Assembly: GCA_964431555.1 (NCBI GenBank)
Contig: CAYSJW010000015.1
Location: forward strand, 41,573-105,572
Source: an uncultured Gammaproteobacteria bacterium
GTDB lineage: Bacteria; Patescibacteriota; Microgenomatia; UBA8517
Reading direction: 5' to 3'
Length of the DNA stretch: 64,000 nt
In this document: positions 1 through 64,000 of the stretch, piece after piece
Position numbering within the stretch: the stretch's first letter is position 1
Layout of the letters: each line of letters begins with the position of its first letter
Notes under the pieces: generated by a model
Told to the model about the DNA's origin: nothing
The model's input: the letters and a program-made list of their open reading frames with translations, nothing else
Database searches by the model: none
Program-made: the position numbers and the translations under genes

Positions 1-75
1 AGCTGTGTTGAAATAGGTTTCTTTTAAACTCAAAATATGCCCTAAATTTTTAGAAAGTGATGTATTTTCATTTTT

Positions 76-1113
76 ATGAAAAAAGCTAAAATAAAATTTT
101 GTATAGCTGATGTCCAAAGTGACGCCCATTTAATTTGTTTTAACTGTAAAAGCTTGATTGAATGTTTTTATCAGAGAGCTAATTTTTTAGTGCTCCCAAA
201 ACCAGTAAAGCTAAGAAATTCTGTATTTATACCTGATTTAAATTTTTCTAAAACATTTTGGAAAGAAATAAAAAGGTGTAGAAATTTGGATTTAGGGAGG
301 GAATTTCCACCAGTATGTGTAAATGAAGTGATAGATAAAATTATGAATTTGTCGTATTCAAAAAGAGAAATTAAAAAAGCTAATCAAATTAAAATACATT
401 TTGAAAAAAACTGGAATAAATTTTTGGATGTAAGTGAAAAGGTTTTTGGTTCATCATTTAAAAACATTAAAATTTCGGAGATTTATATCATTATAACCAG
501 ATACGGTACAGTGGGAAGTTTCAAGATATTAAAAAATGGAACGAAAACACTAGCTTATTTATCAGCAAGAGTAGATCTTCCAAAAGAAGAAATTTTTTTA
601 AGTTTATTATTAATGATTCATAAGTATTTAATACAAAACCCAAGTGAGGTGGGAGAAGATAAATGGTTTCTGGAAATGGCAACCGTTGATTTTTTAAGGA
701 AAAAGACGGACTTTAAAAAATATATGCCGAAAGTGGAAGCTAAACCAACAAACATTAATCTGAGTAAACTGTTTACGACCTCTGCCAGATATTTAAAAAA
801 ACTTGGTTTGAATTTTAGTTGCAGAAATATATTTTTAGATGGCAATGAAAATTTGATTGTAAATGGTATAATTTTTGATAATCTGTTAACTCCTAAGGAG
901 AATTTATTTTTGAAAACATTGGTGAAAAATAGGGGCCATGTTGTGGGATTTGATAAGATGGGAAATGTGATTTGGAAAGGTAATTCTTACGATAAATTTT
1001 CTTTATATTCTCTTTCTAAGATTGTTCAGAATGTAAGGAGAAAGATATATGATGCAGGAATTAAAAATAATGTTATTTATACTTTACGAGGAAAAGGTTA
1101 TTTAATAAGATGA
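76..1113 (+). CDS. hypothetical protein with C-terminal OmpR/PhoB-type winged-helix DNA-binding domain
   Basis: Last ~75 aa (LTPKENLFLKTLVKNRGHVV...RRKI...IYTLRGKGYLI) match the Trans_reg_C winged-helix pattern. The ~260-aa N-terminal part is not recognised and has no receiver domain. Confidence 0.5.
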   Translation: MKKAKIKFCIADVQSDAHLICFNCKSLIECFYQRANFLVLPKPVKLRNSVFIPDLNFSKTFWKEIKRCRNLDLGREFPPVCVNEVIDKIMNLSYSKREIKKANQIKIHFEKNWNKFLDVSEKVFGSSFKNIKISEIYIIITRYGTVGSFKILKNGTKTLAYLSARVDLPKEEIFLSLLLMIHKYLIQNPSEVGEDKWFLEMATVDFLRKKTDFKKYMPKVEAKPTNINLSKLFTTSARYLKKLGLNFSCRNIFLDGNENLIVNGIIFDNLLTPKENLFLKTLVKNRGHVVGFDKMGNVIWKGNSYDKFSLYSLSKIVQNVRRKIYDAGIKNNVIYTLRGKGYLIR

Positions 1114-1351
1114 TTTTAAATATTATTTGAAACTTAAGATACTACTACCCACCAATACTTTATTTAATACCTTCCATTTTTTTCTTTTTTTAACACTTAC
1201 GGAAAAAATTTAAATAAATAAAATTCTGCGATAAAGGGTTAATATTTAATCTGGTGACTGGTGAAGATATTAACTACAAGATAGATTTAAATTAGAATAT
1301 AAGAAAACCCGTATTCTCACAACTAATGCAACGATTTAGCAAACAGTTACG

Positions 1352-1372
1352 CAACACCGGGTGTTGATTAGC
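1352..1372 (+). repeat. REP-like element: 15-bp palindrome caacacc-g-ggtgttg followed by ATTAG
   Basis: Perfect 7-1-7 inverted repeat plus GATTAG(CTT) tail, read directly. Same architecture as the elements at 1462, 55168 and 57954. Confidence 0.5.
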
Positions 1373-1450
1373 TTCTAACAATGAGTATTTATGTCCCTTA
1401 GGTCTTTTTATTCTGGTTAAATTCTATTAAGGTGATTATCAATTACAGGT

Positions 1451-1500
1451 TTCAAAGGTTTCAACCCGTCGGGTTGATTAGGTTCAAACCCTTCGGATTT
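1451..1500 (+). repeat. 45-bp REP/MITE-like element, copy 1 (palindrome caacccg-t-cgggttg + ATTAG, flanked by ggtttcaacc / ggttcaaacc)
   Basis: Its reverse complement aligns over ~45 bp with 23313-23358, with about 4 mismatches. It sits in a 427-bp non-coding region. Confidence 0.6.
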
Positions 1501-1540
1501 AAAAAAATTTGGATTTAAACAATTTTTAAATTCTTTAAAC

Positions 1541-1837
1541 TTATAAACCAGGCTTTTCTAATTTACATCTTCCTTCAATTAAATTGCCACATGCTTGGCA
1601 GATATAGTCATCTTTTTTAAATTCCTCGGGAATTTCAGTAAATTTTCCTTCGCTATAATATCTTCTAGCCTCCCTTATTCGTTGAGCAAATAATCTAAGA
1701 AATTCTCTATCCCAAATAAACGGGTATTCATTAGATAAAACACCCAACTGAAATAAAACATCTTCTTCAGTTAAATCATCATTCAGTTGGGAGACAAATT
1801 CTATATGATGAGGAACTAAACAAATTTCTTTCCACAT
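1541..1837 (-). CDS. hypothetical small protein (C-terminal CxxC...C motif)
   Basis: 98-aa ORF with no recognisable family. CQACGNLIEGRC near the C-terminus. Confidence 0.35.
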   Translation of the reverse strand: MWKEICLVPHHIEFVSQLNDDLTEEDVLFQLGVLSNEYPFIWDREFLRLFAQRIREARRYYSEGKFTEIPEEFKKDDYICQACGNLIEGRCKLEKPGL

Positions 1838-1947
1838 TTATAAAACAGTTTTTAATCTGTTAAATTGATTAGATTATATTTTTCAATTAATCACTTCTAA
1901 ATAAAATTTAATCAATTAAACAATCTAATACTAAATAAATCTAATAC

Positions 1948-2589
1948 CTATTTAGAAGAACTACCAATTTTATAACCTGCCAAAAGATCTTCTGAATTTA
2001 ATTTAGGACTGGATGTATTAAAACTACCACCCTTTTCAGAATTTTGAGAAGAAGATTTTTTTTCAATAACCTTATTTAATATTTCTTCCAGTAAACCTGC
2101 AATTTTTTCCAATTGAGAGGTTTGGTTTTGAATATTTGTACTTAATGTTGACAAATCTTTTTCAATCTTTTCAAAAAAACCACTTAATGTATCCCGACTA
2201 ATAGAAGTAAACGGAGCATTAGAGTCGGACAGATTAAAATTAAAATTACCAAATCCATCTTGATTATCCTGTTTTATTTTTGCGGGTTCATCGAAAGGTC
2301 CTTTTCTAAACTCAAGGTTATCGTATGTTAAAGATGTTATCGGAGGCTCCTCGCCAAAAACCGGTTCACGAACATTCTGAGAATCCGAATTGGTACTTTG
2401 ATTTGCTTGATCTAATACGTTACCACTATCTGCTTTAGGCAAACTAATACTGTTTGCACCATCTTTATCTTCCAATTCTTTCGGAAGAGGACTTGGGGGA
2501 ATATCGTGAGTCGGCATACCAACACCACCGGAAGTCGAATCCTGTGCATCATTTAAGGAATTAAAACCAGTTTTATCATTACCAAACAT
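1948..2589 (-). CDS. hypothetical protein, Ser/Asn/Gln-rich low complexity
   Basis: 213-aa ORF with biased composition, ending ...EEILNKVIEKK. No family recognised. Confidence 0.4.
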   Translation of the reverse strand: MFGNDKTGFNSLNDAQDSTSGGVGMPTHDIPPSPLPKELEDKDGANSISLPKADSGNVLDQANQSTNSDSQNVREPVFGEEPPITSLTYDNLEFRKGPFDEPAKIKQDNQDGFGNFNFNLSDSNAPFTSISRDTLSGFFEKIEKDLSTLSTNIQNQTSQLEKIAGLLEEILNKVIEKKSSSQNSEKGGSFNTSSPKLNSEDLLAGYKIGSSSK

Positions 2590-2649
2590 AAGAGAACTTT
2601 ATTTCATTCTAAACGGATTAATCATACTAAGTCAACAACATGCAAATAT

Positions 2650-3483
2650 TTATAAATCTGAAGCAGATTCAATAAGATTTTCCATTAAAGAAGAAACAGT
2701 TACCGGCCCTATTCCTCCCGGAACAGGTGATACGAATATAGCTTTATCAATTACTTCCTCTACTTTGACATCACCTTTGGGAGAACCCACATCTATAACC
2801 ACTGCTCCATATTTAACTTCTTCTTCCCCAATTATTCCAGGAGAACCCGTAACACTTATTAAAATATCTGCCTTTAGGGTTTTTACCTTCAAGTTTTTGT
2901 CTTTTCTATCAATTCCCAAAACGTCATACCCCATTTCTCTTAAAATCCTATAAATTTTACTTCCTTCAAATCCTCTATAACCAACAACCACCACCTGATA
3001 GGCACAAGGCAAATCCCGGGATTTTAGTTTTACAATATCAGGCGTTGCTTCTTTTATCACTTGAAGAACAGCTTTTACCGTTGGAGTTAAATATAGGCTA
3101 TCATTTCGAAGACCGTCTACATCTTTTTTCCTATCAATAGAATCAATTATTTCGTCTCTATCCTTATCCGAAAAACCTCCCGGCAAAGGCAATTGCACCA
3201 TAATCCCATGTATACTTTTATCCATATTGGCTTTTTTAATTTCACAAACTATATCAGCAACACCAATTTCCTCGCTATAACTTTTTATTTCAACTTCAAT
3301 ACCCAATTTCTCCCCTTTCTTCTTCTTTAAGTTTACATACAAAATACTTGCAGGGTCCTCACCGACAATTATAGAAACGAGTTTTGGAATGATTCCTTTT
3401 TTTCTCAATAAAACAACCTTTTTTTTAAGTTCCTCTTCCTTTTCAGTTGCAAATCTACGTCCATCAAAAATCCTGCAGTCCAT
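2650..3483 (-). CDS. folD: bifunctional methylenetetrahydrofolate dehydrogenase/cyclohydrolase FolD
   Basis: Motifs GIMVQLPLP, VVVVG..G, TGSPG and VIDVG. The likely start is the internal Met (MDCRIFDGRRFA); the ORF itself extends to 3561. Confidence 0.85.
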   Translation of the reverse strand: MDCRIFDGRRFATEKEEELKKKVVLLRKKGIIPKLVSIIVGEDPASILYVNLKKKKGEKLGIEVEIKSYSEEIGVADIVCEIKKANMDKSIHGIMVQLPLPGGFSDKDRDEIIDSIDRKKDVDGLRNDSLYLTPTVKAVLQVIKEATPDIVKLKSRDLPCAYQVVVVGYRGFEGSKIYRILREMGYDVLGIDRKDKNLKVKTLKADILISVTGSPGIIGEEEVKYGAVVIDVGSPKGDVKVEEVIDKAIFVSPVPGGIGPVTVSSLMENLIESASDL

Positions 3484-3584
3484 AAAGCTAATTTTAATCT
3501 GATCAAAATGAAATAACAACATATCCTTAAATACTTTTTCTTGGCTTTGGTATAAAATCAAATAAAAGATATTAAAATACTTTT

Positions 3585-3836
3585 ATGTTTGCAGAGAGAT
3601 TTGAGGAGCTTCTAATAAATCCTTATCTAAATCCAAACGGAGAATTGGAAAGAGCATGTCGAGAAATCGCTCATAAATTATGGCACGAAAGAGGGTGTCC
3701 TTCAGATACTCCTGATATAGACTGGAAAAAAGCACAAGAACTTTTAGTTTTATCCATTATCGATAATAACGAAGGTGCCAGAAACGAATTAATAAGATTG
3801 TGGAATAAGAATTCCTGCAACTGTAATAATAAATAA
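3585..3836 (+). CDS. small DUF2934-like protein
   Basis: EIAHKLWHERGCP..DIDWKKAQELL fits the R..AY.LWE.RG.P.G.D..DW..AE..L pattern of DUF2934. Confidence 0.4.
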   Translation: MFAERFEELLINPYLNPNGELERACREIAHKLWHERGCPSDTPDIDWKKAQELLVLSIIDNNEGARNELIRLWNKNSCNCNNK

Positions 3837-3850
3837 AAATCAGATTTTAT

Positions 3851-5188
3851 TCATGAAACGGGAAATTTTAGGCAGAGAGTTTTTACTTCTTTGGCAATCC
3901 CCAACAAAAATTTATCTTTTGCAATTTTTTCTTTAAACATTTTCAAGAATTTACTTCTAGCTTCTGGATTTTTTGGAAGTTTATAGGGTTTGACATACTC
4001 AATGACTTCTGAAATCCACTGGGCAATTTTTATCATCTCCTTTTCTTTCATTCCCCGTGTTGTTACTGCTGGCGTGCCCAAACGAATGCCCGATGGATAA
4101 AAGGGAGGCATATCATCATTTGGCACTGAATTTCTGTTAACAATAATACCAGCAACCTCCAAAGCTTCAGCTACTATATTACCCGAAAGACCCACGGGTC
4201 TTAAATCAATCACCATTAAATGACACTCCGTTCCCCCCCCTACCAAAGTAAGTCCTTTCTTTTTAAGTTCATTCGACAAAACTAGTGCATTCTTGACAAT
4301 CTGCTTTCCGTATCTTTTAAAATCAGAGCTTATCGCTTCCTGAAGACAAACTGCAATCCCTGCGGTTGTATTGTTATGAGGACCTCCTTGCATTCCTGGA
4401 ATTATTGCTTTGTCTATTTTTGATGGAAGATCTGTATCCTTTTTAATTCCTCTTTCTGTTACCAAAATCATCGCCCCCCGAGGACCCCTAAGAGTTTTAT
4501 GAGTAGTCGTCGTCACAATGTGAGCGTAAGGAAAAGGACTTGGATAAACTTTAGCAATGATAAGTCCGACGATGTGGGAAATGTCAGTAACAAGCCAGGA
4601 ATTAATCCTATCTGCTATTTGTGCAAATTTTTTCCAATCAAAAGCCAAAGGATATGCAGTTGTTCCTATAAGCATAAGTCTTGGTTTTTCTTTTTCTGCA
4701 AGTTTTTCAATTTCCTTGTAATCCAAAAACCCATTTATATCAAGGCTAAACTGCACTGATCTAAAATATTTTCCGGAAAAAGTAATATCAGGATGTCCAT
4801 GAGTTAAATGCCCGCCCGCCGAAAGTTTCATACCCATTATCGTATCCCCAGGCTTGCAAAGAGCAAATAAAACCTCCGAATTAGCGGGAGAACCTGAATA
4901 AGGTTGGACATTCGCATAAGGTACTTTAAAAAGTTTTTTTGCTCTTTCAATTGCTAACGTTTCTACTTCGTCGATAATATTGTTGCCCTGATAATATCGT
5001 CGTCCGGGGTATCCCTCCGAGTATTTATTCATCAAAACCGATCCAACCGCAACCCTAACGGCTTTGGAGGCATAATTTTCAGAAGGAATCATCATCAAAG
5101 TTTCCCTCTGCCTTTCTTCTTCTTTTTTAATAAGCTCAAAAACTTTATCCACGTTAAATTTATTCGTTATAAAATCCCGATGTGCCAA
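3851..5188 (-). CDS. glyA: serine hydroxymethyltransferase GlyA
   Basis: LMMIPSENY, GYPGRRYY, HLTHGH and TTTTHKTLRGPRGAMIL are present. The start is called at a TTG codon, so it is uncertain. Confidence 0.9.
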   Translation of the reverse strand: MAHRDFITNKFNVDKVFELIKKEEERQRETLMMIPSENYASKAVRVAVGSVLMNKYSEGYPGRRYYQGNNIIDEVETLAIERAKKLFKVPYANVQPYSGSPANSEVLFALCKPGDTIMGMKLSAGGHLTHGHPDITFSGKYFRSVQFSLDINGFLDYKEIEKLAEKEKPRLMLIGTTAYPLAFDWKKFAQIADRINSWLVTDISHIVGLIIAKVYPSPFPYAHIVTTTTHKTLRGPRGAMILVTERGIKKDTDLPSKIDKAIIPGMQGGPHNNTTAGIAVCLQEAISSDFKRYGKQIVKNALVLSNELKKKGLTLVGGGTECHLMVIDLRPVGLSGNIVAEALEVAGIIVNRNSVPNDDMPPFYPSGIRLGTPAVTTRGMKEKEMIKIAQWISEVIEYVKPYKLPKNPEARSKFLKMFKEKIAKDKFLLGIAKEVKTLCLKFPVS

Positions 5189-5192
5189 GCTA

Positions 5193-5253
5193 AACCACTT
5201 CCGAAGTGTTTAAACCTTATGTGTCATTTCACACTTCCGAAGTGTGTCATTTC
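5193..5253. repeat. two tandem REP-like palindromes (cacttc-c-gaagtg), reverse orientation of the 55168-type core
   Basis: aaaccacttccgaagtgttt and cacacttccgaagtgtgtc lie 41 bp apart. The second lies inside the tmk 3' end and supplies its last codons and stop. Confidence 0.5.
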
Positions 5254-5883
5254 AAAAATTTGGCTTAAGACTTCAGAAACTCTAACCCTTACTTCTTCTA
5301 TTGTTCCTTCTCCATCAACAGTATACCACTTTAAATCTCCCCAACCTTCCTTTGCCATTTTACGATAACCAATAATTAATCTTTTCAAATAATCCTTACC
5401 TTGTTTATCAAAAGGGTCTCTCTCGCTTTCAGCTTCTTTTCTTTTAATCGCAGTCTCCTGAGAAATATCAAGAAAGATAACAGCATCAGGTCTAGCTCCT
5501 TCCATAACAATCTGGGATATAGCCAAAATCTGATTCAAATCTCCACCTTCCGCAAAACCTTGATAAGCAGCTGTTGAAGTGTGAGCTCTGTCAGTTATAA
5601 CATTAATTCCTTTTTCTAGCGCCGGTTTGACCAAAGAGTTAAGCCATAGATAACGCGCGGCAAAAAATAAAACCATCTGACCTTCAGGTCCAATTAGATT
5701 TTCGCCTCTTAATCTAAAAATCAATTCTCTTATTTTCTCTGAAGCTTCCACTCCACCCGGTTCTCTTGTTGCCAAAACTTTTAAACCATTTTCCTGCAAA
5801 AATTTCTTGGCAAGTTCAATCTGTGTAGTTTTTCCCGACCCGCCAACTCCTTCAAATACAATAAATTTCCCTCTTTTCATCAA
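5224..5883 (-). CDS. tmk: thymidylate kinase Tmk
   Basis: P-loop [15 protein letters not shown], plus LATREPGG and DRY/DR-like motifs. The C-terminal tail ...[10 protein letters not shown] is encoded by a REP-like palindrome. Confidence 0.85.
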
Positions 5884-5897
5884 AACTTTTATATTTT

Positions 5898-6830
5898 ATG
5901 ATATCCAAAATGTCAACCGGGGAAAATCAAGGCGAATATCAATACCTAGATCTCCTTAAAGATATTCTCGAAAACGGCGTAACTTCAAAAGACAGAACAG
6001 GCACCGGAACAAAAAAAGTCTTCGGCAGAATGCTTAAATTTGACTTATCAGAAGGTTTTCCCCTCTTAACCACCAAAAAAATGTTTATCAAGGGCATAAT
6101 TCACGAGCTTTTATGGTTTATCAAAGGAGACTCAAATATAAGATACCTCGTTAAAAACGGAGTCAATGTCTGGAACGAATGGCCATTTCAAAGATATCTT
6201 AAAACTAAAAAACTCGAGAAAAATTATCCCAAATATTCCGATTCCTGGAAAGCAAAAATGCAAGAATTTGTTGAAAAAATCAAAAAAGACAAAACATTCG
6301 CCGAAAAATGGGGTGATTGTGGTCCTTTTTACGGAGTTCAATGGAGAAATTTCAATGGCGTTGATCAACTCTCCCGGGTGATAAAAGAAATTAAGAAAAA
6401 CCCCAATTCAAGAAGGTTAATTGTTAATGCCTGGAATACTCCCCTAGTTGATAAAATGGCTCTTCCCCCCTGTCATGTGATGTATCAGTTTCAAATTTCA
6501 GAAAATAAGTTAAATTGTATGATGTATCAAAGATCTGTTGATACTTTCCTAGGTCTTCCATTTAATATCGCCTCGTACGCTCTTTTAACCAATATGGTTG
6601 CTCATGTGACCAGCTACAAGCCCGGCGAACTTACTTTGGCTCTTGGTGATACCCATCTTTACCTAAATCACATAGAACAAGCCAAAGAACAACTAAAAAG
6701 AAAGCCCTATAAATTACCAACAATCAAAATCAATCCCAAGGTTAAATCTTTATTCAAATTTAAATATAACGATTTTGAACTTATAAATTATAAATATCAC
6801 CCGGCTATAAAGGCTCAAATATCCGTTTAA
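5898..6830 (+). CDS. thyA: thymidylate synthase ThyA (long form)
   Basis: DRTGTGT, HELLWF, the active-site-region PPCH and [16 protein letters not shown] motifs. Confidence 0.9.
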
Positions 6831-6929
6831 TTCATTGATTTATTATTTCTTAAGAGAAAAACAAATAAAAAACATTGCTTTAAAAAATACACAAAAAGGC
6901 CAAATAAAATTTATCTAAAAAAACGAATA

Positions 6930-7421
6930 ATGAAAATCTCAATTATTGTAGCCTTAGATCGAAATAATCTCATAGGTAAAAATAATTCTCTCCCATGGCA
7001 TTTGCCAGCCGATTTAAAACATTTTAAGGAAACTACCATGGGACATCATATTCTCTTTGGGCAAAAAACCTTTGAATCTATAGGCCATCCACTAAAAGGA
7101 AGAACAAATATCATCTTATCCAACGATCCAAATTACTTTGCCAAAGAATGCATTACAGTTAGAACTCCCATAGAAGCAATCAAATATGCCAAAGAAAGGG
7201 GGGAAAATGAACTTTTTATTTGTGGTGGAGCAATGGTTTATAAAACTTTCCTTTCATTATCAGATAGAATTTACATGACCAAAATTGACCATTCCTTCAA
7301 TGGTGATACTTACTTTCCAAAAATCAATCTTAATTCTTGGAAACTCGTATCAAAAGAAGATCACAAACCCGACGTAAGAAACCCATATTTTTATCATTTT
7401 CTAATTTATGATAAAAAGTGA
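6930..7421 (+). CDS. folA: dihydrofolate reductase FolA
   Basis: ISIIVALDRNNLIGKNNSLPWHLP.DLKHFKETT and GRTNIILS motifs. Confidence 0.85.
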   Translation: MKISIIVALDRNNLIGKNNSLPWHLPADLKHFKETTMGHHILFGQKTFESIGHPLKGRTNIILSNDPNYFAKECITVRTPIEAIKYAKERGENELFICGGAMVYKTFLSLSDRIYMTKIDHSFNGDTYFPKINLNSWKLVSKEDHKPDVRNPYFYHFLIYDKK

Positions 7422-7433
7422 CTAACATCTTTT

Positions 7434-7805
7434 ATGAAACCCAATGAATACATAAAAAAAGCCAAAAGAACTGCCATTAAAAAATACCCTTTTAAAAAAA
7501 CTGGAGATGTAACTCCTGAAATTGAGCACTCAATAATGGGCATTGTTACCGAAGCTGGTGAGCTAATGGATGAAGTAAAAAAAGCGAAAATCTATGGAAA
7601 AAAATTAGACAAATTAAACCTAATTGAAGAGCTTGGCGATCTGATGTGGTATATAGCATTAATATTAGATCATCTAGAGATAGATTTTGAAACTGTCTGG
7701 GAAAAAAATATCAATAAACTAAAAGTTAGATATCCAAAAAAATTTACTGAAAACAAGGCAAAAAATAGAAATCTCGAAAAAGAAAAAAACGCACTAAAAA
7801 TATAG
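7434..7805 (+). CDS. MazG-like nucleoside triphosphate pyrophosphohydrolase
   Basis: EAGEL...EELGDLMWY is the MazG/NTP-PPase motif pair. It lies immediately downstream of thyA-folA. Confidence 0.7.
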   Translation: MKPNEYIKKAKRTAIKKYPFKKTGDVTPEIEHSIMGIVTEAGELMDEVKKAKIYGKKLDKLNLIEELGDLMWYIALILDHLEIDFETVWEKNINKLKVRYPKKFTENKAKNRNLEKEKNALKI

Positions 7806-7809
7806 AAAT

Positions 7810-9816
7810 TCAGCTAGGTTTTCTCCAACTTGCCCAGTCACAATTTGGGTACCTAGGACAGCTGTAAAACTTCTTCCCTCTTTTTGTTTTCTTTACAATA
7901 ATTTTCGCCTCTTTACACTTCGGGCATTTTATATCCATTTCCTCTACAAACCTTTCCGTGTGTTTACATTCTGGAAAATTCGAGCAGGATATAAATTTAC
8001 CAAAGCGTCCGGTTCTAATCACCAACTCTCCTTGATTTTCTCCAATTCTACCCTCTTTTTCACAAGTCGGGCACTTTTTTCCAACTTTTTCAGTCTCTAT
8101 TTTCACCCTTTTTGATCTCTCATCTACATCCTTTAACTTCTCCTCAAAAGGTTTATAAAATTCCCCCATCATCTTCTGCCACTGACGGCTTCCCTTGGCT
8201 ATCTCATCAAGTTCATTTTCCATTTCAGCTGTAAATGAATAATCAACAATATCGGAAAAATTATTAACCAAAAAATCAGTTACAGCCAAACCTATCGGAG
8301 TCGGATAAAACCTGCCTTCTTTCTTTTCAACATACTGACGCAGCTGTATTGTTGTGATTATTGGTGCATACGTTGATGGTCTGCCTATACCCAATGATTC
8401 CAGCGTCTTTATTAAAGACGCTTCATTATATCTAGGTGGTGGTTGGGTAAACTTTTGTTCAGAAAATACCTTGATCAAATCTAAAAATTCTCCTTTTTGA
8501 ACAAAAGGTAATTTAGGAAGTTCCTCTTTTGAAAGAGGAATAACCTTCCTCCAACCATCAAACCTCATAACCTGCCCTGATATCTTTAAAATATATCTAT
8601 GTCCCGAAGGAGTATCTTTATTCTCAGCCAAAACTTCAATATTAGTTTCATCAAAAAGACAATCAGACATTTGGGAGGCCACGAATCTTCTCCAAATAAG
8701 ATCATACAAAAGATTTCCTTCCTTTTCGTATTTTTTACTTTCCACTTTCACCCGAGCTGATAAATCAGTTGGTCTTATCGCTTCATGCGCCTCTTGGGCA
8801 AGTTTAGAAACCTTTTTATATAATCTAGGCTTGTCTGGAAGATATTTACCCCCATATTCTTGAGAGATAAAATCTCTAACTTTTGATAATGCTTGACTGC
8901 TTATGTTAAAAGAGTCAGTTCTGTGATAGGTGATCAATCCTTCTTCATATAATCTTTGCGCTATAGACATAGTTTTCTTCGCAGACCATGAAAAAATTCG
9001 AGCCGCCGATTGAGTCATGGTTGAAGTGGTGAAAGGAGGATAGGGGGATTTTCTAACTTCCCTCTTCTTGACATCAAAAACCATATAACTGGCTTTTTCC
9101 AAATCATCGACAACTTCTTTAGCTTTATCACCATTTGAAACAACAGCTTTTTTACCATCTATCTTATATAACTGGACAATAAAACTATCAGAAGCCAATC
9201 TGGAATTTTTAGCCCTAACTTTTGAGAAAATATCCCAGTACTCAACAGGCACGAAATTCTGAATTTCCCTCTCTCTTTCAACTATCAAACGAACAGCGAC
9301 TGACTGAACCCTCCCGGCAGATAAACCACGCCTGATTTTTCTCCAAAGCAAAGGAGAAAGTTTATATCCTACCAATCTATCCAAAACTCTGCGAGCGATT
9401 TGAGCGTCAACCAACTTCAAATCTATCTGTCTTGGATTTCTCAAAGCTTCCTCTACAGCGTTTTTTGTTATCTCATGAAAAACTATTCTAGATAATCTCG
9501 TCTTATCAACTTTCTTTTTAGAATCCAAAAGTATTTCTTCAACGTGTTTTGCTATTGCCTCCCCTTCTCTGTCCGGATCTGTTGCCAAATATATTGATTG
9601 CGACTTTTCAGCGTTTTCCTTGATTTTCTTTATTAATTCCTTATTTCTAGAAACTAGGACATATTCAGGAGTAAAACCATTTTCAATATCTATGGCTAAT
9701 TTACTTTTAGGCAAATCTTTGATATGCCCTCCTGTTGCCTGTATTAAAAACTCTTTTCCCAAAAAGGCAGACAAGGTTCTAGCTTTTGTAGGTGACTCTA
9801 CAACTATAAGATTCAT
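7810..9816 (-). CDS. topA: DNA topoisomerase I TopA
   Basis: Toprim N-terminus (VVESPTKA...ATDPDREGEAI), a TYHRTDS-like active-site region, and C-terminal Cys4 zinc ribbons (CPTC, CPKC). Confidence 0.9.
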   Translation of the reverse strand: MNLIVVESPTKARTLSAFLGKEFLIQATGGHIKDLPKSKLAIDIENGFTPEYVLVSRNKELIKKIKENAEKSQSIYLATDPDREGEAIAKHVEEILLDSKKKVDKTRLSRIVFHEITKNAVEEALRNPRQIDLKLVDAQIARRVLDRLVGYKLSPLLWRKIRRGLSAGRVQSVAVRLIVEREREIQNFVPVEYWDIFSKVRAKNSRLASDSFIVQLYKIDGKKAVVSNGDKAKEVVDDLEKASYMVFDVKKREVRKSPYPPFTTSTMTQSAARIFSWSAKKTMSIAQRLYEEGLITYHRTDSFNISSQALSKVRDFISQEYGGKYLPDKPRLYKKVSKLAQEAHEAIRPTDLSARVKVESKKYEKEGNLLYDLIWRRFVASQMSDCLFDETNIEVLAENKDTPSGHRYILKISGQVMRFDGWRKVIPLSKEELPKLPFVQKGEFLDLIKVFSEQKFTQPPPRYNEASLIKTLESLGIGRPSTYAPIITTIQLRQYVEKKEGRFYPTPIGLAVTDFLVNNFSDIVDYSFTAEMENELDEIAKGSRQWQKMMGEFYKPFEEKLKDVDERSKRVKIETEKVGKKCPTCEKEGRIGENQGELVIRTGRFGKFISCSNFPECKHTERFVEEMDIKCPKCKEAKIIVKKTKRGKKFYSCPRYPNCDWASWRKPS

Positions 9817-9864
9817 AAAATATAAATAATATTACCTTGATAAAAAATTGTAAATAAGACTAAT

Positions 9865-10947
9865 CTATAACTTTTTATAAACTCCCCCACCAATATTCCT
9901 AACCATACCTTTTATTTCCATGATAGTCAATTTAGATAAAACCACATCCGATGGCAAGCTAGACATTCTGACAATCTCATCTATATGTAAAGGTTCAGCT
10001 TCTAAAATAGAGATAATTTTCAATTCCTCTTCACCTTGAGGTAAAACTTCTTCCATTTGCTCATAGTTAACTTGAGCTTCCAAGCCTAATTCGCTTAATA
10101 TATCCTTTGAGGAAGTAACCAACTTTGCCCCGTTTTGAATGAGATAATGGGGCGCTTCACTCAAGACCGAAGTAATAGGTCCCGGAACAGCAAAAACCTG
10201 TTTTCCCTGCTCCGCCGCGTGCGATGCTGTATATAATGCTCCGCTATTTTTCGTTCCCTCAATTACCAATACACCTTTTGATAAACCCGAAATTATCCTG
10301 TTTCTTTCAGGAAAATCAACTCTAAAAACATTATGTCCTAAAGGTTTTTCTGATATTAATGCTCCGCCAGATTCAATAATTTCATTAGAAAGCCACAAAT
10401 TTCCCCTCGGCGTTATCATGTCAAGACCTGATGCCAAAACAGCTAAAGTCCTTCCTCCCGCATCTATACAAACTTTATGCGCTATAGTATCAACCCCATA
10501 CGCTAAACCCGAGACAATAGTTATTCCATACGAAACGAGTTCACTTGTTAGCTTCATAGCAACTTCTCTACCATACGATGTAACCTTTCTGCTCCCTACA
10601 ATAGCCAAAGAGTTCCTATCTGTCTTTTTTATACAACCTCTAAAATATAAAACTAAAGGTGCATCCACCAAACCTCTCAAATTTTCAGGGTATTCTTCGT
10701 CAGATTTTGTCAAATAATTAATCTTCAAATTTTCCAGTTCATCAAAATACTTCTTGATATCAAAGTTTTTTCTATAATCTAAAAAATCCTTTGAAATTTT
10801 GTCTGAAAGACCCAAATTTTTCAATTCTTCGTACCTTGCATTCCAAACTTTTTTCGCACTTTTAAAGTAATCCACCAAAAGAGAAGTCCTTTTTGGACCG
10901 AAGTGTGGATAAGAATAAATAAGCACCAAATATTCTCTTTCTGTCAT
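9865..10947 (-). CDS. dprA: DNA processing protein DprA/Smf
   Basis: LAIVGSR..TSYG...IVSGLAYGVDTIAH...GRTLAVLASGLD motif block, adjacent to topA as usual. Confidence 0.85.
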   Translation of the reverse strand: MTEREYLVLIYSYPHFGPKRTSLLVDYFKSAKKVWNARYEELKNLGLSDKISKDFLDYRKNFDIKKYFDELENLKINYLTKSDEEYPENLRGLVDAPLVLYFRGCIKKTDRNSLAIVGSRKVTSYGREVAMKLTSELVSYGITIVSGLAYGVDTIAHKVCIDAGGRTLAVLASGLDMITPRGNLWLSNEIIESGGALISEKPLGHNVFRVDFPERNRIISGLSKGVLVIEGTKNSGALYTASHAAEQGKQVFAVPGPITSVLSEAPHYLIQNGAKLVTSSKDILSELGLEAQVNYEQMEEVLPQGEEELKIISILEAEPLHIDEIVRMSSLPSDVVLSKLTIMEIKGMVRNIGGGVYKKL

Positions 10948-11075
10948 TTAGTCTTTATTTTTATATACCAAATTTTATAACCAAAAATTACTAAATTTTC
11001 TCATTCCTATTATCAAAAATATTACCATCATTAAAACAAGGGATCTATTATCTGAAGACAATTTTTAAATAAAAA

Positions 11076-12662
11076 TTAACGACTAAAATAATAATCAAAA
11101 ATAGCCCTTGCAATAGGACCTGCGACTTTTGAACCTTCTCCTGCATTTTCTATAAGAACAGTTGCAATAATTTCCGGATTTTCTGCCGGAGCAAAAACTG
11201 TAAACCAGGCGTGGGGATCCTTGCCTTCATTTTCCGCAGTACCTGTTTTGCAAGCAACATTTAAACCGGTCTTTTCTTGAAAATCAAAAAAAGTATAACC
11301 AGTCCCCCCTGACGAGCAAGCTCCCTTCATACCATCAACTATCAATTTTAGATTTTCTCTATTCACGCTTAAATCCTTACATTCTCCTTCACCCACTAAT
11401 CTAGGTTTACAAAGTTTACCTGTCGCAATGGCGGATATATATCTATTAATCGCCAATGGCGTCAAAGCTAAATCACCTTGACCTATTGAAATATGATAAG
11501 TATTCCCCAAAAACCAACGTTCACCTTTAACCTTCATCTTCCATTCCGGAGATGGAACCAAACCCTCAACCTCACCCGGAAGATCAATTCCTGATTTTTT
11601 ATTTAATCCCAGTTCATCTGACCATTCAACAATAGATTTAATTCCGGCAAGTTCTCCGATTTTATAAAAAAAAGTATCCGTTGAACGGGATAAGGCTTTA
11701 ACCAATCCTATCTCTCCCTCAACACCCCCATATTGTGTAAAATACCAATTTTTATAACTGAAATTGCCATATAGTGTTTTAATAACTATCTGACCTTCGT
11801 CTTTATATCTATAATTTTTATCTATCACTCCCTCCTCTAATGAAGCTAAAGCAACCAAAGGTTTAAAAACACTTCCAGGATGAAATAAACCCCCTATTAC
11901 CCTATTAAACAAAGGCAATTTTGAATCTTCCAAAATATTTTTTCTTTGATCGGATTTTTCTGAATCCACAAAAACATTCGGGTCATAAGAGGGGGACGAA
12001 ACCAAACTTAAAACTTCTCCATTTGGTCTAGTAATAATTACCGAAGCCTTCCTGTCCTTTACCAGATCATACACCTTCAACTGAAGGCCATAATCTATAT
12101 GAATATAAATATTTTCCCCATCTTTCGCCTCTCTTTTTCCCAAAACCTTAGGATTTTTGCCAAAAGCATCCACTTCAATCAATTCTTCACCGTTTACACC
12201 AGAAAGAAGGCATTCATAAAATTCCTCCAAACCTCCTCTTCCTATTAAAGAACCGATAACCTTCGGTCCTTTTTCCGGACAATCACCTAATACTTTACCC
12301 AACTCATCAGAGGAAACTTCACCAAGATAACCAGTCAAATGTGCAAACGCCTCCCCTCGGGGGTATACTCTTTTCCAGGGAATAATTAATTTTGTTTCAC
12401 TTAGTCTATCGCTTAAATAATTTGAATCCTCTAATTGGTTATCAACTAGTATTTCTCCTCCTCTCGCAATTATCTTTCCCCTTTTTGCCAAAATCGGAAT
12501 TCTTCTGATTCTATTTTCATCGGATAATGACCGGTAATAATTACCTTTTATTACCGTCAATTCTATAAGTCTTGCGAAAAGAATTAGAAAAAATACAGTT
12601 AATACCCCATACAAAAACCAAACAAACCAACTTTGCCTTTTATTTATAATCGCTTCCTCCAT
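11076..12662 (-). CDS. mrdA: penicillin-binding protein 2-type transpeptidase
   Basis: N-terminal TM segment, SxxK motif (GSVFKP), and a transpeptidase-domain KTGTA-like motif (CKTGTAE). Located just downstream of mreB. Confidence 0.8.
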   Translation of the reverse strand: MEEAIINKRQSWFVWFLYGVLTVFFLILFARLIELTVIKGNYYRSLSDENRIRRIPILAKRGKIIARGGEILVDNQLEDSNYLSDRLSETKLIIPWKRVYPRGEAFAHLTGYLGEVSSDELGKVLGDCPEKGPKVIGSLIGRGGLEEFYECLLSGVNGEELIEVDAFGKNPKVLGKREAKDGENIYIHIDYGLQLKVYDLVKDRKASVIITRPNGEVLSLVSSPSYDPNVFVDSEKSDQRKNILEDSKLPLFNRVIGGLFHPGSVFKPLVALASLEEGVIDKNYRYKDEGQIVIKTLYGNFSYKNWYFTQYGGVEGEIGLVKALSRSTDTFFYKIGELAGIKSIVEWSDELGLNKKSGIDLPGEVEGLVPSPEWKMKVKGERWFLGNTYHISIGQGDLALTPLAINRYISAIATGKLCKPRLVGEGECKDLSVNRENLKLIVDGMKGACSSGGTGYTFFDFQEKTGLNVACKTGTAENEGKDPHAWFTVFAPAENPEIIATVLIENAGEGSKVAGPIARAIFDYYFSR

Positions 12663-12682
12663 TAAAAATAAAAAAACTCAAG

Positions 12683-13699
12683 CTAAATTCCAAACTGTAT
12701 TTTATCTAGAAGTGAACGATCATCCAAAAGTTTTCCAGTTCCTCTCACAACACAAGTTAAGGGGTCATCAGTGACAACCACAGGCATTTTTGTTGCCTCC
12801 GAAATTACCTTATCTATACCTGGAAGCAATGACCCCCCTCCTGCAAGGTAAATTCCCCTTTGCATTATATCCGCAACCAACTCTGGCGGAGTTTCCTCCA
12901 AAGTTTCTGTAATGTTTCTAACTATTTCCTGAATTGTTTCAGAAAGCGCCTCTCTAACCTCACCACTTGATATTTTTACCGACTTTGGCAAACCCGTTTC
13001 CAAATCACGTCCCCTGACAACATAGTATTTTTCTTTTTCTCCTTCTGAACAGCTTCCGATATTAATTTTTGTTTCTTCCGCAGACGCTTCACCAATTAAA
13101 AGAGAGTATTTAAGTCTAACATAAGAGATTATAGATTCATCCATCTCACTTCCAGCCACTCTTATAGATCTGCCTACAACTGTGCCTCCTAAAGAAATTA
13201 CGGCTATCTCGGAAGTTCCACCTCCAATATCCACAATGCAAATTCCCTCCGATGATTCAACCGATAAACCAGCACCAATCGCTGCAGCCATCGGCTCCTC
13301 AACCAAATAAACCTCTCTTGCTCCGGATGTCATAGCCGCATCAGCAACCGCCTTTCTTTCTACCTCAGTCACTCCAGAAGGTATACCTATAACCACTAAC
13401 GGTCTTGGGATTTTTGGAATAACTCCTCCAGATTCATGAATCTTTCCTATATAAAATTTAAGCATCGCAGATGTCGCATCAAAATCAGCTATAACACCAT
13501 CCTTTAAAGGCCTTACCGTTTCGATAAGTGTAGGAGATTTACCTTCCATTTTCTTGGCTGATTTTCCAATCGCCAATATCTCTTTTGTCTTTTTGTGTCT
13601 TGCAATCACAGAAGGTTCTCTTATAACTATCCCTTTATCTTTCACCCAAACCAAAGTGTTTGCAGTACCTAAGTCGATGCCAATATCATGGGAGAACAT
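12683..13699 (-). CDS. mreB: rod shape-determining protein MreB
   Basis: DIGIDLGTANTL, actin-fold phosphate-binding and DIGGGTSE-like motifs. The likely start is the internal Met (MFSHDIGID); the ORF extends to 13759. Confidence 0.9.
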   Translation of the reverse strand: MFSHDIGIDLGTANTLVWVKDKGIVIREPSVIARHKKTKEILAIGKSAKKMEGKSPTLIETVRPLKDGVIADFDATSAMLKFYIGKIHESGGVIPKIPRPLVVIGIPSGVTEVERKAVADAAMTSGAREVYLVEEPMAAAIGAGLSVESSEGICIVDIGGGTSEIAVISLGGTVVGRSIRVAGSEMDESIISYVRLKYSLLIGEASAEETKINIGSCSEGEKEKYYVVRGRDLETGLPKSVKISSGEVREALSETIQEIVRNITETLEETPPELVADIMQRGIYLAGGGSLLPGIDKVISEATKMPVVVTDDPLTCVVRGTGKLLDDRSLLDKIQFGI

Positions 13700-13834
13700 A
13701 CCCAAAAATCTATTCAAAGAAACATTTTTTAACAATCTTTTTATTTTTTTAAATTTCATCCTTTTTTAAAGTATCCCTTCGCCAGTATAATAATTTATTG
13801 CGAAGTTGCAAATATCAAAATTTTTAATCTTTAT

Positions 13835-15952
13835 ATGATTAAAACCATAGACAAAATCATAGCATACTCGTTTTATCTTCTCTTTTTTCTCGTACCCTTG
13901 GTTCTTTATTCTAAAACATCGGAAGTTTTTGAATTCAACAAAATGGTTTTAACCTATATTTTAACATCGATAATTACATTTTTTTGGATAGCTAAAATGA
14001 TACTTTCCAAAAAAATTTTATTCAAAAAAACCATAATCGACAAATTCCTGATTATCTTTCTAATTTCGCAGTTTCTCTCTACCCTATTTTCAATCGATAA
14101 AAGGACATCGCTGTTGGGGTATTATTCCCGCTTCCATGGAGGATTAGCTTCAACAATAACTTACACCCTTTTATACTGGGCTTATGTATCCAATATGAAC
14201 TACCAGAAAACAAAAAAAGTGCTTCTTTTACTCTTATCTTCAGCCTCAATAGTCTCCATTTGGGCAATTTTTGAACACTTTGGAAAGTCATTCAGCTGTC
14301 TGATTTTTCCAGAATTCGGAAAGTTCGATGTCTCATGTTGGGTTCAGGACGTGCAAAACAGAGTCTATGCCACATTTGGCCAGCCTAATTGGCTTGCAGC
14401 CTGGATAATCACTTTAATACCAATTTCATGGTCCTATTTTCTAACTACAAAAGACAGATCGATTAAAAAATATTTCTGGCTTTTACTTTCGATTATATTT
14501 TTTATAACTCTTCTTTATACAAAATCCCGTTCTGGAATATTAGGTTTCACAGCTATGGCAATCACCTACTTTGGCTTTTTAATATACCAAACAAAAGCCA
14601 TCAAAAAACCTGCTTCCAGACTAGCAATGCCTCTTGCCCTAATAATATCTCCACTTATTTTTTTCTCTTTCACCATAGAAACTCCCTGGCTAGAAAGTTT
14701 CCGACAAATTTTAAAAATAAATCAAAAAGGAAATACAATCCAAGAAAACAAATATCAATCCCCCGCTCTTGAAGTAGGAGGAACAGAATCAGGAAAAATT
14801 AGAAAAATAGTTTGGAAAGGAGCCATTGAAATATGGAAAGACAATCCCCTTTTTGGATCTGGTGTTGAAACTTTTGCCTTTTCCTACTATAAACACCGCC
14901 CCGTAGAACACAACCTAGTTTCTGAATGGAACTATCTTTATAACAAAGCTCACAATGAATATTTAAACTTTGCAGCAACTACAGGGAGCGTAGGCTTATT
15001 ATCCTATCTTCTTCTCATAGGCTCTATGATTTTTCTTTTTTTTAAAGAATATCAAAAATCAATTACTTCCCAAGACAAAGAAAGTCCTTTTTTTGTTCTA
15101 GCATTTTTTGCCGGCTTTATCAGTATACTTGTTACCAATTTCTTCGGTTTTTCAGTAGTCCCAGTAGCCATTCAATTTTTCCTTCTACCTTCAATTGCAG
15201 TTTCTTTTAATTCCAACAAACAAGATGAAACACTTTTAAAAGAAAGGCACGAAAAACCAACAAATTCGCAAATAATAATGCTAACTTTAGCTCTTCTAAC
15301 CTTAATTTATTTACTTTTTTCCATAGGAAAATACTGGAAAGCTGACTGCCTATACGCTAAAGGAAAATTAGAAAACGATTCAAAGCTTTATACTAATTCC
15401 ATCAACACCTTACTGAAAGCTATTAAATTATCCCCAAATGAAGCTATCTTTTGGGACGAACTAGCCAGCTCAACAGGCTCACTTGCCATACTTTTCCATG
15501 AAAATAATGACCCCTCAACAGCCAATCAACTTGCTAAAAAGGCACTTGATCAATCAAACAAAGCGGTATCTCTCTCCCCTTTCAACATTATTCTCAAAAG
15601 ATCAAGAGTACAAATCCTCGCAAACCTCACTCCCATTGATTCAAACTACCTACAAATGGCAAAAAATACTTTAATAGAAACTTCAAAACTTGCCCCAACG
15701 GACGCAAATATTTTTTACAACCTCGCGATAATTTACTTTAAAACTGGGGAAATACAAGAATCAATTGAAATACTTAAAAAAACACTAAATTTAAAACCAA
15801 ATTATAAGGAAGCGCGGCTAGCTTTAGCCCATTATTATGCCGGAATAAACGATATTGAATCAGCCAAAAATGAATTTAAATACATCCTCGATAATATTGG
15901 CTACGATGTTGAAGTAGAAAGCGAGCTTTCAAAACTAGAGAATCAAAGATAA
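13835..15952 (+). CDS. polytopic membrane protein with O-antigen ligase (Wzy_C)-like domain and C-terminal TPR repeats
   Basis: More than 10 predicted TM segments and an HNEYLN...TG motif typical of O-antigen ligase. The C-terminal ~200 aa carry TPR-like repeats (ANIFYNLAIIYFKTGEIQESIEILKK...). Confidence 0.65.
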   Translation: MIKTIDKIIAYSFYLLFFLVPLVLYSKTSEVFEFNKMVLTYILTSIITFFWIAKMILSKKILFKKTIIDKFLIIFLISQFLSTLFSIDKRTSLLGYYSRFHGGLASTITYTLLYWAYVSNMNYQKTKKVLLLLLSSASIVSIWAIFEHFGKSFSCLIFPEFGKFDVSCWVQDVQNRVYATFGQPNWLAAWIITLIPISWSYFLTTKDRSIKKYFWLLLSIIFFITLLYTKSRSGILGFTAMAITYFGFLIYQTKAIKKPASRLAMPLALIISPLIFFSFTIETPWLESFRQILKINQKGNTIQENKYQSPALEVGGTESGKIRKIVWKGAIEIWKDNPLFGSGVETFAFSYYKHRPVEHNLVSEWNYLYNKAHNEYLNFAATTGSVGLLSYLLLIGSMIFLFFKEYQKSITSQDKESPFFVLAFFAGFISILVTNFFGFSVVPVAIQFFLLPSIAVSFNSNKQDETLLKERHEKPTNSQIIMLTLALLTLIYLLFSIGKYWKADCLYAKGKLENDSKLYTNSINTLLKAIKLSPNEAIFWDELASSTGSLAILFHENNDPSTANQLAKKALDQSNKAVSLSPFNIILKRSRVQILANLTPIDSNYLQMAKNTLIETSKLAPTDANIFYNLAIIYFKTGEIQESIEILKKTLNLKPNYKEARLALAHYYAGINDIESAKNEFKYILDNIGYDVEVESELSKLENQR

Positions 15953-15986
15953 AATATTTTAGATTTGGTATAATCCCTTCATCAAT

Positions 15987-16514
15987 ATGATTAGAGAAAT
16001 TCTAGACGCACAAAACCCACTGCTTAGAAGAAAATCAAAACCCATTAGTAAAATCGACAAAAAAGTTTTGTCCTTAATGCAAGATCTAATAGACACTATT
16101 AAAGCTCAAACTGATCCTGAAGGTGTTGGCTTGGCAGCCCCACAAATAGGAAAAAATGTCCAGATGTTTGTCATCAAACCACAAAAAAACATAAGAGTAT
16201 TTATAAACCCAAAGATAATAAAAGTCTATAATACAAAATCCAAGGAAAAAATAGACCCAAGAAAAAAAATAATGGAAGGTTGTCTATCCCTACCCAACTA
16301 TTACTCGCCCATAAAAAGAGCCTTTAAAGTAAGGCTCAAATACATTGACTTTGATGGCAAAGAAAAAATCGAAAATTTCAGCGGAATTGAGGCACAAATA
16401 ATTCAGCACGAAATAGACCATCTTAACGGAAAACTTTTTATTGACGTGATTTTAGAACAGAAAAAACCTTTATACGAATACCTAAACGGAGAATGGGAAA
16501 AAGTGGAAATCTAA
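15987..16514 (+). CDS. def: peptide deformylase Def
   Basis: GVGLAAPQIG, EGCLS and QHEIDHLNG motifs. Confidence 0.9.
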   Translation: MIREILDAQNPLLRRKSKPISKIDKKVLSLMQDLIDTIKAQTDPEGVGLAAPQIGKNVQMFVIKPQKNIRVFINPKIIKVYNTKSKEKIDPRKKIMEGCLSLPNYYSPIKRAFKVRLKYIDFDGKEKIENFSGIEAQIIQHEIDHLNGKLFIDVILEQKKPLYEYLNGEWEKVEI

Positions 16515-16579
16515 GCTGTTGAAGTTAGTCAATCAAATGAATATATTTAACTCGATAAGTTAAAAAATATAAAGCCATT

Positions 16580-17557
16580 ATGTCAGATAAAAGCATAAGT
16601 TTAATTTTTTTTGGCACACCTTATTATGTTTTACCTATATTAGAAATCCTTCATAAAGAATTCAAATCAAAGTTCGGAGAATCTCCAATAAAAGCTGTCG
16701 TAACCCAAGCTCCCAAGCCATCTGGCCGCAAGAAAGAAATCACCTACTCCCCAGTTGATACTTTCGCACACAAAAGGGGTATCGCAAAATTCTATAACCC
16801 CCAGGATATCATAAAAAACAAAATTCGCGCGGATTTGGGAGTACTAGCTTCTTTCGGAAAAATCATACCAGTTGAGGTAACTAATTGGTTTCAATTTGGG
16901 ATCTTAAATGTTCATCCATCCCTTCTTCCTTTGTGGCGCGGCGCATCGCCGGTTCAGGCAACCATAATTTCAGAAAGCCCGGCAGGAGTAAGTATCATCA
17001 AGCTAGATGAAAAACTGGATCACGGACCAATAGTAACCCAATTTAAAGACGAAATTTTACCTGATGACACAAGCGAAACACTACGAAATCGTCTTTTTGA
17101 AAGGTCGGCTCAAGTTTTATTAACTCTTATTCCTGCATATTTGTCAGGAAAAATAAAATTACTGGAGCAAGATCACAAAAAAGCAACCTATACTCGCGAA
17201 ATCAAAAAGGAAGATGCTTTCATTCCGACTAAATATATCAAAAACACCCTTCAAGGAGTGTCTTCAAATGAAAAGTGGGAACTTTCCTTCATGAACAATT
17301 ATTGCCTAGTACCTAATGCAAATAATCTAAATAATTTCATTCGTGCCATGCAACCTTGGCCTGTTGCTTGGACAGAAATAAAGTTAATGGTTAATGGCCA
17401 GTGGTCGAAAAAAAGATTGAAGATACTCAAAACACACCTCGAACCACCAACTATTAAAAATCAACTATTAGCTATCGACACCGTCCAGCTTGAAGGTAAA
17501 AATCCTGTCTCATGGGACCAGTTTAGGGTGGGACATCCAGAAGCTAACCTCTCCTAA
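16580..17557 (+). CDS. fmt: methionyl-tRNA formyltransferase Fmt
   Basis: ILNVHPSLLP.WRGASP motif, in a def-fmt arrangement. Confidence 0.85.
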   Translation: MSDKSISLIFFGTPYYVLPILEILHKEFKSKFGESPIKAVVTQAPKPSGRKKEITYSPVDTFAHKRGIAKFYNPQDIIKNKIRADLGVLASFGKIIPVEVTNWFQFGILNVHPSLLPLWRGASPVQATIISESPAGVSIIKLDEKLDHGPIVTQFKDEILPDDTSETLRNRLFERSAQVLLTLIPAYLSGKIKLLEQDHKKATYTREIKKEDAFIPTKYIKNTLQGVSSNEKWELSFMNNYCLVPNANNLNNFIRAMQPWPVAWTEIKLMVNGQWSKKRLKILKTHLEPPTIKNQLLAIDTVQLEGKNPVSWDQFRVGHPEANLS

Positions 17558-17615
17558 TAAAAACAACACCATTTTCAAACGCTATTCGATCGGTTTTCAT
17601 TTCTAATAAAAAAAC

Positions 17616-17867
17616 TCAAACAAGACGAATGCTCTTATATGAGCCGACCGAATTATACTTTTTAATCCTTTTGATACATTTGGCACAAAGGCGTATTTTT
17701 TTCTTTTCATTACCAATTAAAACTGTTACTCTTTGCAGATTTGGTTTAAATATTCTTGGAGTTTTAGGAGCACGATGCAACCAACGTTTTCCAGCAACAC
17801 CGCGTTTGTGCTTTTGAGAACTACCAGTTACCGATTTTTTTAAACAAATTTCACAAATATAACTCAT
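17616..17867 (-). CDS. rpmB: 50S ribosomal protein L28
   Basis: MSYICEIC...GKR...H..KTPR.FKPNLQ...C.KC pattern. The start is taken at the internal Met; the ORF extends to 17888. Confidence 0.8.
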   Translation of the reverse strand: MSYICEICLKKSVTGSSQKHKRGVAGKRWLHRAPKTPRIFKPNLQRVTVLIGNEKKKIRLCAKCIKRIKKYNSVGSYKSIRLV

Positions 17868-17940
17868 GATTATGAAGCCTAATCTCAAAATGTGTTTACA
17901 AATAACTATCCCAACTTTACATTATTATTTAAGATTTTGC

Positions 17941-17963
17941 ATTTTGAGTTTTAAACTCAAAAT
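17941..17963. promoter_or_regulatory. 10-bp-arm inverted repeat (attttgagtt-tta-aactcaaaat) between the divergent rpmB and M50 protease genes
   Basis: Read directly from the sequence. It lies in a shared upstream region; a role as operator or terminator is undetermined. Confidence 0.25.
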
Positions 17964-17999
17964 ATTATACTAATAAAGAAGAAAATTATCAAAAGCAAA

Positions 18000-18644
18000 A
18001 TGACTATTCTTATTTTAATCATATCATTTTTAATCGCTATAACAATTCATGAAGCTGCTCACGCTTTTACTTCCGATCGCCTAGGTGACCCAACGGCAAA
18101 GCTAGCTGGAAGACTAACCCTTAACCCTTTGGCACATCTGGATCTTTACGGAACAATACTTTTTCCCCTTATTCTCATATTGATAGGTTCCCCCTTTGTT
18201 TTCGGCTGGGCTAAACCAGTTGGTTTTGATCCTTTTAATCTAAAAAATCCAAGAAAAGACGCCGCACTAATTTCCCTTTCCGGACCTTTGGCAAATCTTA
18301 TTTTAGCTTTTCTGCTTTCCCTTTTCTTAAGATTTGGAATAATACTTCCAAATCCCTTCTCATTTTTATATCTTCTTTTTATATCCGTAATTAGACTCAA
18401 CATAGTACTTGCAGTTTTTAATCTTATACCGATTCATCCATTGGATGGAGGAAAAATTTTTATAGGTTTACTTCCAGAAAAGGATGCCGAAGAAGCAGAT
18501 CTTTTTTTGAACCGCTATGGAAGCCTGATATTATTTTTGCTAATTTTTCCTTTTTATAATGGCGTTTCTCCTCTTCTCTTAGTCATTTCCCCTATAATAA
18601 ATTTTATCTTCAATTTGCTACTTCCATTTAGTTTTACTACCTAA
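18000..18644 (+). CDS. site-2 protease family (peptidase M50) membrane zinc metalloprotease
   Basis: HEAAHAF zinc motif, multiple TM segments and NLIPIHPLDGG. Confidence 0.75.
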   Translation: MTILILIISFLIAITIHEAAHAFTSDRLGDPTAKLAGRLTLNPLAHLDLYGTILFPLILILIGSPFVFGWAKPVGFDPFNLKNPRKDAALISLSGPLANLILAFLLSLFLRFGIILPNPFSFLYLLFISVIRLNIVLAVFNLIPIHPLDGGKIFIGLLPEKDAEEADLFLNRYGSLILFLLIFPFYNGVSPLLLVISPIINFIFNLLLPFSFTT

Positions 18645-18700
18645 CCTGATATCTTTTGACATATTTACTATAAAGAAACTTTTTTGCTAAAATAATTATG

Positions 18701-18888
18701 ACCCTGCGAAGGGGATCGGAAAAGCTTTTTCTCACCAAAAAGCACTATGGGAGTCCTTTTATAAAGGATCTGCTGAAAGAAATTTCAGTAGGAGCGAATC
18801 TCCCATCGTCCGTGGACAATGGGATGAGCTCACCCACCTGGATTCGTCCGGGAAAAATCTATTCCGTTCACCCCCCGATGCAGGGTCT
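18701..18888 (+). ncRNA. candidate structured ncRNA (GC-rich ~190-nt segment with a closing helix); identity unknown
   Basis: Local GC is about 48% against ~33% background. The 5' end gaccctgc pairs with the 3' end gcagggtc (8 bp), extended by GGGG/CCCC. An internal hairpin ctgaaa-ttt-c-tttcag is present. The overlapping 70-aa and 62-aa ORFs look non-coding. Strand uncertain. Confidence 0.3.
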
Positions 18889-19050
18889 TCAATTCGTATT
18901 TTCTTACTAAAGACAGAATTGTTCTCGTTCTCACAATTTTCATACAAAATTCTGTTATAATATTAAATACAAAAAATTAATAACGGGCTCTACCCTAAAG
19001 AATCAGAGTATTTTATAACCAATCCTAAATAAAAAATGTTGAATTGATAA

Positions 19051-19123
19051 GCCGAGATAGCTCAGCGGTTAGAGCACCTGTTTTGTAAACAGGGGGTCAA
19101 GGGTTCAAATCCCTTTCTCGGCT
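19051..19123 (+). tRNA. tRNA-Thr (anticodon TGT)
   Basis: Cloverleaf read by hand: acceptor gccgaga/tctcggc, anticodon loop tt-TGT-aa, T-arm gggttcaaatccc. Confidence 0.85.
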
Positions 19124-19144
19124 CAAAAATCCAATAAAATCTTA

Positions 19145-19229
19145 GTCAGGTTGCCGGAGTGGACAATCGGAGCAGTCTGTAAAACTGCCGCCCGGATGGG
19201 CTTCGGGGGTTCGAATCCCTCACCTGACA
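19145..19229 (+). tRNA. tRNA-Tyr (anticodon GTA), long variable arm
   Basis: Acceptor gtcaggt/acctgac, anticodon loop ct-GTA-aa, long variable arm and T-arm ggttcgaatcc. Confidence 0.85.
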
Positions 19230-19341
19230 CCTAAGAAAAGTATTTTTGAAAAGAAAAAAAATGCCTAAAAACAACCACTCTCTTAGTATACTCTTCTTCC
19301 TTTAAAAATATGCTATTCTACATAAAAATACTGAATAATTT

Positions 19342-20412
19342 ATGAATATAAATGATATAGACTACTATCTTCCCCGAGAATTAATCGCGCAAAAGCCGGC
19401 AAATCCAAGAGACACATCCAAACTCTTAATTCTTAATCGAAGTTCAGGTGAAATAAAACACACCATATTTCACAACATCACAGATCATTTAGGAAAAAAA
19501 GACGTTTTGGTCTTTAACAAATCAAAAGTTTTCCCGGCCAGACTTTATGGACGAAAAAAAAGTAAGGGAAAAGTAGAAGTTCTAATTTTAAGATTTCTCG
19601 GCAAAAGCGATTCTATTTGCGAAGTAATAACTAAACCCGGTCTTTTTCTTTATGAAAAAATTCTATTTGATGGTTTTGAAGGAAAGGTAATAAAAAGAAG
19701 CGGTTATATAACTGTCATGGAATTTAATCTCCCCTACCAAAAATTTCTAAAGAAAATTAATATCTTAGGTCATACTCCAATTCCTCCTTACATAAATAAA
19801 ACCGATCTATCAGAAAAAGAACTGCGGGAAAAATACCAAACTGTCTATGCCAAAACAGTTGGATCAGCAGCAGCCCCAACCGCAGGATTGCATTTCACAA
19901 AGGAACTCTTAAGGAAAATAGAAAAAAACGGCATCCAAACAGAATTTGTTACCCTTCACATCGGATTGGGAACTTTCGCTTCAATCAAAGAAAAGGACAT
20001 AGAAAAACACAAAATTTACAAAGAATACTTTGAAGCAGACCTTGAAACAATCAAACGCTTAAATAAAGCTAAAAGGAGTGGAAAAAGAATTATCGCTGTC
20101 GGAACAACAACCACCAGAGTTCTAGAAACCTTAGTTGACGAAGATTCAAAACTAGCTTCAAAATATAATTCAAATTTTACAAATCTTTACATCTACCCTC
20201 CTTACAAATTCAAATTCGTGGACGCGTTAATAACAAATTTTCACCTTCCCAAATCAACCTTGCTTGCCTTAATTAGTGCATTTGTTTCTTTTCCAAATAC
20301 AGAAAATATATTCACCAACTTTCAATCAAGTTTATTGGGTAAAGCATACGAAGAGGCAATTGCAAAAGAATACCGGTTTTTTTCTTTTGGAGACGCCATG
20401 TTTATAATATAA
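19342..20412 (+). CDS. queA: S-adenosylmethionine:tRNA ribosyltransferase-isomerase QueA
   Basis: DYYLPRELIAQKPANPRD, VFNKSKVFPARL and GTTTTRVLE motifs. Confidence 0.9.
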   Translation: MNINDIDYYLPRELIAQKPANPRDTSKLLILNRSSGEIKHTIFHNITDHLGKKDVLVFNKSKVFPARLYGRKKSKGKVEVLILRFLGKSDSICEVITKPGLFLYEKILFDGFEGKVIKRSGYITVMEFNLPYQKFLKKINILGHTPIPPYINKTDLSEKELREKYQTVYAKTVGSAAAPTAGLHFTKELLRKIEKNGIQTEFVTLHIGLGTFASIKEKDIEKHKIYKEYFEADLETIKRLNKAKRSGKRIIAVGTTTTRVLETLVDEDSKLASKYNSNFTNLYIYPPYKFKFVDALITNFHLPKSTLLALISAFVSFPNTENIFTNFQSSLLGKAYEEAIAKEYRFFSFGDAMFII

Positions 20413-20424
20413 ATTTTAATTTTA

Positions 20425-21405
20425 CTATTGTGCGTTAATAAATTTCGGCTGTCCTACCGAAACCATGTATGTAGGCATTAGTTTATAATCGGAAATATTT
20501 CCATTTACATCGTAAATAAGCTCAACAGCAAGACCCTTTTTAGTTTCTTCACTCCACATTTGATCAAATACAAAGTTGCCCAATGAATAAAAAACTGGTT
20601 TTCCATTTATAAAATCCCAATCCTGCACCCAGTGGGGATGATGACCCATAATAACATCAGCTCCGTATTCCATTATTTCTTTTGCCAAAATCCGAACACT
20701 CTCTAAAGCCCTATCTCTGTATTCCACACCCCAATGCATAGAAACAACCAGAATATCAACTTCCTTATCAGATTCCAAAATTAAATCTACTTCATCCTTA
20801 TTTAACTTGGGATTAACTTGCTCTGACTTGTCAAAACCCAAAAAACCAAAGGTTAAACCTTTTTTTTCTATTTTCACCAGTTTACCCACTCCTGTAGTCA
20901 ATATTCCCGCTTCGGACAAATATCTAATCGTCTGATCAAGACCATTTTTACCGTAATTTTCAATATGATTATTAGCAAGATTTACAACATCAACACCGGA
21001 AAACTTTAAACCCTCAACAAAAGATTTACTTGTGCAAAAAATATAACCTGAATCCTTCATCGGACAAGAATCAATAATTGGACTCTCCAAATTAAAAAAG
21101 GCAATATCAGAACTTCTCAATGCGTTAGCAACCCATTTAAAAGGAAAGACAAAATCACCATCCTTGTAGCCTCTAATCATTACAGATCTTCCAAGCATTA
21201 CATCTCCTGCTAAAAATAGACTAACTTTACTTTTCTCATCTTTTGAATTTTTTAGGTTGTAAATGTCAAGATTATTTGAATTCTCACTTCTTTTAAGATC
21301 ATAAAAATAGAAAAATTTAAAAAACAATAAGGAAGACAAAAAAGTAACGAAAAAGACCAAAAAACACAAAACCAACCAATGAAGAAACTTCAGAAGGTTA
21401 GTCAC
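20425..21405 (-). CDS. CapA-family metallophosphoesterase (poly-gamma-glutamate synthesis-type)
   Basis: N-terminal TM segment, and the SMHWGVEY and GADVIMGHHPHW calcineurin-like motifs. Confidence 0.7.
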   Translation of the reverse strand: MTNLLKFLHWLVLCFLVFFVTFLSSLLFFKFFYFYDLKRSENSNNLDIYNLKNSKDEKSKVSLFLAGDVMLGRSVMIRGYKDGDFVFPFKWVANALRSSDIAFFNLESPIIDSCPMKDSGYIFCTSKSFVEGLKFSGVDVVNLANNHIENYGKNGLDQTIRYLSEAGILTTGVGKLVKIEKKGLTFGFLGFDKSEQVNPKLNKDEVDLILESDKEVDILVVSMHWGVEYRDRALESVRILAKEIMEYGADVIMGHHPHWVQDWDFINGKPVFYSLGNFVFDQMWSEETKKGLAVELIYDVNGNISDYKLMPTYMVSVGQPKFINAQ

Positions 21406-21414
21406 ATTTTATAC

Positions 21415-21516
21415 TTACCTTCCCCCTAATGATGCAAGGATTCCAACCACCACTACGGCTAGAACCGCACACGCAATAAGGGTATTTACTAACTCCTTAT
21501 GCTGATCCTTTGACAT
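21415..21516 (-). CDS. possible 33-aa hydrophobic micro-protein (MSKDQHKELVNTLIACAVLAVVVVGILASLGGR)
   Basis: Hand-translated. A single TM-like segment, upstream of the 21523..22350 gene. Not in the ORF track because it is under 60 aa. Confidence 0.2.
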   Translation of the reverse strand: MSKDQHKELVNTLIACAVLAVVVVGILASLGGR

Positions 21517-21522
21517 ATTCTT

Positions 21523-22350
21523 TTATAAAGCCAAAAGCACCGCTCCCGCGATAACCAATATACCAAAGCCAACACTCAACAAAGTAGGCAAGGAAAAACC
21601 TGCATCAGGAAGATTTCCACCTGCTCCAGCTGTAGGAGTTGGTGTCAAAGTTTTTGTAGGGGTTGCTGTAACAGAAGCGGTAGGTGTTGCTGTAACTGTC
21701 AATTTTAAGGTTGGAGTGGGGGTAGTTGTTACCTTAACTGAAGGTGTAGGTGAAGCAGTAACTGATCCAGCAATCGAATAACTACCTGTGCTTGTGGGAA
21801 CAAGCAAAATATCCTGCCCATCACTTTTTCTGGTTATAACAGAGTTTGCGTTATCAAATCGAATAACAAATGGTGAAACCTGCGGGCTTCTTTCAACATT
21901 CAGTTTTATATTTGCTAAAAGCGTTTCGCTTGTCGTTGTAAAACCTGCTGCTGAAGTATTTGCACAACCTATATCTATAATTACAACATCTCCACTCAAG
22001 GAGGAGTCTTGAGTGGGACAAGTCCAGTCACCCGATGACAAAAGTGAAGAATTTATTTCAATCGATGAAACAGTTATTTCTGGGGTAGAACCGGTAAAGG
22101 GATAGGTTAATCTAATAGCTACTCCGTTAACAATAACACCTTTAGGATTAAAATAAACACTTGTATTTATAGTATCCCCTACATTATAAGTACCCGTCTG
22201 GGGGTTTATAGAAACCGTTGCACTACCTGTGGGAGTTGATGCCTGTTCTTCTATATTTTGCTTTTCTTTAAGAAGCATTAAACCAGCAACAAAACCGCCT
22301 ATCGCGACAACTATAATTATCAAAGCTACAAAAACCTTCTTGGCAGACAT
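21523..22350 (-). CDS. cell-surface protein with N-terminal signal anchor, Thr/Pro-rich linker and C-terminal LPDAG + hydrophobic tail
   Basis: The linker is a TPTPT-type repeat region (TTTPTPTLKLTVTATPTASVTATPTKTLTPTPT), followed by GGNLPDAGFSLPTLLSVGFGILVIAGAVLLAL at the extreme C-terminus. Confidence 0.5.
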   Translation of the reverse strand: MSAKKVFVALIIIVVAIGGFVAGLMLLKEKQNIEEQASTPTGSATVSINPQTGTYNVGDTINTSVYFNPKGVIVNGVAIRLTYPFTGSTPEITVSSIEINSSLLSSGDWTCPTQDSSLSGDVVIIDIGCANTSAAGFTTTSETLLANIKLNVERSPQVSPFVIRFDNANSVITRKSDGQDILLVPTSTGSYSIAGSVTASPTPSVKVTTTPTPTLKLTVTATPTASVTATPTKTLTPTPTAGAGGNLPDAGFSLPTLLSVGFGILVIAGAVLLAL

Positions 22351-22515
22351 ACTTTTATCTTTATAAATTATTAAAGCATGACTAATAACATCTTTGCAAG
22401 TCCTATTTTAGGTTTAAAATAAATTACCATTTCAAAAAACTTAAATTCATAATTTCTACTATATTTTTATACCCTATTTCTATTAAAATAATAAATAAAG
22501 TCTTACGTCACCATT

Positions 22516-22588
22516 GCCGTCGTAGCTCAGATGGTAGAGCGTGCCCTTGGTAAGGGCAAGGTCACCGGTTCAATCCCGGTCGACGGCT
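22516..22588 (+). tRNA. tRNA-Thr (anticodon GGT)
   Basis: Acceptor gccgtcg/cgacggc, anticodon loop tt-GGT-aa, T-arm ccggttcaatcccgg. Confidence 0.85.
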
Positions 22589-22697
22589 CAAAATAAATTT
22601 GAAAATGTAAAATAAAGAAAAATTATTTCAAATATCGACAAGATAAAATCACAAGTGTTATAATCCTTTTGTTTAAAAAATTTAGATTCATCAAAAT

Positions 22698-22871
22698 ATG
22701 GCCAAAAAAGGAGCAAGAGAAATAGTTGGATTAATTTGTCCAAACTGCAAAAGTCAAAATTACGTAACTACACGTAACAAGATTAATATTGAAGGAAAAT
22801 TGACACTAAAAAAATACTGTAAAATCTGCAAAAAAGTAACTCTACATAAAGAAACTACAAAATTAAAGTAA
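22698..22871 (+). CDS. rpmG: 50S ribosomal protein L33
   Basis: Hand translation gives MAKKGAREIVGLICPNCKSQNYVTTRNKINIEGKLTLKKYCKICKKVTLHKETTKLK (57 aa), with the CxxC...CxxC L33 pattern. It is under 60 aa and so absent from the ORF track. It sits between tRNA-Thr and tRNA-Trp, which is the typical position. Confidence 0.85.
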   Translation: MAKKGAREIVGLICPNCKSQNYVTTRNKINIEGKLTLKKYCKICKKVTLHKETTKLK

Positions 22872-23050
22872 TATAATCAAATTAAAAATATCCTTTCTTT
22901 ATTTTTTCAAAAAATCTGGCAATTTAAAAAATAATTTTTAACTTTAAGAAGAATTTAAATATTGATATAATTAACCAACTTTATAAAAAAATATATTTTT
23001 TAAACATAATTTTCATTTTAAAAATTCAAAAAAAATCTAAGTAAAAACAA

Positions 23051-23124
23051 AGGGGTGTCGTTCAGTGGTAGGACCCGGGTCTCCAAAACCCGTGACGGGG
23101 GTTCAATTCCCTCCACCCCTGCCA
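23051..23124 (+). tRNA. tRNA-Trp (anticodon CCA), CCA end encoded
   Basis: Acceptor aggggtg/cacccct, anticodon loop ct-CCA-aa, T-arm gggggttcaattccc. Confidence 0.85.
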
Positions 23125-23312
23125 ACTATTAAACTCCCCACATTATCACTACTTTAATTACTAATATTCTATTTATCGTTCGAAAGATATCTGCCATTTA
23201 AAACTTTTCAAACTTCCTTCTTAACTTAAACTTTGAGAAAGATTGAACTTTGAGATAAACTAATTACTTACTAAGAATTAAAACATTAAATTCATTTTAA
23301 TTTTAATATTCA

Positions 23313-23358
23313 TTCCGAAAGGTTTGAACCTAATCAACCCGTCGGGTTTGAACCTAAA
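23313..23358 (-). repeat. 45-bp REP/MITE-like element, copy 2 (CTAATC + palindrome caacccgtcgggtt(t)g, flanked by ggtttgaacc direct repeats)
   Basis: Inverted homolog of 1451-1500, with about 4 mismatches over 45 bp. It lies in the intergenic region between tRNA-Trp and mntP. Confidence 0.6.
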
Positions 23359-23376
23359 TTATTTAAATTAAAACAT

Positions 23377-23940
23377 TCATGATTGTAATAAGATATGATC
23401 GATTAAAATTTTTATACTTATTACGATTAAAATAATTCCGCCAAGAATTCTTGCTTTATCATGAAGTAATTTCACACCTCTTAATCCAAAAAAACAACCG
23501 ACGAAAGAAATTATAAAGGTAACCAATCCAACTAATGGTGCGACGAATATCAAAGCTAACTTGAATACGGTAATGCTCACTCCAACAAACAATGCGTCTA
23601 TACTCGTTGCAAATGCTAAAGTAAACAAAAATTTAAAATTTGGACTATAACCACTTGATAATAAAATATTTTTATATTTACTACCTCTTAGCATTCTTAA
23701 ACCAATAAGAAAAAGAAGAAGAAAAGCCAACCAATGATCCAGACCTGAAAATAAGTGTAAAAATTTTTTATTGATTAAAACACCAAACATCAACATTAAA
23801 GAATGAAAAATTCCGAATATTAAACCTATACTCACACCAAAAGAAAGAAATTTTTTTCTTGACAAATTTCCCCCCAAAACCATAGAAACACCAAAACAAT
23901 CCATTGAAAGTCCCAATGTTATAAGCAAAATATTAAACAT
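23377..23940 (-). CDS. mntP: manganese efflux pump MntP family (DUF204)
   Basis: SMDCFGVS ... ATSIDAL.VGVS duplicated-motif membrane protein. Confidence 0.8.
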   Translation of the reverse strand: MFNILLITLGLSMDCFGVSMVLGGNLSRKKFLSFGVSIGLIFGIFHSLMLMFGVLINKKFLHLFSGLDHWLAFLLLFLIGLRMLRGSKYKNILLSSGYSPNFKFLFTLAFATSIDALFVGVSITVFKLALIFVAPLVGLVTFIISFVGCFFGLRGVKLLHDKARILGGIILIVISIKILIDHILLQS

Positions 23941-24077
23941 AAGCTCCTAAAAAGTATAGTGAAGAAATACGTTTGTTTAAAGGGTATTCGTTAAATTGTC
24001 TCTAAACAAGGATTTTAGACACTCTTTTTTAAATATAATTTAGAACTCTCCTTCTTAAAATCTACTTCCCCCAAAAT

Positions 24078-24680
24078 ATGATTTTTATAGATAAAAACAA
24101 AATATTTACAACATACATAATTCCTTGTATTATCTTTATCATGAATAAGAACTTTGCCTACATAGGCCTGATTATTTTAGCAATAACTATCACTACAGCA
24201 ATAATAATAAGAAATAATAATGTTCAAAAAAAATTTGAAGATGCTTCATCAATTACTCCCCTGCCAAAAGATAGTCAGATTTTTGATAACAACTCCGCAA
24301 CTTCATCATCAGAAAATGCTCAAACAGAAGATTTAACCACTCCTGCACAGGAAGTAACCGAACTTTTAGTCGAAGATTTGGTAGTAGGAACAGGTGCTGA
24401 AGCAATACCAGGAAAGAAAGTAACAGTGAATTATAAAGGCTTACTAACCAACGGAATTGTATTTGACAGCTCCTATAAAAGAAACCAACCATTTAGTTTT
24501 ACTTTAGGTATAGGCCAGGTTATTAAGGGTTGGGACCAGGGAGTCGCAGGAATGAAAGTTGGCGGAAAAAGAAAATTAACAATTCCTCCAGATTTAGGCT
24601 ACGGCTCTCGTGATATGGGAACAATCCCCCCAAACTCTACACTAATCTTTGAAGTCGAGTTACTGGAAGTCAAAGATTAG
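24078..24680 (+). CDS. FKBP-type peptidyl-prolyl cis-trans isomerase, membrane-anchored
   Basis: N-terminal TM segment. The C-terminal domain carries [15 protein letters not shown] and the FKBP signature [33 protein letters not shown]. Confidence 0.85.
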
Positions 24681-24758
24681 AAATTGTGATTTAGAAATAA
24701 ACTTATCTATCAAACCCGACAAGTTAAAACTTAAAACCTTATTCGCTTAATTGCTTAA

Positions 24759-26297
24759 TTAACGTTTTGTAGTAGCAAAAATAATCTCGTTACCATTATT
24801 ATCCTCGTCATCCATATCGGCTAAACCAAAAAACATTCTTTCATAATTTGATAAGGGAGGTAAAGAATCAGCTATTGTATTACATCGTCTCTTAAAATCT
24901 GGCAGCCAGCTAATATATTCCCTAGCTTCATCAGGATTAAATTCAAAACCGTCCAAAGAAATTAATTTCTTCATTTCAAGTGCCTCTCTTGTAGTGTCAA
25001 TTATAAAACCAGAAGTTAATGAATACTTTAATGCAAATTCTCTATCAATTTGTTTTCCCAATTTTCTTAGCAACCATTCAACAACATCTGTTTCAGAAAG
25101 GCCAGTATCAAACTTAAAAAATGGAAACTTACTATGAGCTGACTCAAGAAGTTCCATTATATTCCTATCAACCCTTCCACTTTTTTCGGTTTGTCCCATC
25201 TCCCGCATAATGTAATAAAGCCTTTGGGCATATAAAGGTTGCACATCTGGAGGTTTGCTCCTCCACTTATTAATTAAAAGCAAAGCATAAAGCCGAAAAT
25301 CAAAATGCTTACCATTCTCTAACATGAACCAAGCTCCTTTCATCTTCTCTTCAGCAATAAACTTAATAATCCTTGCTCCTGCTCTCGGTTTAATAAGATA
25401 AATAACCTCACCTTCTACCTTTAGAGGAAAGACATCGGACCCATACAATGCTTTAGTGGCAACCTCCCTCCCAGACACAGTAAATATTCCTGTTTCAAAA
25501 GATCTCTTAGCATCGTCTGAATAATGTAATCCCTCAAAATCCAAATATACCTGATTTGGTTCTACATCGCGCCCCGCACAATATTCACCAAAATTATCAT
25601 TAAACACAATTTCTATACCGTCCTCAGACATACCCAAAGCCAAAGCCACTCTATAATCCTCGGGGTTATTACCTAAAATTATTCCATCTCTATCAGACAT
25701 TGGATACTCTGAAAAAAGCAAGTCGTCGCTCTCCCTAAAATAACGCTTGCCAATAGCTCTTGCATCTCCCCCCTTGAGTCTAATTCTTGGATTTATGGGA
25801 ATATCATAATAACCTAGTAAATTTTTATTGTTATCATAAACTCTTACTCTTCTTACATCTACTCCATTAATTTTAAATTCAGTAATTTCAAGCCTATCAG
25901 GATATTCTTTCTTCATTTGCTCAAATGAAACAAAATTGTGTTTATACTGCTCATAATCTTTAAAAGCCGTAGGTTCAGCTAATCTTTGAGAAATTGAGGC
26001 AATACCCGCTTTAAAGCAATATATAATTTCTTCATCTTTTAATCCTTTTGCTCTTCTTTGTCTAATTTCTCTTAAACCATCTCTTAATATTCCCCTCGCT
26101 TCTTCCTGAATATATGGGTCTTCTATTTTTCTTATCTTTAACCTTATTAAATTCGCTAAAGCTACTGCTCTAGGCGACCATTCAGAAACCGGATAAAATT
26201 CTCCAGAGAAGTAGTTATACTCCGGCTTTACAATACTTGGTAGTTCGGCAACAATTTTACGAATAGCAACCCTTCTTTGATCAATTTCTTTTAACAT
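24759..26297 (-). CDS. hypothetical protein (512 aa, soluble, no recognised domain)
   Basis: Long ORF with ordinary composition and no TM segments. I could not assign a family from sequence alone. Confidence 0.5.
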   Translation of the reverse strand: MLKEIDQRRVAIRKIVAELPSIVKPEYNYFSGEFYPVSEWSPRAVALANLIRLKIRKIEDPYIQEEARGILRDGLREIRQRRAKGLKDEEIIYCFKAGIASISQRLAEPTAFKDYEQYKHNFVSFEQMKKEYPDRLEITEFKINGVDVRRVRVYDNNKNLLGYYDIPINPRIRLKGGDARAIGKRYFRESDDLLFSEYPMSDRDGIILGNNPEDYRVALALGMSEDGIEIVFNDNFGEYCAGRDVEPNQVYLDFEGLHYSDDAKRSFETGIFTVSGREVATKALYGSDVFPLKVEGEVIYLIKPRAGARIIKFIAEEKMKGAWFMLENGKHFDFRLYALLLINKWRSKPPDVQPLYAQRLYYIMREMGQTEKSGRVDRNIMELLESAHSKFPFFKFDTGLSETDVVEWLLRKLGKQIDREFALKYSLTSGFIIDTTREALEMKKLISLDGFEFNPDEAREYISWLPDFKRRCNTIADSLPPLSNYERMFFGLADMDDEDNNGNEIIFATTKR

Positions 26298-26596
26298 AAA
26301 TAGAGGATTTTATACAAATTGATTCTAATAGTCAAAAAACAAACCCTAAGAAGTATAACAAGTAAAAAACTATCCTTTTTTCTTGGAACTTTTCTGAATA
26401 AAAAACTTAATTCAATCTACAGTCTAAAACTTATTAATTACCAATTTTGCATCCGTTAATAAATAACTTTGAAACATTTTTAATAATTCTAAAAATAAGA
26501 TTGTTTTTTAGTTTATTCTATTGAAGCATCACAAATTAAACTTTTATCATTTCACCTCACCAACAATTTGAAAAAAAATCCTTGCTAAACTACATT

Positions 26597-26612
26597 GATG
26601 ATTCGAATCATC
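26597..26612. promoter_or_regulatory. perfect 16-bp palindrome gatgattc|gaatcatc (20 bp with 1 mismatch), upstream of the 512-aa gene
   Basis: Read directly. It sits in a 380-bp AT-rich intergenic region, about 300 bp upstream of the start of the 24759..26297 gene. Confidence 0.3.
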
Positions 26613-26677
26613 GATACACTTGAATAAAACGTCAAAAGGAAGTTGAGGTACCTTGTGAATATTTATTTCTACCTCCC

Positions 26678-27442
26678 TCACTGTTTTGCCTTTTTTCTTT
26701 TTAAATACAACCTCTCACTTTCCAACAGCTCCTCTTTCGTATTAACCCCTATACCAACATACTCAAAGGGAACTTTAAGACCGACCACAAACTTACCCTC
26801 ATCCACAGCAGTTTTAACCAAATCAGTCAGATAATACTCACCGGAGGCAGATGATTTTTTCAGCTTTTTCAAGGCAGATCTTAAGAACTCCCAGCGAAAA
26901 CAGTACAAGCCGGCGTTAAGCTCCTTAATTTGTTTTTGTTTACCGGTTGCATCTTTCTGCTCAACAATTGCTTTAAAATTCCCAAATTTATCCCTAATAA
27001 TTCTCCCCCAAGCCAGCAAATTAGGAAATTTATACTCACAAGTTACTATACTTAAGACTGCTTTGCTTTTATCCAAAATTTTAATCAGTTTCTTTATAAT
27101 TTTCTTTGTATAAAACATCATATGATCACCATATCCAACCAAAACATATTTAGGATTAAGATTTTTCTTTTGAATTTCTTCAACTGCAACCTTTGTAGCA
27201 TGACCAGTCCCTAAACGTTTCCTTTGCTTTACAAAGATAATCTTCGGATTATTTCCCACCGCCTCAATCACGCCCTTAGCTCCAACACCAACAACAACAA
27301 AAATATACTCAGCGACCTTCAAAAACAAATCAGAAGAGTATCTTACAAGAGGCTTTCCGGCAAAATAGCTTACAGTTTTATTAAATCCCTTTGCTTTGAA
27401 TCTTTTTCCTTTCCCTGCAGCTAAAATAATACCAATAATCAT
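26678..27442 (-). CDS. sugar-phosphate nucleotidyltransferase (GlmU N-terminal-like NTP-transferase domain)
   Basis: The GxGxR-type motif LAAGKGKRF, plus YVLVGYGDHMMF and AGLYCF. Confidence 0.7.
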   Translation of the reverse strand: MIIGIILAAGKGKRFKAKGFNKTVSYFAGKPLVRYSSDLFLKVAEYIFVVVGVGAKGVIEAVGNNPKIIFVKQRKRLGTGHATKVAVEEIQKKNLNPKYVLVGYGDHMMFYTKKIIKKLIKILDKSKAVLSIVTCEYKFPNLLAWGRIIRDKFGNFKAIVEQKDATGKQKQIKELNAGLYCFRWEFLRSALKKLKKSSASGEYYLTDLVKTAVDEGKFVVGLKVPFEYVGIGVNTKEELLESERLYLKRKKAKQ

Positions 27443-27495
27443 ATATGGTTACTATAAAATAACTCCTTTAAAAACTGCAGTTAGTAAAAAATTCA

Positions 27496-27813
27496 CTAAA
27501 AAGAATCACTTCCCCAAAGTTTCTGGAATATTTTTGTAAGCTCAACAACACGCTTATCAGCAATTTTATATATAGCCTTTTGTCCCTCTCTTCTAACAGA
27601 AACAATTTTTAGATAACGCAATATAGTCAAATGCTGTGAAGTATTTGGCTTCCTAATTTTCAATATTTCAGAAAGCTCATCTAATGAAACGTCACGATCT
27701 TTAAGGATATCTATTATTTTAAGACGGAGTGGATTTGCTAGGAGTTTATAAACTTCAGCGTTCCTTTGATAATCTATTTTTTGCATTTTTGACTGGTTTT
27801 CCGTCTTTTTCAT
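27496..27813 (-). CDS. ArsR/SmtB-family transcriptional regulator
   Basis: YKLLANPLRLKIIDILK...LDELSEILKIRKPNTSQHLTILR is a winged HTH. The start is taken at the internal Met (MKKTENQ); the track ORF extends to 28011 and overlaps the next gene. Confidence 0.75.
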   Translation of the reverse strand: MKKTENQSKMQKIDYQRNAEVYKLLANPLRLKIIDILKDRDVSLDELSEILKIRKPNTSQHLTILRYLKIVSVRREGQKAIYKIADKRVVELTKIFQKLWGSDSF

Positions 27814-27875
27814 GGTGGCAGTATATTCTACACCATTTGTAAAGATTTTAATAACACCAGTTTTTACAAACCTAA

Positions 27876-27907
27876 AAGGAGGTGTTAAAAAACACCTCCT
27901 TTTTTTT
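27876..27907. terminator. intrinsic terminator hairpin (11-bp perfect stem aaggaggtgtt/aacacctcctt, 4-nt loop) with T-tracts on both sides
   Basis: Read directly. On the + strand it is followed by six or more Ts, and on the - strand by TTTTAGG. It lies between the CpxP-like gene and the ArsR gene. Confidence 0.6.
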
Positions 27908-27923
27908 GAAAAATAGGTCAAAT

Positions 27924-28427
27924 TTATTGACCGCCACCCATCATAAATCTCCCTCCCGGTTTGACTAACCCATTCATTCCAAACCCCTTTCCAAAACCCA
28001 TACCCAAACAACCTAAATTAGTTTCATTAATTCCCTCTGATTTAAGCCAGTTTCTAAATTCTTCTTGAATAGACTGCATTTTCTCCCTTCTTTCTTCAAA
28101 TGACAAATTTCTGGCTTTCTCCATTTCATCATTTATTTTTTCATGCCAATCCAAAATCGCCTCTTTTTGAGCTTTTGAAATCTTTCCTTCAGAAACTAAA
28201 TCATCCAACCTATCGGCAAAACGTGCAAATTTTTCTGCCCTTCTCTCATCTCTCTCCTCATCAAAAACTTTTTCAACTTCGCTTACATTCAGACTGAAAC
28301 GATCGGCAATTCTTTGAACTATCGGAGGATAATTGGAAGTCTCAAGCGCTTTGGCATTACTTGCTAAAATCCCTACAAGTAAAACCGACAAAGCCAAAAT
28401 TGATGGTAAGATTATTTTCTTTCGCAT
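27924..28427 (-). CDS. periplasmic CpxP/Spy/ZraP-like stress protein with Met/Gly-rich C-terminus
   Basis: Signal peptide, a charged coiled-coil middle, and the C-terminus GCLGMGFGKGFGMNGLVKPGGRFMMGGGQ. Its position next to the HK/RR pair fits the cpxP or zraP arrangement. Confidence 0.5.
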   Translation of the reverse strand: MRKKIILPSILALSVLLVGILASNAKALETSNYPPIVQRIADRFSLNVSEVEKVFDEERDERRAEKFARFADRLDDLVSEGKISKAQKEAILDWHEKINDEMEKARNLSFEERREKMQSIQEEFRNWLKSEGINETNLGCLGMGFGKGFGMNGLVKPGGRFMMGGGQ

Positions 28428-28503
28428 TCTTTATTCACCTCCTCCCTGGCATATTATTATTTTCAAAATTTTATAGGTACTTTCTGAGAAAAGGCTTAAA
28501 AAA

Positions 28504-29553
28504 TCAACGAGGTAAAGAAACCATAAATGTGGATCCCTTGCCAAGAGTACTGTTTACTTTGATTTCACCCTTGTGCAACATAACTATAGATTTTGCAATA
28601 GATAAACCAATCCCAAATCCGTCTATTTCTTTTTTCGACCTTGACGAATCGGCTCTGTAAAATCTATCAAAAATATGGGGAATATCCTTTTCGTCAATCC
28701 CGACTCCATGGTCAATAATCTTAAGACTAGCATTTTTACCATCTCCACCGACCAAGATTTCAATTTCACTTCCGGAAGGAGAGTACTTTATCGCATTATT
28801 TATAAGAATTGAAACTAACTCAACCAAACTTTGCGGGTTTCCCTTAACAATGACTTCTTTTAATTCTTTTTTAATCTTTATATTCTTAGCCTTGGCTTGG
28901 GCAATATTTCTTTCAATTGCCAGATTTACAACTTCCTTCAAATCAACCTCTTCCATCTTCAAATTACTTCCATTGGACTCATATCTTGAAAGCTCAAGTA
29001 AACTATCGGAAAAATATTTCATTTTATCAACCTCGGATAAATTACTCTTTAAAAGCTTTTTGGCTTCTTTCAAATTTAATTTTCTATCCCTAAGCGCCAC
29101 CTCAATTTCAGTTTTCATCGATGTCAGTGGAGTTCTAAATTCATGAGATGCATCAGCAACAAACTGCCTTTGCTTATCCAGCATAACTTCAATAGGTTGA
29201 AGTGTCTTACCCGCCAGAAAATAACTCGCCAATCCTGCAAAAAACAAAATTCCACCATTTATTATCATTAATTGTAAAGCAAAACGCCTCTTTGCTAGAT
29301 TAACTACATCAATAAACTCGGAAGGGGGAATTTCTTCTGGATAAATCATAAAGGGTAAAATTCTTTGATATCCCCAACGATCCCTTATTACAATTCCCTG
29401 CCTTATTTGAGGATTTGCTTGCATCCGAAAACCCCTTCCTATTTCTTTGGTGAAACCGCGATAAACCAAGACACTAAAAAAGGCACTAACAGCCATAATA
29501 ATTAGCAAATACCAAAGCGTTAATTTAATACGAGCATTCTTAAACATAAACAA
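28504..29553 (-). CDS. two-component sensor histidine kinase
   Basis: Two TM segments, an H-box ADASHEFRTPLTSM, and HATPase N/G boxes (NAIKYS, DHGVGI, GFGIGLSIAKSIV). Confidence 0.85.
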   Translation of the reverse strand: MFMFKNARIKLTLWYLLIIMAVSAFFSVLVYRGFTKEIGRGFRMQANPQIRQGIVIRDRWGYQRILPFMIYPEEIPPSEFIDVVNLAKRRFALQLMIINGGILFFAGLASYFLAGKTLQPIEVMLDKQRQFVADASHEFRTPLTSMKTEIEVALRDRKLNLKEAKKLLKSNLSEVDKMKYFSDSLLELSRYESNGSNLKMEEVDLKEVVNLAIERNIAQAKAKNIKIKKELKEVIVKGNPQSLVELVSILINNAIKYSPSGSEIEILVGGDGKNASLKIIDHGVGIDEKDIPHIFDRFYRADSSRSKKEIDGFGIGLSIAKSIVMLHKGEIKVNSTLGKGSTFMVSLPR

Positions 29554-29581
29554 TTTCAGCCGTTTCTACATTCTAATTTAA

Positions 29582-30259
29582 CTAACTTTCCCCTATCCGG
29601 TAACCAAATCCTCTTATCGTCTGAATCAGGGGTTTTCTTTTTGGAAACGCACCATCTATCTTTTTTCTCAAATAACCAATATAAACCTCAACCGTGTTTG
29701 GCAGAACATCCGAATCGTAATTCCAAACATGCGCAATTATCTGATCCTTACTTATAATCCTACCTTTATTTCTAATTAAATACTCCAAAAGTGAAAATTC
29801 TTTTCTGGAAAGAACTATTTCTTTTATGCCTCTTTTTACTTGAAAGTTCACCGGGTCTAATTCTAAATCTTCAACTTTTAATTTATTCCCAAGCTGTTCC
29901 ACAGGCCGTCTGATCAAGGCTCTCACTCTCGCTAAAAGCTCTTCAAAGGCAAATGGCTTAACCAGATAATCATCTGCACCTTTATTCAAACCTTCCACTT
30001 TATCAGAAATAGACCCCTTGGCCGTGAGTATAAGAATAGGTGTAAAAACTTTCTCCTTACGAAGTTTTTCACAAATTTCCAAGCCGTCCATACCAGGTAA
30101 CATCAAATCTAAAATGATCAAATCATACTCTTCAGATGACGCCATATCGTAACCTTCTATCCCATCATAAACAACATCAACAGTAAAATTTTCTTGTTCT
30201 AATCCTCTTTTAATGGAATTTGCAATTTTATATTCGTCTTCAACTACCAAAACTCTCAT
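29582..30259 (-). CDS. OmpR-family response regulator
   Basis: Receiver domain (VLVVEDE...LILDLMLPGMDG...K) plus a C-terminal winged helix (...YLRKKID...IQTIRGFGYRI). Confidence 0.9.
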   Translation of the reverse strand: MRVLVVEDEYKIANSIKRGLEQENFTVDVVYDGIEGYDMASSEEYDLIILDLMLPGMDGLEICEKLRKEKVFTPILILTAKGSISDKVEGLNKGADDYLVKPFAFEELLARVRALIRRPVEQLGNKLKVEDLELDPVNFQVKRGIKEIVLSRKEFSLLEYLIRNKGRIISKDQIIAHVWNYDSDVLPNTVEVYIGYLRKKIDGAFPKRKPLIQTIRGFGYRIGES

Positions 30260-30311
30260 ATAGTCTTAATTAACACCTATTATACTCAAGAAGCTGAATA
30301 ACAACTGAAAA

Positions 30312-30974
30312 TTAAGGGTAGCAGTTAGGCCAGATATCCTTTATCCCTCTTGAAATAATAAAAGCCGCTGTTTGAACAGATTCTTCTGCGTTAAATCGCA
30401 AGTCCAAATTAGTCTCCTCCCCCATCAAAGTTCGATTGTTTACCCAAGAAGAGCGCCCAAATTGAAAAAGCCCAGCGTACGGTCCATTTAAAGCAAATTG
30501 ATTAAATCCTGATTCACAAACTGCTATATGCCTTAAAACATTAGGGTCAACAGAATATTGCGACGCAAATCTTTCAATAAACCCATGAATTTCTTCCTGG
30601 GAATACTTAGGTTGAGTAATTTCTATAGTTTCATAAGGTTCCTTAGTTTTAAAAATTGTAGGTGTAGAAACTAATAAAGTTGGTGATAAAGAAACTTGAA
30701 CTACCGTTGGACTTGGCGTAACTAGCAAATTTCCAACCGAAGTTTGAATAACTTTTTCAGGAGGTGAAAGAGTGGAAAAAGGAGTTGGTGTAAAAAGAGA
30801 AAATGAACTCAATACTTTAAAGCTACTCGGACTAGTCAAAATCCTCCAAATCAGCAAAACCAAGTCAACTAAAAAAATAAGATAAAGAATTTTAAGCAAA
30901 ATTGATCTCATTAAATTTCTTACCAAATTACGGCGGTTGAAAGAAAAGCAATTAAAAAAATAATCATAAGCCAT
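30312..30974 (-). CDS. membrane-anchored transglycosylase-like (Rpf-type) domain protein
   Basis: N-terminal TM segment, a Pro/Thr/Ser-rich linker, and C-terminal CESGFNQFALNGPYAGLFQFGRSSW, which resembles the CESGGNW...GGLQF transglycosylase-like motif. Confidence 0.65.
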   Translation of the reverse strand: MAYDYFFNCFSFNRRNLVRNLMRSILLKILYLIFLVDLVLLIWRILTSPSSFKVLSSFSLFTPTPFSTLSPPEKVIQTSVGNLLVTPSPTVVQVSLSPTLLVSTPTIFKTKEPYETIEITQPKYSQEEIHGFIERFASQYSVDPNVLRHIAVCESGFNQFALNGPYAGLFQFGRSSWVNNRTLMGEETNLDLRFNAEESVQTAAFIISRGIKDIWPNCYP

Positions 30975-31243
30975 ACAGCTGTTGATAAAACCAAATTAAC
31001 CGCTTCCTTTTTATTACCATCTAAAAAAATATTATATGGCCGGTAAAAGACTAAAAGAGCACAAACTAAAGCTGAAACCACAAAAAGGATTAAAACAAGC
31101 ACAGGTCCCAAATAAGAAGCATTTCCTATCCACAAATCCCCCTTCCAAAAAATCAATCCAACTAAAAGGCAATATAATGTCAGTGAGAACGCCTGGAGAA
31201 AGCCGTCCCTTCTGAAAAGATTTTCAAACTTTACTATACTCAT
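30920..31243 (-). CDS. hypothetical membrane protein
   Basis: 107 aa with three predicted TM segments. It overlaps the downstream gene by 55 nt. Confidence 0.4.
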   Translation of the reverse strand: MSIVKFENLFRRDGFLQAFSLTLYCLLVGLIFWKGDLWIGNASYLGPVLVLILFVVSALVCALLVFYRPYNIFLDGNKKEAVNLVLSTAVWLMIIFLIAFLSTAVIW

Positions 31244-31303
31244 TATATGTATTATAAAGCATTAAGGCTATCAAACTATCTATAACAAAGGAGGTGATAA
31301 AAA

Positions 31304-31684
31304 ATGAGTGGTTTTTTTGTAAAAATTGAAGAAAAAACACTAAAGAACAATTACTTTAGAAAAGTAATATTTACAGGCAAACATTCGCAGCTTGTTCTGA
31401 TGAGCCTAAAGAAAGGTGAAGAAATCGGCTCCGAAGTTCATAAAACTGTAGATCAGTTTTTCAGGATAGAAAAGGGTGAAGCAAAGGTGGTTGCAGGCAA
31501 TATAACAAAAAAAGTGAGAGAAGATGAAGCTTTTGTAATCCCAGCAGGGACAAAGCACAATGTAATAAACACAGGCAAAAAAGAACTGAAGCTTTATACA
31601 ATTTACTCACCAGCTAATCATCCTGATAAAACAATACACAAAACAAAAAAGGAAGCTGAAAAATACGAAGAAAGCCATCATTAA
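31304..31684 (+). CDS. cupin-domain protein
   Basis: Cupin_2-like core G.E.G.E.H.....F.I..GE...V.G.........A..IPAGT.H.V.N. Confidence 0.7.
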   Translation: MSGFFVKIEEKTLKNNYFRKVIFTGKHSQLVLMSLKKGEEIGSEVHKTVDQFFRIEKGEAKVVAGNITKKVREDEAFVIPAGTKHNVINTGKKELKLYTIYSPANHPDKTIHKTKKEAEKYEESHH

Positions 31685-31698
31685 AGTATTTTGCGAAA

Positions 31699-31992
31699 TC
31701 AAGGTATTCTGCCAAAAATACGACGAAGTTCTATCTTGGCTTTTTCAAGAATCTCTTTTTGTTTTGGATTTAGCTTTTTTCCTGCTCTATTGATATAAAA
31801 ATTCAACATACTCATTGCTGAGGCAAATGGAGGTGCTTTTCTTCTTATGGAATTTTCAGCCGAATTTTTAAGCGAAATAGCTATTTTTCTAGGATCATCC
31901 CAGGTAAAAACTCCTTCCTCAAGATCTAAAGCAAACGATGATTTCGTAACCCTTTCCGACCAATTATTCTTTTTTTTCGACATAGGAAGCAA
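31699..31992 (-). CDS. DUF3175-like small protein
   Basis: DPRKIAISLKNSAENSIRRKA.PF.SAMSMLNFYINRAGKKL resembles the DUF3175 signature. Confidence 0.4.
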   Translation of the reverse strand: MLPMSKKKNNWSERVTKSSFALDLEEGVFTWDDPRKIAISLKNSAENSIRRKAPPFASAMSMLNFYINRAGKKLNPKQKEILEKAKIELRRIFGRIP

Positions 31993-32012
31993 TAAAATTG
32001 TATACTAATTAA

Positions 32013-32351
32013 ATGGTCAAATACAAAGAATATGTCCAAAAAATGCTTTCCGAAAACCGGAAGCTTTTTGACGATTTCAGAATAATTCACGATAAGTACG
32101 CTCTTAATTCAGACGGACTACAGGAAGAGTTTAATAAAAAAGGAGAGAAGATTTTAGAAATTATAAGAGAATACGAAAACAAGCTATGCGCAAACACTGA
32201 AAGAGGTGTTTATAATAAATTCTCAGGAAATTTAGCTCAAAAATTCCAAGATGAAATTAGAAAAATTTTCCCCATGATCGATTATATTGGTTTAAAAACA
32301 GAAAAAGCGGAAAAAAACTTCTTTTCAATTAAAAGAATAAAACTGGATTAA
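32013..32351 (+). CDS. hypothetical protein
   Basis: 112-aa ORF; no family recognised. Confidence 0.4.
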   Translation: MVKYKEYVQKMLSENRKLFDDFRIIHDKYALNSDGLQEEFNKKGEKILEIIREYENKLCANTERGVYNKFSGNLAQKFQDEIRKIFPMIDYIGLKTEKAEKNFFSIKRIKLD

Positions 32352-32944
32352 AACTTAATATCCCAGTCAAGAGAAGGAGGATTTAAACCACTTTCCCTAA
32401 GATTCAAATTATTTAATTCTCTATCCAGAATTTTCAAATTTTCATCGATTTCAATAACCTGAGGATCTTTATTATAAACTGACGGATTATATGGATTATA
32501 CGGAATAACACTTGGTTGAGGAGTAGGAGTATTTGGTAAAAAAACTCCTTCTTTTTTGAGTCTCCTCACAAAACCTAAAGCCATATAAAGCAAAATCAAT
32601 ACCATAACAAAGACAATAAAGATCTTTAAAATTAATCTAATAAACTTTTTATCAACCAAAGGGCTAATCTCCTTTCTAGCACTTCCCGCAAGTGAAACAC
32701 CCTTTCTTAAATAGGGATTTACAAACACCACCATTTTCTCAAAAAGACTTTTCAAAAATAATTTTGCCCTTCTAACATCACTTGCAACGCTATCCTCTTC
32801 AATTTCAATTTGATTAATCTCTTTACTATTTTCTTTCTCTTCACTTTGAGTCTTCACTTCGGTTTCAATAACATCCCTTTTACCTATAAGGGAGTAAAAC
32901 CATTTTTTAATAGGATTGATAGATCTAGGTTTATTTTCAGCCAT
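32348..32944 (-). CDS. hypothetical single-pass membrane protein
   Basis: One central TM segment (LILKIFIVFVMVLILLYMALGFV) and a C-terminal Pro/Asn/Tyr-rich tail. Confidence 0.4.
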   Translation of the reverse strand: MAENKPRSINPIKKWFYSLIGKRDVIETEVKTQSEEKENSKEINQIEIEEDSVASDVRRAKLFLKSLFEKMVVFVNPYLRKGVSLAGSARKEISPLVDKKFIRLILKIFIVFVMVLILLYMALGFVRRLKKEGVFLPNTPTPQPSVIPYNPYNPSVYNKDPQVIEIDENLKILDRELNNLNLRESGLNPPSLDWDIKF

Positions 32945-32954
32945 AAAATATTTG

Positions 32955-33818
32955 CTATTTAGTTCTAATTTGCTTAATTATTTCTTTCAAAAAATTAGAC
33001 GCCTCTTTCATATAAAGCTGTGATTCAGAAAGTTTAGAAAGAACCGAGTTATACAAATTCAAGCCTACTATTTTTTTTTGATAATTTCCTCTAATAATTT
33101 TTTCCACTTCATCTTGCTTTTCTTTACTTCTATCTATTTTTCCCTCGGCTTCAAACATCCACCTGTCCAAAAGTTCAATTTTCGAAGTATCAAAGGCATA
33201 CTCGGGTCTTTCTTCATTACGGATACTTTCAAATTTATTTTTGCTAGCCCTAAAAATTTTCTCCAACCTAACACTTAAATGACTCACTTTACCCTGCGAC
33301 AAAACCGACATTACCTCATATATCAATGAATTGAGTTGACTCCACCTATCGGCGGCAAACTTTGAATCCCTAACCAAATCTTCCAAAGACCCGGCTGACG
33401 AGAGATTTTCTTTATGATTTGAAAACCAACTTATTTCATTATCAATTTCTAGAAACAACTCATTTTTTCTCTCATCGGCCAAACCAACTCCCTTTAGCAG
33501 ACTAGCTTTAAGAACCTTAAGATAAGCAATTACAACCTCGTCTCTATTCTTTAGCATACTCAAGGTTGCATCAAAAGCGTCTTTTCTTGACTTCAAAGTT
33601 TGAAATCTAAGAAATTGAGCTCTTTTGAGAATATACTCATCGTGCGCTTTCTTATACTCCTCATTCGCTCCCAAGTAAGCTTCGTAAATATCTTCAAAGG
33701 TTTCTTCTTCATAATCATCCAAACCAATCTCATTCACCGATTGAGAATATGAAACTTTAAAAAAAACTGCAAAACAAAATATCACCAAAATCGATAAATA
33801 GAAGCATTTCTTTAGCAT
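32955..33818 (-). CDS. hypothetical secreted coiled-coil protein
   Basis: N-terminal signal peptide (MLKKCFYLSILVIFCFAVFFKVSYS), then a charged helical protein. Confidence 0.45.
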   Translation of the reverse strand: MLKKCFYLSILVIFCFAVFFKVSYSQSVNEIGLDDYEEETFEDIYEAYLGANEEYKKAHDEYILKRAQFLRFQTLKSRKDAFDATLSMLKNRDEVVIAYLKVLKASLLKGVGLADERKNELFLEIDNEISWFSNHKENLSSAGSLEDLVRDSKFAADRWSQLNSLIYEVMSVLSQGKVSHLSVRLEKIFRASKNKFESIRNEERPEYAFDTSKIELLDRWMFEAEGKIDRSKEKQDEVEKIIRGNYQKKIVGLNLYNSVLSKLSESQLYMKEASNFLKEIIKQIRTK

Positions 33819-33852
33819 GATACTAATTTTAAGTTAACACCTTTTGAGGTCA

Positions 33853-35262
33853 TTAGGCAAGCTTCTTCACTCTTATACCGTTAGGAGAATCCTCAATTTT
33901 ATAGCCCTTTTTCTCAATCTCGCTTCTTATCTCATCGGCTTTCTCAAAATTCTTTAAATTTCGATATTTTTCCCTTTCATCAATCATCTTTCTAATATCA
34001 TCAGGGATCACAAAACAATTCTCCTCACTTATATTCATCAAACCTAAACCCAAAACTTCATCAAACATCACACTCATATCGTACTTATCTTCAGAAGGAA
34101 CATTACTCTTCAAAACCCCCCAAAGTATAGAAAGCGCCCTGGAAACATTAAGATCATCTGAAAGAGATTCAAGAAAATCATTCCTAAAATCATTTAATTT
34201 TCCCTCTTTTTCTTGAGATAAAACCGTTCTGTTGATCTGTAATTTAACCGCTAAAATTTGCTCTTTAAGTTTTTCCAAAGACTTTTGAGCACCGTCCAAA
34301 GCCTCCCATGAAAAATCCAACCCCTTTTTATAATTGGAGTTCAGAAATAAATAACGCAAAGCCAAAGGATCAAAACCCCTTTCCCTTACATCTGAAACCG
34401 TAATCATATTACCCAAACTTTTGCTCAATTTTTCTCCCCTAAAAGTAAGCCAATCATTGTGCAACCAATAATTCGCTGTATGATGACCGAAAGCTCCATA
34501 ACCCTGAGCGATTTCGTTTGTATGATGTACAGAAATATGCTCTTTTCCGCCTGTGTGAATATCAAACCTTTCTCCCAAATATTTAACAGACATTGCCGTA
34601 CACTCAATGTGCCAGCCGGGAAAACCTCTTCCCCACGGGCTATCCCACTGCATAACGTGATTCGGCTGATTGGTAACCCAAAGTAAAAAATCCCAGGGGC
34701 TTCTTTTTTCAGGATCAACCTCAACCCTCACCCCCATTTTTTGATCTTTCAAAGAAAGTCTTGCAAATTTAGGGTAATCGGGGAACTTTGACGTGTCAAA
34801 AACTAACCCAGTCTTAGTTTTATATGCAAATCCATTTTTTTCAATTAACTTAATTAATTCAATCTGATCATCTATATGCTCAGTTGCTCTACACAAAACA
34901 TCGGGTCTTTTGATATTCAAAGCATCGATACTTTCTAAAAATTGGGTAATATATTTATCTGCAATCTGCCAAACACTTAAACCTTCCCTTTTGGCTCCCT
35001 TTTCCATCTTATCTTCTCCAGTATCTTCATCTGAAGTCATATGACCAACATCTGTTATATTCATTACCCACTTAACTTCATAGCCAAGAAACCTTAAAAA
35101 TCTAACCAAAATATCCCAATGAACATATGCATACATATGACCAATATGCTGATTCCAATAAACAGTCGGACCACAGGAATAAATCCCAACTTTTTTATCC
35201 TTAACCGGAATAAACTTTTCTTTCTTGCGGTTTAATGTGTTTGTCAAATATAAATCAGTCAT
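33853..35262 (-). CDS. cysS: cysteinyl-tRNA synthetase CysS
   Basis: HIGH motif (HIGHMYAY) and KMSKS motif (KLSKSLGN). Class I fold with a CysRS-type zinc site (CGPTVY...C..H..C). Confidence 0.9.
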
Positions 35263-35297
35263 AAAAGAGCAATATTAATCTAAAAAAAACTTAAATA

Positions 35298-35747
35298 TCA
35301 GCCGGAAATCTGTTTTCCCATCTCCTTTGTGCCCTGCTTTTTTTTAACAAATCCCAAAAATCCTCTCTTTTTCCTTGAAGGTGGCTCAATAAATGGCTGT
35401 TCTTGGGGTTCTTCAACCTTCATAACTTCCTCTTGTTGCTTTCTCCACTCCTCTTCCCTCATTTTTCTTTCCTCTCTTATTTTTCTTATCTCCTCTTCCA
35501 ATTCTTTCAGTCTTCTATTGGTTTGCGCTTTTAGGGCTTCCTCGTCTATTGACCCCAGAGACAAATTCTCTCCACCTTCAACAATCTTGGAAAGGGCGGT
35601 TTTTTGTTTTTCTCCTTTCATACCCCCCTCCCCAACAGCTGAAGGGACAACATTTTTAATTATTTCATACGGTTCACGAGCCACTTGCTTAGCGATTTTT
35701 TTCGCTTCATCTACTGCCGTTTTGCTACTAGATTTCAGAAAATTCAT
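35298..35747 (-). CDS. hypothetical charged (Lys/Glu-rich) protein
   Basis: 149-aa ORF; no family recognised. Confidence 0.4.
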   Translation of the reverse strand: MNFLKSSSKTAVDEAKKIAKQVAREPYEIIKNVVPSAVGEGGMKGEKQKTALSKIVEGGENLSLGSIDEEALKAQTNRRLKELEEEIRKIREERKMREEEWRKQQEEVMKVEEPQEQPFIEPPSRKKRGFLGFVKKKQGTKEMGKQISG

Positions 35748-35748
35748 A

Positions 35749-36360
35749 CTAAAAATTCCTTCTCCCTTCTATTGCCTCTCTTAAAGTCACCTCATCAGCA
35801 TATTCTAAATCAGCTCCGGTTGGAATTCCCATACCAAGCCTGGTAACTACCGGCGTTTTGCCGTTAGTTGAAACTTCCTTTATTTTTTTAGACAAGTACA
35901 TTGCAGTCGCATCGCCTTCCATGGTAGGATTTGTTGCAATTATTACTTCTTTAATACTGCCCTCTGAAATCCTTTCCAAAAGTTCTTTAACGAAAATTTC
36001 ATCAGGTCCGATATTATCCAAGGGATTAATAGCACCGTGCAAAACATGATAGACCCCTTTATATCTTGAAGTTCGCTCTATAGCCAAAAGATCCAATGGC
36101 TGCTCCACGACCATAACTGTTGTTTTATCTCTCCCCGAATCAGAACAAAACGGGCAGGGATCATTTTCAGCTACATTTTTGCATATCGAACAAAAAACTG
36201 TTTTCTTTTTTAAATTGGACAAAGAACTAGCAAAGTTATCAAGTTCGACTTGAGGTACATGAAGAAGATAAAATGTCAATCTTTGAGCCGTTTTGGGTCC
36301 AATGCCAGGAAGTTTATTAAAAGATTCAATAAGATTTTGGATAGCTCTGGGAATTTTCAT
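35749..36360 (-). CDS. recR: recombination protein RecR
   Basis: LPGIGPKTAQRL helix-hairpin-helix, a C4 zinc finger (CSIC...CPFC) and a Toprim domain. Part of the dnaX-ybaB-recR cluster. Confidence 0.9.
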   Translation of the reverse strand: MKIPRAIQNLIESFNKLPGIGPKTAQRLTFYLLHVPQVELDNFASSLSNLKKKTVFCSICKNVAENDPCPFCSDSGRDKTTVMVVEQPLDLLAIERTSRYKGVYHVLHGAINPLDNIGPDEIFVKELLERISEGSIKEVIIATNPTMEGDATAMYLSKKIKEVSTNGKTPVVTRLGMGIPTGADLEYADEVTLREAIEGRRNF

Positions 36361-36483
36361 AATTCATATTATATTAAATTTTCCAAATAAAAATATCCAG
36401 CCGATAAATAAAATTTTTATCCTAGAAATAAAATGTAAAAATAAATAAACATCAAAGAAAATTTTAACCAAGAAGAAAAATTT

Positions 36484-36771
36484 TTATTGCCCCATTCCGC
36501 CAAGAAGCCCGCCTAAACCTCCTCCTTGTTCCATCATTTTCCTGGCAGCCTTTTTCTGAACCTCTTTCATCGCTTTATTTATTACCTTGACTATCTTCTC
36601 CTGGCTTTCCCCATCAATTTCCAAACTAATCAGATTCTGCGTTCCATTGACCAAGACCTTAATACCTCCTTCTTCCTCCATGTGGGTTATTTGTTCCATC
36701 TCCTCCTGAAGCTTTTTTGCCTGTTGGCGAAGCTTAAGTAACTGTTGGCCTTGTCTTAATTTGTCGAACAT
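36484..36771 (-). CDS. ybaB: nucleoid-associated protein YbaB/EbfC
   Basis: 95 aa with the YbaB pattern. It sits between dnaX and recR. Confidence 0.85.
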   Translation of the reverse strand: MFDKLRQGQQLLKLRQQAKKLQEEMEQITHMEEEGGIKVLVNGTQNLISLEIDGESQEKIVKVINKAMKEVQKKAARKMMEQGGGLGGLLGGMGQ

Positions 36772-36821
36772 AGTTTCAAGTCAAAATACAAAAACTAATA
36801 TAGCTTTTATCCAAAGATAAT

Positions 36822-38396
36822 TCAACTGCCAAAAATTTCCTTTGCGATTCTTACTATTTCTTCATCATCACTCTCGGTCAAAACCGTCTCGTCTTCGACT
36901 GATACTTTATCATCACTTCCCAAATTAGATTTCTCATTTTGAAGAGAATTCCTTAAGGGTGGTTGCGTTAATTTACAAACTACTCTAAGCGACTCACCGG
37001 TAACATTTTGTAAAACCTTTTCCATCACATTTCTGTGTGGCTGGGTTTCTAGTTTTTCCTTGTGAAATTTGTAATAAACCCCCAAGGTTAGAGTTTTACT
37101 ATCGCAGGACAGAGGTCTAGCTGCCCTAAGAAGCGCTTCAGTGGAAGTGTTGTTACGCTTAATTTCCTCAAGAATTTTTTTCCAAACATTTTCATCCATC
37201 TTTGCTCTTATGTCAAAATCCCCAGAAGAGATATCTTTTTTATCCCCCTCTTCACTTTTACTGTCTTTATCATCTTTAGAACTCTTTAGGGAATCACTCT
37301 TTTCCCTCCTCTTAACTGATTTTAGGCTTTGACTATCTAAAACCTTTGAACCTGAATTGTGAGTTTTATTAGCAAACCATTCGGAAATAGCAAGTTCCAG
37401 AGGTATTTGTTCCAAAACTGCATAGGGTACTTCGGCGTATGATTTAGAGACTAGTTCGATAAGCTCGATAACCTCCCCTTTGGAAAGCGAATTTTTATCC
37501 TCCCCTTCAATTCCCACTTTGGCGAATAAAATTTTCCTCAAAGAAGAAAGTATCGAAAGGGTAATATTTTTAATTGAAGCACCATTTTCAACCGCCTTTT
37601 CTAATTCAAAATAGGCTTCTTTTTCACTACCGGAAATAAGTATCTCCACAAATTTATCAGGGTCAAAAACATTTCTTTTAAATAAGTATTCTTCAACTGA
37701 TTTTTTTTCCAACTTTATGCCGCTAATAACCAATTCCTCTAAAATTTTTGCAGCATCCCTAAAGGAACCATCCGAAGAGGCAGCAACAACTCCCAATGTT
37801 TCTTTGTCTATATCCAAATTTTCGCCTTCTGCAACTCTTAAAAGAGACCTCACAATTTCCTCCCTACTCGCCTTTTTAAAGGGAACGCTCACGGTTCTGG
37901 ATCTTATCGTTTCTATCAATTTTTCAGGATTTGTTGTAGCTAAGATAAAAATCACATGATCTGGAGGCTCCTCAAGAGTTTTTAGCAAAGCATTTGAGGC
38001 TTCATTGGTAAGCATATGTGCTTCGTCGATGATATAAACTTTCTTCTTTGCGCTCGAAGGTGCAAGCTTCACCGCATCTCTAAGCACCCTTATATCATCT
38101 ATTCCTCTGTGACTGGCAGCATCAATTTCGATAATATCCAAATTATCCCCTCTATCAATACTCAAACAAACCGAGCATTTATTACAAGGCTCCTTTAAAG
38201 TTTTATTAAGATTCTCACAATTTACAATTTTTGCCAATATTCTCGCTGCAGAAGTTTTTCCACTTCCTTTTGGGCCTGAAAAAAGAAAAGCGTGGGGAAT
38301 ATTCCCGGACTTAACAATGTTTTTAAGAAGTTGGCGTACTTGAGCCAGATCAAGTTCTTCAATTAATTTTGGACGATATTTGAGATAAAAAGTCAT
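36822..38396 (-). CDS. dnaX: DNA polymerase III subunit gamma/tau DnaX
   Basis: YRPK...HAFLFSGPKGSGKTS P-loop, a C..C..C zinc module and IIDEAHML. Confidence 0.9.
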   Translation of the reverse strand: MTFYLKYRPKLIEELDLAQVRQLLKNIVKSGNIPHAFLFSGPKGSGKTSAARILAKIVNCENLNKTLKEPCNKCSVCLSIDRGDNLDIIEIDAASHRGIDDIRVLRDAVKLAPSSAKKKVYIIDEAHMLTNEASNALLKTLEEPPDHVIFILATTNPEKLIETIRSRTVSVPFKKASREEIVRSLLRVAEGENLDIDKETLGVVAASSDGSFRDAAKILEELVISGIKLEKKSVEEYLFKRNVFDPDKFVEILISGSEKEAYFELEKAVENGASIKNITLSILSSLRKILFAKVGIEGEDKNSLSKGEVIELIELVSKSYAEVPYAVLEQIPLELAISEWFANKTHNSGSKVLDSQSLKSVKRREKSDSLKSSKDDKDSKSEEGDKKDISSGDFDIRAKMDENVWKKILEEIKRNNTSTEALLRAARPLSCDSKTLTLGVYYKFHKEKLETQPHRNVMEKVLQNVTGESLRVVCKLTQPPLRNSLQNEKSNLGSDDKVSVEDETVLTESDDEEIVRIAKEIFGS

Positions 38397-38421
38397 AACA
38401 ATAATTTAACTTTATTTTATT

Positions 38422-38811
38422 CTACTCATGGTGTTTTCCCAAAAGATGTTCAGCCCCATGCATAACCAGTTCCAACACCTTTTCATCTATAAGTTTACCT
38501 TCCTTGTTTGCCTGTCTTACCACCTCGGGATAGCAAATAATAATCTCACCCAGAGGAAGAGGTAAATTTTCGGGATACTTAAAATCCCCTCTAATTTCGG
38601 ACTCGCTAAAAGAAAGAACACTGTGTAAAGAATTTTGTTCCCCAAGGTATTTTTTGGAAATATCCTTCATTGATTTCTCTCCAACAAATGAAACATTGAT
38701 ATAAAAATCCGAAACCAATCCCTGATTCTTCAGAAAATTTTTAAGTTCTCTCTTTATAGAAGCCGCTTTAACTGGGTAATTTAGCTGTTTTTTAACATAG
38801 ACTCTAATCAT
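38422..38811 (-). CDS. ybeY: rRNA maturation endoribonuclease YbeY-like
   Basis: SVLSF plus the C-terminal VMHGAEHLLGKHHE (an H..H-L.G..H-like zinc motif). Confidence 0.7.
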   Translation of the reverse strand: MIRVYVKKQLNYPVKAASIKRELKNFLKNQGLVSDFYINVSFVGEKSMKDISKKYLGEQNSLHSVLSFSESEIRGDFKYPENLPLPLGEIIICYPEVVRQANKEGKLIDEKVLELVMHGAEHLLGKHHE

Positions 38812-38836
38812 GGATGAAACTTAAGGAATTAAAAAA

Positions 38837-39307
38837 TTAAACTAATTTAGATTTGACTATTTCCGCAACTCTTCTCCCCTCAACCGAACCTTTGGCTTTT
38901 TTTATCACCTCCCCTATAACCCTTCCCATATCCTTAATACTTTTTGCTCCGAGATTAATTAATACCTCGTCTACGAGCTTTTCCAATTCTTTATCATCCA
39001 TCTCTGAGGGCAAAAACTCCTTAAGAATACCCAGTTCAGTTTCTTCTTGCTCAAGCCTTTTTTTTAAAGTTTCCGGATCGGATGTAGAACCTTTTTCTTG
39101 AGCCTTTTTAAGAAAATCTATTGCTTCAAGCCTTTTTTTTATCTCTCTTCTTACAACAGTTATTTCTTCTTGCTCATTCAATTCATGCTGTTTTGCAATC
39201 CTTTCGTAATTTAAAGAAGAGGACAATAATCTTAATGTTGAAAGTCTTATTTGATTTCTAGCTTTTATTGCTTCTTTTATCCCCTGATTTAACGATTGCA
39301 ATATCAT
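38837..39307 (-). CDS. GatB/YqeY domain protein
   Basis: The N-terminal ...AIKARNQIRLSTLRLL... matches the YqeY pattern. Confidence 0.75.
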   Translation of the reverse strand: MILQSLNQGIKEAIKARNQIRLSTLRLLSSSLNYERIAKQHELNEQEEITVVRREIKKRLEAIDFLKKAQEKGSTSDPETLKKRLEQEETELGILKEFLPSEMDDKELEKLVDEVLINLGAKSIKDMGRVIGEVIKKAKGSVEGRRVAEIVKSKLV

Positions 39308-39798
39308 AGTTTATAACCTATCTTTCTTAAAAAATCTTTCCTTTTGATAATCTCATCCTCCCTTTCAGCTCTTAATGGAGGTTCACCGTCAACAACACCC
39401 AAAATTGCCCTTCCTTTCGGAGTTTTAGCCACAATAACCTGAGCAGGATTAGATGTCGCACAATAAATATTAACCACTTCCGTCACATGCTGGACAGTTT
39501 TAAGAATATTAACAGGGTAAAAACCGGGTGATAAAAATATAATAAAACAATGTCCTGCTGCAATTTTCTTAATATTTTTTATAGCCAGTTTAATTAAATT
39601 CTCATCATTGCCGGATGATCTTATAAGTCTTGGTCCTGAAGCTTCACAAAATGAAAGTCCGAATTTTATTCCCGGAACAGAAGTTATCAATGCTTCATGA
39701 AGATCCTCAACTGTCTTGATAAAATGGCTTTGCCCCAAAATAAAGTTTATCTCTTCAGGTTTTTCTATATCAACAACTTCAAATGATACTTTAGTCAT
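39304..39798 (-). CDS. adenosine-specific kinase family (PF04008-like) protein
   Basis: VVDIEKPEEINFILGQSHFIKTVEDLHEAL...GIKFGLSFCEASG matches the family as I recall it. Confidence 0.45.
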   Translation of the reverse strand: MTKVSFEVVDIEKPEEINFILGQSHFIKTVEDLHEALITSVPGIKFGLSFCEASGPRLIRSSGNDENLIKLAIKNIKKIAAGHCFIIFLSPGFYPVNILKTVQHVTEVVNIYCATSNPAQVIVAKTPKGRAILGVVDGEPPLRAEREDEIIKRKDFLRKIGYKL

Positions 39799-39834
39799 AT
39801 TTATCTAAATTATAAAGCTAAATTACTTAGCTAC

Positions 39835-40152
39835 CTAGGCAGTCTCCGGTATAAGATCAGCCAAAAAATGCATCTGCAGGTGAGGAATCGAGGCAGCATC
39901 ACCTGAATTATGAATAAGTCTAAACCCTCTTACGGATTTTTCTTTTGCAATAACCAGTGCTATATCTTTAATCTCCTTCCAAACCACGTCTTCCAGTTCC
40001 TCTAAACTACTTACGTGCTTTTTAGGAACAATTAAAAGATGAATAGCTGCTTGGGGATTGATATCCTGGAAAATTATTAAATTTTCGGTTTCCCTTTCAA
40101 TTTTCGTTTCACCCTCTCCTTTTACTATATCGCAAAAGATACAATCTCCCAT
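39835..40152 (-). CDS. HIT-family hydrolase
   Basis: CIFCDI N-terminus and a C-terminal histidine triad (HLQMHFL). Confidence 0.75.
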   Translation of the reverse strand: MGDCIFCDIVKGEGETKIERETENLIIFQDINPQAAIHLLIVPKKHVSSLEELEDVVWKEIKDIALVIAKEKSVRGFRLIHNSGDAASIPHLQMHFLADLIPETA

Positions 40153-40230
40153 AGCACTAATTATTATTAATAATACCCTTTGCTGATAAAATCAATATTT
40201 AATTTTTAAAATTTTTTTATTTACAAGAGA

Positions 40231-41223
40231 TTAGAGAAGAGAAATAATTGCATCGGCTAACTTTTTTGGGTCATGTCTTATTAAACTTCTGGTTAATATA
40301 TCAGATTTATCCTTACTATAAAGCCTTTTGTGAACAAAATCTTGGCAAACAATTTTCATTTTGCCTTTTTCTTTCAAATCATTTAATACAACCTCCGACT
40401 TTGTTTTCCTATACCATCTAATTGCCTCCTCGGGGATCCTACCATTATTAACCAAAACGAAATTAGGATTCTTACCCATATATCTTTTTAGCTCCGACAA
40501 AAAGTCAGAAGCTTTATAATTATTGGTCTGACCAAAACGAGTCATTAAGTTAACTACAAAAGCAATCTTTGCCTTAGATTTCAGAATTGCTTCTCTTATT
40601 CCATCTATAACCAAATTAGGTAAAATACTTGTGTAAAGATCACCCGGACCCAAAATTATTATATCCGATTCCCCAATCTCCTTTAAGGCGTCTGGATTTG
40701 CTCGGGCTGGGGGAAATACACTCAATTGAACAATTTTATGATTAGACATCTCGTCAGAAGGTTCATCGATAAAATGCTCCCCCAAAACTTGTTTACCGTT
40801 ATCATACAAAGCCACTAAATTTGTATTATCATAGGTAACCGGGATAATTCTCCCGTCCACATCTAAAAAATCACAAGTTTTTTCTATAGCCAATTTTTGA
40901 GATCCATAAATATCCGTTAATGCAGCCATGAATAAATTTCCAAATGTCATCCCAGAAATTCCAGTACCGGCATTGAAACGATATGTAAAAAGCTTTCTTA
41001 AAAGATCTTTTGGTTTTTCTCTTGACAAAGCAACTATACACTGTCTTATATCCGAGGTCGGAAGAAGACCAAATTCGTCTCTTATCACCCTATTACTTCC
41101 ACCTGAATCCATCATTGAAACAATAACAGAAAGACTCACCTCTGGGCGGTTTCTAAGCCCTATCAAAACAGTGTAAGTACCCGTACCTCCGCCTATTACC
41201 AAAACTTTTTTAGGCTTACCCAT
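40231..41223 (-). CDS. YvcK/CofD-like gluconeogenesis factor family (UPF0052)
   Basis: VIGGGTG...MDSGGS.RVIRDEFGLLP.SDIR motif set. Confidence 0.8.
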   Translation of the reverse strand: MGKPKKVLVIGGGTGTYTVLIGLRNRPEVSLSVIVSMMDSGGSNRVIRDEFGLLPTSDIRQCIVALSREKPKDLLRKLFTYRFNAGTGISGMTFGNLFMAALTDIYGSQKLAIEKTCDFLDVDGRIIPVTYDNTNLVALYDNGKQVLGEHFIDEPSDEMSNHKIVQLSVFPPARANPDALKEIGESDIIILGPGDLYTSILPNLVIDGIREAILKSKAKIAFVVNLMTRFGQTNNYKASDFLSELKRYMGKNPNFVLVNNGRIPEEAIRWYRKTKSEVVLNDLKEKGKMKIVCQDFVHKRLYSKDKSDILTRSLIRHDPKKLADAIISLL

Positions 41224-42457
41224 TCTTCAATCTATTCAGAAGTTCATCAAGAGATAAAAGTTTCGTTTCTTCACTTCTCCTATCTTTATATTCAATCAAG
41301 TCAGCAGTTTTGTCAGAGATTACCAACCTTACCGGAATACCGATTAAATCAGAATCGGCAAATTTCTCACCAGGACTAATTTCTCTATCATCAACCAATG
41401 TTTCCAAACCAGCTTGACAAAGCTTAAAAAACAAATCATCAACAACATTAGCGTCTTTATTAGTTCTAATATCAAGTAAATGAATATCAAAAGGAGATAT
41501 AACTTTATTCCAAATTATACCTTTTTCATCATGACTAACCTCAACCCATGTACCCATCGTTCTGGTCGGACCTATTCCATAACTCCCAAACCAAACCGGC
41601 CTTTTCTTACCCTCCCTATCCGTAAAATACATCCTCATTCTTTCAGCGTACCAAGTGCCCAAAGGAAAAATATTACCCACCTCAATTGATTTTCTCTTAA
41701 GAATCCTTCCTTCACCACACTTCTCACATAAAACACCCTCTTCCTTTTCAAAAATCTCTGCATTCACCCCCCAATCACACTTATCACAAATAAATATTGT
41801 ATCCTCTCCGCTATCCACAAGCACCTGAAACTCATGAGTATATCTATCGGTAAAAACACCTCCAGACGCCTCGGTAATCCTGAAATTAAAACCAATTCTT
41901 TCAAATACCTTTTTATAAGCCAACTTTACCTTCTCGTAATAATTTAAAAGATCCTCCTCTGTCTCGTGAGCGCTATATAAATCTTTCATCATAAACTCTC
42001 TTCCCCTTAATATTCCCGAACGCGCTCTGGGTTCGTTTCTGAATTTTGTCGAAAAATGATAAACTGCGATAGGTAAATCAGCATAGCTTTTGATATTTTT
42101 TCTAAGCAAATCCATAACAATCTCCTCATGGGTAAAGGATAAAACATACTCCCTTTTCCTTGAATCTTTAAGCTTATACATAATCTCATCAGCCTTGTCC
42201 CACCGCCCTGTTTCATTCCAAATTGATTTAGGATGAAGAAGAGGCATCAACATTTCCTGGCCTCCTATTGCGTTCATCTCTTCTCTTATAATCTGATTTA
42301 TCTTATTCACGACACGCCATCCCAAAGGCAAAAGAGTCCAAGAACCAGCCATTAGTTGATCAATAAAACCCGCTCTTACTAAAAGTTTATGGTTGACACT
42401 AACCGCATCTTTGGGAGCTTGCTTTTTTGTCTTGGGAAAAAGCTGAGACTGAAACAT
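41216..42457 (-). CDS. proS: prolyl-tRNA synthetase ProS (short form without editing domain)
   Basis: VSVNHKLLVRAGFIDQLMAGSWTLLPLGWRV...SIWNETGRW and class II motifs. Confidence 0.85.
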   Translation of the reverse strand: MFQSQLFPKTKKQAPKDAVSVNHKLLVRAGFIDQLMAGSWTLLPLGWRVVNKINQIIREEMNAIGGQEMLMPLLHPKSIWNETGRWDKADEIMYKLKDSRKREYVLSFTHEEIVMDLLRKNIKSYADLPIAVYHFSTKFRNEPRARSGILRGREFMMKDLYSAHETEEDLLNYYEKVKLAYKKVFERIGFNFRITEASGGVFTDRYTHEFQVLVDSGEDTIFICDKCDWGVNAEIFEKEEGVLCEKCGEGRILKRKSIEVGNIFPLGTWYAERMRMYFTDREGKKRPVWFGSYGIGPTRTMGTWVEVSHDEKGIIWNKVISPFDIHLLDIRTNKDANVVDDLFFKLCQAGLETLVDDREISPGEKFADSDLIGIPVRLVISDKTADLIEYKDRRSEETKLLSLDELLNRLKNG

Positions 42458-42468
42458 AAAACTGATTT

Positions 42469-43575
42469 TTATTTTATCACCGAATCTATATAACCTGAAA
42501 TTCCCCCCTCAGTTATAAGTCTTCTAATATCATGAGCAGTTATAGCAAAAATAAGCATTAATAAAATTACCATCCCAACTGTATGAATTGCAGTTTCAAC
42601 CTTGGGAAGAACCTTCCTGCCAAAAATCCCTTCGGCAATGACAAAAATCAGTCTCCCCCCATCAAGAGCAGGAAAAGGCACGATATTTAGAATTGCCAAA
42701 TTAACGGATAAAATCCCGACGAAATTGACTAAGGTCAAGACTCCAAACTTTGCCGCTTCCGTGGTTATGGCAAAAATACCCACCGGCCCAGCCACATCTT
42801 TAGGTATTATTCCACCAAAAAGATCACCTATCATTCCAAACATACCCACCAAAACCATACCCGCCCAAAAGAAAGCCTCCCTAAAACCGTTATAGACACC
42901 AATAAAAGGTCTTTGCCAAAGCGGTGGATAGTAAATTTCTATTGATGAAATAACCACCCCCAAAGCTCCCTCGCCTTCCGGAGGATTTTCTCTCGGCACA
43001 GTTTTAACTTCAATTAAATCCTTTAAACCTTCTCTTTCAATTTGCAAAATAACTTCTTTCCCCTTTTCTTTTTCGACATAATCAATAAATTCCTCATTAC
43101 TACCTACATACTTCCCATTTACCGTTTTTATAATATCGCCGGATTTCAAACCCGAAACATCCGCGGGCGAACCATTTCTAACTTCAACTATTTTTACATT
43201 ACCAGTCTCTTTGGGAACCCCAGAAAAGGCATAAACTATAGAAAAAGAAATCACCGCCAGAACAAAATTCATAAAAACTCCTGCCAAGATAACAAAAAAT
43301 CGAACTTTTTTAGATTGATTTAAAAAAGCCCTCTTTTCATCGGTAATTGAATCTTGGGAATTCTCTCCATGTAACCTTACAAAACCACCAAAAGGAAGAA
43401 GATTGAGAGAATAAATAGTCTCCCCTATTTTTCTACCAAAAACTCTTGGGGGTAGACCAAAACCAAATTCCTCAACCCAAATTCCAGATCTTCTCGCGGC
43501 AAAAAAATGTCCCGCCTCGTGAACAAGGACCAAAATTGAAAGGATAACTATAAACAAAATTACCGAAGTTATCAT
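42469..43575 (-). CDS. rseP: RIP zinc metalloprotease RseP (M50 with PDZ)
   Basis: HEAGHFFAAR zinc motif, a PDZ-like middle and a C-terminal LDGG. Confidence 0.85.
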   Translation of the reverse strand: MITSVILFIVILSILVLVHEAGHFFAARRSGIWVEEFGFGLPPRVFGRKIGETIYSLNLLPFGGFVRLHGENSQDSITDEKRAFLNQSKKVRFFVILAGVFMNFVLAVISFSIVYAFSGVPKETGNVKIVEVRNGSPADVSGLKSGDIIKTVNGKYVGSNEEFIDYVEKEKGKEVILQIEREGLKDLIEVKTVPRENPPEGEGALGVVISSIEIYYPPLWQRPFIGVYNGFREAFFWAGMVLVGMFGMIGDLFGGIIPKDVAGPVGIFAITTEAAKFGVLTLVNFVGILSVNLAILNIVPFPALDGGRLIFVIAEGIFGRKVLPKVETAIHTVGMVILLMLIFAITAHDIRRLITEGGISGYIDSVIK

Positions 43576-43614
43576 TAGAAGAGATTACCACAATAAATAA
43601 ACATTTTCAAAGAC

Positions 43615-44169
43615 CTAAATCCGCATTATTTCTTCTTCCTTCGCCCTGCTTAAAAGATCAATCCTTTCAATAAAATCGTCGGTAATTTCCTGAAGTTTTT
43701 TCTCCAAAGAAAATTTCTCATCTTCAGAAATCTCCTTTTCTTCAAAAGAACTTTTAATATTTTTCATAAATCCCGCCCTTATCTGACGAATCATAACCTT
43801 TCCACTTTCAACCTTAACTTTCAAAAGTTTTATATATTTTTGTCTATCTTCCGTAGTCATTGGAGGAAGAACAATACGAATTTTATCCCCATCAATTACA
43901 GGTGTATAACCAACGTTTGAAGCTTCTATACCTTTGCGTATCTCACCAATTATACTCTTGTCCCAAGGATCAATAATAATTGTCTGATTATCAGAAACAG
44001 AAATTGTGGCTAATTCATTAATTTTTAGCTTTTGCGAGCCTCCATAAACAACTACTTGAAGTCCTTCTATTAGAGAAGGTGAAGCTCTACCAGTCCTTAT
44101 ACTAGCTAGATCAGATGTCAAAAGTTCCAATACCGCTGACATCTTCTTTCGAACTTCTTCCTCGTCCAT
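43615..44169 (-). CDS. frr: ribosome recycling factor Frr
   Basis: Typical RRF length and charge pattern; ...SLIEGLQVVVYGGSQKL..LATISV.D..TIIIDPWD. Confidence 0.9.
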   Translation of the reverse strand: MDEEEVRKKMSAVLELLTSDLASIRTGRASPSLIEGLQVVVYGGSQKLKINELATISVSDNQTIIIDPWDKSIIGEIRKGIEASNVGYTPVIDGDKIRIVLPPMTTEDRQKYIKLLKVKVESGKVMIRQIRAGFMKNIKSSFEEKEISEDEKFSLEKKLQEITDDFIERIDLLSRAKEEEIMRI

Positions 44170-44190
44170 TCTTAATTTATTATAAATATT

Positions 44191-44682
44191 TTATTCTCCC
44201 AGAACAACCTTCCAAATTCTTCCCAATCTGATATTTTCACCGGTTTTAGCAATTAACTCATTCAGCAAATCTTCAACCTTTCTGGAAGGATCTTTAATAA
44301 AAACCTGTTTTAGAAAATCCTTATCTCCCATCGAGGCAACTTGCATAGCCAAATCCTTGGCTAAAGAAGTAAAAAGATCGTTTCTTGCAACAAAATCCGT
44401 CTCACAAAAAATCTCTACCAAACCAGCCACTTTTTGATTATGGTGCATATAAACCGATAAAACTCCCGCCTTTGTTTCCCGATCTTTTCTTTTAGCCGCT
44501 TTCTCAAATCCTTCCTTTTTGAGAATTTCCAAAGCTTTTTTCTCACCTCTCTCCAAATCGTTTTTTGATGCATTTTCAGGCAAGTCTCCCAATAATTCTT
44601 GCAAAACCTTCTTTACTCGCATGTATGGAGCTCCCGTTTCATCCCTGAGTTTCCTTATCTGACTAAGTGTTATTTTTACCAT
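44191..44682 (-). CDS. tsf: elongation factor Ts (short form)
   Basis: N-terminal UBA-like ITLSQIRKLRDETGAPYMRVKKVL. Confidence 0.85.
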   Translation of the reverse strand: MVKITLSQIRKLRDETGAPYMRVKKVLQELLGDLPENASKNDLERGEKKALEILKKEGFEKAAKRKDRETKAGVLSVYMHHNQKVAGLVEIFCETDFVARNDLFTSLAKDLAMQVASMGDKDFLKQVFIKDPSRKVEDLLNELIAKTGENIRLGRIWKVVLGE

Positions 44683-44705
44683 ATTTTTTTAGAGATAAAA
44701 ACTTA

Positions 44706-45413
44706 CTACTTATCCTTTTTTTTACCAGTTCCTGCTTTTCCTCTTTCAATTGCCTCCTTAAACAAATCTAAAACATACTCCAGTGCTTTCGAGGCATCAT
44801 CATTCATAGGTATAGGATAATTAACCAAAGATGGATTACAATTTGAATCAACTATCGCCACAGTCTTTACCCCAACGCTTTGAGCCTCCTTAACAGCTGT
44901 TGCCTCTCTTTTTATATCTATTATAAACAAAATATCAGGAATGTTATTCATTCCAACCAACCCTCCGAAAAACCTATCAAGCCTTTGAATTTCTCTTTCA
45001 ATCAAAAGTTTCTCCTTTTTTGTCCGATTTTCATATACTCCGGAATTAAAGTCCCTCTTGAGATCGGTCAATTTTTGAATCGTTTTTTTCATTTGAGAAA
45101 AATTCGTAAGTATACCTCCCAGCCACCTTTCATTGACAAAAAAACTATTGGTGGCTAAAGCCACTTCTTTCACCTTATCCTTAACTTGCTTTTTCGTACC
45201 CACGAAAAGGATTACCTTACCTTCTTTGACCGACTTTTCCATAAATTCCAATGCCTCCTCCAAACAACCTTTAGTTTTGATTAAATCAAAAATATAAACC
45301 CCTTCTTTTTCCCCATAAAGATAGGGTGCCATTTTTGGGTTCCAACGTTTAGTTTGATGACCAAAATGAGCGCCTGTTTCTACTAATTTTTCTAACGAAA
45401 CTTTAATCTGCAT
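44706..45413 (-). CDS. rpsB: 30S ribosomal protein S2
   Basis: LVETGAHFGHQTKRWNPKM...ILFVGTKKQ...TNSFFVNERWLGG.LTNF. Confidence 0.9.
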   Translation of the reverse strand: MQIKVSLEKLVETGAHFGHQTKRWNPKMAPYLYGEKEGVYIFDLIKTKGCLEEALEFMEKSVKEGKVILFVGTKKQVKDKVKEVALATNSFFVNERWLGGILTNFSQMKKTIQKLTDLKRDFNSGVYENRTKKEKLLIEREIQRLDRFFGGLVGMNNIPDILFIIDIKREATAVKEAQSVGVKTVAIVDSNCNPSLVNYPIPMNDDASKALEYVLDLFKEAIERGKAGTGKKKDK

Positions 45414-45727
45414 AAAAAAATTAAAGAAATTTTACTGCTTCCTTAAACCGCCATCAGTCGGAAGAATCCAGGAAGCAAGGCTGATGTGTGTTTGATGAAT
45501 ATTATCAAAGAATATTTCGTTTATCAACACTAATTTTTAAAAACAGTAAAAAATCAACTACGCAATTTCAAATACTATCAAGTCTAAAATTTACAAAATT
45601 AAAAAAAATCTACCTGAAATTAAAAAGGCTTATCTAAAAAGAAAAAGTGATTAATTAAAAATGAATTTTTGTCACTTAAATATTTCTTAAATTTAAATTT
45701 ATTTTAGAAGCAAATTTAAGATTTAAA

Positions 45728-46462
45728 TCAAAATTGCCTTCTAATTTCTTCAATCTCCTCCTGACAATACTCTGTAGGTAGATCAACTCCCAAGGGAAAA
45801 ACATCATACACCTCCACTCTTTCACTCATAATACAACCATCTTCTTCCAGATGATCCAATCCCAAAAGATGACCCCATTCATGCATTAATGTAGTTTTTT
45901 CAAGAATATCTTTGACATAGCCTTTCTCTGACAAATTTTCTATCGCATCCCTGAAAATAAAAATTGTATCCTTATTAGTAACAACCCCGACAGAAGTCTT
46001 TTTCAAAGCATAGGAACTGGTATAAATAATATAAAGATCCGCCTTATTTTTGGAAGAAACTTCTTCTCTTATCATATTTAAATCCTCATCAGTCAAAAAG
46101 TCCTTCTTAGGATATTCGTAATTCAGCTTTTTACTGACAATTACATTTTTTCCCAAAGTTACGTCTATCATTTCCTCCAACCAGTACTCGATATTCTCAT
46201 TTACAATTTCCCCATTCACCGAAACAAGCAAAACCAAAGTGCTACCTTTTTTAGGATCAATATAAAAATATTTCGCGTCACCCGGTTCATCCAATTTCAA
46301 TATACTCGTAACTATAGGCATCCTAAGAAGATAATTTCTCACGATCTTTCCCAAGAATGATTGGCTTTTAAATTTGATAATAAATAAAGAAAAAGATATA
46401 AAAACTATAAATATTACAAAAAGTAGAAGAGAAAAAAATTTTACAAAACTCTTTAAACCCAT
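45728..46462 (-). CDS. membrane-anchored metzincin-like zinc metalloprotease
   Basis: N-terminal TM segment; HEWGHLLGLDH is an exact HExxHxxGxxH motif. Confidence 0.5.
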   Translation of the reverse strand: MGLKSFVKFFSLLLFVIFIVFISFSLFIIKFKSQSFLGKIVRNYLLRMPIVTSILKLDEPGDAKYFYIDPKKGSTLVLLVSVNGEIVNENIEYWLEEMIDVTLGKNVIVSKKLNYEYPKKDFLTDEDLNMIREEVSSKNKADLYIIYTSSYALKKTSVGVVTNKDTIFIFRDAIENLSEKGYVKDILEKTTLMHEWGHLLGLDHLEEDGCIMSERVEVYDVFPLGVDLPTEYCQEEIEEIRRQF

Positions 46463-46604
46463 TAATAAAATAATACTCCAAACATTAAAGCTAATGTTAT
46501 TTATATCAATATCCTAAAGCTATCTAAAGTAGTGTTCTTTCCAAAACAAAGATCTCTTAAGATAATTGTCATCCGTTGTAAAATTAATTAAGAAAGGATA
46601 ATTT

Positions 46605-46982
46605 ATGAAAAAAATCTTAATTGCAGATGATGATTCTGACCTTCTTAAACTTTATAAAATAGCTCTAAATAATGCCGCTTTTGAAGTCGATGTCTGTCTA
46701 ACCATTTCCGAAGCAAATATTTTTGTAAAAAGCAAAAAATACGACCTCATAATACTGGATATACTCTTTCCTGAAGGAGATATCTTACCAACAATCCAAA
46801 CAATCAGAAATAAAAGTTCACCCAACTTCCAAACTCCCATTCTTATTCTAACCAGCCTTTCATACGGCGACAAAACCAAAAAATCCCTTGAAATCGGAGC
46901 AAATGAATACCTATTTAAAGCAACCGAAACTCCCAAAACAATTGTTAGCAAGGTTATTAAGATAACCTCTAACAACTCATAA
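46605..46982 (+). CDS. stand-alone response-regulator receiver (CheY-like) protein
   Basis: KILIADDD...DLIILDILFP receiver pattern with no output domain. Confidence 0.75.
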   Translation: MKKILIADDDSDLLKLYKIALNNAAFEVDVCLTISEANIFVKSKKYDLIILDILFPEGDILPTIQTIRNKSSPNFQTPILILTSLSYGDKTKKSLEIGANEYLFKATETPKTIVSKVIKITSNNS

Positions 46983-47002
46983 AAGGCCATAAAATTAAAA
47001 AT

Positions 47003-47743
47003 TTACAGATTCTCAAAGAGACCCATACTGGAGAAGATATAACCAAAACCCACCAAACCGGCAATCGCACCTATAACCAACCTAACAATAATATCACTAC
47101 TCCCCAGAAAACGAAAAATTTCAAAAATAAACATAAAGTTTAAAATAGCACTTTCAGGCCTTTCATTTCTTAAAACATCATCATTTTCCTCTACCTTTTT
47201 CCTTTTTCTAAAAGACAAAGATAAAGTCTTACTTGGCTTTTTTACCTTCAAATCACTTCCAACTGAATTATCCTCTTTATAACTACCTTCAGTATTTTTA
47301 AAAGCAAAGCTTGAATTCCTATTCCCTGTCAAATTTCTTCTTAAGCCCATACTTTCCTTTATTTCCTGAGATTTATTTCTTAAGCCTAATTGTCTAAAAG
47401 TCAAGAGTTCCCCGAAACTCGAGTTTTTCGAACTACTATCCTTATCGCTTCCCTTCAGAAAATTTACCGATGAAGAAAATTTCCTGGAAGAATTATCCTT
47501 CAAGCGAAAAATATCAGCGAGATTTTCAGTTTTCCTATCTTTTTGAATATCTTCCCTTTCTTTGCCCACATCTACTTTTTTTCGGGAGGAAAAACTTTCC
47601 TGGTCATAAAAGGAGTAAAAATCACTTTCATTTTCAGGATACTTCTCCCCAACTAATTGCAACTCCTCAAAAAGCAACGTTATATTATTCTCGCTTGGGT
47701 ATATTATTCCGGACCTTCGCATATTAATATTATACCACACCAA
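47003..47743 (-). CDS. hypothetical Ser-rich protein with C-terminal TM anchor
   Basis: Low-complexity body, then a C-terminal hydrophobic segment IGAIAGLVGFGYIFSSMGLF. Confidence 0.35.
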   Translation of the reverse strand: MVWYNINMRRSGIIYPSENNITLLFEELQLVGEKYPENESDFYSFYDQESFSSRKKVDVGKEREDIQKDRKTENLADIFRLKDNSSRKFSSSVNFLKGSDKDSSSKNSSFGELLTFRQLGLRNKSQEIKESMGLRRNLTGNRNSSFAFKNTEGSYKEDNSVGSDLKVKKPSKTLSLSFRKRKKVEENDDVLRNERPESAILNFMFIFEIFRFLGSSDIIVRLVIGAIAGLVGFGYIFSSMGLFENL

Positions 47744-47803
47744 CCTATAGTATTTATCTTTATAAAATAGACTGGAAGAAATTACTTAATTATGGTATAA
47801 AAA

Positions 47804-48391
47804 TTGATAATGAATAAATTAGTGTGTTTGGCCGGCATGCCGGGAGCGGGAAAGTCATTGGTATCCGACTTTTTTGTACAAAAAGGTTATCATTACCTTC
47901 GTTTCGGACAAATTACAATAGATGAAATTAAAAAAAGAAAGCTTAAAATAAACGAGGAAAATGAGAAAAAAATACGAGAAGAAATAAGAAAAAAATACGG
48001 CATGGCCGCCTACGCTGTCTTAAACTACCCTAAATTTAAAAAACTCCTCAAGAAAGGCAATGTCATAGGGGATGGTCTTTACAGCTGGTCAGAATACAAA
48101 TTCCTCAAGGAAAAATTCAAAAATAGGTTTTATCTGGTAGCAGTTTATGCACCTCCTACATTGCGATATCAAAGACTTATGGCAAGAAACACCTCTAATG
48201 AAGATGAAAATCTCCGCTTTCGTAAACTTTCTACAAAAGAGGCTGTAATGCGCGATTATGCAGAAATTGAAAACCTTGAAAAAGGAGGCCCAATAGCTAT
48301 GGCTGATTTTACTCTTATTAATACAAAAAGTATTTTATATCTTAAAAAACAAATCAAAAATGTCTATGAAGAAATCGAAAAAATCAAATAA
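47804..48391 (+). CDS. P-loop NTPase, putative (deoxy)nucleoside monophosphate kinase
   Basis: Walker A CLAGMPGAGKS. Small kinase-like fold, adjacent to and overlapping the dCMP deaminase gene. Confidence 0.45.
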   Translation: MIMNKLVCLAGMPGAGKSLVSDFFVQKGYHYLRFGQITIDEIKKRKLKINEENEKKIREEIRKKYGMAAYAVLNYPKFKKLLKKGNVIGDGLYSWSEYKFLKEKFKNRFYLVAVYAPPTLRYQRLMARNTSNEDENLRFRKLSTKEAVMRDYAEIENLEKGGPIAMADFTLINTKSILYLKKQIKNVYEEIEKIK

Positions 48392-48881
48392 AAACGAAAA
48401 AACGTATCAAAGGCCAAGCTGGGATGACTATTTTATGGAAGTCGCCGATGCAATTTCCAAAAGAGCGACCTGCGACAGAGGAAGATCGGGATGTATAATA
48501 GCTAAAGACAATCAAATCTTAGCAAGCGGATATGTCGGTTCTCCGGTTGGATTCCCCCACTGCGATGAGGTCGGACACCAAATTAAAAAGGTAGTCCATG
48601 AAGATGGATCAATAAGTCAGCACTGCGTAAGAACGGTTCATGCGGAACAAAACGCAATTTGCCAAGCGGCAAAAAGAGGAATTGCTATAAACGGAGCAAC
48701 CATTTATACAAGAATGACTCCCTGCCGGGTTTGTACAATGCTGATTATCAATTGCGGAATCAAAAGGGTAGTTTGCGAAAGAGCATATCACGACGGCAAA
48801 GACTCAGAAAAAATGTTAAAAAAAGCAGGTATAAAACTGGAATATAAATACAAAGAAACACAAAAATATAAAGACCAGTAG
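48360..48881 (+). CDS. dCMP deaminase (cytidine/deoxycytidylate deaminase family)
   Basis: Zinc-binding HAEQNAI and PCRVCTMLI motifs. Confidence 0.8.
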   Translation: MSMKKSKKSNKNEKTYQRPSWDDYFMEVADAISKRATCDRGRSGCIIAKDNQILASGYVGSPVGFPHCDEVGHQIKKVVHEDGSISQHCVRTVHAEQNAICQAAKRGIAINGATIYTRMTPCRVCTMLIINCGIKRVVCERAYHDGKDSEKMLKKAGIKLEYKYKETQKYKDQ

Positions 48882-48936
48882 TTTTTAAAATAATTAATGA
48901 TTGATTAACAAATTAATACTGTCTTAAAATAATTAT

Positions 48937-50778
48937 ATGAATGATCCTGCCCAAGATGATAAATTTAAAAACCTAGTAGATGATATCTTAAAAACCTCAG
49001 ATACACCCTCGGAAGTTGACCATCAATCTACAAATCCTAAATCTTCCTATCCGGATAATCGACCAATTTCAGTGCGAGAACCAACCCCACAAGAAAAAAT
49101 CACCATTTCAGAACCAAATACCTATCAAACCCTAGAAAAAAATCAAAATTTGGAAAACGAACCGCTGGAATCAACTGAAAGTGAAGAAAACTTTTCCCCC
49201 AAAATTTATGAGACTTCTCAAGAGGAAACAGATCATATCCACCAAACTAATTTAGATAATCTCACAAACCAAGCTTTAAAAGAATTAGCTTCAGATCATT
49301 TTCAAGAAACAAATATAAATTCTATTTCTTCACTCGATCAGCCCAAAGAAGACCAAACCATCGAAAATACGAAAAAACCAAAAAAACCAATTTTACTAAC
49401 TTTGGTTCTTCTTTCTCTCTTTAGCGTTATAATCTTAAGTCTTAGCGGATTATTCTACGCTATTGCCTACGAAAAAATTAAACTGGAAAAATACCCCGAT
49501 TTCCAAAAAAAGGTTTCTCTTTTTGTCATGAATATTTCTTTCATGCCAAAAACTCCTAGGTTTATTTTGGAAAAAAGCGCTATTGCCCACCAAAAGGTTA
49601 CCAAACAATCCTTTGATGTTTCAGTAGCCGTTGATTCTTCAAATCTTTCAAACTACTTTGGATTTGCAGATCTAGACTTCCAATTCAAGGGAGACCTTGA
49701 TTACACCAATCCTAAAAATATTTTTGGCAATCTAGAAATTTTTTTCACCAAAGACTTTAACATCGAACTCAGAAAAAAAGACAAAATGCTATATTTCAAA
49801 ATCAAAAAGTTACCCACAACGCTTTTTGCTTTTCTAGGACTAGATTCCAAAAGTTTTGATCCCATCATCGATAAATGGGTTTTTATAGATACTACACCTC
49901 TCGATACCGAAGCTAGGAAAAGCCTAGAAAAAGACACAGAAATGAGCCCTCTAAGTGAAAAGTTTCTAGATGAAAACTTTGATAAATATTTTGACGATGT
50001 AATTTTATCCAAGATAAAACTAACCTCCTCAAAAGATGAAGAACTCGATGTCTATAAAATTAGCTTGGAAGCTGATTCACAACTAATCGACTATTTGGGC
50101 AAAAAAATAGAAGATATGCAAAAACAAAAATACAACTATTCCTACCCCAAAAATTCAACCGCGAATATAGAAAAAATTTCAGACATAATTAAAAAATTTA
50201 ATTTAGAAATAGCCATAGACAAGGAAAAATATTTTACCCGAAAAATTGTTACCCAGATCGATATAGAGTATGATGAAAGCAAAAACACAAATTTACTACC
50301 GATCGAAAATTTTCTAGGCCCGCTTTCCTCCTCAAACAATCAAGTATCCGTTGCTACAGTCATAAAATTCAGCAATTTTGGAGAAGAAGTAATTGTTGAG
50401 GAACCACAAGAAACTATGTCCTCTGAGGAATTTTCAAACCGGATTTCTCTTATATTCGGCAAAATAATAGGAGAGGGTTATCAAAAACAAATATCCCAAT
50501 CAAACGACGCAAAAAGAAAATCTGATCTTCAACAGCTAGAAAGTGCGCTGGAAATATACTTTCTTGTCAATCAAAAATATCCTTCCTCTCTATCCGATCT
50601 CAACCCCAATTACATCTTTATAATTCCCAAAGATCCCGATGGAAGTGATTATTATTACATCCAAACTAACGACGGAAATTCATACAACCTGTGCGCCAAA
50701 CTTGATAATCCTTTACTTTCTAATTCATCTTGCACTAATCCCTTTTACAACTATTCCATTACCCCAAACCGAGAATAA
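48937..50778 (+). CDS. large hypothetical protein with one TM segment and a C-terminal type IV pilin/pseudopilin-like domain
   Basis: The C-terminal ~90 aa (NDAKRKSDLQQLESALEIYF...YP...IPKDP...YYY...Y.LCAKLDNP) matches the GspG/pilin globular-domain signature. No N-terminal prepilin leader. A TM segment lies at about aa 150-175. Confidence 0.5.
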   Translation: MNDPAQDDKFKNLVDDILKTSDTPSEVDHQSTNPKSSYPDNRPISVREPTPQEKITISEPNTYQTLEKNQNLENEPLESTESEENFSPKIYETSQEETDHIHQTNLDNLTNQALKELASDHFQETNINSISSLDQPKEDQTIENTKKPKKPILLTLVLLSLFSVIILSLSGLFYAIAYEKIKLEKYPDFQKKVSLFVMNISFMPKTPRFILEKSAIAHQKVTKQSFDVSVAVDSSNLSNYFGFADLDFQFKGDLDYTNPKNIFGNLEIFFTKDFNIELRKKDKMLYFKIKKLPTTLFAFLGLDSKSFDPIIDKWVFIDTTPLDTEARKSLEKDTEMSPLSEKFLDENFDKYFDDVILSKIKLTSSKDEELDVYKISLEADSQLIDYLGKKIEDMQKQKYNYSYPKNSTANIEKISDIIKKFNLEIAIDKEKYFTRKIVTQIDIEYDESKNTNLLPIENFLGPLSSSNNQVSVATVIKFSNFGEEVIVEEPQETMSSEEFSNRISLIFGKIIGEGYQKQISQSNDAKRKSDLQQLESALEIYFLVNQKYPSSLSDLNPNYIFIIPKDPDGSDYYYIQTNDGNSYNLCAKLDNPLLSNSSCTNPFYNYSITPNRE

Positions 50779-50830
50779 CGTTTGATATATAATTGACTTT
50801 AGAATACAAGACATTTTAATATCGCTTCAT

Positions 50831-51676
50831 ATGGAAGATTTCCAAATCTTTTCCTCAGAAAATAAAAGCAAAAAGAGTACGAATTCCATTTTTAAATTTA
50901 TCCTTATAATTTTCATATTAATAATATCTCTACCTATTGCCTATCTCTCTTTTAATCTGGGAAAAAAATATTCCGAAAAATCTGAAAATTCACTAATTAG
51001 TACAGAGGCTTTCCCCACAATATATTACCCATCCCCCACTAATCAGGTTTTATCTTCACCATCAGCAACCTTGAAAAAAACAGAAGATACACCAACTCCT
51101 ACTCCTAAAAAGCAAATGACCCCCACAACAGCTCCCACAATTTTACTCAGTTTAAAAATACTTCCCTCCATTTCAGAACTTGACGGCTTTAGATCCAGTA
51201 ATGGACTGGGTGATAACTTATCGGAAATACGCATTGGGAATGATACAAAATCAGTCAGTCGTGGATTTTTAAGTTTTGACATTACCGAAATTCCTCCAAA
51301 TGTTAACATCCAAAGTGCAGTTTTAAAACTATACCAAGGAAAAATCGTCGGCGACCCCTACCTGAAAGGCGGAAAACTACAGATTGATCACTTAACATAT
51401 GGTGACAGTTTGGATAAAACTGACTACAACATGCCCGCAATTCTATACAGTTTCACCAGTTTTAGTAAAACAAACAAAATCGGCTGGTGCGAGGTTGATG
51501 TTACAACAAAACTAAAAGACGACATTGCTAACGCTCGCTCAATGTCTCAATTTAGAATCCATTTTGAAAAAGAACTAAAAGAATCTTCCGAAAATTACGC
51601 GCTCTTTGAATCACAGAATAATTCGATGCAAACAGGCAATACTCCACAATTAATAGTCAAATATTTCCAGTATTAA
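50831..51676 (+). CDS. hypothetical membrane-anchored secreted protein (possible DNRLRE-like beta domain)
   Basis: N-terminal TM anchor and a Pro/Thr linker. RGFLSFDITEIPPNVNIQSAVLKLY resembles the DNRLRE-type domain pattern; this is weak. Confidence 0.4.
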   Translation: MEDFQIFSSENKSKKSTNSIFKFILIIFILIISLPIAYLSFNLGKKYSEKSENSLISTEAFPTIYYPSPTNQVLSSPSATLKKTEDTPTPTPKKQMTPTTAPTILLSLKILPSISELDGFRSSNGLGDNLSEIRIGNDTKSVSRGFLSFDITEIPPNVNIQSAVLKLYQGKIVGDPYLKGGKLQIDHLTYGDSLDKTDYNMPAILYSFTSFSKTNKIGWCEVDVTTKLKDDIANARSMSQFRIHFEKELKESSENYALFESQNNSMQTGNTPQLIVKYFQY

Positions 51677-51696
51677 ATTCCTAAAAATCATCTCGC

Positions 51697-52134
51697 TTAC
51701 TTTTTTTGCCATTCCCTATAAAGACTATTATTCTCCAAATTAAGAAAAAAATTTCCCAAAACAAGGTCTGCTGCATCCACTGCCAACTTATCTTCTGCAA
51801 TTCCTGTTTCTACAATTCTTTGAATCAATGTTAATCTTCTTAAATTTAATGCCAAATCGGAATCCTTAGAACCAGGGTTTAAAACATTAGATGTATCTTT
51901 ACATATATCTATTACCCTCTGAATACTATCCAATTTATCCGCTCTACTTCCATTATTGAAATTTTCTAGGAATTGATCTCTTACACGTAAACAATCATCT
52001 CTTGGAACACTACACAATAAACTATTTGTTGCTACTGCACACGCCAACAGAGGCCCTATCTCATTAATCTCAAGAACCTCTCTTTTCCTCTCTTCATGAT
52101 TTAGAGAAATTCCTCTTTTTCTGTCTTTATCCAT
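51697..52134 (-). CDS. hypothetical protein
   Basis: 145-aa ORF; no family recognised. Confidence 0.35.
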   Translation of the reverse strand: MDKDRKRGISLNHEERKREVLEINEIGPLLACAVATNSLLCSVPRDDCLRVRDQFLENFNNGSRADKLDSIQRVIDICKDTSNVLNPGSKDSDLALNLRRLTLIQRIVETGIAEDKLAVDAADLVLGNFFLNLENNSLYREWQKK

Positions 52135-52385
52135 AAAATTTATCAGAAAAAAACCTACAAAAACTAAATTAATTTCTGGAAGTAAGATAGTCTTTTACTT
52201 CAGAAGAATAATATTTATAATCTAAACCAAATAGTTTTATACAAGTATTTTATTTTAGCAGCTTTACAATTTTATTTCCACTTTAAGCTATTTAATTATC
52301 TTTCTCCTTCTGATAAAATATTTTTTAGGTGATTAATTTATGCAGATACTTTTTCAGAAAATTATAAGAAAGGAGGCGATATTTT

Positions 52386-52580
52386 ATGGTAGTTGTTGTC
52401 AAAAAAAAGGGAGAATCGGAAGACAGACTTATTGCCAGGTTCAAAAAAAAGGTTGTGGATTCTGGAATCCTGCAGGAAGTTCGTGACCGCCAAAGGTATA
52501 TTCCCCCGTCCGAAAAAAGAAAGGAACAAAAAAAGCGAATTAAGTTTTTGATCGAGCTTGAGAAAAAGCGCAATTATTAA
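52386..52580 (+). CDS. rpsU: 30S ribosomal protein S21
   Basis: ESEDRLIARFKKKV..SGIL.EVRDRQRYIPPSEKRK pattern. Its 3' end overlaps rnhB convergently by 41 nt. Confidence 0.8.
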   Translation: MVVVVKKKGESEDRLIARFKKKVVDSGILQEVRDRQRYIPPSEKRKEQKKRIKFLIELEKKRNY

Positions 52581-53295
52581 AAAAAGTTTCCACAAACTTC
52601 TTTCTGTGATAAGGGGTCAAACCGTATTTTAATATTGCTTTTGTATGATCGCTTGTGCCATAGCCCTTGTTTTTTTCCCATCCATAAACACTATACTTTT
52701 CTGATAATGAAATCATCAATTTGTCCCTAAATACCTTGGCTATAATGCTTGCTGCAGCAATAGAAATGCTTTTTTCATCGCCGTTTTTGATGGCCATTTG
52801 TTTCCCGCAAAATCTGCAAAGTTTACCATTTAAAACTTTTTTATTTTTTAATCTTTCGTTTTTTCTAGGCATACATAATCCCCTAACATACGGTATATAA
52901 AATGCATCAATGAGTAAATAATCTATACATATGTTGTATCTTTTATATAAATCTTTAATAGCCCGACGAAAAGCCGAATTTGTCGCCTTGAGGATACCGT
53001 ACCTATTTATTTCTGAGACACTCCCCACCCCTAAACCATAAGCAAAAGAATTTTTTCTAATCCAAAGATTTGCTTTTTCTCTTTCCAAAGAAGTCAATTT
53101 TTTAGAATCATCAATTATCACCTTGCAACCGGATTCAATAATAGGAAGATTAATGACTTTATTTGGTGCGAAAGCACACACACTTGCAACAACCGGTCCT
53201 GCAAAGCAACCTCTTCCCACTTCATCACAACCGGCCACCACCTTAAAACCCTGATTCCAAAGTTTTTTTTCAAAATAGAAATTAGGTAAAATCAT
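52540..53295 (-). CDS. rnhB: ribonuclease HII
   Basis: VAGCDEVGRGCFAGPVV N-terminal motif and the catalytic DSK/D residues. Confidence 0.85.
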   Translation of the reverse strand: MILPNFYFEKKLWNQGFKVVAGCDEVGRGCFAGPVVASVCAFAPNKVINLPIIESGCKVIIDDSKKLTSLEREKANLWIRKNSFAYGLGVGSVSEINRYGILKATNSAFRRAIKDLYKRYNICIDYLLIDAFYIPYVRGLCMPRKNERLKNKKVLNGKLCRFCGKQMAIKNGDEKSISIAAASIIAKVFRDKLMISLSEKYSVYGWEKNKGYGTSDHTKAILKYGLTPYHRKKFVETFFNNCAFSQARSKT

Positions 53296-53343
53296 ACAAT
53301 TATCTATCGCAAAATTTAAAAAATTCTGCTACAATTTCTATCT

Positions 53344-53529
53344 GTGAAGAATATAATCAATTACATAAGTTCTGTAAAGCTGGAGTTATCCAAGGTAATT
53401 TGGCCAAAAAGAAATGATGTTGTAAAATTAACCATCATTATATTTCTTATTTCCGGTATTGTAGCGTTATACCTGGGAATTCTAGATCTTTCATTTACAA
53501 AAATCTTTGAAGTTATATTAACAAGTTAA
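53344..53529 (+). CDS. secE: preprotein translocase subunit SecE
   Basis: 61 aa ending in a single TM segment (LSKVIWPKRNDVVKLTIIIFLISGIVALYLGILD), directly upstream of nusG. Confidence 0.8.
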   Translation: MKNIINYISSVKLELSKVIWPKRNDVVKLTIIIFLISGIVALYLGILDLSFTKIFEVILTS

Positions 53530-53535
53530 AATAAT

Positions 53536-54165
53536 ATGCCAAATGATGATCAAAACAATAAAGAAGAAATAGCCGTAAGAGAAAAAGGGACTGGCAATAA
53601 AAAAATACCCGGTCATATCGTAATCAACACCCAAGAGAACGATAAAGCATGCTGGTATGTTGTACACACCACATCCGGTCATGAAGTTAGGGTTGCCGAA
53701 ACTTTGCGACAAAGAGTTGAAACGATGGGTCTTACTGACAAAGTATTTGAACTTTTAGTTCCCACCCAAGACAGAGTAATCATAAGAAGCGGTAAAAAAG
53801 CAACCGTTAAGGAAAAGATTTTTCCGGGATACATGCTTATTAAAATGATCATGGATGACCCTACCTGGCTGGCTGTGAGAACAACTCCGGGTATAACAGG
53901 TTTTGTCGGAGCGGGAAAACAACCCACTCCCCTTTCGGAATTAGAGGTTCAAAATATTCAGAAATTCATTTCAACTCCCGCCAAAAGATTCAAAACTAGA
54001 TTCAGCAAAGGCGAAGCTGTTAAAATTACAGACGGACCATTTTCAGACTTTTTAGGAACAATCAATGAAATTGATGAAGAAAAGGGAAAGGTCAAGGTTT
54101 TGGTTTCAATTTTTGGAAGGGAAACTCCCGTTGAGCTTGATCTTCTCCAAATAGCCAAAGTTTAA
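53536..54165 (+). CDS. nusG: transcription termination/antitermination factor NusG
   Basis: NGN domain (WYVVHTTSGHE..V) and KOW domain (KGEAVKITDGPFSDFLGTINEID...). Confidence 0.9.
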   Translation: MPNDDQNNKEEIAVREKGTGNKKIPGHIVINTQENDKACWYVVHTTSGHEVRVAETLRQRVETMGLTDKVFELLVPTQDRVIIRSGKKATVKEKIFPGYMLIKMIMDDPTWLAVRTTPGITGFVGAGKQPTPLSELEVQNIQKFISTPAKRFKTRFSKGEAVKITDGPFSDFLGTINEIDEEKGKVKVLVSIFGRETPVELDLLQIAKV

Positions 54166-54222
54166 AACCATATAAAACGTCTTTGATATATAAATATAGG
54201 CAAAACTCTCGCTTACTCTAAG

Positions 54223-55164
54223 ATGGATGAAACAGGTGAAAACCCAAAAACCAACGAACCTCAAGAAAAATTAAGTAGAGATTACCAAAAATTCAAACAA
54301 CTTGTTGAAAGTTTTTTTACAAAAAATCCTGTTAAAAAGGAACCAGATTATGACTTATCTCCCCATCTTGAAAAATTAAGTGAGGAGGAAAATTCCTTAC
54401 TTCAAAGAATAGGACAAATGGACCCAAAAGAATTTCTTGAAATGTTTACCCAAGACCCCCCTTCGATAATGTTTAAAAATGATAAAGGAGAAATAACTCG
54501 ACTTAAGCCAAATTATATAATTACACCTCCCCCACCTTCTGATTTAGAACTTGCTCAAAGAAAAACCTTTATTCCTGAAAATCTCAACGAGGATGAAAAA
54601 ATCAATCTTGAATTAGCTTTATTAAATCTAGCAGCTTATCTAAAAACTCCAAAAGTTGAGGACGGTTTCGGAGAAAACCACGAAAATCAAAGAGTTCCTT
54701 ACAGAAATGGAATGAACATAATTTTTAAAATTATAGAAATAGTATGTTCTTCAAAATCAAATATTCTTAAGGCATACAACGACTTTTACACAAATAACTC
54801 ACTCACTACAAACAAACAAACGCTAGTTTATTCTTCTACAAACATACTTGTGACCCTCGCTTATCATAACAAAGAGCAATGGGCTAAAACGGTTTTAGAT
54901 GTATTAGAAATGGTAATAAATATTCAAGCTAACGAAAAGCAAATAAAAAATATAAAAGAACAAATAACTTTTCTTAATAAAATGCTTTCAACACTTAATC
55001 TTGATGAAACTACAATTAAAACACACCAAGAAAAAATAAAAGAATTAAGCGAAAAATTAAATGGTTTAGAAAAACCCCTATCAAATACAGAAAAAGAACC
55101 TATTTTCAGAGAGGCTGCAAGAAGAATATTACAAATCTTCACCTCTCCTGTCCTGACCAAGTAA
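54223..55164 (+). CDS. hypothetical protein (313 aa)
   Basis: No family recognised. It lies inside the insertion between nusG and rplK. Confidence 0.4.
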   Translation: MDETGENPKTNEPQEKLSRDYQKFKQLVESFFTKNPVKKEPDYDLSPHLEKLSEEENSLLQRIGQMDPKEFLEMFTQDPPSIMFKNDKGEITRLKPNYIITPPPPSDLELAQRKTFIPENLNEDEKINLELALLNLAAYLKTPKVEDGFGENHENQRVPYRNGMNIIFKIIEIVCSSKSNILKAYNDFYTNNSLTTNKQTLVYSSTNILVTLAYHNKEQWAKTVLDVLEMVINIQANEKQIKNIKEQITFLNKMLSTLNLDETTIKTHQEKIKELSEKLNGLEKPLSNTEKEPIFREAARRILQIFTSPVLTK

Positions 55165-55167
55165 CAA

Positions 55168-55187
55168 CCACTTCGGAAGTGGATTAG
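55168..55187 (+). repeat. REP-like element: palindrome ccacttc-g-gaagtgg + ATTAG(CTT), left flank of the RAYT gene
   Basis: Perfect 7-1-7 palindrome read directly. It begins 4 nt after the stop codon of the 313-aa ORF. Confidence 0.6.
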
Positions 55188-55204
55188 CTTGCCACATCGG
55201 GATA

Positions 55205-55873
55205 TTATTCCAAAACCAAGTGCTTGATTTTATCAAGTTTCCTCTGATAATCAGCATTATTTAAAACAAATTTTCGATAATCATTCTTATTTCTAAAAAA
55301 AGAAAGAATCAACTCTTTTTGACAAATACCATTAATGTCAAAAATATACTCAGAATAAGATGACCAAGAATATTTCTCAATTTCAGATAAGTTCTTAATC
55401 AAAAAAGAACTGAAAGGATTAAGATGTATATAGCGTGATAGATGAATCAATTGCTCGTCGTTCTCTACTCTCACTGCTTTAAATTGTCCCTGAAAAAGAG
55501 CCCCAATTCTATTTTCTTTCTCATTAATATACCTAGAATATCCTATTTGAAAATTACGGATGAATTTGGCTATTCCATCTTCTTCTTTCTGCTTTAAAAG
55601 AAGGTGAAAATGGTTAGGCATTAGACAAAAGCAAATAATATCAACAACTCTCTGCATTTTTTTTAAACTCTCTTCATAATTTTTTCTTATCTCACCCGCA
55701 GATTTAATAAATTTAGAATAACGGATCGGGGCATCACCAACTTGATAAAAACTCAAAAGATTAATAGCACGTCTATAATCTCTCTTATCAAAAAAGATAT
55801 TACTTAAATTTACTCCACGGTTAAAAATATGATAAACCTGACCATTAACAAAAGGTATCTTTCTGACTGGCAT
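55205..55873 (-). CDS. IS200-like Y1 (HuH) transposase, probable REP-associated tyrosine transposase (RAYT)
   Basis: YHIFNRG N-terminal block, HuH motif MPNHFHLLL, a Tyr-containing C-terminal block (IGYSRYIN, RYIHLNP), and a size of about 220 aa. Flanked by identical REP palindromes. Confidence 0.75.
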   Translation of the reverse strand: MPVRKIPFVNGQVYHIFNRGVNLSNIFFDKRDYRRAINLLSFYQVGDAPIRYSKFIKSAGEIRKNYEESLKKMQRVVDIICFCLMPNHFHLLLKQKEEDGIAKFIRNFQIGYSRYINEKENRIGALFQGQFKAVRVENDEQLIHLSRYIHLNPFSSFLIKNLSEIEKYSWSSYSEYIFDINGICQKELILSFFRNKNDYRKFVLNNADYQRKLDKIKHLVLE

Positions 55874-55940
55874 CTTAATTTATTACAGTTAACAATTTAC
55901 AATTTAATTTTAAACCAAAATACCGATCTGTCAAGCTGAA

Positions 55941-55960
55941 CCACTTCGGAAGTGGATTAA
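55941..55960 (+). repeat. REP-like element: palindrome ccacttc-g-gaagtgg + ATTAA, right flank of the RAYT gene
   Basis: Identical 15-bp palindrome to the one at 55168; the tail has one substitution. Confidence 0.6.
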
Positions 55961-55973
55961 AAGCTAACCTAAC

Positions 55974-57611
55974 TTATGTGGGATTCTTTTTAAAAACATT
56001 TTTCATCTCATTATAGCCGGGAACACTTAATGCCAAAACCCTGTTTCCAACTTTAAAAAGCGGAATATGACCAAACCAAGTCTGGCGATGCTCTCTTTCC
56101 CAAATAAGCCTATTTTTCAAAGAAGCATCAATCAAGGTATCGTTTAAAGTTGTTATATGATCCCATATACCCTCGTAGCAATTTTTCAAAGGTCCATCTA
56201 TAAATCTTTTCAGCAACTTATAAGCCTTTCTTGCCCTTTTTTGCTCCGGATTATTCGTCTTACCAAAACCCTCCCCCATATACTTTCCATCAAGATAAAA
56301 GTCCAAAGTAATATGTTCCCCTCCAGGCTTTAAAACCCTTGCGGATTCTTTTGCATAGCCTTCCACTATCTGAGGTCCATGCACTTTTCCTCCCATTGCC
56401 CCGACAACATAAGTGGAAAAAACTAAATCAAAACTTTCATCTGGAAAAGGCATCTTTGATGCATCAGCTTGAATCCAATTTATCTTTATACCAGCTTCTT
56501 CTAGTTTCCTTTTTACATCTGAAGGGAGACTTTCAAAATTCCTCTTTCCATTTTCAATCTGCTCTTTATTGTATTCAAGTACATCAATTTGTAAATTCCT
56601 TTTTCCTGAGTTTAAAAACTTCTCAGCAATCTTAAGAGAAGTCATAATCGGCCCATCCCCAACGGCCAATATTTTTGAACCACCGGAAATCTTCTCTGCA
56701 ATTTCAGCAGCAACTCCATCTCTTCCCACCGCGTCATTGGGATAATATTCCGTTTCTTTTGAATATTTTTCCTTAGAAATTAAAGCTAAGGGCAAACCAT
56801 CAATTTGCTTAAATTCCCCCTCCGAAAACTGAGGAATTGCTTGGGTATTCATCTGATGGAAAAAATCATAAACAGGCCCTATCACCTCGTAGAAATACTG
56901 CGAACCTGAAGATTTGTATTCAGGCTTTATCTCTCTGGAAAAAGCAAGCTTGGCAATTTCAAGCATCGCCTCGCTTTGATAATAAGGATAGTAAACACCC
57001 ATTCTTTCCATCAAACCTCCAACAAACTTTGATTTAGCCAAACTGGAAAGAGCACGAACTAAGGGATAATTTTTTTCCTCTGTGATTTTTTTCAGATGGG
57101 AAAAAAACTGATTATATTTAGGTCTTCCTAACTCATCTTTTACCACATTCCCTTTTTCGTCAATCTCATAGACAAACCATTCAGCGGCTTTTATTAAATC
57201 ATCAGGTTTCATCGGTTTCTGTCCCAAGAATTCTTTTGGAAAAACTATATCGGGTAAAGGAGCTTCTTTTTCCAAGTCCCCTTCTTTCCATTTGTAATTT
57301 CCCCTTTTTTTGACAACAACGCATTCTCTTCCCGCATAGACTTCAATCTGAATTACACCCCCGGAAGTTTCACCTAAACCAGCTTCCAGTTTACCTTCAT
57401 TAAGACTATCAGCCTCTTTACCATTAGATCTAATAGAATTGTCAGTATTTATTTCAACCAGCTCGTTTCCTTGTCTACCATTTACTTTTTCAGAAGAACC
57501 CTCTCTTACCAGCTTTTCACTTTCATTTCCCCCCTTAGCCACGTCGGGAATATTTTCAGGTTCTTCTGAAAAACCTTTTTCTATTTCATTACCTTCCATA
57601 TTTAAAATCAC
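55974..57611 (-). CDS. class I SAM-dependent methyltransferase domain protein with ~300-aa N-terminal extension of unknown function
   Basis: The C-terminal half carries ILAVGDGPI (a motif I variant), IDVLEYN (acidic loop), ADASKMPFPDESFDLVFS (motif II) and VLKPGGE (motif III). The N-terminal part is not recognised. Confidence 0.6.
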   Translation of the reverse strand: MILNMEGNEIEKGFSEEPENIPDVAKGGNESEKLVREGSSEKVNGRQGNELVEINTDNSIRSNGKEADSLNEGKLEAGLGETSGGVIQIEVYAGRECVVVKKRGNYKWKEGDLEKEAPLPDIVFPKEFLGQKPMKPDDLIKAAEWFVYEIDEKGNVVKDELGRPKYNQFFSHLKKITEEKNYPLVRALSSLAKSKFVGGLMERMGVYYPYYQSEAMLEIAKLAFSREIKPEYKSSGSQYFYEVIGPVYDFFHQMNTQAIPQFSEGEFKQIDGLPLALISKEKYSKETEYYPNDAVGRDGVAAEIAEKISGGSKILAVGDGPIMTSLKIAEKFLNSGKRNLQIDVLEYNKEQIENGKRNFESLPSDVKRKLEEAGIKINWIQADASKMPFPDESFDLVFSTYVVGAMGGKVHGPQIVEGYAKESARVLKPGGEHITLDFYLDGKYMGEGFGKTNNPEQKRARKAYKLLKRFIDGPLKNCYEGIWDHITTLNDTLIDASLKNRLIWEREHRQTWFGHIPLFKVGNRVLALSVPGYNEMKNVFKKNPT

Positions 57612-57934
57612 TAAGTTTTTTTATCAAGCTTGTCTAAAATAAAATTATATCTCCGAATCTCCAAAATTAAAGAAGCTTTCTCAAAATCATCTTTCATCTC
57701 TTCCTCCAAACTCCATCCCCCTCCCCTTTTTTGCCAGATGCCGTAAGCAACTTTCTTTATCCTTTCATCCATTTCCAAACCAAAAATACTTCCACCCCCC
57801 AAAATCCTATTTTCTAAAAATTGCAAAGTATCTGGGTCAACAGAATTTCTTAATCTTCCTTTTCTTTCCTCTAAAATTTCTCTTAACCTTTCTTTACCTA
57901 TCAATGATATTACCCCCTCTTTACATATTAACAT
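57611..57934 (-). CDS. hypothetical protein (107 aa)
   Basis: ORF only; no family recognised. Confidence 0.35.
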   Translation of the reverse strand: MLICKEGVISLIGKERLREILEERKGRLRNSVDPDTLQFLENRILGGGSIFGLEMDERIKKVAYGIWQKRGGGWSLEEEMKDDFEKASLILEIRRYNFILDKLDKKT

Positions 57935-57953
57935 GAATCTAATAAAATAAGCT

Positions 57954-57983
57954 CACCTCGTTTTAAAAGGCGAGGGAGATTAG
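57954..57983 (+). repeat. REP-like variant hairpin (cacCTCG-10 nt loop-CGAGg) followed by GATTAG(CC)
   Basis: The hairpin-plus-GATTAG tail matches the architecture of the other elements. It lies 70 bp upstream of rplK. Confidence 0.4.
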
Positions 57984-58054
57984 CCAAAGAAAGCTGGTCG
58001 GATAATATCCTCCTGACAAAAATCTTGGCTTACTAAACAAATTCAAAACTTTTT

Positions 58055-58480
58055 ATGGCAAAAAAAGTAAAAACAATTATCAAAGTCAATTTACCGGCAG
58101 GTGCGGCAACTCCCGCTCCTCCTTTGGGTCCAGCTTTGGGTCAGCACGGAGTGGCTATCATGGATTTTGTCAAGCAATATAACGACAAAACCGCTTCAAT
58201 GAAGGGTCAAATCGTACCCGCCATAATAACCATTTACGAGGATAGAACCTTTGATTTTGAATTAAGGAAAGCACCAGTTGCCGAAATGATCAAAAAGGAA
58301 TTGGGACTGGAGAAAGGATCTGGATCCACAGGAAGAGAAACTATAGCGACCTTAAGCAAAGAACAAGTTGAAAAAATTGCCAAGGAAAAAATGGACGATT
58401 TTAATACAGATGACCTTGAATCGGCAAAGAGAATAGTTACGGGTACTGCCAAGAGTATGGGGGTGAAAGTTGAAAGCTGA
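58055..58480 (+). CDS. rplK: 50S ribosomal protein L11
   Basis: MAKKV..IIKV.LPAG.ATPAPP.GPALGQHGV..M.F.K.YN..T pattern. Confidence 0.9.
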   Translation: MAKKVKTIIKVNLPAGAATPAPPLGPALGQHGVAIMDFVKQYNDKTASMKGQIVPAIITIYEDRTFDFELRKAPVAEMIKKELGLEKGSGSTGRETIATLSKEQVEKIAKEKMDDFNTDDLESAKRIVTGTAKSMGVKVES

Positions 58481-58483
58481 AAT

Positions 58484-64000: not shown

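Follow-up and report, generated by a model that had tools for sequence, protein, structure and literature searches.

The secE-nusG and rplK-rplA genes of a Woesebacteria/CPR bacterium (Microgenomates) with a tiny genome are separated by a gap of 3,889 bp that contains four ORFs of 313, 222, 545 and 107 aa. An earlier note on this DNA described the segment as an island, possibly associated with REPs and a RAYT, inside a core operon. The locus raises the questions of what this DNA consists of, whether it disrupts the genes around it, and how it came to lie there.

Organization of the nusG-rplK junction

Gene calls and coordinates in the window (the whole 64-kb stretch of DNA analysed) confirmed that about 3.9 kb with four ORFs lies between secE-nusG and rplK-rplA (Table 1). 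Three of the four gap genes (RAYT, ORF545 and ORF107) are antisense to the core genes. Co-transcription with nusG and the ribosomal protein genes, which had been suggested for all four, is contradicted for these three by their strand and is possible for ORF313 alone. ORF313, the sole co-directional gene, starts 57 nt downstream of nusG, and no terminator-like site was detected between the two in a terminator scan; from this arrangement, ORF313 is probably read through from nusG. At the far end of the locus, the rplA product has an N-terminal extension of ~85 aa.

Table 1. Coordinates of genes, palindromes and predicted signals in the window
Feature	Position	Strand	Support or remark
REP doublet	5169-5250	-	nhmmer 50.4 bits; between two conserved genes
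secE	53344-53529	+	Pfam SecE 1.7e-14; TIGR00964
nusG	53536-54165	+	TIGR00922 204 bits, above cutoff; left anchor of variable junction
ORF313	54223-55164	+	Gene call
REP1	55165-55208	+	nhmmer 51.5 bits, E 6e-14; model positions 21-64
Y1/RAYT-like gene	55205-55873	-	Pfam Y1_Tnp 40.2 bits, cutoff 23
RAYT promoter-like site	55907-55934	-	TTGACA-16-TAAAAT, 11/12 consensus match; consensus match only
REP2	55919-55959	+	nhmmer 42.2 bits, E 5e-11; model positions 2-42
ORF545	55974-57611	-	Pfam Methyltransf_11/25
ORF107	57611-57934	-	ORF list; DUF2934 match sub-threshold only
rplK promoter-like site	57920-57948	+	TTTACA-17-TAAAAT
rplK leader hairpin	57952-57980	+	CUCACCUCG...CGAGGGAGAU
rplK (L11)	58055-58480	+	TIGR01632 185 bits; right anchor of variable junction
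rplA (L1)	58590-59420	+	Pfam Ribosomal_L1; TIGR01169 126.6 bits, below cutoff 216

The rplK gene has its own promoter-like site, the spacer of which contains the ORF107 start codon. L118, L116, L126 and L099, all members of the clade that carries the REPs, have an equivalent site, placed identically with respect to the leader hairpin. The rplK leader is structured (fold z -2.6 to -4.95), and about 20 lineages conserve its hairpin (57956-57980: CCTCG..CGAGGGAGAT) upstream of rplK regardless of gap size, 13-256 nt from rplK and, where gaps are large, 0.6-3.8 kb from nusG. This hairpin resembles the L1-binding autoregulatory site of rplKA as described by Fu et al. 2013 (PMC3616713) and is considered a putative site of this type. 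As in that description, it precedes rplK and has an A.G juxtaposition followed by an unpaired, bulged A, and across the 20 or so lineages it is conserved with a covarying stem; it differs in that some lineages have A.A for A.G and that no Rfam match was obtained.

Because three of the genes are antisense and rplK has its own promoter and leader, no essential or core transcript is split. The insert is placed after the secE-nusG unit ends and before the conserved rplK promoter and leader, so the core operon is not interrupted as had been proposed. Since no essential transcript is interrupted, the site would tolerate turnover of blocks.

Variability of the junction in relatives

The synteny set consisted of 80 orthologous nusG loci. 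Lengths of the nusG-rplK gap, taken from 71 reference loci, extend from 1 to 4,611 bp, with 29 loci at 100 bp or less and 33 above 300 bp. The short gaps and the canonical order in the near relative L118 support the view that the segment is inserted relative to relatives. No homologs of ORF313, ORF545 or ORF107 were found within about 10 kb of nusG in any of the 80 reference loci, and comparison at this depth showed the three genes to be specific to the window genome. The RAYT departs from the lineage-specific content that had been supposed for all four genes, since it is present at the same site and in the same orientation in two sister lineages, L116 (80% identity) and L127/L128 (71%). The gap ORFs of relatives are almost all mutually unrelated, with 60 sequences left partnerless in clustering. 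The compared loci thus show the junction to be a lineage-wide variable spot, hypervariable throughout Microgenomates. The large gaps of other Microgenomates contain no repeated palindromes, and variability of the junction can arise without REPs.

The RAYT-like gene and its REP palindromes

The 222-aa protein contains an HUH motif (H88-F-H90) and the catalytic Tyr148 in RYIHLNP, both invariant in a 31-sequence alignment. The top PDB match of its AF2 model (pLDDT 90) is E. coli TnpA_REP (4ER8), and it scores 51.8 bits against NCBIfam REP_Tyr_transpos, below the cutoff of 80. With this best structural match and a cognate palindrome on either side of the gene, the proposed REP/RAYT association was upheld.

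An identical 21-mer, AACCACTTCGGAAGTGGATTA, is found at 55166 and 55939; allowing up to 2 mismatches, it has 7 matches in 64 kb versus 0.04 expected by chance. The REP family is a ~56-nt palindrome, of which REP1 and REP2, flanking the RAYT gene, are truncated copies. REP1 occupies the space where the convergent ORF313 and RAYT genes meet, with the ORF313 stop codon in its degenerate 5' arm and with its inner hairpin CCACTTCGGAAGTGG and RAYT-proximal 3' arm intact. REP2 retains the RAYT-proximal 5' arm and inner hairpin, has lost the distal 3' arm beside the ORF545 stop, and is overlapped by the -35 box of the RAYT promoter-like site. Both copies are truncated, and neither folds better than shuffled sequence does (z -0.55 for REP1, -1.76 for REP2), so the REP system may be decaying in the window. 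The palindrome of L127 has a compensatory stem change.

REP sites in the 64 kb number only three, the third being a doublet that is inverted relative to REP1 and REP2. In the window, nhmmer detected no REP at the ORF107/rplK edge or in the nusG-ORF313 interval, and the same search found this family absent from the 80 reference loci. The earlier note had listed REPs at 55166, 55939 and 57954. The first two are retained; the third was rejected as a REP copy, being a different hairpin, the one resident in the rplK leader and conserved before rplK in about 20 lineages.

REP-bounded blocks in the close clade

L118 represents an empty site (secE-nusG-REP-rplK-rplA-rplJ-rplL), and its single REP matches the two outermost REPs of L116, the first as well as the last. 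An additional radical-SAM block of 2.5 kb in L099 is flanked on each side by a duplicate of REP positions 8-48. In L104 the RAYT block is missing, and one breakpoint there is at the centre of the palindrome. The o97 gene of L104 and ORF313 of the window are each inserted after the nusG stop and before a 5'-truncated REP. At a second locus with orthologous flanks, the window has only the REP doublet where L120 has a REP, a 179-aa ORF and another REP. These alignments show that one and the same REP delimits unlike gene blocks within this narrow clade, and that the points at which homology between relatives breaks off lie within REPs. In the loci compared, no cargo gene recurred at a second REP site. 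L097 has a REP-linked insertion with a DDE transposase, and REPs may be mere targets for other elements of this kind.

ORF313 and the ORF107-ORF545 pair

ORF313 gave no match of note to Pfam, PHROG or defence families, and matched only itself in a word-indexed search of 5.8e9 proteins. An exhaustive HMMER search retrieved 19 remote relatives at 23-33% identity; the family is small and fast-evolving.

ORF545 has 541 aa if begun at the ATG used by JGI. In its predicted model (AF2 pTM 0.77), residues 1-86 are disordered, residues 87-300 form a domain without structural match, and a class-I SAM methyltransferase core followed by a beta-rich C-terminus comes after residue 300. The methyltransferase domain that had been placed at the C-terminus is present, but at ~residues 300-440 it is central to C-terminal, with ~100 residues beyond. 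Its PDB matches are small-molecule or natural-product methyltransferases. Only 4 homologs were found in 5.8e9 proteins, and their neighbourhoods are clusters with AMP-binding enzymes and aminotransferases. By sequence and model, ORF545 is predicted to be a rare methyltransferase of small-molecule type. ORF107, directly upstream on the same strand, is probably in one operon with it, and is absent beside the ORF545 homologs elsewhere.

Origin of the insert

The 3.9 kb is probably accessory DNA that accumulated at a permissive operon boundary, between the secE-nusG 3' end and the rplK promoter and L1-type leader. It would comprise three independent modules: ORF313, ending at REP1; the RAYT-type HUH/Y1 gene with its own promoter, bracketed by the two truncated REPs; and the minus-strand ORF107-ORF545 pair. 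Within the clade, we infer that blocks are gained, lost and replaced via REPs, either by RAYT-catalysed cutting and rejoining of single-stranded REP hairpins or by ordinary recombination between REP copies.

A possible but less favoured explanation is generic hot-spot turnover, in which 'minimal mobile element'-type swaps would proceed by homologous recombination in the nusG and rplK flanks, with the REPs and RAYT as bystanders, that is, as terminator hairpins and one more passenger. As terminators, REPs often follow the 3' ends of genes, a position that would likewise put them between blocks. Hypervariable gaps with unrelated cargo across Microgenomates, free of repeated palindromes outside the REP clade, are consistent with such turnover, as are the equally variable rplA-rplJ junction, a cargo composition within the genome's range, and the lack of any cargo at two different REP sites. 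However, the REP-clade breakpoints are inside REPs rather than in the flanking genes, REP segments are duplicated around inserted blocks, and the pattern recurs at the second locus (L120). Moreover, the RAYT module has a pS of 0.49 versus L116, compared with 0.70-0.80 for its flanks, and flank-mediated exchange would not yield lower RAYT divergence.

Synonymous divergence from L116 below that of the host genes would suit an autonomous IS200-like element, made up of the RAYT gene and its two hairpins (55165-55959, ~795 bp), that prefers DNA downstream of nusG and arrived independently of the cargo, an origin that we regard as unlikely. The Y1 transposase fold and motifs and the size and layout of the unit are similar to IS200, three lineages, with core genes at synonymous saturation, have it at the same site, and homologs occur singly in other conserved clusters, such as between murG and ftsW in L129. 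The gene is nevertheless single-copy in 64 kb, and its product, at 222 aa, far exceeds the average of <150 aa for IS200/IS605 TnpA proteins (PMC2817692) and is structurally closest to RAYT rather than to the TnpA of IS608 or ISDra2. The palindrome also occurs away from the gene and without it, which is REP behaviour. The pS values of 0.63-0.68 in other lineage pairs, near saturation, are compatible with old vertical residence, and saturation may set in at a lower level owing to AT-rich third codon positions.

It is very improbable that the four genes work together with the neighbouring transcription and translation genes and are expressed with them in an extended operon, for example with the methyltransferase modifying L11 or the ribosome. 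Adjacency to rplK and the unterminated 57-nt spacing of co-directional ORF313 from nusG speak for this proposal, which is largely refuted by the absence of the genes from the junction in 80/80 relatives, the antisense strand of three of them, the separate conserved promoter and leader of rplK, and the lack of a PrmA-family match for ORF545, whose structural neighbours and homolog neighbourhoods point elsewhere. An integrase-mediated genomic island or prophage remnant could explain a discrete 3.9-kb block missing from relatives, but is highly improbable: there is no integrase or recombinase domain, flanking direct repeat of >=14 nt, adjacent tRNA, PHROG match or relative in viral contigs. The block is instead a mosaic of at least three modules, each with a different distribution, and the single island envisaged earlier was abandoned. 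An assembly chimera made by the ~56-nt repeats, conceivable in metagenome assemblies, is hardly credible, as the window contig's arrangement is recorded in two samples, every alternative arrangement recurs in independent metagenomes (L116/L126, 98% identity; L104/L086, 97.7%), and REPs are presumably shorter than typical assembly k-mers.

Comparison with known systems

The 'minimal mobile elements', or core-flanked hot spots, of Neisseria have conserved flanks and strain-variable whole genes and require no dedicated mobility gene. The junction is similar in having different whole-gene content between two conserved flanks, here the nusG and rplK units, but some of its breakpoints are in REPs instead of the flanks.

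Chromosomal integrons and CALINs (attC clusters without integrase) share with this locus a fixed position and an array of blocks separated by palindromic sites in one orientation. Their likeness extends to cargo genes that mostly face one way, are mostly of unknown function and differ between close relatives, and single-strand hairpin recombination is a plausible mechanism. In contrast, the window has no IntI tyrosine recombinase, its sites are REPs rather than attC, and an HUH nuclease is the candidate enzyme; none of the cassettes was observed at two positions, and several blocks have two or three genes.

IS200/IS605 elements (IS608, ISDra2) have the same Y1 HUH fold, subterminal hairpins on either side and a compact unit (~0.8 kb here), and by analogy the chemistry would take place on single-stranded DNA hairpins. 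The window unit differs in its larger protein and in lacking multiple copies and tnpB, and its two hairpins have the same sequence, also present as solo copies.

Described REP/RAYT systems (Nunvar 2010, PMC2817692; Bertels 2017, PMC5581495; E. coli TnpA_REP structure 4ER8) are mainly proteobacterial, whereas the window host is a CPR bacterium. The window protein has 222 aa versus 165 aa in the 4ER8 chain and falls below the NCBIfam RAYT cutoff, and its REP, long at ~56 nt, forms a near-perfect palindrome that lacks a GTAG or CGTC head. The copies on either side of the gene are direct rather than inverted, the copies are few (three sites in 64 kb), and here REPs delimit blocks of protein-coding genes. 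The systems agree in an HUH/Y1 enzyme best matched by TnpA_REP, a gene closely bracketed by its cognate palindrome, and a palindrome that also occurs elsewhere without the gene, with the RAYT single-copy in the available sequence. REP and RAYT also co-vary, as seen in the compensatory stem change of the 71% lineage, and the chromosomal position that the gene shares across sister lineages is what a vertically kept gene would show.

Gene organization and transcription

The window was matched to its 149-kb source contig (JGI 3300022548, Ga0212092_1000030), and its host is a Candidatus Woesebacteria bacterium (Microgenomates, CPR); the G+C content of the window is 34%. RNase HII, SecE, NusG, L11 and L1 were recognized by family scans. 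Four open reading frames (ORFs) had been placed by an earlier note between nusG and rplK, namely ORF313, a RAYT gene encoding an HUH/Y1 enzyme, ORF545 and ORF107 (numbers are lengths in residues), and these and their coordinates proved correct when the ORFs were checked. Overall, the observation made in that note is confirmed in part, and its interpretation is likewise supported in part.

The four genes had been thought possibly co-transcribed with nusG and the ribosomal protein genes, which their strand excludes for three of the four: RAYT, ORF545 and ORF107 lie on the minus strand, so none of them can be on one transcript with nusG or rplK. Judged from strand, spacing and consensus sites, ORF313 is likely transcribed by read-through out of nusG that stops at REP1, the RAYT gene likely has its own promoter, and ORF107-ORF545 transcription is likely directed away from rplK. 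The insert separates two transcription units without disturbing the promoter or leader of rplK, which explains why it is tolerated; Escherichia coli, too, has secE-nusG and rplKAJL-rpoBC in separate operons. The ORF107 start codon falls inside the spacer of the rplK promoter, so the ORF107-ORF545 promoter must overlap the rplK leader in antisense, and transcriptional interference with rplK is possible.

Several features of the surrounding genes were also observed. At its 3′ end, the convergent RNase HII gene shares about 40 nt with an ORF to which JGI gives the annotation ribosomal protein S21. The genes for tRNA-Trp and tRNA-Thr/Tyr are about 30 kb away from secE, and thus the common tRNA-Trp-secE-nusG linkage is broken in the window too. 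The N-terminus of L1 is extended by about 85 residues rich in lysine and glutamate, an extension that the closest relatives have as well, and the rplA product scores under the TIGR01169 cutoff.

Coordinates of the features discussed, in the window unless another locus is named
Feature	Locus	Coordinates	Strand	Remarks
REP doublet	window	5169-5250		REP1/REP2 family, inverted orientation
tRNA-Trp and tRNA-Thr/Tyr genes	window	19051-23124
tRNA-Trp gene	window	23051
64-residue ORF	window	52386-52580	+	S21 per JGI
RNase HII gene (rnhB)	window	52540-53295	-
secE	window	from 53344
nusG	window	to 54165
ORF313	window		+	between nusG and RAYT gene
REP1	window	55165-55208		5′ arm absent
RAYT (Y1_Tnp protein)	window		-	222 aa; Pfam Y1_Tnp 40.2 bits (cutoff 23); NCBIfam NF047646 (REP_Tyr_transpos) 51.8 bits, below the equivalog cutoff of 80
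Predicted RAYT promoter	window	55934-55907
REP2	window	55919-55959		3′ arm absent
ORF545	window		-	SAM-methyltransferase domain
ORF107	window		-	no supported family in family scans
rplK promoter	window	57920-57948		TTTACA-17-TAAAAT
ORF107 start codon	window	57932-57934
rplK leader hairpin	window	57952-57980
rplK	window	from 58055
rplA (L1)	window	58590-59420
rplA-rplJ insert	window	59417-64000 and beyond		1-8989 in L083
ORF610	window	59417-61249	-
ORF368	window	61993-63099	-
RAYT-like genes	L012	2947-3525, 13992-14654, 18444-19115		Woesebacteria
RAYT-like gene	L129	6001-6672		murG/ftsW
RAYT-like gene	L070	3607-4215
RAYT-like fragment	L009	10649-10786		directly after nusG
Radical-SAM block	L099	780-2780

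A conserved hairpin in the rplK leader

Three REP-like elements had been marked in the earlier note. Those at 55166 and 55939 stand, since they share an exact 21-mer that brackets the RAYT gene; the one at 57954 belongs to a hairpin of the rplK leader. It aligns to a hairpin of the form CCUCR...YGAGGRAGAY, which is present upstream of rplK in many relatives, and in loci with a large nusG-rplK gap (0.7-3.9 kb) the hairpin is always 13-256 nt from rplK and far from nusG. A sigma-70-type promoter lies directly 5′ of the hairpin in the window, and the equivalent rplK promoter is TTTACA-17-TATAAT in four loci of relatives (L118, L116, L126 and L099).

The register of the hairpin is CUC-A-CCUCG / CGAGG-G-A-GAG. 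Its inner pairs covary, and an A·G juxtaposition followed by a bulged A is found in about 20 lineages; the A·G is present in 17 of 27 pattern matches, a few of which are probably spurious, and the bulged A is fixed by the search pattern itself. The rplK leader is significantly structured in three lineages. The L1-binding rplKA leader has been described as a 6-12-bp stem 5′ of rplK with an internal G·A pair and then an unpaired A (PMC3616713), a description that the predicted hairpin matches, and the hairpin is a putative L1-bound repressor site for rplK-rplA translation. Rfam searches of the whole window (gathering threshold) and of 57880-58120 (E≤10) gave no family match to the hairpin, only tRNAs and noise.

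Variability of the junction across Microgenomates

Species-representative genomes, from Woesebacteria and elsewhere in Microgenomates, provided 80 nusG loci of about 20 kb each, and homologs of ORF313, ORF545 and ORF107 were found in none of them. These three genes are therefore not residents of the junction in any of the 80 loci, in keeping with the proposal that the insert is lineage-specific. For the RAYT, which occupies the same site in two sister lineages, the proposal is partly contradicted.

The cluster itself, described in the earlier note as universally conserved, is broken at operon boundaries throughout Microgenomates, and the window is one instance. Among 71 loci with both genes, the nusG-rplK gap is at most 100 bp in 29, 100-300 bp in nine, 300-1000 bp in 18 and more than 1 kb in 15, the largest being 4.6 kb. 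The ORFs in these gaps are nearly all mutually unrelated, with 60 sequences left partnerless in clustering. The rplA-rplJ junction is even more variable (≤150 bp in 9/49 loci, >1 kb in 24/49); in the source contig, rplA and rplJ-rplL stand about 7 kb apart, with unannotated genes (610, 93, 368 and 703 residues, and others) in the interval. Two of these, ORF610 and ORF368, are 62% identical over about 90 N-terminal residues, which include a twin-arginine-like signal (RREFLK) and a lipobox-like motif (LAAC), and differ completely thereafter. A 32% identical homolog of ORF610 is found in L012, downstream of rplA and adjoining a RAYT copy.

The RAYT protein and its family

The HUH motif (H88-F-H90) and Y148 (within RYIHLNP) are unchanged across 31 homologs. 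Structure comparison was needed because a PDB sequence search gave only marginal matches to ISDra2 (E about 0.3). The AlphaFold model of the RAYT is confident (pLDDT 90), and its best Foldseek match is TnpA_REP of E. coli bound to a REP hairpin (PDB code 4ER8; E 3.3e-7, 185 columns). IS608 and ISDra2 (E≥5e-5, about 148-187 columns) and the IS200 transposases rank behind it. The predicted fold places the RAYT structurally nearer to TnpA_REP than to IS200/IS605 TnpA. The RAYT-like family, with members of about 224 residues, comprises 5,874 proteins at E≤1e-10, including some from Parcubacteria and Levybacteria by source assignment.

The gene is found directly 3′ of nusG, in the same convergent orientation, in the three closest lineages (100%, 80% and 71% identity). 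Homologs of about 55% identity occupy other positions, such as the gap that separates murG from ftsW, and in other relatives each RAYT homolog is bracketed by its own palindromes. RAYTs are typically single copy per genome and vertically inherited (PMC5581495); here, one tblastn match was found in the 64-kb window. Between the window and L116, the locus with the 80% identical RAYT, rnhB, secE, nusG and rplK have reached saturation at synonymous sites (pS 0.70-0.80), whereas the pS of the RAYT gene is 0.49, compared with 0.63-0.68 for RAYT genes in other lineage pairs; AT-rich third positions (GC3 0.24) may reduce the level at which pS saturates. This moderate evidence suggests that the RAYT module shares a more recent ancestry between the window and L116, by transfer or gene conversion.

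RAYT-like genes in CPR bacteria are repeatedly found singly in gaps of conserved clusters, some on the opposite strand. Among the 80 loci, one such gene is upstream of nusG and about ten are downstream; in five loci (L021, L028, L030, L042 and L053) it lies about 1-2 kb past rplJ, just past rplJ-rplL. L012 contains three divergent copies within 20 kb, 37-47% identical to that of the window and at least two of them with their own short flanking repeats, so a single small genome may harbour several REP/RAYT lineages at once.

REP elements

Comparison of copies defines the REP unit as a palindrome, nearly perfect and about 56 nt long, with the sequence TCCCGATCTGGCAAGCTAGACCACTTC-G-GAAGTGGATTAGCTTGCCACATCGGGA. 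Both REPs flanking the RAYT gene are truncated, with the RAYT-facing arm intact in each: the ORF313 stop codon lies within the remnant of the 5′ arm of REP1, and REP2 adjoins the ORF545 stop. Folded alone, REP1 and REP2 are no better than shuffled sequences (z -0.55 and -1.76), compared with z -4.7 and -6.0 for full copies in relatives. By central base and arm asymmetry the two are in direct orientation, which is only weakly defined in a near-perfect palindrome. Solo copies away from the RAYT gene are found in L124, L095 and L120 and as a doublet in the window, giving three REP sites in its 64 kb. In RAYT systems, cognate REPs are usually numerous and spread through the genome at a distance from the gene. 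A GTAG or CGTC tag on the REP head has been described for RAYT systems (PMC3733652); both tetranucleotides are absent from the aligned copies.

In the lineage with the 71% identical RAYT (L127/L128), CCACATCGGATGTGG replaces the CCACTTCGGAAGTGG of the window with a compensatory change in the inner stem; the arms are kept and both versions fold strongly. On these sequence comparisons, REP and RAYT appear to co-evolve, with the palindrome preserved by compensatory change. No repeated palindromes were found in the large gaps of the other Microgenomates searched, and thus the REP-bounded layout is not general.

REP-delimited blocks in close relatives

A metagenome scan with the REP core gave 43 pattern matches, of which about 30, in high-GC coding repeats from unrelated organisms, were discarded. 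Ten low-GC contigs came from close relatives, whose NusG and L11 are about 80-82% identical to those of the window; the source contig was not among the contigs returned. Six of the ten contigs have a REP inside their own nusG-rplK gap.

Arrangement of the nusG-rplK junction in close relatives (o, ORF followed by its length in residues)
Locus	Arrangement	Remarks
L118	nusG / REP / promoter-leader-rplK-rplA-rplJ-rplL	empty site, canonical order
L116, L126	nusG / REP / o202 / REP / RAYT / REP / o78-o293 / REP / rplK	RAYT 80% identical, same orientation
L104, L086	nusG / o97 / partial REP / o202 / o105 / partial REP / o79-o294 / REP	o202 frameshifted
L099	...o293 / REP / o182 + Cys-rich 105-aa ORF + radical-SAM/SPASM enzyme / REP / rplK

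The REPs of these arrays are in a single common orientation, and the cargo genes (those other than the RAYT gene) are mostly antisense to nusG and rplK. In pairwise DNA comparisons, homology breakpoints fall inside REPs. The single REP of the empty site matches the first and the last REP of L116 alike; the extra 2.5-kb block of L099 has REP copies on both sides, each containing positions 8-48; and the missing RAYT block of L104 ends at the palindrome centre. Both o97 in L104 and ORF313 in the window lie between the nusG stop and a 5′-truncated REP. Each arrangement recurs in a second, independent metagenome, a recurrence that speaks against assembly error.

REPs also mark differences at other loci, the first of which repeats the pattern seen at nusG-rplK. 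The REP doublet of the window lies between two adjacent conserved genes, whose orthologs in L120 flank a REP / 179-aa ORF / REP array. Relative to L124, L097 has 2.3 kb inserted at a REP, with genes for an M20 peptidase and a DDE transposase. REPs are known IS targets, and the sequence of this insertion fits such a use.

Cargo genes

Only four homologs of ORF545 were found among 5.8 billion proteins. They cluster with AMP-binding enzymes, aminotransferases and a short-chain dehydrogenase or M20 peptidase, and ribosomal genes or an ORF107 homolog were found in none of their neighbourhoods. ORF545 matches Pfam Methyltransf_11/25, and its ILAVGDGP motif is largely unchanged in the family (L315, A316, G318, D319, G320 and P321). 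The model (pTM 0.77, with residues 1-86 disordered) has 668 PDB matches at E≤1e-3, the best 50 of which all have the class I methyltransferase fold; residues 87-300 have no structural match. ORF545 is thereby predicted to adopt a class I SAM-dependent methyltransferase fold with a glycine-rich SAM motif. Its structural matches are small-molecule and natural-product methyltransferases (MitM, RebM, AtmM, TleD and LahSb); with these neighbours and no PrmA-family match, PrmA-like methylation of L11 was rejected.

ORF313 retrieved only itself in a word-indexed search and 19 remote relatives by exhaustive HMMER, the closest of which lies between an acetyl-CoA-synthetase-like gene and a transketolase gene, about 5.5 kb from its own rplA. 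PADLOC gave generic or weak matches only (ORF545 to the mad2 methyltransferase domain, ORF313 to DruC at 5.8e-5 over a coiled-coil stretch, and the L099 radical-SAM enzyme to pVip), and these were rejected as defence systems. Scans of PHROGs and viral contigs with ORF313 and the ORF545 family found nothing, and the base composition of the cargo is inside the range of the genome, with no sign of foreign origin. The L099 block, with its radical-SAM/SPASM enzyme, Cys-rich ORF and 182-residue ORF, resembles a small peptide-maturation (RiPP-like) cassette.

Proposed role of the REPs

Within the REP-bearing clade, we infer that REPs are the sites of block gain, loss and replacement, either by a RAYT that would cut and rejoin single-stranded REP hairpins, the chemistry described for TnpA_REP and IS200/IS605 enzymes, or by host recombination between REP copies. 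A strong version of this view has to contend with the variation of this junction elsewhere in Microgenomates without REPs and with the eroded state of the REPs in the window. In addition, cassette mobility was looked for and not found, no cargo protein recurring at another REP site in 133 sequences (132 loci and the window), a small sample. By a further reading, which we consider rather unlikely, the REP/RAYT pair would be an integron-like gene-capture system of this Woesebacteria clade, with an HUH single-strand nuclease as its enzyme: at a fixed site next to nusG, REP hairpins of a single orientation would serve as joints at which blocks (one or more genes with a 3′ REP) are inserted, excised or replaced by RAYT cleavage and rejoining of single-stranded DNA. 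If true, it would give RAYTs a concrete role in the accessory-gene diversity of very small genomes.

Work on RAYTs and REPs has mainly concerned Proteobacteria. The locus reveals a large RAYT-like family in CPR bacteria (more than 5,800 matches), one sub-lineage of which is confined to one chromosomal position, the 3′ flank of nusG. Where close relatives differ in gene content, the borders of the differences fall on REPs, and a clean empty site allows comparison. The secE-rplL core cluster, usually held fixed, is at its operon boundaries (nusG-rplK and rplA-rplJ) among the most variable neighbourhoods of Microgenomates. Together, these features make the hypothesis that REPs act as joints for gene gain and loss testable. 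They also caution that adjacency to ribosomal operons in CPR genomes should not be taken for evidence of co-expression or related function.

Comparison with known mobile systems

The TnpA proteins of IS200/IS605 elements average below 150 residues (PMC2817692), whereas the RAYT has 222 and its family a mode of about 224, and these elements occur as several near-identical copies per genome, in contrast to the single match in the window. Integrons combine attC sites with the IntI tyrosine recombinase, and CALINs are attC clusters that lack an integrase, whereas the sites here are REPs of a RAYT system, and a domain scan of all ORFs of the region found no recombinase domain. An integrase-type island or prophage was rejected, as the region has no integrase, tRNA/tmRNA target or phage genes, and no att-like direct repeats of ≥14 nt at the insert edges. 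Accessory genes at hot spots and the REP/RAYT system are themselves known; new are the CPR hosts, the fixed address at nusG, and the REP-delimited blocks with an empty-site comparator.

Follow-up and report, generated by a model that had tools for sequence, protein, structure and literature searches.

REPtrons, TIRtrons and five groups of RAYT proteins have already been described (PMC3733652, PMC5581495, PMC6006769). The tyrosine motif Y---NP is the signature of class-2 TnpAY1 proteins (PMC6006769). Within this class, subclass 2.1 corresponds to Bertels group 1 and probably also to the TIRYTs of Di Nocera (PMC6006769, PMC5581495, PMC3733652). The presence of RAYTs and REPs has been reported to correlate with larger genomes; subclass 2.1 genes were also linked to larger genomes, and no REP-like structures were reported beside them (PMC6006769). 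Most characterised RAYT/REP systems are from proteobacteria and cyanobacteria. A literature search returned no account of REP or RAYT in Patescibacteria or the candidate phyla radiation, and the text of Quentin 2018 (PMC6006769), the sole study so searched, contains no Patescibacteria terms.

The locus analysed here lies in a 64-kb stretch of DNA (64,000 nucleotides, hereafter the window) with a G+C content of 34%. The host genome belongs to the Patescibacteria (Microgenomates), in the candidate phyla radiation. We consider it quite probable that the locus is of the REPtron/TIRtron type, that is, that it combines a single-copy, vertically inherited class-2 Y1 HUH endonuclease, presumed to act by cleavage and rejoining, with a cognate palindromic repeat. 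What is new is the host range, the nested-palindrome unit and the tie to strain-level cassettes; in protein family, architecture and likely mechanism, the locus is of a known kind.

With the REPtron of E. coli TnpA_REP (RayT, PDB 4ER8) and the REPIN-RAYT systems of Pseudomonas (TnpAY1 subclasses 2.2 and 2.5; Bertels groups 2 and 3), the locus shares a Y1 HUH fold, for which 4er8 is the best structural match, and the Y---NP motif; a gene that is single-copy in the window and flanked by cognate hairpins, with more copies of these in extragenic 3' regions; co-variation of hairpin and protein between lineages; and vertical inheritance over short evolutionary distances. It differs from TnpA_REP in that identity in the 4er8 structural alignment is about 15%, and the protein scores below the NCBIfam equivalog cutoff. 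Unlike the proteins of both systems, that of the window has 222 aa, a 28-aa insertion and a different C-terminal extension, and CTAAT or CTAGA (TAGCTT) stands in place of the GT[AG]G tag. In place of an imperfect REP, or a doublet of REPs separated by a spacer, the repeat forms a nested palindrome some 51 nt long. There is a handful of copies per 64 kb, as against hundreds per genome, and the host genome is about 1 Mb in size.

With subclass 2.1 / Bertels group 1 and the TIRYT-TIRtron systems (Di Nocera 2013, PMC3733652; Quentin 2018, PMC6006769), the protein has in common the motifs NH[YF]H, FQ and Y[IV]HLNP, an SS tail and the length class (222 aa compared to a median of 238); an N-terminal MPxR...H..RG block is shared with the members from R. 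rubrum and P. aeruginosa plasmids. As in a TIRtron, the gene is bracketed by inverted repeats, some of them self-complementary, that form moderately abundant families. In contrast to the description of subclass 2.1 by Quentin et al., in which REP-like structures are not adjacent, conserved hairpins flank the gene in most of the loci studied here; the long HTH-like C-terminal tail of the proteobacterial subclass 2.1 members is missing, and so is the GGGGWSAS motif of the TIRtron TIRs. The HUH/Tyr catalytic core is also that of the IS200/IS605 TnpA proteins (IS608, ISDra2), and recognition of single-stranded hairpins would be expected; here, however, the same hairpin stands on both sides of the gene, whereas those of IS200/IS605 are different.

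The gene at nusG-rplK and its protein

The gene lies between secE-nusG (53344-54165) and rplK (58055), in an interval that holds three more genes (Table 1). It is present in one copy within the window, no tnpB accompanies it, and an Rfam search of the window returned four tRNAs and nothing else. A previous sequence-only reading of this DNA had proposed a 222-aa ORF with the HuH and Tyr blocks of Y1 transposases, flanked on both sides by the same 15-bp palindrome in direct orientation, followed by ATTAG or ATTAA. Both proposals were confirmed. The ORF scored 40.2 bits against Pfam Y1_Tnp (PF01797; gathering cutoff 23, E = 4.4e-10). In an alignment of 33 homologs of 50-80% identity, PNHFH (within PNHFHLL; H88, H90) and RYIHLNP (Y148) are invariant, R147-Y148 and H88-F-H90 thus being unchanged throughout. 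A profile built from these aligned homologs matched ISDra2 TnpA at E = 0.003 and, at E = 0.012, E. coli TnpA_REP 4er8. The AlphaFold2 model of the protein has a pLDDT of 90.2 and places Y148 in helix 139-155. A Foldseek comparison of the model to the PDB ranked 4er8_A first, the complex of E. coli TnpA_REP with a REP hairpin (E = 4e-7; TM 0.64 with normalisation on the target); next came the IS608 and ISDra2 transposases (2vjv, 2a6o and 2xm3). By profile, motifs and fold, the protein is an intact Y1 HUH enzyme of the class-2 (RAYT-like) TnpAY1 type.

The tyrosine motif of the protein, YIHLNP, is of the class-2 form Y---NP. By eye, its motif set (NHFH, FQGQFK, YIHLNP and WSS) agrees with that listed for subclass 2.1 in Table 1 of PMC6006769, and judged by these motifs the protein fits TnpAY1 subclass 2.1 / Bertels group 1 (TIRYT-like) and not the proteobacterial RayT groups. 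The NCBIfam equivalog REP_Tyr_transpos (NF047646) gave 51.8 bits, under the cutoff of 80, and relatives range from 37 to 77 bits on the same profile; the NCBIfam transpos_IS200 profile gave no match to the protein. The proteobacterial REP-RAYT architecture that had been proposed for the locus therefore stands in part: the RAYT-like class and the cognate hairpins on both sides are there, but the equivalog score and the subclass 2.1 motifs speak against the proteobacterial assignment. The family of the window's protein is further marked by the insertion, at residues ~43-70, and Pfam revealed no C-terminal HTH-like domain (Bac_DnaA_C, HTH_23, HTH_28) in the protein. Its nearest relatives in cultured bacteria, at 26-29% identity, are 'transposases' encoded on plasmids of R. 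rubrum and P. aeruginosa, which have the other subclass 2.1 motif set and a long C-terminal tail that is missing from the family of the window.

Table 1. Features of the window, with coordinates counted from its first nucleotide
Feature	Position	Strand	Details
RAYT-like Y1 HUH endonuclease gene	55205..55873	-	222 aa; HUH H88/H90, catalytic Tyr Y148
Downstream flanking half-unit	55168..55203	-	gene strand ATCCCGATGTGGC-AAGCTAAT-CCACTTCcGAAGTGG; palindrome 55168-55182, arm and linker 55183-55203
Upstream flanking half-unit	55923..55966	-	gene strand AGCTTTTAAT-CCACTTCcGAAGTGG-TTCAGCTTGACAGATCGG; palindrome 55941-55955, arm 55923-55940, decayed distal linker 55956-55966
Predicted sigma-70-like promoter	55907..55934	-	TTGACA-16 nt-TAAAAT, 11/12 consensus positions
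Dispersed module, second stem subfamily (CAACACC)	1352..1379	-	minus strand GTTAGAAGCTAAT-CAACACCcGGTGTTG; between convergent genes
Dispersed module, third stem subfamily (CAACCCG)	1461..1496	-	minus strand CCGAAGGGTTTGAACCTAAT-CAACCCGaCGGGTTG
Dispersed unit, flanking-stem subfamily	5174..5209	+	ATCCCGATGTGCC-AAGCTAAA-CCACTTCcGAAGTGT; between tmk and glyA
Second hairpin of the doublet	5230..5246		CACACTTCcGAAGTGTG; overlaps last tmk codons
Second copy, third stem subfamily (CAACCCG)	23315..23349	+	CCGAAAGGTTTGAACCTAAT-CAACCCGtCGGGTT; between tRNA-Trp and MntP-family gene
nusG-rplK co-tenant, 313-aa ORF			no Pfam match
nusG-rplK co-tenant, 545-aa protein			methyltransferase domain at C-terminus
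nusG-rplK co-tenant, 107-aa ORF			

Flanking half-units, nested palindrome and dispersed copies

The palindrome CCACTTCgGAAGTGG (CCACTTCGGAAGTGG) is found exactly, as a perfect 7-1-7 repeat, at 55168-55182, where it is followed by ATTAG, and at 55941-55955, where it is followed by ATTAA. The central base is shared by both copies, which are therefore direct. Similarity between the flanks reaches 18-21 nt inward of each palindrome (55183-55203 and 55923-55940). Direct reading of the sequence showed that the arm 55923-55940 is an inverted repeat of 55183-55200 (14/18 matches); over the longer segment, 28 of 33 positions of 55168-55200 match the reverse complement of 55923-55955. A simple inversion of the flanks, as opposed to direct repetition, was considered and rejected: the 15-nt palindromes and the linkers on the AAT side are direct, while the gene-proximal arms are inverted.

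Read on the gene strand with its distal end, the downstream flank is CCGATGTGGCAAGCTAAT-CCACTTCcGAAGTGG-TTGTTAC, and the half-unit it contains is homologous to the full nested-palindrome units of two related strains, L084 and L154. The full unit in relatives is a nested near-palindrome of ~51 nt, [CCGATGTGGC][AAGCTAAT][CCACTTCcGAAGTGG][TCTAGCTTG][aCAgATCGG], the hairpin part of which can also be written CCACTTC-c-GAAGTGG, and the outer arms of which are copies of the hairpin arm plus loop. The window retains just the gene-proximal halves. Inverted repeats of 33 nt thus stand on either side of the gene, and the palindrome makes up their outer 15 nt. Folded as single-stranded DNA, the full L084 unit forms one long hairpin (-22.5 kcal/mol, z -8.4) and the full L154 unit gives -14.5 kcal/mol (z -4.5); the half-units of the window fold no better than shuffles. 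In L087 and L088, whose protein is 71% identical, the hairpin is CCACATCgGATGTGG and the arms of the unit equal the hairpin arms. The L087 stem, CCACATC/GATGTGG, corresponds to a compensatory T:A to A:T change.

The tag at the foot of the hairpin is AAGCTAAT or CCTAGA, and TAGCTT in other genomes; the GT[AG]G tag of typical REPs is not present at this place. GATTAG had been put forward as a guide-like tail. Instead, ATTAG turns out to be the reverse complement of the linker AAGCTAAT within the ~51-nt nested palindrome, and GATTAG was rejected as a family-wide guide because it is absent from most of the related genomes, whereas a TAGCTT or CTAAT tag beside the hairpin recurs in several genomes.

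Two predicted features of the flanks relate to transcription. The -35 hexamer of the predicted promoter falls within the arm of the upstream unit, and a transcript starting directly downstream of TAAAAT (55907) would be almost leaderless. A layout of hairpin, TTGACA, N15-19, TAnnnT and ATG was encountered in 19 of 37 related loci; in the Microgenomates subfamily, about 40 nt separate the end of the upstream hairpin from the ATG, and this hairpin is followed by TA(GC)TTGACACCnnnGG. The downstream half-unit was flagged as terminator-like for the gene strand.

Beyond the two flanking modules, five further tag-plus-hairpin modules were found in the window, which makes seven in three stem subfamilies. 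All five are extragenic, mostly between convergent 3' ends; a location in intergenic 3' ends of genes, as for REPs, was one of the checks that the sequence-only reading had proposed. Most of the individual elements it had listed were also recovered: those at 1352 and 1462 are perfect 7-1-7 palindromes followed by ATTAG, that at 23335 has its tail on the other strand and a 6-bp stem, and that at 5193 is an imperfect copy with TTTAG on the other strand. The element at 5234 is indeed a hairpin of the same family, but it has no tail. That at 57954 was discarded: considered as a decayed unit, it proved to be a different hairpin of 5+3 bp with a bulge and a 10-nt loop, which could not be aligned to the units and is probably unrelated to them. 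The doublet at 5174-5246 has a folding energy of -9.5 kcal/mol (z -2.7). At this place, the C-terminus of the window's Tmk is a few residues longer than in relatives of 80-83% identity; in a tmk-anchored comparison with 81% identical relatives, synteny was broken and an unrelated AT-rich 17-2-17 palindrome was present.

The frequency of these elements in the window was compared to expectation. There were 8 matches to the palindrome at up to three mismatches, compared to 0.49 expected. Perfect GC-containing k-1-k palindromes were 3- to 6-fold in excess over dinucleotide shuffles, with 12 observed at k>=6 (3.9+-1.8 in 100 shuffles) and 8 at k>=7 (1.4 in shuffles). For k-1-k palindromes with an ATTAG tail, 4 were observed compared to 0.03 in 100 dinucleotide shuffles, so that within the window the combination is more common than in shuffled sequence. 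The copy number of the unit in the 64 kb is low, far below that of classical REP populations. In L084, 4 units occur in 5.4 kb; 13-kb samples of three relatives contained none. A metagenome-wide scan for CACTTCSGAAGTGGWTTA recovered related strains.

The family in Patescibacteria and strain variation at nusG-rplK

More than 5,800 protein clusters match the family, and in species-representative genomes at least 583 matching stretches were confirmed as relatives. Eighty of these loci were kept, 70 of them with both flanks available. They come almost entirely from Patescibacteria, above all from Microgenomates (Levy-, Davies-, Woese-, Beckwith- and Gottesmanbacteria). A RAYT/REP system had been thought unusual in such a reduced, AT-rich genome; on the contrary, the family is very widespread in Patescibacteria. 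Searching for a perfect GC-containing hairpin within 250 nt on each side, we found hairpins with identical arms in the two flanks of the gene in 42 of the 70 loci, compared to 1 of 1,138 random control positions taken from the same loci. Among 46 loci, the stems had 43 different sequences, every one of them self-complementary. The stems are lineage-specific, and the hairpin repeats probably co-evolve with the enzyme.

Away from the gene, the number of extra hairpin copies was 0 to 6 per 20 kb, and eight were found in L041. Each 90% protein cluster is present on few contigs (at most 14, mostly one). Plasmid relatives were met only at 23-28% identity, and phage relatives essentially not at all. 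One MAG has two paralogs, L076 and L079, whose hairpins differ. The genomic position of the gene differs among distant genomes, and no nusG/rplK synteny was seen among the 80 distant loci. The palindromic elements of Rickettsia occur in ORFs. In distant Patescibacteria relatives of our gene, the coding sequence itself contains the flanking hairpin, inserted in frame. These insertions recur at two positions, one preceding the HUH strand and the other directly following RYIHxNP. They are comparable to the REP insertions in tnpA_REP genes (subclass 2.4, PMC6006769), with the difference that the two places are fixed and recurrent; the gene of the window has neither insertion.

In the closest relatives, of 80% and 71% identity, the gene likewise lies between nusG and rplK. 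The gene, which is single-copy in the window, is largely vertically inherited in close relatives. Strains that share 98-100% identity among themselves in NusG and L11 nonetheless differ between nusG and rplK. L154 has nusG, one unit and rplK, with no RAYT. The order in L084 is rplK, unit, 293-aa and 78-aa genes, unit, RAYT, unit, 202-aa gene, unit, nusG, and the four units are direct; L086 has the same arrangement plus one 105-aa gene. L125 is devoid of the RAYT and keeps a truncated unit, and L112 has other genes between two units, including a radical-SAM/SPASM protein. The sole unit of L154 is chimeric: it joins parts of the two outermost units of L084, and the crossover lies within the outer arm. 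Beside cargo genes, the unit boundaries are at varying positions. Since the differences in this strain series are bounded by units, we conclude that the units are junctions of recent gene gain and loss, which they mark at the strain level in organisms whose mobile elements are poorly known. As the junction positions are not uniform, catalysis by the enzyme and homologous recombination fit alike.

Explanations for the locus

If the locus is a REPtron/TIRtron, the protein would, by homology with TnpA_REP and IS608 TnpA, bind the hairpin extruded on single-stranded DNA, and it would cut and rejoin the DNA beside the hairpin, thereby spreading and maintaining the repeats. The conserved linker at the hairpin foot (CTAAT/CTAGA, or TAGCTT elsewhere) may have the role that GTAG has in classical REPs, and the promoter inside the upstream unit could allow autoregulation. 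Several observations count against this reading: the copy number is low, with three relatives having no units in 13 kb each; the protein is below the NCBI RayT equivalog cutoff, and subclass 2.1 was reported to be without REPs (PMC6006769); the varying boundaries fit recombination and decay as well as enzyme-catalysed events; and the half-units of the window do not fold better than shuffles.

An autonomous IS200-type insertion sequence, with the hairpins as left and right ends and the block of gene and ends transposing by peel-and-paste, would also have hairpins on both sides of the gene. It would agree with a gene whose presence varies between near-identical strains (L125 and L154 are without it), whose position differs among distant genomes, and which has two paralogs in one MAG. 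We nevertheless regard such an element as very unlikely, because the tyrosine motif is Y---NP, where IS200 has Y---Q (PMC6006769, Table 1), no tnpB is present, identical multiple copies are missing (one copy in the window, and 90% clusters confined to at most 14 contigs, mostly one), the gene holds its position in relatives as distant as 71% identity, and the sites without the gene keep a unit instead of being clean empty sites. The protein is also longer than IS200/IS605 TnpA and does not match the NCBIfam transpos_IS200 profile, solo units exist without the gene, and the paralogs of the same MAG have different hairpins.

It is likewise unlikely, though less so, that the enzyme has been domesticated for another task on single-stranded DNA and that the palindromes have only a cis-regulatory role, as promoter/operator and terminator, their other copies having arisen by ordinary duplication or recombination. 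The -35 box inside the upstream unit, with its conserved spacing to the ATG, the terminator-like downstream hairpin, the small number of dispersed copies and the variable junction positions argue for a role of this kind. However, the unit recurs at unrelated extragenic sites, in three stem subfamilies sharing the tag, and units punctuate several different cargo blocks; moreover, the in-frame flanking hairpins inside the gene of distant relatives are hard to explain without an insertion mechanism. As for a compositional artefact, in which short GC-rich palindromes of an AT-rich genome would stand by chance beside an unrelated ORF, its probability is negligible. ATTAG is a frequent pentamer in DNA of 34% GC, and the supposed member at 57954 is probably such a coincidence, but the shuffle tests, the control count of 1 in 1,138 and an architecture conserved across genomes refute chance for the locus as a whole.

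The REPtron/TIRtron reading would place RAYT/REP-like systems in a very large and well conserved clade of Patescibacteria, with genomes of ~1 Mb, and would extend the REPtron idea to subclass 2.1-like enzymes, which were thought to be without REPs. The family also offers a compact natural series of enzyme/hairpin pairs for the study of hairpin recognition.

A further proposal concerns the genes between nusG and rplK. The units could be part of a cassette-exchange system, in which the Y1 endonuclease would cut and rejoin single-stranded DNA at the units and so insert unit-bearing foreign gene blocks into this interval, which would be a hot spot, or excise them from it. The strain series is compatible with such an exchange, L154 being empty, L084, L086 and L112 occupied, and L125 occupied without the RAYT. 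Ordinary RecA recombination among repeated units accounts for this series too, and the junctions do not fall at one uniform position. We judge cassette exchange to be improbable; if true, it would be integron-like with HUH chemistry, in genomes with few known mobile elements. No repeat units were found near the homologs of the window's cargo methyltransferase, all of which lie in unrelated operons. These homologs are only four in the whole protein collection, a scarcity that is compatible with cassette exchange.

Hairpin copies within RAYT-like genes

In distant Patescibacteria relatives (35 to 40% identity), the extended hairpin that flanks each one's own RAYT-like gene recurs in frame within the coding sequence, and the reading frame stays open. 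These intragenic copies occupy two recurrent spots, one at about residues 60 to 70, ahead of the HUH strand, and the other immediately past the RYIHxNP motif. The first spot is the location of the 28-aa insertion that distinguishes the window's family from its proteobacterial relatives, and because of this coincidence the insertion might derive from an in-frame hairpin insertion. REP insertions are known in tnpA_REP genes of subclass 2.4 (PMC6006769).

Variation at nusG-rplK and at the 3' end of tmk

The nusG-rplK junction, normally tight, is a hypervariable hot spot in the window's lineage. Its content ranges from empty (L154, where a single repeat unit separates the two genes) to 3 to 4 kb of genes that are poorly conserved and mostly lack a Pfam family; one encodes a radical-SAM/SPASM protein. 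In the window, the interval encodes a methyltransferase for which just four homologs exist anywhere. A bulged hairpin, CTCACCTCG-N10-CGAGGGAG, followed by ATTAGCC, lies some 70 nt upstream of rplK. It aligns neither with the units nor with the leader sequences of rplK in relatives, and Rfam has no match for it.

At tmk, the final codons are themselves encoded by a hairpin. The window's Tmk is 218 to 219 aa long, compared to 212 to 214 aa in relatives that are 80 to 83% identical, which suggests that its C-terminus was reshaped by a repeat insertion. Three related genomes share a different palindrome immediately downstream of tmk, AT-rich and with a 15- to 17-bp stem (TTTTACTACAAATACATCGATGTATTTGTAGTAAAA), which is conserved among them.

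Positions of repeats, hairpins and compared intervals (L-numbers denote homologous or related loci from other genomes or strains)
Feature	Window	Other loci
nusG-rplK interval	54166-58054	L084, L086, L112, L125, L154, L166
Intragenic hairpins		L051, L056 (1911 and 2206), L058, L062, L067, L073, L078 (10162 and 10429)
Interval at the 3' end of tmk	5224-5246	
Hairpin overlapping the final tmk codons	5230-5246	
AT-rich palindrome near tmk		L168:3008-3043; L169:10771-10806; L170:3804-3835
Direct repeat, ~300 nt	61130-61435; 62980-63284	
Genes at the direct repeat (-)	59417-61249; 61993-63099	
Bulged hairpin	57951-57985	
Terminator-like hairpin	27874-27903	

Other repeats and record titles

Two adjacent minus-strand genes each have their 5' end and upstream region covered by one copy of a direct repeat (92 to 97% identity, spacing 1,850 nt), and both copies contain the 9-1-9 palindrome ATTTCCAACAGTTGGAAAT. 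Elsewhere, the hairpin AAAAGGAGGTGTT-N4-AACACCTCCTTTT, with a T-run after it, resembles a strong terminator; it is unrelated to the units, although AACCTAAA happens to stand before it.

Many genome records with the Patescibacteria-type RAYT-like gene (L004, L005, L011 and other CAY*/CAZ* entries, binchicken MAGs) bear the title 'uncultured Gammaproteobacteria bacterium'. Since their gene content and hairpins resemble those of Microgenomates, these titles are probably placeholder labels.
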